Made by a program: the position numbers and the translations under genes
Notes under the pieces: model-generated
Database searches by the model: none
Told to the model about the DNA's origin: nothing
What the model saw: the letters and a program-made list of their open reading frames with translations, nothing else
Source of the DNA: an uncultured virus (IMG/VR IMGVR_UViG_3300010160_000040)
Lineage: Duplodnaviria > Heunggongvirae > Uroviricota > Caudoviricetes > Crassvirales
Direction: 5' to 3' (one strand)
DNA length: 20,000 nt
Virus record (IMG/VR): IMGVR_UViG_3300010160_000040
Shown: in pieces, positions 1 through 20,000 of the stretch
Layout: the number at the start of each line of letters is the position of its first letter
Position numbering within the stretch: the stretch's first letter is position 1

Positions 1-2
1 TT

Positions 3-869
3 TTTTACAGGTACATAATTAAATCCTTTGTTCCTATCAAACTTATTATAATATGAAAAATATTTATCTTCTTTAGAATTTTTTTGAGCAGGAACATCAC
101 CTAATAATTCAAAACGAGCTTCAACTTCATCAGTTGCTTTTGTAGTAGGTTTAGTAAAAGTTACTTTTTTAGCTTTTATTATATCTACATCAGGATTTGC
201 TAATCCTTGTTTAACCATTGCTCTTTTAGCCCATTGTGTAACATCTTCTGCAGCATTTCCTATAGCAGTAGATGTGCTTATCACACTTTTTTCAAATGCC
301 TGTAATGTTGATTCTTCTTTAACAGGTGTTTTAGCTACTGGTACTTTAGTAGGTTTTTTAGTTGGTATAAAACTTAAATCTCTTTTAGCAGCCACTGTCG
401 GTTTAACTACAGGTTTAGTTTCAAAGAAATTAGCTTGCTCTAACTTTTTATAAGTTTTACCATCTTCTTTTTTAGATATAATTTTAGCTACTTCTTTCTC
501 TCCTATAGTATCTACTATAGTTTTTAAAGGTGTAGTTGAATTAACATTTATAACTTTACCTAATTGTTTAGCAGCTTGATTTACACTCTCTGTAAAGTAA
601 TTTACATACCCTTCATGATTATTGTTATCTGAAGCTGGTGCATATTTTTCAAGAAATGTATCAACAGTATGCTTTCTTTCAGGTAGCGCATCTTTTTTAA
701 CTTGCCTATTTAAAGCACTCCAACCATTTTCTAATGTTGTAAATTGATCAAACCCTCCCTTATCTTTAGGTAATTTAGGGTCCCACCCTTTTAAATTCCC
801 AGGGTTGTTATTAAATTCTGCTCTCGTAACTCCAGTAGGGCGAGCTTTAGTTTCTACTGAAGTTTCTAC
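3..869 (-). CDS. Frameshift-accessed (-1 frame) C-terminal extension of the 677-aa cargo protein: NNPGN-type lysozyme-like domain plus Pro/Thr/Lys-rich linker; runs off the window
   Basis: Manual translation gives an open frame from 887 to 3 with no stop: KKVETSVETKARPTGVTRAEFNNNPGNLKGWDPKLPKDKGGFDQFTTLENGWSALNRQVKKDALPERKHTVDTFLEKYAPASDNNNHEGYVNYF...IISKKEDG... The upstream in-frame TAA is at 888-890. The first GTG (395-393) and ATG (218-216) lie downstream of the conserved domain. Not in the supplied ORF track. Confidence 0.85.
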
Positions 870-875
870 TTTTTT
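820..875 (-). promoter_or_regulatory. Putative programmed -1 ribosomal frameshift signal: A_AAA_AAG heptamer plus 3' stem-loop/pseudoknot
   Basis: Minus strand reads GGA AAA AAG TAG, with the heptamer at 875-869 in X_XXY_YYZ phase. Stem AACUUCAGUAG (864-854) pairs with CUACUGGAGUU (838-828): 11 bp including one G-U, 15-nt loop. Loop GCUC (845-842) can pair with downstream GAGC (823-820). Confidence 0.8.
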
Positions 876-2899
876 CCAGCAGCAGGTTTATCTAGATAAT
901 CGCCTTTATCTACATCTAATTTTAAACTATATCTAGTAACAGCTTCTGAGTTAGTATATTTTCTATTAGGATTATCTGAATGGTACCAATAAGCTTTAAA
1001 TCTACCCTGCTTATCTTTCTCTCTTATAGCATAAACATATTTAGATGGATCGTTTGGATCTAAATAAACTTTTTCACCATTTGGTTCAAATTGTAAACTA
1101 TGAATATCATTAATTAAATTATTAACATTTTCTTTGAAAGCTATTTGAGTATTTTCTTGCTCTCTTATATTTGGATCAGGGTTCTTAGAAGTTTGTTTTA
1201 AATCCTTTATAAAGAAATTTTTAAACGTACCATCTTTAGCAAGGACAGTAATTTTTACTGCATTACCCCAAGAAGTCTTATCTGCTGAAGCTACTCTTAG
1301 ACTATTATCTGGATCTACCGAATATATTGAAGCAGGAACATCTGCTAATTTATCGGTACCTAATGTATACCCTAAACTTTTGAAAAATTCAGCTGAAGAA
1401 TTTCCTTTAGTTAATTCTTTCATAGTACTACCATCTATAATAGATATATTTTGCGATAAGAAACTGGCAGATATATCTTCTAAAGTTATATTTTTATCCG
1501 CTTTTCCTTGTATACCTAATATTGAAGGATCTATGATACTTGTAACACCCTCAGTATTAAAATCTGTAACAGCTGCATTTGCATCTACATAACCACTTTC
1601 AACCATTTCTTTAAAAGCTTTTTCTAGTGAAGTTATAGATTTACCACCTTCCATCTTGTCTAAAGCTTTTTGCATTAATTTAGGAGTTATTGCTTTTAAA
1701 TAATCTTTACCACCTTTTCTTGCTGGGGCTATAATATTATCAACAACAGCATCTTGATTTATAGCTCTATAATATTTTTCTAACAAATCTAACTTTTTAT
1801 CATCCCAATCTGCTAACGATATACCTTCTTCTCTAGGGCCGCCTGTGTAACCTTGTGAAGTATTTCCTAAAGCATTAGGTACTTCTCTAACAGTAATACC
1901 CTTTAAAGTTTCATTCATTTGCTTTTTAAAGCTATCAATATTTTTAATACCTGCAACATTAACTTGAGCCCCTTTTGTTAAAGCTCTATTAGCTAAAGGT
2001 GTAGCTTCTACTTTCTTAGTTTCTTCTTTTGGTAATTGCTGATAAGATTTATTATCTTGAGTTATTTCTCTTTTATAATAACCAGGAAAACCATTAGCAG
2101 CATCTTCTATAAATTGTTGTTGAGTGTACTCTCCTCCACTTAATCCGTATAGTTGTTTTTGATATTGCATAAAAGGAGTGTTACTATTTCTATTTTCTTG
2201 TTCCCAAACATTTCTAGCCCACTCTCTCACTTTTTCTTCTTTTAGTTCTTCTCTAGTGTATTTATGATCTCCTATTTCAACCATAGGTACACCAGTAAGT
2301 GTATCATACTTTTTAGGAGCTAAATCAAATTGATTACTAACAGCATCGCCAACAAACTTATCCATTTGATGCTGATAGTTTTCTTTATCATATATACCAG
2401 TAGGTGCTATAGTATTATATAAAGCAGCATGCTGATCATCTGTAATTTCAGACATATTAACTTTATTCCAAGTTGGAGTTTGTCCTAAATAATTAAAGTT
2501 AGTACCAACAGCTCTATTTAATTTACCCTCTACTAAGTTTTTATTTTGAAATTTTGAATAAACAGCATCATTATTTATTCTTTTAATAGTATCATTAGTA
2601 TTATAAACTTCAATAATTTTAGTTAAATTTTTAGAAGCTTCTTTATAATCCATAGTATTATTTAATAAGCCATTTCTAACATTATCAGTATTTTTTTTTA
2701 GCCAGTTATTATACTTTTGTTCTTCTTCAGTTGTTGTGTAATTTCCGCCTTTAACTCGAAGTTGGCTTGTTTTATCTAATAAGTCATCAACAGCGTCATC
2801 ATTAGCTTCCTTTTGAACTAGATTCTTTTGCATAAAATCTAGGTTTAAAGGAGAAAACTGGGATTGATACTCTGTAGTACTTGGTTTAAAAAATCTCAT
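866..2899 (-). CDS. Putative virion cargo/ejection protein (crAss-like, syntenic with the gene after cargo protein 1)
   Basis: 677-aa ORF with N-terminal YQSQFSPLNLDFMQ and a helical N-terminal region. Lies downstream of the muzzle and cargo-1-like genes, as in crAss-like genomes. Confidence 0.6.
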   Translation of the reverse strand: MRFFKPSTTEYQSQFSPLNLDFMQKNLVQKEANDDAVDDLLDKTSQLRVKGGNYTTTEEEQKYNNWLKKNTDNVRNGLLNNTMDYKEASKNLTKIIEVYNTNDTIKRINNDAVYSKFQNKNLVEGKLNRAVGTNFNYLGQTPTWNKVNMSEITDDQHAALYNTIAPTGIYDKENYQHQMDKFVGDAVSNQFDLAPKKYDTLTGVPMVEIGDHKYTREELKEEKVREWARNVWEQENRNSNTPFMQYQKQLYGLSGGEYTQQQFIEDAANGFPGYYKREITQDNKSYQQLPKEETKKVEATPLANRALTKGAQVNVAGIKNIDSFKKQMNETLKGITVREVPNALGNTSQGYTGGPREEGISLADWDDKKLDLLEKYYRAINQDAVVDNIIAPARKGGKDYLKAITPKLMQKALDKMEGGKSITSLEKAFKEMVESGYVDANAAVTDFNTEGVTSIIDPSILGIQGKADKNITLEDISASFLSQNISIIDGSTMKELTKGNSSAEFFKSLGYTLGTDKLADVPASIYSVDPDNSLRVASADKTSWGNAVKITVLAKDGTFKNFFIKDLKQTSKNPDPNIREQENTQIAFKENVNNLINDIHSLQFEPNGEKVYLDPNDPSKYVYAIREKDKQGRFKAYWYHSDNPNRKYTNSEAVTRYSLKLDVDKGDYLDKPAAGKK

Positions 2900-2936
2900 A
2901 TTTTTGTTTTTATATTAATATAATCAATTAATTTGA

Positions 2937-4769
2937 TTATTCTATTGGTGTAACTGGAGTTTTAGAATCATTAGCGCTTATTTTCTTTCTACTACTCACC
3001 TTACCATCAGCATCCATAACATACTCATAACCATCTGCAAGTAGCGGTAGCATTGTGTTTTGTGTTTTATTCATAGCTCTATCTTGACCATATCCTAAAG
3101 AGTTTTGCCCAAAGTTATGTAGACCTTGACTTACAGCACTTCTAGCTGCATCTTGTTCTTGCTGTCTAGCTTCAGATTCTCTCATTTGAATTTGAGCATT
3201 ATACTGATCTTTAGTTAAGTTAGTTTGATTTAAACCTTGTGTATTAGCTATATCATATTGACTTTTAATACCAGCCATAGTAGCAGCTCTATCCATACCT
3301 TCTTTACTAGTCAGAATACCCATATTAGCAAGGTACTCACCAGCACTAGTAGTAGTATTTCTAGCAGCGTTTTTAGTTGAGTTGTAAGCAGATGTCAATC
3401 CTTTATTAGCAGCAGCCATAGCTCCTCTAGGATCAGCATATTGATACTTACTATTCATCCTATCAAAATTAACAGGATCACCACCTTTTAAACCTCGTGC
3501 AACATCATAAGCAGGGCCTATAGTACTAGCTAGGTAACCTAATGGATTAACTTTTGTTTGTAATGGCTTATTAGTATTTGTTATAGTAGCAGGTGTTGGT
3601 GATACAGAAGATTTAGATAATGTAGGAGATGTAGTTTGTAAACCTACTCTAGATCTTTCATTTTCTATTGCTTCTTGAATAGCCCCTCTGTCAGTTGGTT
3701 GAGTTACTAATGTATTTGCTATATTACCTACAGCCTCTTTATCAGAATTTATATCATCAGTAGTATAGAATCCACTACTTTGCTGGCTTGGAATTTCAAG
3801 AGGGCCAGTTGCTGCATTAGGTTTATAATTAGAAAAATCATTAGCTTGATTAGTTAACTTATTAATGTTGTTCATCCAATTAGGCCCGCCCATTTGAAAC
3901 TTACTTTGTGAGTTATTAGTCATACCAGTACTTTCTTGTACTTTCATAAGATTACCTAACTCCCTTTCTTTAGACTCCATAGATATCTTATCATCTGGTC
4001 TTCTGGAATACTTGTTATTAATCTTTTTACTTACATCAGCAAAAGTTCTTTTACCTAATTGTAATGTATCACTAAATATATAACCATTATGATTAGTTTC
4101 TCCTCCTTCTACTTCTGATTTACCAATAGGTATACCGCCATTCTCATGTGTATTACCGTGGTACTCTGTAAAATTACCACCCATCTTAAACTGCTTACCT
4201 TGTGCGCTAGGATTAAAGTTACCAGCTATGTTAGAAGTCATTGCATTCTGCTGGCTAGATTTAACAGCACTATAGTCTTCCATTTTATTTTCATAAGTTT
4301 TCTTATCTATAGCTCCACCAATAGCACCTCCTACAGCCCCGCCTATCATAGTACCTACTCCAGGAATTGGTATAAATGAACCAGCAATACCGCCTGCTAC
4401 ACTACCTATAGTTTTACCTATATTCTTTTGAACAGGGGCATTAGGATCCGCTCCAGCTTGTTGAGGAGCTTGTTGACCTCCACCAAGTCCAGATAGATTA
4501 GGAAGTTTAAAACCTCCTGGAGCAGCAGCAGGAGCTGCAGCAGCTGGTGCTGTAGTAGGCGGTGTAAAATGTTTAACAGGATCTGTTAAACTAGTAGGTA
4601 CAGCAGAAGCAGGTAAAAGCGGAGGTAAACTTCCACCACCTTGATACTTCTGATTAGGAGATAAAGAACCTCCCATTTGAAATTGATTATATGCTTCTTG
4701 AGTAGGAAACTTCTCGTAGAACTCCTTCTCGGTCATCTTGTGTGTTTTAAGTATTTCTTGCTTTGTCAT
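2937..4769 (-). CDS. Putative cargo protein 1-like ejection protein with glycine-zipper membrane segment
   Basis: 610 aa, low complexity and Gln/Asn/Ala-rich. Contains glycine zipper IGSVAGGIAGSFIPIPGVGTMIGGAVGGAIGG, motif GNTHENGGIPIGKSEVEGGE recalled from crAss-like cargo proteins, and a helical C-terminus. Synteny fits (crAss001 gp45-like position). Confidence 0.65.
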   Translation of the reverse strand: MTKQEILKTHKMTEKEFYEKFPTQEAYNQFQMGGSLSPNQKYQGGGSLPPLLPASAVPTSLTDPVKHFTPPTTAPAAAAPAAAPGGFKLPNLSGLGGGQQAPQQAGADPNAPVQKNIGKTIGSVAGGIAGSFIPIPGVGTMIGGAVGGAIGGAIDKKTYENKMEDYSAVKSSQQNAMTSNIAGNFNPSAQGKQFKMGGNFTEYHGNTHENGGIPIGKSEVEGGETNHNGYIFSDTLQLGKRTFADVSKKINNKYSRRPDDKISMESKERELGNLMKVQESTGMTNNSQSKFQMGGPNWMNNINKLTNQANDFSNYKPNAATGPLEIPSQQSSGFYTTDDINSDKEAVGNIANTLVTQPTDRGAIQEAIENERSRVGLQTTSPTLSKSSVSPTPATITNTNKPLQTKVNPLGYLASTIGPAYDVARGLKGGDPVNFDRMNSKYQYADPRGAMAAANKGLTSAYNSTKNAARNTTTSAGEYLANMGILTSKEGMDRAATMAGIKSQYDIANTQGLNQTNLTKDQYNAQIQMRESEARQQEQDAARSAVSQGLHNFGQNSLGYGQDRAMNKTQNTMLPLLADGYEYVMDADGKVSSRKKISANDSKTPVTPIE

Positions 4770-4775
4770 AATTAA

Positions 4776-7700
4776 TTATTTTAAATTGTCTAACCAATTG
4801 CTCTTATTATTATTTAATTTACCACCGTTTTTATATTTTTTCTTTATACTTAAATCAGGTATAAATCCTTTAGTGTCATCAGGCATTAATGACTCTTTTG
4901 GTACATTCCATTTATCAGCTGTTTTTCCTGCTATTTTTTCTAACTCTTTAAGAAATTCATCTACCTTGACTGGATCATTATATCCATTTTTCATATTTGT
5001 TTCTAGCAATTTAGATATTTTTGTATGTTTACCTAAAGTATTCATTCCAGTAAGGCCTTTATTAATAAGTTCAAATTGAGGGTTAGCTTTATCATTAACA
5101 ATTTTTGCCCATATTGGATAAGAGTCCCCGCTTAAACTACCAGGATTAAAGTCCCATTTACCAGGTATATTAGAAATTAATTTATTTAGATTTACTGCTG
5201 TTTTACCAGCACTAATAGGATTTTTACTAAAAAAACCAAAATTTTTAAATTCTCCTACAGGATTAGTATCAGAAGGTAAGCTAACATGACTGCTAAATGA
5301 TCTATTAGGTGAATGAAATGTTGTTTCTGCAATATCAGCCTGTTTATTATTTAAATACCCTCTTAAATAAGCTCTTAATTTACCTTGACCTGCTGGCGCA
5401 TTACTATATAAGGAGGCAACTTCTTTTGATACTAAAGTACCTTCTTCCCCATGTATTAACCCTGATTTTTTAAAAGCTTCTAAATTTTCAGGTGTAAATG
5501 CTGAATTAGAAACAACAGAATTTTCATTAATTTTATTTAAGATTGCTTCTCTTACTTTTAATGCTGGTTTAGAATTTAAAATAGGTATTGTTATATTTCT
5601 TTCTAACTCTTTAGCTTTGTGAATTAGTTTTGAATTTTTAGGTGTAGCTGCTGTTACTGCGGCTCTACTGCTTGTTATAATATCATTAAGTCTAATCCAT
5701 TCTGGAGTGCCTGGCATATGGCCATTAATAGGTCTTGCAGTTTCATTAAGTACATTACCTACAGTAGAACTTGCGGCTGCAGATTTACTAATTACATTAT
5801 TTTTCAAATTTCTCATTCCTCCAATAGGATTTAAAGCCTCTGCAGCTACTACAGCAGCTTTACCTAATTTACTAGCAGCTTTAATAGGTAAACTACCAGG
5901 CATTAACATTAACTCAGGATAAGATGGTTCTAAAGCACCTTTGCCAGTAGCAGTTCCTTTTTTAGGACCTTGTTGATATACCTCTTGAGTTTGAGGATTA
6001 TTGACTGGAGTCCAAACTGGATTCATTCTTTTTGCTTCTTCTTTAGCTTCAGCATCAAGTCTATTTTTAGGTATATTAGAAGATAATCCTTTAAACCCTC
6101 CTAATTGAAATTTTTGAGGATACTCAGTTACTGTTTTACCTTTAAAGTTATACTCTCCACCTGGCTTCATCATCTGAGTGTCGCCACTATCTGATACACC
6201 AAGAACAGGGTAGTTTACTCCTTTCATTGTTATTTGATTAGAGTTAATTTTTGTTACTTTACCAGGATGAGCCCACTGACCTCTATTATCTTCTATAACA
6301 TTATTAGGATTACTTAAACCATCTAACCAACCACCGTTTCTTAATTTAGATTTTGCATTTTTAGATTGATAATCTAATAATGCTTTATTAGTTTCAGGCC
6401 CATATATACCATCAAAGGTTCCATCTAAGGTTCTATATTTAGTAGTAGATTTAGGTAGTTTATAACCTTTATTTACTAAAGTGGTTTGTAATTTTTTTAC
6501 ATTATAATCTCCACTTCCAGGAATAATATTATTTAACGCATTATCAGTATAATCTTTATTTGCTGTTAAGTTATTAGAAAGTTGCCCACTATTTTTAAAT
6601 GGCACTTCTGATTCTATTTCCCGTAAATATGCTCTAACTAAGTTTATATCATCTCCAAAATTGCTAGGATTTTTATCATTATCTCTATATCTTAGTTTAT
6701 GTTCTAATAAAGCAGCTTTAACATTAAGATTACTTGCATATTTAGATTGCATTGCTTTATATGTATCTGGTCCAAAATAACCATCATCTTTTACTCCTAA
6801 ATTTTTTTGTATTTGTTTTATATTATTAGGAGATAAATTTCCATAAGCTATCATTGCCATACCTGGCTCTCTTAATCTATGGGCATCATATTCAGCAGTC
6901 CCTGGTATTTTGTATCTTTCTTCACCATGTCGTATGTATTCATATGCAGTTTTGTACTCATAAGGATTAAATATATTCTCAAATAATTTAGGATCTTTTA
7001 AATGACTAGATTCTGCAATTATATTATCTATAAACTCATGCCCACTTTCAGGATTTTCTCCAACATTAATATTAGAATTTGTTTGTTCTGGCTTTATAGA
7101 GGCTCTATTAGGCTCTTTGTCAGAAGCTCCTTTCCAAGTTATACTACCTACATTTTTACCTCTATTAAGAGTTTTAAAAAATTCAGGATATTCTTTTCTT
7201 AAAAAATTATCGTATTCTTTTTGATTAGGATTGCTACCTATATATGGTATATAATCAGTATCTTTTCTTGTGTTATATCTTTGATTATTCCACATAAATT
7301 CTTCTTCTCCTGCTTTTCTTGCAGCATTAAAAGCTTGTCCTCTTGTTCCACTTTTAGTGTAATCATCTACTCCCCAATTGTAAGGATTTAAAGTAGCTTT
7401 TACTGCATCCCAACTTGGTAATATATCACTATTTTCTTCATCATTTACAGGGCCTCCCATGTCAAACCTCTTCTTAGATAAACTATTTAACAGTCCACCA
7501 TTCTTTGCATAAACCTTTCCATCATTAGAATTAGATTTAGATATAGTATTCATCATCTCAGTAATCTGATCATCTGAATAATACTGTCTTAATCTTTGTA
7601 ATTGATTGTAATCTTCAGATTCTTTAGTACCTTGATTATAAGACTCATTTACTTTATCTAAGTATTCCTTTTTAAAAGGTTGGGTAAGTGGGTCATAAAT

Positions 7701-9707
7701 TTTATTTTCTCCACTTAGCTGTCTAATAGAATGTATCTGAGATCTTACTTCTTCAGGATCTGTAAGCTTATTATATGTGTCTTCTTTATGTAATGCGGGA
7801 TTATATTCTGGAGTATTTTTATTTATATACTCTCTATCTTTAACAGTCATTAAATTATCATGAGTTAATTCATGGGCAAATAAACTATTAACTAATTTAG
7901 GATTGTTTTGTACAAAATTCTTGTTTAAGTTTATTTGTTTATTACCTTTATTATCAATGTAACCTTCTCCATAGTTTTTTAAGTTCTCTACTACACTAGG
8001 AGTAACATTATAATTTGATTCATTGTAATATTTCTTATGTTGTTTAACACGTCTTTCTAATCTATTAGGATTTGTTATACCTAAATCTATATTTTGATTT
8101 CTTAATATGTTGTCATACATAGGTGAGTTATACCAACCTTTTACATACTCTGTAGCATTAGTAACATCTGGAGCTTGTTCAGTCTTATTATTATCTAAAC
8201 CATCTAACTGTCCTCCGTTTCTTAATTTAGATTTTACTGTTTCTACTATAGGTTTACCTATATCATCTTTAGCCTCAATTACTTCAGCAGTTCCTGATAT
8301 ATAGTTACCAGCTTCTCTAATTCCTTTTTTAATAGGAGTTACTATTTTATTAGGTATTCCTGCATTAAACATTTTTGTAGCTAATTTAGTAGCCATATTT
8401 TTACTAGCTATAAAACTTTTAAGTCCAGGAACTAATCCAATTGCTGCTCCAGTTTTATCTCCTTGGTGCATGTCCATAGCAGAGCCTGCAACAGCCATTA
8501 TTGGATTAAACATACCTGCTACATCAGTTGTAAATTTTACCCCTTTTCTAACTTCTTCTTTTGTAAGAGGTTGTACAGGCATTTTATCTATACTTTTTAA
8601 AGTTCCCTTATTTTTATTTAAATTACTTTTTTGTATTAAAGTTTGATTTGGAATTACAGGATTGCTTACTCTTGTATTATCTGAAATTTGAATTTCATTA
8701 TATTTAAAACCTGTATGAAATTTATTAGCAACATTTTTATTTGTATATTTTTCTACTTGAGAATTTTTAACATTGGTTACAGTATTTTCTCTTTTATCCT
8801 TATTTTTTAAAGCAGTTTTATCTTTATCTTTTGAATAACTAGAAGATTTATTTATTTTTTTTTCTAAATTATCACCTTCAAGAAACTTAGCTCTTTGAAT
8901 TAATGCTTGATTTGGAATTACAGCAGCCTTTACTTTTGTATTATCTTGTATTGGATTATCCTCATCTAATCCATCTAACCATCCACCTTTTCTAAACTCT
9001 TGTCTTCCAGTATTATTACCTTTATTAATATACCCACTTGGCTTACCTTGTATTTTTAATGCTTTGCTTCCTGTATATAAAGTTTTTGGGTCCTTATATA
9101 CAGGCTTAGTTGTTGGTTCAGTATAATAAGGATATATATACGGCCCATTATTACTAATACTTATATCTAAAGAAGCTGGATTTGTTTTCTTTTTAAAGTT
9201 TTCATCATAGTCCCCACTATTAATAATATATCCTACACCTATAGAATCTTGTTTACTCGCACTAATTTTTTTATCAATAAAAGCTTGAGATGCTTTAGGA
9301 AATATTTTTTTTACTTCATTAATTTTATTAATAGATGGATCCACTGTTTCACCTACAGTCGGTATAACTTTACGATTAGTTTTATCTTTAATATGATACA
9401 ATGGATTTACGCCCCAATTTTCACCCCAATCATATAAATATTTTTCAGGTTTAATTTCTGTATTAAGACTTCCTGGACTTATTTTTTCATTTTTTTTTAA
9501 ATCTTTTTTCCAAGTAAAATAATTATTATAAGATTCATTATATTCTTTAAGTGTATCACCTATATTAAGTTTATTTACTTCATCAGTAAAAAAACTAAAA
9601 TTTTGTTTAGCTAAAGCAGTACTATCTTCATATGCTTGATTAGCTTTATCAAATTCTAATTTATCTCTATATACTTTAGTTCTTTGTTTTTTATTTTTAT
9701 CAGGCAT
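4776..9707 (-). CDS. Large modular virion-associated protein (zincin-like HExxH module, two peptidoglycan-binding repeats, GG-motif-delimited modules)
   Basis: 1643 aa. AHELTH at about 7860-7877 with downstream PEEVRSQI. PG_binding_1-like segments IKQIQKNLGVKDDGYFGPDTYKAM and VKKLQTTLVNKGY...DGIYGPETNKALLDYQ. Repeated (R/K)(N/K)GGxLDGL motifs. Confidence 0.7.
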   Translation of the reverse strand: MPDKNKKQRTKVYRDKLEFDKANQAYEDSTALAKQNFSFFTDEVNKLNIGDTLKEYNESYNNYFTWKKDLKKNEKISPGSLNTEIKPEKYLYDWGENWGVNPLYHIKDKTNRKVIPTVGETVDPSINKINEVKKIFPKASQAFIDKKISASKQDSIGVGYIINSGDYDENFKKKTNPASLDISISNNGPYIYPYYTEPTTKPVYKDPKTLYTGSKALKIQGKPSGYINKGNNTGRQEFRKGGWLDGLDEDNPIQDNTKVKAAVIPNQALIQRAKFLEGDNLEKKINKSSSYSKDKDKTALKNKDKRENTVTNVKNSQVEKYTNKNVANKFHTGFKYNEIQISDNTRVSNPVIPNQTLIQKSNLNKNKGTLKSIDKMPVQPLTKEEVRKGVKFTTDVAGMFNPIMAVAGSAMDMHQGDKTGAAIGLVPGLKSFIASKNMATKLATKMFNAGIPNKIVTPIKKGIREAGNYISGTAEVIEAKDDIGKPIVETVKSKLRNGGQLDGLDNNKTEQAPDVTNATEYVKGWYNSPMYDNILRNQNIDLGITNPNRLERRVKQHKKYYNESNYNVTPSVVENLKNYGEGYIDNKGNKQINLNKNFVQNNPKLVNSLFAHELTHDNLMTVKDREYINKNTPEYNPALHKEDTYNKLTDPEEVRSQIHSIRQLSGENKIYDPLTQPFKKEYLDKVNESYNQGTKESEDYNQLQRLRQYYSDDQITEMMNTISKSNSNDGKVYAKNGGLLNSLSKKRFDMGGPVNDEENSDILPSWDAVKATLNPYNWGVDDYTKSGTRGQAFNAARKAGEEEFMWNNQRYNTRKDTDYIPYIGSNPNQKEYDNFLRKEYPEFFKTLNRGKNVGSITWKGASDKEPNRASIKPEQTNSNINVGENPESGHEFIDNIIAESSHLKDPKLFENIFNPYEYKTAYEYIRHGEERYKIPGTAEYDAHRLREPGMAMIAYGNLSPNNIKQIQKNLGVKDDGYFGPDTYKAMQSKYASNLNVKAALLEHKLRYRDNDKNPSNFGDDINLVRAYLREIESEVPFKNSGQLSNNLTANKDYTDNALNNIIPGSGDYNVKKLQTTLVNKGYKLPKSTTKYRTLDGTFDGIYGPETNKALLDYQSKNAKSKLRNGGWLDGLSNPNNVIEDNRGQWAHPGKVTKINSNQITMKGVNYPVLGVSDSGDTQMMKPGGEYNFKGKTVTEYPQKFQLGGFKGLSSNIPKNRLDAEAKEEAKRMNPVWTPVNNPQTQEVYQQGPKKGTATGKGALEPSYPELMLMPGSLPIKAASKLGKAAVVAAEALNPIGGMRNLKNNVISKSAAASSTVGNVLNETARPINGHMPGTPEWIRLNDIITSSRAAVTAATPKNSKLIHKAKELERNITIPILNSKPALKVREAILNKINENSVVSNSAFTPENLEAFKKSGLIHGEEGTLVSKEVASLYSNAPAGQGKLRAYLRGYLNNKQADIAETTFHSPNRSFSSHVSLPSDTNPVGEFKNFGFFSKNPISAGKTAVNLNKLISNIPGKWDFNPGSLSGDSYPIWAKIVNDKANPQFELINKGLTGMNTLGKHTKISKLLETNMKNGYNDPVKVDEFLKELEKIAGKTADKWNVPKESLMPDDTKGFIPDLSIKKKYKNGGKLNNNKSNWLDNLK
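6315..6354. repeat. 40-bp direct repeat copy 1 (encodes KSKLRNGGWLDGL)
   Basis: taaaccatctaaccaaccaccgtttcttaatttagatttt; 36/40 identical to 8196-8235. Confidence 0.9.
8196..8235. repeat. 40-bp direct repeat copy 2 (encodes KSKLRNGGQLDGL)
   Basis: taaaccatctaactgtcctccgtttcttaatttagatttt; 36/40 identical to 6315-6354. A more diverged partial copy lies at about 8967-8993. Confidence 0.9.
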
Positions 9708-9710
9708 ATC

Positions 9711-12700
9711 TTAATGTATTGATTGTCTATAAAATGTTATAATTGGATGCAAAACTAATCTTTGGTTCTCTCTATTAGTAAAGCTTATTTCTGTTTGCAA
9801 ATACATATCTCTTAATCTAGGTTTAGATAAAGTAGAATAAGTAGCATTAGTAATATCTCTTTGTATTTGTAATTTCCAATCTCTTTCTACTTTATTAATA
9901 TTACTTTGCGGATACAAAGGTTGTAACAAAGTAGATTGATTCTCAGTTTTATGTTGTATTAAATCAATAGTAACTAGATTTTGTAATACCCCATTAGTAT
10001 CATATACTTCAGTTTGATATTGTTGATTATCCCAAACTTTAGTTTGTAATGGATTTTCATTAGTTAAGAACTTTAATTTACTTGGGAAGTAATCATCATA
10101 AAACTCTCCATAGTTACCTTTATTATGCCAGTAACATTTATCATCTCCTAAACTACTAAACACTCTAGTATTTAATTTAAAGTATATTTTAGGTTTAAAA
10201 CTATAGAAGCTTTCAAATGCTTGCATCTTTTCATTGTAACCTAATGTAAAACTATTCTCAGGATTAACTCTATCTAAGAATGTATAATATATTGTTTGAT
10301 ATTCTGTATCATATACACCGTGAACACCATTAAATAATTTATTAATGTTATTGTTAACACTTTGTAATTTACTAAATAAACCTGAGTTATCAGATATACA
10401 TTCTAATCCAGATTTATTTTGGTAAGGATTAGAATCAGCTACTTGAAATATCTTTTTAAGACTATCATCATAATGATATATTGCCATATTAGTATTAATA
10501 ACACTATACTGATGTGATGTACCAGTTTCCTTAGTAATGTAGTCATATCTTAATAATACTTTATTATTACTTAAAACTATACTACCATCAGCTCCTTGGA
10601 CAGCACCTCTTTCATTACTACTAGCAATACCTATTCCATTAGTTTGATAAAAGAATATTTTATTCTTATTAACAACTAATTCTACAATAGGGCCTTGTGT
10701 ACCTTCAACATCTAGATAATCTACAAATTGAAAATCTCTCCAACTATCAATTACTTCACCATCTATCTTAGGTTTAGAATGCCATATTCTATTAGTATAT
10801 TGATCCACCTCATTAGCAAAAAACATACTAGGTGGAAAATACTTTTGAATATTATATTTTTGATGGAATACATCATTGTATTTAAATTCAGATAATAAAA
10901 ACCTTTCATTTCTTAATACTAGATTAGCAGTATCAGGACCATCTTTTTGTACACGCTTTCTAAACCTATTATGAATTCCACCTCTAAGTAATGCTAAAGG
11001 AAGAACAGCTCCATATACCATTGTTCCTGCTATAACTCCCGCAACTTTAGCTGTTTTAGGTTTCTTTATAAAATTAAAAAACTTACTTTGATCAGGATTG
11101 CTAATGCTTTCAGTTTTAAAATCAGAATTTTCTTTTAAATCATCTGGAGATAAACTAACAATTGGATGATTACCTTCTCTTAAAGCAAAGTTAAAACTAG
11201 ACTCACAAGGAAATATTTCATACATCCCTTTCTTACTTCTAATAGGATCTTGATAACCAAGAGGTCTTACTTGGTTGTAATAATAACAATAGTTAACTGC
11301 ATCATACACTCCTAAATAAGTATCACCTAGATTAGCTTTAATACTAAATGATTTATTACCTAATCTAGTAATTAGTGAATAAAAACCACTTGCAGGTATA
11401 TATTCATTATTAGCTCTACTACTGTATCCTACTCCTCCATATTGTGTAACACTTATAGGTCTACAATAAGTAACAGTATAATCTCCTCCATGATCTTTGT
11501 ACCTAATAGCATCTTCAGATTGGAAATAAGGGGTATTTAATTGTTCTAAATAAGACTCCTCCTCATCATTTGAAAAATCAACTCCACGAGGTACTCCATT
11601 ACCACCCCAAATAGGGTTAGTAACAATCATGTGTTTTTTATCTCCAATACCTAATGCTGTATGAGGTCTTAATATTTTTTTTAAGAAATCTGTATTTGGA
11701 ACGTAATTATATGGAAATTCTGCATTTTCGAATCCCTTTTTTACAGCCTCAGTAACATCATCTATAATTAAACTAGCATTACTGATTATATCTCCTCTTT
11801 TATTAGTTTGAGGTATAGTTGATATATAACTATTAGATATTAAGTAATCTAGATTTCCTCCATTACTATTAGTACTACTTAATACATTATCAAATCCAGC
11901 GCCTAACAATTCACCAGGAATAAGTACTTTTTGATTTCTGATGTACATTCTTCTATCATCATTATCAGCTACTTGATTCCAAGGAATAGTACTCCCTTTG
12001 TACCATTTTCTTAAATAAGCTGAGCTATCTAATACATTGTATAATCCAACTGTAGAATCTCTATGTACTTGATATACAACTTTATTATCTTGCTCAAATA
12101 TATTAATAGGTTTTAAATAATCTCCTTGTTTAAAAGTATATTTATTAAAATCAATAATAGGTGACAAAGTGTAACCTATTGCAGCTGAACCTGAAGGGCT
12201 GTTTATTTGTGAATAAGCTAAACCTCTTTGACCTAAACTATATACATTAGGATGTAATCCAGCTACTTTATGAGCTAATGTTTTTCTTAAATCTTCTTTA
12301 ATAGACTCTCTAATTTTGTCAACAAGTTTAGGCGGTATTAATTTAAATAAATTACCTCCAGAAAATATCCCGTCTAAAAAACCTCCTTTATTATTAGTAG
12401 CCCCATCTAAAACACTATCTATAAAATCAGCTAAATCTTCAGAACTAGTTACACGTTGAGCAGCTGGATAAGGCATATAAAGAAGTTTTTTAACAATAGC
12501 TGCAGCTACAGTAGCCATTATTTTTTGCCTGATATTCTCTTTGATTTTAAATAAATCCATATCACCATCTATCTCATCAATATAGTTACCTACTTTATAG
12601 CAAATAACAGTTGCTAATATTGTTATAATAAAAGACCTACTATAACCATGATTTATATCTAATCTTTCAAAAGATTGTAAACCACCAGTAATAGCAGTTC

Positions 12701-14627
12701 CAAATCTAGTTTTATCATTTTCTTGTCTTTCAACATAAACCATTCTAAAACCTGTAATATCCTCAGCTAAATCTTGAGGTATAGTTACATCAAAATTTAT
12801 ATGAGTAGAATACATTAGTAGTTTACCATTATCTCCATGTCTTGATAATAAAGACATAGGATTGTTATACACCTCATTAAAATCAGGCATCTTAATATCT
12901 GCTACCCAATTAACATAAGAAGCTTGTCCTTTCTTATTATAGAAGGTAATACCAAATCTATATACTTCTCCACGCTGCCAAGATACTTGACAACTAGCTT
13001 TGTATGGAGATTTTAGTGAGCTAAAGCTACCATTGTTATTAGTTGTGTGATTAGGTGCAGAAGCTACTAAATTGTTATTATCTATGTCAGTTTGAATTAA
13101 AGGAGCTCTATTTATATTTATTTGATTAGTATCAACTATCATTTCAGTTGTACCAAAAGTATAACTAATATTTGGACCTATACCTCCTACAGTAACTCCA
13201 TCTTGATGAAATTTATATTGTTGGGTATTAAACCAATCTATTGTAGTACCACTAGGATTTAAACCAAAGACCTTACCGCTTTCATCATTATAAGGGTTTA
13301 TAACATCTAGTAAGTTGTTATTAGGGTAAGTAGTACTAAAAATATTAGTAGTGCCATCTAATTCATATGTAACAGCTTCACCTCCATTGTTAAATCTATA
13401 AGCTCTGTAATCTACATTAACTTTAAACATTTCATTTGTAGTATTAGCTGCAAATAAAATGTTGTCTTTAATTTCAATAGTTGAAGCTTTCTCAAATGGA
13501 GAATACATTATATTAAACTCTTCTGCTGTAAGAGTTGTAGTGTCACTATATAAATCAGTAAAACTTTCATTCTGATTAGTATATAATGATATTTCCTTAT
13601 AAGGATATACAAATATTTCAGGTAAGTTAGGTTGACTATAGTGTATTAAAGCATACTGAATCATTTGATAATCCTTATCAATATGAGGTATGTAAAACTC
13701 AATACCTTTATTAGAATCAATAACATCTTTAGTATCTGTTTCAGCCATTACATCTGTGCTATATGCTACAGTATCAGCAATAGGATAGCCAAACTCACTA
13801 TTGAATTCATCACCTTCAATAACATCTATTAAGTTACTACAAGTACTAAAGTTGGTTAAACAGCCATATTTGTTTAATAATCTATAAGCTAATTGGTATC
13901 TGCCTTCAGGCAATTCTCCTTTGATTAGTCTTTTAATAACAGGAGTATCTAAATTAACATAAGCTACTATATTTAAAGTTCTAACAGGTGTTTGCAATAC
14001 TGATGACAATGAACCTATAGTATTAATAGATCTTACTGGATTTACACCACTATCAGTCCAATAAATCCTAGAAAAGTTTTGATTCTCATACTTTACAAGA
14101 GCTTTAATTCTTTCTACAGAACTAAAGTTTAAATCTCTATTGTACATCATATGACCATTAACGGTTAGTTCATAACCATTAATAGCACCTGATATATTAT
14201 CAGTAGTTCCTAGGAAATTACATCTCCATATTTGGCCATAACCATTGTCATTAAGATTTCCAACAGCATTACTCTTTGTAAAGAAGAATAAGGTTTGTAC
14301 ACCATTACCATCAGTTACTGCTATACCTTCAAGAGCTTTAAGATTTTCTTGAGCAGGTATAACTTGAGGGTATTCTCCACCAAATTCATAAGTAGCACCT
14401 GGTATAATTTCAGGAAACTTAATTTGTAGTTTATTACCTTTTTTATTTTGTATTACAGCTGTACTTAAACCGCTATCAGTAAGTAAGGTAATATTTAGAG
14501 CATCTAAATAGTTCCCTTCTTTATAAACAGTTTTAGCTAGATCTTGGTTAATCCCTTTACTAAAGGAGTTAATACTAGCACCAGTTGATTGTATGTTTTG
14601 ACGACCTTGTTGATTTTCTTCTGCCAT
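9711..14627 (-). CDS. crAss-like tail stabilization / muzzle protein (Tstab)
   Basis: 1638 aa. N-terminal NSFSKGINQD...YLDALN, internal RGEVYRFGITFY...WVADIKMP, RIWHSKPKIDGEVIDSWRDF, and C-terminal KPRLRD are characteristic of this family. Directly follows the tubular ring gene (TAATG overlap at 14627). Confidence 0.85.
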   Translation of the reverse strand: MAEENQQGRQNIQSTGASINSFSKGINQDLAKTVYKEGNYLDALNITLLTDSGLSTAVIQNKKGNKLQIKFPEIIPGATYEFGGEYPQVIPAQENLKALEGIAVTDGNGVQTLFFFTKSNAVGNLNDNGYGQIWRCNFLGTTDNISGAINGYELTVNGHMMYNRDLNFSSVERIKALVKYENQNFSRIYWTDSGVNPVRSINTIGSLSSVLQTPVRTLNIVAYVNLDTPVIKRLIKGELPEGRYQLAYRLLNKYGCLTNFSTCSNLIDVIEGDEFNSEFGYPIADTVAYSTDVMAETDTKDVIDSNKGIEFYIPHIDKDYQMIQYALIHYSQPNLPEIFVYPYKEISLYTNQNESFTDLYSDTTTLTAEEFNIMYSPFEKASTIEIKDNILFAANTTNEMFKVNVDYRAYRFNNGGEAVTYELDGTTNIFSTTYPNNNLLDVINPYNDESGKVFGLNPSGTTIDWFNTQQYKFHQDGVTVGGIGPNISYTFGTTEMIVDTNQININRAPLIQTDIDNNNLVASAPNHTTNNNGSFSSLKSPYKASCQVSWQRGEVYRFGITFYNKKGQASYVNWVADIKMPDFNEVYNNPMSLLSRHGDNGKLLMYSTHINFDVTIPQDLAEDITGFRMVYVERQENDKTRFGTAITGGLQSFERLDINHGYSRSFIITILATVICYKVGNYIDEIDGDMDLFKIKENIRQKIMATVAAAIVKKLLYMPYPAAQRVTSSEDLADFIDSVLDGATNNKGGFLDGIFSGGNLFKLIPPKLVDKIRESIKEDLRKTLAHKVAGLHPNVYSLGQRGLAYSQINSPSGSAAIGYTLSPIIDFNKYTFKQGDYLKPINIFEQDNKVVYQVHRDSTVGLYNVLDSSAYLRKWYKGSTIPWNQVADNDDRRMYIRNQKVLIPGELLGAGFDNVLSSTNSNGGNLDYLISNSYISTIPQTNKRGDIISNASLIIDDVTEAVKKGFENAEFPYNYVPNTDFLKKILRPHTALGIGDKKHMIVTNPIWGGNGVPRGVDFSNDEEESYLEQLNTPYFQSEDAIRYKDHGGDYTVTYCRPISVTQYGGVGYSSRANNEYIPASGFYSLITRLGNKSFSIKANLGDTYLGVYDAVNYCYYYNQVRPLGYQDPIRSKKGMYEIFPCESSFNFALREGNHPIVSLSPDDLKENSDFKTESISNPDQSKFFNFIKKPKTAKVAGVIAGTMVYGAVLPLALLRGGIHNRFRKRVQKDGPDTANLVLRNERFLLSEFKYNDVFHQKYNIQKYFPPSMFFANEVDQYTNRIWHSKPKIDGEVIDSWRDFQFVDYLDVEGTQGPIVELVVNKNKIFFYQTNGIGIASSNERGAVQGADGSIVLSNNKVLLRYDYITKETGTSHQYSVINTNMAIYHYDDSLKKIFQVADSNPYQNKSGLECISDNSGLFSKLQSVNNNINKLFNGVHGVYDTEYQTIYYTFLDRVNPENSFTLGYNEKMQAFESFYSFKPKIYFKLNTRVFSSLGDDKCYWHNKGNYGEFYDDYFPSKLKFLTNENPLQTKVWDNQQYQTEVYDTNGVLQNLVTIDLIQHKTENQSTLLQPLYPQSNINKVERDWKLQIQRDITNATYSTLSKPRLRDMYLQTEISFTNRENQRLVLHPIITFYRQSIH

Positions 14628-15478
14628 TAGAATCTATAGTTTTTCATACCAAAGTTAATATATTGAGATTGTCCAACACCTTCAAAGTTTCTAGCTTGTT
14701 CATTAATCTTAGGCATTAAAGTTAACCAGTTATTCTTCCATGACTCCATCATATCATAAGTAGGAGTTAAGGCTTTAGTTTTAGCTTGGCCTACATACCA
14801 CATCCACTCTCTTTCTGCATATTCAAATACATCTCTAGCTATAATATTCTTTCTCCATAAAAGGAAGTCTAACTTCATTCTAATGTAAGATTGAACAGCT
14901 ATTTTGTAACTAGTATCATCAGGTATAAGTGGATAACCTTCTTCATCTATAGGAAAGGCTTTATAAAACATAACTACACTAGCACCATCTTTAAAAGATG
15001 TGAAGATATAATTACCTCTTGTGCTATATGTAATATCTCTTAAAGAGTAAGGTAAGTTGTTTATTAATCCAGCTGAGATAGCGCTATCATAATTATTAAA
15101 AGTCATAATAGGATTGCCATTAACATCAAATCCTACTGGGTCTACTGGATTAACTAAAGGATAGTCATTTACATTATTAACACTAAAAGGGTTAGTAGTT
15201 GAAGTACTCTCACGCATAGGCAAGACTACACCACTAGTTGTTAGTGTCATAGTTTGTAATTGTGTGTGTAAATTACAAGGTATAAACCCTTTATGGTCTT
15301 CTATAGGGATTATAGCATAATCATTAATAAGATTATAAGGAACACCTATTAAATCACAGGCTTCAGCAGACCATTCAATCATACTACCAACCTCAAAGTC
15401 TTGAGTTTTGTATTGATTATCTCTAAGTACATTATTAACAACCTCTTTAACAGAGATGAGTTTACCGTTTAAAGCCAT
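14627..15478 (-). CDS. Tail tubular / ring protein (Ttub, R1-like)
   Basis: 283 aa with motifs IEWSAEACDLIG, YKAFPIDEEGYPLIPD, WMWYVGQAK typical of the crAss-like tail tubular protein. Immediately upstream of the muzzle gene. Confidence 0.8.
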   Translation of the reverse strand: MALNGKLISVKEVVNNVLRDNQYKTQDFEVGSMIEWSAEACDLIGVPYNLINDYAIIPIEDHKGFIPCNLHTQLQTMTLTTSGVVLPMRESTSTTNPFSVNNVNDYPLVNPVDPVGFDVNGNPIMTFNNYDSAISAGLINNLPYSLRDITYSTRGNYIFTSFKDGASVVMFYKAFPIDEEGYPLIPDDTSYKIAVQSYIRMKLDFLLWRKNIIARDVFEYAEREWMWYVGQAKTKALTPTYDMMESWKNNWLTLMPKINEQARNFEGVGQSQYINFGMKNYRF

Positions 15479-15491
15479 TTAGTATATATTA

Positions 15492-16091
15492 TTAATCAGA
15501 ATTTTTAAAAGTATAAAAATCTAAATTAGGGTTTTGACCCATTAATTTAGGAAGCTCTCTCTTAAACTCTCTAATAGGTATTAGTTTATAAAATTTCTTT
15601 TTGTACATTGTACAGTTATTCTTAATCCAAGCAATCTTAAAAGTGTAACCTTCTGTGTGATCGTTTAAATGAAATATAATCTTTTTAGCTAGTTTTGATT
15701 GCTCATCAGTAGCCCATAATTCTCTTGTAGCTCTGTAATTAACAGCTAATCTTGCTACTAGATTACCTTCCTCATCTAATTTAATCTTCTTTTTAAACTT
15801 ACATATAGTTATTTTACCCATCTTACAAGGTAAAATATACTCTAAATTGTTTAAAATCATCTTCTCTCTAGCCTTTCTAAAGATAGCTAGTAATACAGCT
15901 CTATACTTTTTAGCTGAGATATTATAAGATAAGTTACTAACAGGAGTACCTAAAGGCAGTTCCTTAGTACTTATGTTATCTTTGTAATACTTATAGTAGT
16001 CACCGATAGCATAATCATTAGGATACTTACTTTTACCTCTCTCCTTAATACCTAGATCTGTATTACTTAAATTAGTTTTGGCTGTAATCAT
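15492..16091 (-). CDS. IHF/HU-like DNA-binding protein of the crAss-like tail block
   Basis: 199 aa, basic. LPCKMGKITICK beta-arm-like motif, VNYRATRELW...FHLNDHT motif, conserved position between ring genes. Confidence 0.7.
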   Translation of the reverse strand: MITAKTNLSNTDLGIKERGKSKYPNDYAIGDYYKYYKDNISTKELPLGTPVSNLSYNISAKKYRAVLLAIFRKAREKMILNNLEYILPCKMGKITICKFKKKIKLDEEGNLVARLAVNYRATRELWATDEQSKLAKKIIFHLNDHTEGYTFKIAWIKNNCTMYKKKFYKLIPIREFKRELPKLMGQNPNLDFYTFKNSD

Positions 16092-16776
16092 TCCTATTGT
16101 TATTAGTATTATCTGAAGGTGTTTGTGATTCTTGATTTAAGAATAGCTCTACAGTCATTTTAACTATTGTATTAACCATCCAATTTTTAACTGGAAATGG
16201 TGAATCATCTGTATAACAAGGTGTTCCACTACAGTCTTCAAAGTTATAAGCTTCTCTAGGGTCTTCAAATACTCCTTGAACATTGATAAATCTAAGTACT
16301 TGTAGTATATTAGTAGGAACTATAAGATACAGATAACCATTAGTATTCTGCATATAGTATCTAATTCTATCTTTAGTGTACTTGTTATTAAGTACAAAAG
16401 GAATTCTTTCATATTGAACTAAATCATATCCAGCTAACCCCTTGTTTATAGGCCCTACTCTAGTAAAGAGTTGAGAGTTGTGAAGCTCGATAGTACTAGG
16501 AATAGGTTTAACACTTCTTAGCAATGTACAACCTGCCTCAATAATACAAGATTCTCCAGCATCTACTTCCTCCAATTCTACACAACCTAGGTCTTGTATG
16601 ATGTAAGGGTCAGCCGAGTAGCCTTTATTAGCATCCTGTTTAATAAGTTGAGATCTTAAATTAACTATAATCTGCTCTATCTGGTCTGTAGTAATAGTAT
16701 CTGTTATTACAGACCTACCTCTAAGCTGATTAAGAATCAGATATGTTATATGATTTAATGATGTTGTTGTAGCCAT
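16072..16776 (-). CDS. crAss-like tail ring protein (R2-like)
   Basis: 234 aa. Motifs LRSQLIKQ, QDLGCVELEEVD, GVFEDP, PFPV and C-terminal DNTNN resemble crAss-like ring proteins. Synteny fits. Confidence 0.7.
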   Translation of the reverse strand: MATTTSLNHITYLILNQLRGRSVITDTITTDQIEQIIVNLRSQLIKQDANKGYSADPYIIQDLGCVELEEVDAGESCIIEAGCTLLRSVKPIPSTIELHNSQLFTRVGPINKGLAGYDLVQYERIPFVLNNKYTKDRIRYYMQNTNGYLYLIVPTNILQVLRFINVQGVFEDPREAYNFEDCSGTPCYTDDSPFPVKNWMVNTIVKMTVELFLNQESQTPSDNTNNNRNDYSQN

Positions 16777-16781
16777 TTTAT

Positions 16782-16816
16782 AAAATAAAAAAAGGCTCCT
16801 ACCTTAGTAAGAGCCT
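16782..16816 (-). terminator. Intrinsic (Rho-independent) terminator
   Basis: Minus strand AGGCUCUUAC-UAAG-GUAGGAGCCU (10-bp stem including one G-U) followed by UUUUUUAUUUU. Confidence 0.85.
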
Positions 16817-16847
16817 AGTAGGTTGATTAATAACAAACTTAATACGA

Positions 16848-17006
16848 TTAAGCTGATTGTTCTTCTGTAACTTCTACTGAAGTGGTTAATTCTGTTGTTA
16901 AGATTTTAAAGGCATTATCAAAAATAGCCCTTTCTTCCCTAGTTAGTCTAAGAGATTCTAAACCTCTTATAATTAATTCTAATGATTGTTTTACTTCTTC
17001 TTTCAT
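16848..17006 (-). CDS. Small acidic helical hypothetical protein (52 aa), missing from ORF track
   Basis: MKEEVKQSLELIIRGLESLRLTREERAIFDNAFKILTTELTTSVEVTEEQSA*. A-rich start context (ATTAAA ATG); fills the gap and is followed by the terminator. Confidence 0.7.
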   Translation of the reverse strand: MKEEVKQSLELIIRGLESLRLTREERAIFDNAFKILTTELTTSVEVTEEQSA

Positions 17007-17083
17007 TTTAATATGGTTATAAGTATCTAATATATAGTATAAGAGAGGTATTTGAATACATCTAATTGTTATTAATTAAATAA

Positions 17084-17641
17084 CTATTTATCCTTTCTAT
17101 AATGCGCATAACCTAAAAAACCTGCTAATAAGCCTAATACAAGACTGAGTAACTTATAGAAGTTAGAGTTTTGTTTAGCTTTAGCTACTTCTAACACAAA
17201 CTCCTTACTAGATTTTAAAGCTACTAAATCAGCATCAGGGCAAGGAACTTTAACCATAAAAGATATTGTGTCATGTTTTACAACAGTGTCAGCAGGTATC
17301 TTATATGTACCCTTACCAGTAGTCTTATTTATATTAGCACTAAAGTCTTTAGTTTTAATGTAAATAGTGTCATGCATAATAACTGGATCTGTAACAACAC
17401 CATCTTTTTCAGCTACATAAATAGTGTCTACACTAAAGATAGTATCTATTTTAGCTACAGTTTTAAAGTACTCAGGATAGTTAGCTATTACATAGTTAGC
17501 AGATTCTTTCTGTCCAAACTTGTTAACAGCTTTAGAAAACTGTCTAGTAGCCCTTTTAGAGCTATTACAAGCACCTAAAGCTACAAGTGTTAGTAATATA
17601 TATATTACAATTATAAGTCGTTTATATGAAGGTAGTTTCAT
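17084..17641 (-). CDS. Unimolecular spanin-like lipoprotein
   Basis: Signal peptide with lipobox LGA-C25, beta-rich periplasmic region, C-terminal TM helix LLSLVLGLLAGFLGY with basic tail. Located after DUF5675 and holin candidates. Confidence 0.7.
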   Translation of the reverse strand: MKLPSYKRLIIVIYILLTLVALGACNSSKRATRQFSKAVNKFGQKESANYVIANYPEYFKTVAKIDTIFSVDTIYVAEKDGVVTDPVIMHDTIYIKTKDFSANINKTTGKGTYKIPADTVVKHDTISFMVKVPCPDADLVALKSSKEFVLEVAKAKQNSNFYKLLSLVLGLLAGFLGYAHYRKDK

Positions 17642-17852
17642 GTTCTATTTTATTAGTTATGTTAGTCATTTCTCTGTCTTTTAAAAAGGATACCCATTCA
17701 TTGGCTCCAGCTCCTAATGCTAGTATGATCAAAGCTAAGTAAGGATGATTTTGTTCTAGTATTACAGCTCCTCCTATTGTTCCAAATACAGCTTTAATTA
17801 CTAAACCTAAAAGTTTAAATTTTTCGTAAGTAGTTAAGTTTTTATATCTCAT
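17622..17852 (-). CDS. Holin candidate (2 TM helices)
   Basis: 76 aa with two hydrophobic helices and a hydrophilic C-terminus. Coupled to DUF5675 (ATGA overlap) and overlaps the spanin start. Confidence 0.5.
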   Translation of the reverse strand: MRYKNLTTYEKFKLLGLVIKAVFGTIGGAVILEQNHPYLALIILALGAGANEWVSFLKDREMTNITNKIEHETTFI

Positions 17853-18235
17853 ATAATTTCTAAGTATATTTTCTCTTTACATCCTTTTAAGAGGCTAAAT
17901 AATTTTTTATATTGAGCTACAGAATTACCAATAAAGTCAACCTTTTTAGTATTACCTACTAATATACAACCTTCTGTATCCTTAGAGTAATTACCCCAAT
18001 GAATTCTAACTCCTTGGAAATTAGGTACATTAAGTAATAGTGGCATCATTTGTTTAAACCTATTGGAATAACTTATAATGACCTCATACTTACCAGCTGG
18101 TATAGCTGTAATATTTTGTATCTTTGTGTCCCTAACTTTATCTTCTAATGTAAAACAATGGAAGACATCATTGATGTATAATTTACCTATAGTAGAATCT
18201 TCTGTAAAATCTTCTCTTTTTAACTTTAAGTTCAT
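17849..18235 (-). CDS. DUF5675 family protein (L,D-transpeptidase-like fold; putative endolysin)
   Basis: Motifs STIGKL, CFTLED, TAIPAGKY, VPNFQGVRIHWGN...DTEGCILVG are diagnostic of DUF5675. Confidence 0.85.
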   Translation of the reverse strand: MNLKLKREDFTEDSTIGKLYINDVFHCFTLEDKVRDTKIQNITAIPAGKYEVIISYSNRFKQMMPLLLNVPNFQGVRIHWGNYSKDTEGCILVGNTKKVDFIGNSVAQYKKLFSLLKGCKEKIYLEII

Positions 18236-18549
18236 TAGTCTTCTTTCTTTTTAAATTTATTTTTAACTCCTTTAATTATACTACATACAAATTTTATTGT
18301 AGCTATAGCACCTACACAGGTTGTAAAGAATTTAGCCGCTATTCCAAATATAAATGATACTGTTTGCATAAATGGATAATTTTCTATTGGTGTTATTATA
18401 AACAAACTAGAATGTTCTCCAAAATTTAGGAAACTAATTGTTCCAAGCATTACTATAAATTGCCCATAAATTCCAACGGATGTTAATCCAAAAAATTCTG
18501 CTGCTTTTTCTACAAATGCGTTTAATTCTTCTTGATAATAATGTATCAT
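18235..18549 (-). CDS. Membrane protein (holin/antiholin candidate)
   Basis: 104 aa with hydrophobic segments and a Lys-rich C-terminus. TAATG-coupled to DUF5675. Confidence 0.5.
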   Translation of the reverse strand: MIHYYQEELNAFVEKAAEFFGLTSVGIYGQFIVMLGTISFLNFGEHSSLFIITPIENYPFMQTVSFIFGIAAKFFTTCVGAIATIKFVCSIIKGVKNKFKKKED

Positions 18550-18552
18550 AAT

Positions 18553-19053
18553 TTATTTAAATATTAAGTCAAGTATTAAAAATATAACACTTATGATTGC
18601 AAAGTTAATTCTTTTTTTGTAAGTACTAAATAATTTGTTTGTTAATTTTTTATTTTTATCTGTATTACCATCTGAAATAATGTCAGTTGATTTAAATCCT
18701 TCTATGTAAGTCTTAGGATTTAGTTTATTTCTAGTTTTAAACATATAGCCTAAATGGAATAATGGGTTTATTGTAGACAAGCTAATCCCTAAAAACAATG
18801 TAGCTATTGGATTTATACCAAATAAAGCTGCAATAACTATAAGTATAAATGGAGATGCTATAGCTACAGCTCCTACCATATGTATATACTTACCATCTTT
18901 TTGCATTAGTTCAATAGCTTTGTTTTCTTTTAAGATTTTTTTAAACCAGCTTTCTAACCAATAATGCCATATATAAGCATCTAGTATTCCTTTACTTGCT
19001 GACAGTATTATGTAAGCTATCCAGCTTAATATTATTAGAATAAGTGTTTCCAT
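18553..19053 (-). CDS. Multi-pass membrane hypothetical protein
   Basis: 166 aa with about 4 hydrophobic segments. Confidence 0.65.
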   Translation of the reverse strand: METLILIILSWIAYIILSASKGILDAYIWHYWLESWFKKILKENKAIELMQKDGKYIHMVGAVAIASPFILIVIAALFGINPIATLFLGISLSTINPLFHLGYMFKTRNKLNPKTYIEGFKSTDIISDGNTDKNKKLTNKLFSTYKKRINFAIISVIFLILDLIFK

Positions 19054-19195
19054 ATTTACATTTAGTCATATTTTTAAACCTACTTCTTGATATTTGATTT
19101 GTCGTCTTTATGCAACTCGTCAGAATCAGTATCAAATATATTAAACAAAGCAATAATATACAATGCCTTATATCCCAATTTTTTAAAAGTTTCAT
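18992..19195 (-). CDS. Possible small overlapping lipoprotein
   Basis: 67 aa: basic N-terminus, hydrophobic core, lipobox LTS-C28. Overlaps both neighbouring genes in a different frame. Confidence 0.35.
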   Translation of the reverse strand: MKLLKNWDIRHCILLLCLIYLILILTSCIKTTNQISRSRFKNMTKCKYGNTYSNNIKLDSLHNTVSK

Positions 19196-19289
19196 ATACT
19201 GATTTTTCTAAATGTTTACTAGCTAACCACGCACCTAATATTACTGCTATAATTAATCCAGCAATAAGAAATAATAAACTAGAGGTCAT
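19080..19289 (-). CDS. Small membrane protein
   Basis: 69 aa with N-terminal TM helix. TAATG-coupled to the upstream gene. Confidence 0.6.
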   Translation of the reverse strand: MTSSLLFLIAGLIIAVILGAWLASKHLEKSVYETFKKLGYKALYIIALFNIFDTDSDELHKDDKSNIKK

Positions 19290-19474
19290 TATTTGTAACC
19301 TTTTCTAAGAAACATATAGCAAGCTACAGCTGTTCCTAATGTAATAGCATAGCCTAATAAAAATGGTAATTCAAATCCATTTGTTTTACTGTATTCTGCT
19401 AAAGACCCTGTAACAAATCCAGAGAAAAATAATACTGCTACTGCAAATTCTGATGTTTTACTTTTTGTTGTCAT
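19289..19474 (-). CDS. Small membrane protein (2 TM)
   Basis: 61 aa, two hydrophobic helices, tight packing with neighbours. Confidence 0.6.
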   Translation of the reverse strand: MTTKSKTSEFAVAVLFFSGFVTGSLAEYSKTNGFELPFLLGYAITLGTAVACYMFLRKGYK

Positions 19475-19477
19475 AAT

Positions 19478-19648
19478 TTATTTAGGAAATATTAGTGCCT
19501 CTACGGCGGTTTGTAACTCTTCTATTGTGCGGTAAGGTGTCTGCGACAAATGCACTAATCTTATGCAGTAATCCAGCTCCAAATGACACATGGTTGGGTC
19601 AATATAATCAAAGAAGTTGCTTGTAACTTCGTATCCGTTAATTATCAT
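19478..19648 (-). CDS. Small hypothetical protein (56 aa) after the tail fibre gene, missing from ORF track
   Basis: MIINGYEVTSNFFDYIDPTMCHLELDYCIRLVHLSQTPYRTIEELQTAVEALIFPK*. Starts 1 nt after the upstream stop and ends 3 nt before the next ATG. Confidence 0.7.
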   Translation of the reverse strand: MIINGYEVTSNFFDYIDPTMCHLELDYCIRLVHLSQTPYRTIEELQTAVEALIFPK

Positions 19649-19649
19649 T

Positions 19650-20000
19650 TTATAAAAGTTTTAACATATTACATACTGAACTATCGGCAGCACTTGAATT
19701 TAATATTGAGCAAATCAAATAACCATTTGTTGTCCAATCAATAGCAACTGTACTTGTTGCCGTAGTAGAAGTTCCATAACCAGTTGCTAAAGTAGTAACT
19801 GATGTTGGTGCTACTTTCGTGGCATTGCCTGTGCTATTGGCTACTTCAATAGATAATAATCTTGAAAATGCTAACCAAAGAGCAGCTCCATTTGGCGAAG
19901 TGCCTAATAATATTGGACTACCTGATAAATCGTTTGTTGTATTCCAATAAAATCTCAATTGAATATTACCTGCTGCACCTGTTTTAGCAACTTGAAAATC
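19650..20000 (-). CDS. C-terminal part of a probable tail fibre/spike protein (5' end outside window)
   Basis: The frame stays open beyond the track's TTG start to the window edge (DFQVAKTGAAGNIQLRFYWNTT...). Thr/Ser/Ala-rich beta-type sequence ending AIDWTTNGYLICSILNSSAADS. Confidence 0.55.
   Translation of the reverse strand, partial: DFQVAKTGAAGNIQLRFYWNTTNDLSGSPILLGTSPNGAALWLAFSRLLSIEVANSTGNATKVAPTSVTTLATGYGTSTTATSTVAIDWTTNGYLICSILNSSAADSSVCNMLKLL

What the first reader, a model, noticed from the sequence alone, without database searches (positions are those of the whole stretch)
820..890. Programmed -1 ribosomal frameshift at the end of a crAss-like cargo protein gene
Seen in sequence: (1) the last two codons of the 677-aa ORF form A_AAA_AAG immediately before TAG; (2) 4 nt downstream an 11-bp stem begins (864-854 with 838-828), and its 15-nt loop can pair GCUC with downstream GAGC, a possible H-type pseudoknot; (3) the -1 frame is closed by TAA at 888-890, so the two frames overlap for only about 19 nt, which contain the heptamer and no start codon; (4) the -1 frame then runs at least 289 codons. 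Established: A_AAA_AAG with a 3' hairpin or pseudoknot is the classic bacterial -1 frameshift signal (E. coli dnaX, IS3-family elements). Phages use such shifts in tail chaperones and to add domains to capsid/tail proteins (lambda G/GT, T7 10A/10B). Inference: a 677-aa form and a form of at least 966 aa are made at a fixed ratio. I do not know of this being described for a crAss-like ejection protein.
Basis: partly seen in the sequence, partly recalled or inferred. Interest (0 to 1): 0.9.

Follow-up and report, generated by a model that had tools for sequence, protein, structure and literature searches.

The report
Frameshift arms a crAss-like cargo protein
A freshwater crAss-like phage very probably uses a programmed backward ribosome slip at the last two codons of a virion cargo gene, so that some copies gain a 543-residue tail carrying a cell-wall-cutting enzyme.

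Summary
On the minus strand a 677-aa ORF (w2899-866) ends GGA AAA AAG TAG, with A_AAA_AAG in the correct phase. The -1 frame is closed by TAA 6 codons upstream. It then runs 543 codons in the full genome and has no ATG/GTG/TTG for its first 158 codons. An 11-bp hairpin starts 4 nt after the heptamer.

An assembly indel is excluded. The same A6-G-TAG junction occurs in 2 of 2 close IMG/VR relatives and, without indels, in contigs from 4 of 4 further runs from four studies. The start-less ORF is under purifying selection (dN/dS 0.17-0.37). Only 5 in-frame A_AAA_AAG heptamers occur in 29,277 codons of the genome, and the other 4 open 6-29 codons in the -1 frame.

The extension carries an Enc34-type (PHA02564) muralytic domain plus a widespread C-terminal module. 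The upstream gene lies between the muzzle gene and the giant RNA-polymerase-like genes of a Crassvirales layout.

A second crAss-like contig (L058) has G_GGA_AAG, a 7-nt spacer and an 11-bp hairpin at the same gene junction. There the -1 ORF is an unrelated, start-less NlpC/P60-lysozyme.

The main caveats are no compensatory stem changes, a sterically doubtful pseudoknot, and no RNA or protein data. I read it as a -1 frameshift of known type in a new gene context, at about 75% confidence.

The parts
866..2899 (-). Zero-frame gene: 677-aa cargo-position protein (P0001), ending ...PAAGKK-TAG.
   Evidence: It lies between the muzzle homologue (w9711-14627) and the giant 2324/2271-aa genes. Its family of 25 hits measures 586-685 aa when complete, plus one of 875 aa, and none is a fused form of about 1,200 aa.
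869..875 (-). Slippery heptamer A_AAA_AAG in X_XXY_YYZ phase, forming the last two sense codons.
   Evidence: It is identical in L002 and L003. No indel was seen in contigs of runs X3-X6. It is 1 of only 5 in-frame copies in the genome.
866..868 (-). Zero-frame stop TAG directly after the heptamer.
   Evidence: It is conserved in 3 of 3 genomes.
888..890 (-). TAA that closes the -1 frame 6 codons before the post-slip codon GTA.
   Evidence: The TAA sits at the same alignment columns in all three genomes (invariant T2 A3 A4).
828..864 (-). Predicted stimulatory hairpin: 5' arm 864-854, 15-nt loop 853-839, 3' arm 838-828. The conserved core is 9 bp (862-854 / 838-830) with a 6-nt spacer.
   Evidence: -12.9 kcal/mol, top 1.7% of native windows; 8 pairs invariant, 2 changed on one side but still paired, 1 broken in 2 of 3 sequences, 0 compensatory.
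820..823 (-). GAGC that could pair with loop GCUC (845-842), the proposed pseudoknot stem 2. Doubtful.
   Evidence: The complementarity is invariant in 3 of 3 genomes but lies in conserved codons. The linker to stem 2 is only 4 nt for an 11-bp stem 1 (inference).
1..869 (-). -1 frame extension ORF. The window holds 289 of its 543 codons. It continues to G000:C1:52612 and has no ATG/GTG/TTG before w395.
   Evidence: dN/dS is 0.17-0.37 over the first 175 codons against L002 and L003, while the other two frames carry 15-34 stops.
441..842 (-). Enc34-type (PHA02564) muralytic domain, residues 10-143 of the extension. The putative catalytic Glu is E135 (w467-465).
   Evidence: The profile hits PDB 7q47 (Enc34 endolysin) at E=2.7e-20 and 9vvp_L Gp29 at E=3.6e-26. 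The AF2 model has pLDDT 90.2. Foldseek ranks 7q47 first, prob 1.00, TM 0.59.
1..257 (-). Start of the conserved C-terminal module (extension residues about 205-543), which continues beyond the window.
   Evidence: The AF2 model has pLDDT 92.4. There is only a weak NAGPA/DUF2233-like fold match.

Best explanation
This is a programmed -1 ribosomal frameshift. Ribosomes translating the 677-aa cargo-position gene reach A_AAA_AAG with the lysine tRNAs on AAA (P site) and AAG (A site). They are held there by a hairpin that starts 4-6 nt downstream. A fraction of them slip back one base to AAA_AAA and go on with GTA GAA. This yields a fusion of about 1,220 aa, ...PAAGKK-VETSVETK..., whose added 543 residues carry an Enc34-type peptidoglycan-cleaving domain and a conserved C-terminal module. 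Ribosomes that do not slip stop at the adjacent TAG and make the 677-aa form. A P-site-only slip of the AAG tRNA while TAG waits in the A site would give the same product. The sequence anatomy, its conservation and the domain identities are shown. That slipping occurs, its ratio, and that both forms are packaged, with the enzyme-bearing form helping to breach the cell wall during ejection, are inferred.
For: 1. The anatomy is complete: heptamer in phase, adjacent zero-frame stop, -1 frame closed 6 codons upstream, and a hairpin 4-6 nt downstream.
2. The extension cannot start on its own. No ATG/GTG/TTG occurs for 158 codons in this genome, 213 in L002 and 26 in L003. In every case the first one lies beyond the conserved NNPGN motif.
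3. It is not an error. The junction CTGGAAAAAAGTAGAA is identical in 2 of 2 close IMG/VR relatives. Contigs from 4 of 4 further runs, from four studies, cross it with 0 gaps.
4. The extension is translated. dN/dS is 0.17, 0.31 and 0.37 over its first 175 codons, and the other frames hold 15-34 stops.
5. The heptamer is rare. There are 5 in-frame copies in 29,277 codons, and the other 4 have -1 extensions of 6-29 codons.
6. The hairpin is unusually stable for these genomes: top 1.7% (own), 0.9% (L002) and 0.4% (L003) of native 50-nt windows.
7. The conserved DNA starts at the site. Identity is 0.53-0.57 in the 30 nt before the heptamer and 0.20-0.43 further upstream. It is 0.83-0.90 from the heptamer on, although the upstream proteins are only about 30% identical. 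Contigs X4-3 and X6-9 diverge at w890 and w879.
8. There is an independent analogue. In L058 the 932-aa gene at the same position ends with G_GGA_AAG one codon after a -1-frame TAG. A 7-nt spacer and an 11-bp hairpin follow (-14.7 kcal/mol, top 1.3%). The -1 ORF is a start-less NlpC/P60 + Phage_lysozyme2 protein, followed by the same phrog_32390 gene. This heptamer is not a homopolymer run, which favours ribosomal over transcriptional slippage.
9. Four of the 25 family hits end in GKK: P0061 (47% identical), P0084 (27%), P0062 (a 90%-identical fragment of this protein's C-terminal end) and P0072 (tail identical to L003's). P0065 ends RKK. Gene callers start nine relatives with this N-terminal region (P0005, P0008, P0009, P0019, P0020, P0022, P0023, P0025, P0035) part-way into it. 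Six of these starts lie inside the domain; those of P0005, P0019 and P0020 are the same internal Met, and P0019 is L003's own gene.
Against: No RNA, peptide or reporter data exist, and no RNA run was available. There are no compensatory base changes in the stem (0 of 11 pairs). The stem is no better conserved than the 80-100% identical module around it, so the structure rests on prediction alone. Against local dinucleotide shuffles the fold is unremarkable, with z from -0.75 to -1.5. The 4-nt spacer of the 11-bp form is short; the conserved 9-bp core has 6 nt. All junction copies whose DNA I could read share one recently exchanged module (dS 0.19-0.35), so they amount to roughly one lineage. 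The high efficiency of A_AAA_AAG in E. coli depends on its lysine tRNA set (recalled knowledge). The host here is unknown, probably Bacteroidota, and may differ. In 38 of 44 distant loci the same enzyme domain has its own start codon.
Confidence: 0.75

Rival explanations
1. Transcriptional slippage. The RNA polymerase adds one extra A on the A6 run (T6 on the template strand), so part of the mRNAs carry A7 and encode the same fusion without any ribosomal slip.
For: The site is a homopolymer run and the product would be identical. The polymerase that transcribes crAss-like late genes is unusual, and its slippage behaviour is unknown to me.
Against: Six A is shorter than the runs of about 8-9 or more used in known programmed transcriptional slippage (recalled knowledge). 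A stable hairpin sits at frameshift-stimulator distance. The analogous junction in L058 uses G_GGA_AAG, which has no long homopolymer.
Confidence: 0.08
2. The extension is a separate protein, made by non-canonical initiation or by termination-reinitiation at the TAG, as a neighbouring gene and not as a fusion.
For: In distant phages the same enzyme domain usually has its own start. In 6 of 6 such loci from IMG/VR (L004-L009) it opens a separate ATG gene. Other members of the C-terminal-module family start with Met, for example P0011 and P0027. L057 and L063 have an in-frame ATG near their heptamer.
Against: Between the -1-frame TAA and the NNPGN motif this genome has no ATG, GTG, TTG, CTG, ATT, ATA or ATC. 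The same holds in L002, and L003 has only one non-conserved ATC. The slippery heptamer sits exactly in the 22-nt overlap in 3 of 3 genomes.
Confidence: 0.07
3. Artefact or decay. Either an assembly indel splits one continuous gene, or a real frameshift mutation has left the extension as a dying pseudogene.
For: Homopolymer runs are classic indel sites.
Against: The same A6 is found in this genome, L002 and L003. It is also found in contigs from four further runs (X3-X6, four studies), with 0 gaps. dN/dS is 0.17-0.37 across dS up to 0.35 and the frame stays open for 514-543 codons in all three genomes. No continuous fused homologue occurs among 25 family hits in 1.84 billion representatives.
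Confidence: 0.03

Closest known systems
E. coli dnaX gamma/tau and IS3-family (IS911, IS150) -1 frameshift signals
   Same: The same A_AAA_AAG heptamer in the same phase, with a 3' stem-loop a few nucleotides downstream. Two products come from one start (recalled knowledge; anatomy).
   Different: I see no Shine-Dalgarno-like element upstream of the heptamer in the sequence. The zero-frame stop is directly adjacent. In dnaX the shifted frame ends almost at once and gives the shorter product, whereas here it adds 543 residues. The host is probably a Bacteroidota bacterium, where such signals are untested.
Phage structural-gene frameshifts: lambda G/GT tail assembly chaperone and T7 capsid 10A/10B
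   Same: A -1 slip near the end of a late phage gene sets a fixed ratio of a short and a C-terminally extended protein (recalled knowledge; the PRFect paper PMC10885494, passages read, reports 2,397 of 2,476 annotated SEA-PHAGES frameshifts in tail assembly chaperones).
   Different: The gene here is an internal cargo or ejection protein of a crAss-like podovirus. The extension is enzymatic, being muralytic, and long (543 aa).
Hafnia phage Enc34 endolysin catalytic domain (PDB 7q47, family PHA02564)
   Same: The extension's N-terminal domain matches it by profile (E=2.7e-20) and by fold (Foldseek prob 1.00, TM 0.59). The aligned residues include the HExG glutamate, an aromatic residue in (K/R)(Y/W)AP and a tyrosine. 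The paper shows muralytic activity and names Glu131, Trp79 and Tyr95 (PMC8943055; abstract and passages read).
   Different: Enc34's enzyme is a lysis-cassette endolysin with a C-terminal membrane anchor. Here the domain lies inside a virion-module protein with no start codon of its own.
Muralytic domains on ejected internal proteins of podoviruses (T7 gp16) and crAss001 cargo proteins gp45/gp46
   Same: A cell-wall-cutting domain carried on a protein that leaves the capsid before the DNA (T7: recalled knowledge). The gene position matches the cargo genes between the muzzle gp44 and the RNA-polymerase-associated gp47 of crAss001 (PMC10172136, passages read).
   Different: The passages of the crAss001 paper that I searched contain no occurrence of 'peptidoglycan'. 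Three named relatives have no such extension gene: cr55_1, Cellulophaga phage phi14:2 and Flavobacterium phage Fpv1 (0 of 3). Sequence similarity of P0001 to the cr55_1 gene at that position is weak (hhalign E=0.006, probability 6%).

Membership tests
Bacterial/phage -1 programmed ribosomal frameshift site | Slippery heptamer X_XXY_YYZ in the zero-frame phase | tested here: met
   A_AAA_AAG at w875-869 with codons AAA and AAG in frame. It is 1 of 5 in-frame copies in 29,277 codons.
Bacterial/phage -1 programmed ribosomal frameshift site | A long -1 ORF with a short overlap and no initiation codon of its own | tested here: met
   The overlap is 22 nt and the -1 ORF is 543 codons. The first ATG/GTG/TTG comes 158 codons in. 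The layout is the same in L002 and L003.
Bacterial/phage -1 programmed ribosomal frameshift site | A 3' stimulatory RNA structure about 4-9 nt after the heptamer | tested here: inconclusive
   An 11-bp hairpin is predicted, with a 9-bp core conserved in 3 of 3 genomes and a spacer of 4-6 nt. It ranks in the top 0.4-1.7% of native windows. However, there are 0 compensatory pairs, z is only -0.75 to -1.5 against local shuffles, and its conservation equals that of the surrounding module.
Bacterial/phage -1 programmed ribosomal frameshift site | Conservation of the site in relatives | tested here: met
   The heptamer and stop are identical in 2 of 2 close relatives. Contigs of 4 of 4 other runs show no indel. 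All of these share one module, so the phylogenetic depth is small.
Bacterial/phage -1 programmed ribosomal frameshift site | A trans-frame protein is actually made | not testable with these tools
   No RNA run was listed and no proteomics are available.
H-type frameshift pseudoknot | A second stem between the hairpin loop and downstream sequence, with loops long enough to span the stems | tested here: inconclusive
   The GCUC/GAGC pairing is present and invariant in 3 of 3 genomes. It is only 4 bp, lies in conserved codons, and the connecting loop is 4 nt for an 11-bp stem 1 (geometric inference). No pseudoknot-capable folding was run.
Enc34-type endolysin catalytic domain (PHA02564) | Sequence and fold similarity to the solved domain | tested here: met
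   The profile of 28 sequences hits 7q47_A at E=2.7e-20. The AF2 model has pLDDT 90.2. Foldseek ranks 7q47_B first with prob 1.00, TM 0.59, E=1.7e-3.
Enc34-type endolysin catalytic domain (PHA02564) | Catalytic glutamate and the two aromatic residues named in the paper | tested here: met
   E135 (KKEDG) aligns with the HENG glutamate of 7q47, Y76 (KYAP) with RWAP, and Y88 with the AYA tyrosine. These residues are invariant in A2. The mapping onto the paper's Glu131/Trp79/Tyr95 numbering is by position and may be off by about one residue; I did not verify it.
Enc34-type endolysin catalytic domain (PHA02564) | Muralytic activity | not testable with these tools
   Activity is shown only for Enc34 itself (PMC8943055).
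Crassvirales cargo protein (crAss001 gp45/gp46 class) | Gene position between the muzzle gene and the giant RNA-polymerase-associated genes | tested here: met
   The 1638-aa neighbour matches the muzzle ('stabilization') proteins of 80 phage records, mostly named crAss-like phages. The gene order is 1638-1643-610-677(+543)-2324-2271 aa. cr55_1 has muzzle-682-597-4551 aa.
Crassvirales cargo protein (crAss001 gp45/gp46 class) | Sequence homology to a characterised cargo protein | tested here: inconclusive
   There is no PHROG or Pfam family and no tblastn hit in GenBank phages. hhalign against cr55_1 gp069 gives E=0.006 and probability 6%. The N-terminal R-[FY]...[FY] motif is shared with phi14:2 g068 and Fpv1 gp32. 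crAss001 itself was not compared.
Crassvirales cargo protein (crAss001 gp45/gp46 class) | Presence inside the virion | not testable with these tools
   The phage is uncultured.
NAGPA/DUF2233 phosphodiester glycosidase fold (C-terminal module) | Fold similarity | tested here: inconclusive
   Foldseek prob 0.75, TM 0.26-0.29. VIA-align Z 4.9, rmsd 5.5 A over 174 residues. No PDB sequence hit.

The most novel reading that the evidence does not exclude
Crassvirales-like phages repeatedly use X_XXA_AAG -1 frameshifting at the end of the cargo gene that precedes the virion RNA-polymerase genes. This produces a minor, enzyme-armed version of that cargo protein. The frameshift cassette (heptamer, stop, hairpin) is the 5' end of an exchangeable 'plug-in' module, so unrelated wall-degrading domains can be grafted onto divergent cargo genes without needing a promoter or start codon. 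Here the grafted domain is Enc34-type; in L058 it is NlpC/P60 + lysozyme. The slip rate would then set how many enzyme-bearing copies enter each virion and are ejected first through the tail.
Probability: 0.4. Interest if true: 0.75.

Novelty: new member of a known kind. Interest (0 to 1): 0.6.

Why it matters
How crAss-like phages cross the cell wall is unknown, and the crAss001 cargo proteins gp45 and gp46 have no shown function beyond a proposed channel role. A frameshift that fuses a peptidoglycan-cutting enzyme to a cargo protein would give these phages an ejected wall-breaching enzyme. It would also give a built-in way to dose that enzyme.

For annotation, gene callers currently truncate these extensions. 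Nine called relatives start part-way into this region. The mosaic break exactly at the slippery site suggests that a frameshift cassette can act as a portable joint for domain exchange, which reporter assays could test.

No report of frameshifting in Crassvirales cargo genes turned up in five full-text searches. Subscription-only papers were not covered.

Tried and rejected
- GenBank phages. Megablast of w1-3000 and tblastn of both proteins found nothing.
- Single-protein IMG/VR scans with P0001 and P0061 found no relative. The scan with alignment A1 added only two loci that carry the C-terminal module without this junction.
- DNA of the 35-50% identical relatives (P0008, P0009, P0022, P0023, P0025, P0035, P0061, P0065, P0084) could not be obtained. 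The one metagenome scan returned only this genome plus distant domain relatives, and the look-up by exact protein is closed. Their junctions are therefore inferred only from truncated gene calls and from C-termini ending GKK or RKK.
- Fused continuous homologue. None was found among 25 family hits. None of 21 long proteins carrying the C-terminal module shows blastp similarity to P0001 or an NNPGN motif.
- Stop-codon reassignment. The zero frame after TAG meets TAG and TAA within 22 codons. The genome has no tRNA genes, and its stop usage is ordinary: TAA 58, TAG 9, TGA 8. Rejected.
- RNA evidence. No RNA holder was listed.
- Covariation. Three sequences gave no compensatory pair.
- L058 relatives. 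Of 17 loci found, only L063 (cut at the contig start) shares the junction region. It keeps G_GGA_AAG but also has an ATG in the -1 frame, so it is ambiguous.
- L057 has G_GGA_AAG right after a -1-frame TGA. It also has an ATG 4 codons after the slip point and no notable hairpin (9.4th percentile), so it is ambiguous too.
- Function of the C-terminal module. There is no Pfam or PDB sequence hit and only a weak fold lead.
- Earlier findings of this scan were not open.
- No pseudoknot-capable folding program was available.


Full report
**The observation.** The genes of this window lie on the minus strand. The 677-aa ORF w2899..866 ends GGA AAA AAG TAG. The heptamer A_AAA_AAG occupies w875-869 in X_XXY_YYZ phase, and TAG is w868-866. 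The -1 frame is closed by TAA at w890-888 and is then open to the end of the window.

The window is the reverse strand of G000:C1:31850-51849, in a 96,997-bp virus record with direct terminal repeats. In that record the -1 frame runs 543 codons after the slip point (L001:1832-3463). The trans-frame product would therefore be about 1,220 aa, reading ...PAAGKK-VETSVETK....

The first ATG/GTG/TTG in the -1 frame is a GTG at w395, 158 codons in. The 22-nt overlap holds no near-cognate start either (read).

**Chance.** ORFs of at least 100 aa in the genome hold 29,277 codons and only 5 in-frame A_AAA_AAG. Four of these lead into -1 frames of 6, 7, 9 and 29 codons. The fifth forms the last two codons of this gene and leads into 543 codons.

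The 50 nt after the heptamer fold at -12.9 kcal/mol. Only 1.7% of 8,708 native 50-nt windows of the same coding strand fold as well. Against dinucleotide shuffles of the local, more G+C-rich sequence the z-score is only -0.75 to -1.44. The hairpin is thus unusual for the genome but not for its own composition.

**Not an artefact.** Two IMG/VR contigs encode extensions that are 88% and 84% identical in their best segments (L002, L003). Both carry the identical CTGGAAAAAAGTAGAA, the TAG, a -1-frame TAA a few codons upstream, and a long start-less -1 ORF of 517 and 514 aa.

Logan contigs of four further runs from four studies cross w866-875 with 0 gaps: X3 record 1, X4 record 3, X5 record 5, and X6 records 8 and 9.

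Over the first 175 codons of the extension, dN/dS is 0.17, 0.31 and 0.37 at dS 0.19-0.35, and the other two frames carry 15-34 stops. A sequencing indel or a decaying pseudogene is therefore very unlikely.

The genome has no tRNA genes and ordinary stop usage (TAA 58, TAG 9, TGA 8). The zero frame after TAG meets another TAG and a TAA within 22 codons. Stop-codon reassignment therefore explains nothing here.

**A module boundary at the site.** The upstream proteins of L002 and L003 are only about 30% identical to P0001, and only over the first 290 residues or so. Ungapped DNA identity is 0.53-0.57 in the 30 nt before the heptamer and 0.20-0.43 further upstream. It is 0.83-0.90 from the heptamer on and stays at 0.70-1.00 for about 540 nt. 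Contigs X4-3 and X6-9 become unlike the window upstream of w890 and w879.

The frameshift cassette is therefore the 5' edge of a recently shared module. This cuts both ways. It shows the cassette travels with the extension. It also means that the stem is no better conserved than its surroundings, and that all copies I could read amount to roughly one lineage.

Pair counting on the three sequences gives 8 invariant pairs. Two pairs changed on one side and still pair (U.G to C-G, U-A to U.G; X4 shows the same two changes). One pair is broken in 2 of 3 sequences, and none is compensatory. The 9-bp core with a 6-nt spacer is present in all three.

**The pseudoknot.** GCUC in the loop and GAGC downstream are complementary and invariant. 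The pairing is only 4 bp and lies in conserved codons. Only 4 nt would connect the 3' arm of an 11-bp stem 1 to stem 2, and by my geometric reasoning that is too short to span the helix. I treat the pseudoknot as unsupported. A simple hairpin suffices in known bacterial cases (recalled knowledge).

**What the pieces are.**
- *Genome context.* The 1638-aa neighbour (w9711-14627) matches the 'stabilization' or virion structural protein of 80 phage records. These include many named crAss-like phages, Cellulophaga phage phi14:2 and Flavobacterium phages. It also hits phrog_28748. This protein is the muzzle protein in crAss001 terms (PMC10172136, passages read).
- *Gene order.* The order is 1638-1643-610-677(+543)-2324-2271 aa. 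That matches the crAss layout muzzle, cargo proteins, giant RNA-polymerase-associated proteins, for example cr55_1 with muzzle-682-597-4551 aa.
- *P0001.* It has no Pfam or PHROG family. Its similarity to the cr55_1 gene at the same position is weak: hhalign E=0.006, probability 6%, with a shared N-terminal R-[FY]...[FY] motif that is also seen in phi14:2 g068 and Fpv1 gp32. 'Cargo protein' is therefore a positional assignment.
- *The 'NNPGN' domain.* A profile of 28 domain sequences hits PDB 7q47, the catalytic domain of the Hafnia phage Enc34 endolysin, at E=2.7e-20. It also hits the N-terminus of a 1295-aa 'Gp29' (9vvp_L) at E=3.6e-26. The AF2 model has pLDDT 90.2, and Foldseek ranks 7q47 first with prob 1.00 and TM 0.59. 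The Enc34 paper shows muralytic activity and names Glu131, Trp79 and Tyr95 (PMC8943055; abstract and passages read). The aligned residues here are E135, Y76 and Y88, all invariant in alignment A2.
- *The C-terminal module.* Residues about 205-543 form a widespread module. In other phages it follows M23 peptidase, phage lysozyme or M15-like domains (the last label is my reading of the motifs). It also ends proteins of 1,078-2,399 aa. It models at pLDDT 92.4 and has only a weak NAGPA/DUF2233-like fold match: Foldseek prob 0.75, VIA Z 4.9.

**Comparative support beyond the module.**
- In 38 of 44 distant loci the Enc34-like domain has a start codon upstream of, or within 3 codons of, the match. 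Three loci are cut by contig ends and three have unexplained stops. The start-less state is therefore special to this clade.
- Among 25 hits to P0001 in 1.84 billion representative proteins, complete members are 586-685 aa, with one of 875 aa. None is a fused form of about 1,200 aa.
- Four of the 25 end in GKK: P0061 (47% identical over its full length), P0084 (27%), P0062 (a 90%-identical fragment) and P0072 (tail identical to L003's). P0065 ends RKK and P0080 ends QKK. Most of the others end differently.
- Gene callers start nine relatives of this N-terminal region part-way into it (P0005, P0008, P0009, P0019, P0020, P0022, P0023, P0025, P0035). Six of these starts lie inside the domain. P0037 has its own Met before NNPGN. 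Their DNA could not be fetched.
- In IMG/VR relatives of the upstream family, 4 loci (L053, L054, L059, L060) end in TAA, and the next gene has its own ATG.
- L058 is a crAss-like contig in which the gene after the junction hits the same phrog_32390 as here. Its 932-aa gene carries G_GGA_AAG one codon after a -1-frame TAG and 4 codons before its own TAG. A 7-nt spacer and an 11-bp hairpin follow (-14.7 kcal/mol, top 1.3% of native windows). The -1 ORF of 321 codons contains NlpC/P60 and Phage_lysozyme2, and its first ATG lies inside the NlpC/P60 region. This is an independent, non-homologous instance of the same design.
- L063 and L057 also have G_GGA_AAG at the junction, but each also has an ATG in the -1 frame, so both are ambiguous.
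- Three named crAss-like phages that I inspected have no extension gene: cr55_1, phi14:2 and Fpv1 (0 of 3).

**Mechanism and rivals.** I put about 75% on -1 ribosomal frameshifting, either tandem slippage on A_AAA_AAG or a P-site slip while TAG waits in the A site. Transcriptional slippage on A6 would give the same protein (about 8%). It is disfavoured by the short run, by the hairpin and by the non-homopolymer heptamer of L058. Independent initiation or reinitiation (about 7%) lacks any start or near-cognate codon. Artefact or pseudogene stands at about 3%.

Nothing here measures the slip rate. The efficiency of A_AAA_AAG known from E. coli depends on its lysine tRNAs (recalled knowledge) and need not transfer to the unknown host, which is probably a Bacteroidota bacterium.

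**Novelty.** The mechanism is classical. The context, a muralytic extension of a crAss-like cargo-position protein, did not turn up in full-text searches. The passages I read mention frameshifting only generically or as sequencing error. The 2016 recoding review has no occurrence of 'peptidoglycan', 'muralytic', 'ejection', 'internal virion' or 'lysozyme' in the 300,000 characters held. [quoted passage not shown] Subscription-only literature was not covered. I classify the finding as a new member of a known kind.

Noticed in passing
L058:7772-8734 (IMG/VR contig, 35% G+C): A second, non-homologous -1 frameshift candidate at the same gene junction. G_GGA_AAG is followed by a 7-nt spacer and an 11-bp hairpin. 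The -1 ORF is a start-less NlpC/P60 + Phage_lysozyme2 protein, and the next gene hits phrog_32390 as in the window's genome.
   Followed up: partly
L057:7117-7564 and L063:116-1011: G_GGA_AAG also sits at the end of the upstream cargo-family ORF. In L057 it comes directly after a -1-frame TGA. Both loci also have an ATG in the -1 frame, so frameshift and overlapping start cannot be told apart.
   Followed up: partly
window 1-257 (-) and beyond (extension residues about 205-543): A widespread module of about 330 aa (AF2 pLDDT 92.4) with no Pfam or PDB sequence match. In other phages it is fused behind M23, lysozyme or M15-like domains, or it ends proteins of 1,078-2,399 aa. It has a weak NAGPA/DUF2233 (phosphodiester glycosidase) fold resemblance (VIA Z 4.9).
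   Followed up: partly
window 866-900 (-); contigs of runs X4 and X6: Homology between related phages starts within about 15 nt of the heptamer, and two contigs diverge at w890 and w879. The frameshift cassette therefore marks a recombination (mosaic) boundary.
   Followed up: yes
window 2937-4769 (-) and 4776-9707 (-): The 610-aa and 1643-aa neighbours give weak hits to PHROGs labelled 'endolysin': phrog_12490 at E=1.4e-6, and phrog_2649 and phrog_1224 at about 3e-4. There may be more wall-active segments in this cargo block.
   Followed up: no
L043, L046, L050 (metagenome loci): The tblastn match to the Enc34-like domain lies in a frame that hits a stop 6-8 codons on. This could be another frame change, a different genetic code or an alignment artefact.
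   Followed up: no
L079:16234-16276 (Cellulophaga phage phi14:2 g068): RefSeq moved the start of g068, the positional counterpart of P0001, 14 codons downstream in 2020. The original start gives MNRYSRTSTSRF..., which fits the N-terminal R-[FY] motif shared by this protein family.
   Followed up: no
PDB 9vvp chain L ('Gp29', 1295 aa): This is the best solved match to the Enc34-like domain (E=3.6e-26), with the domain at the N-terminus of a very long protein. No paper was found for the entry, so its biological role is unknown to me.
   Followed up: partly
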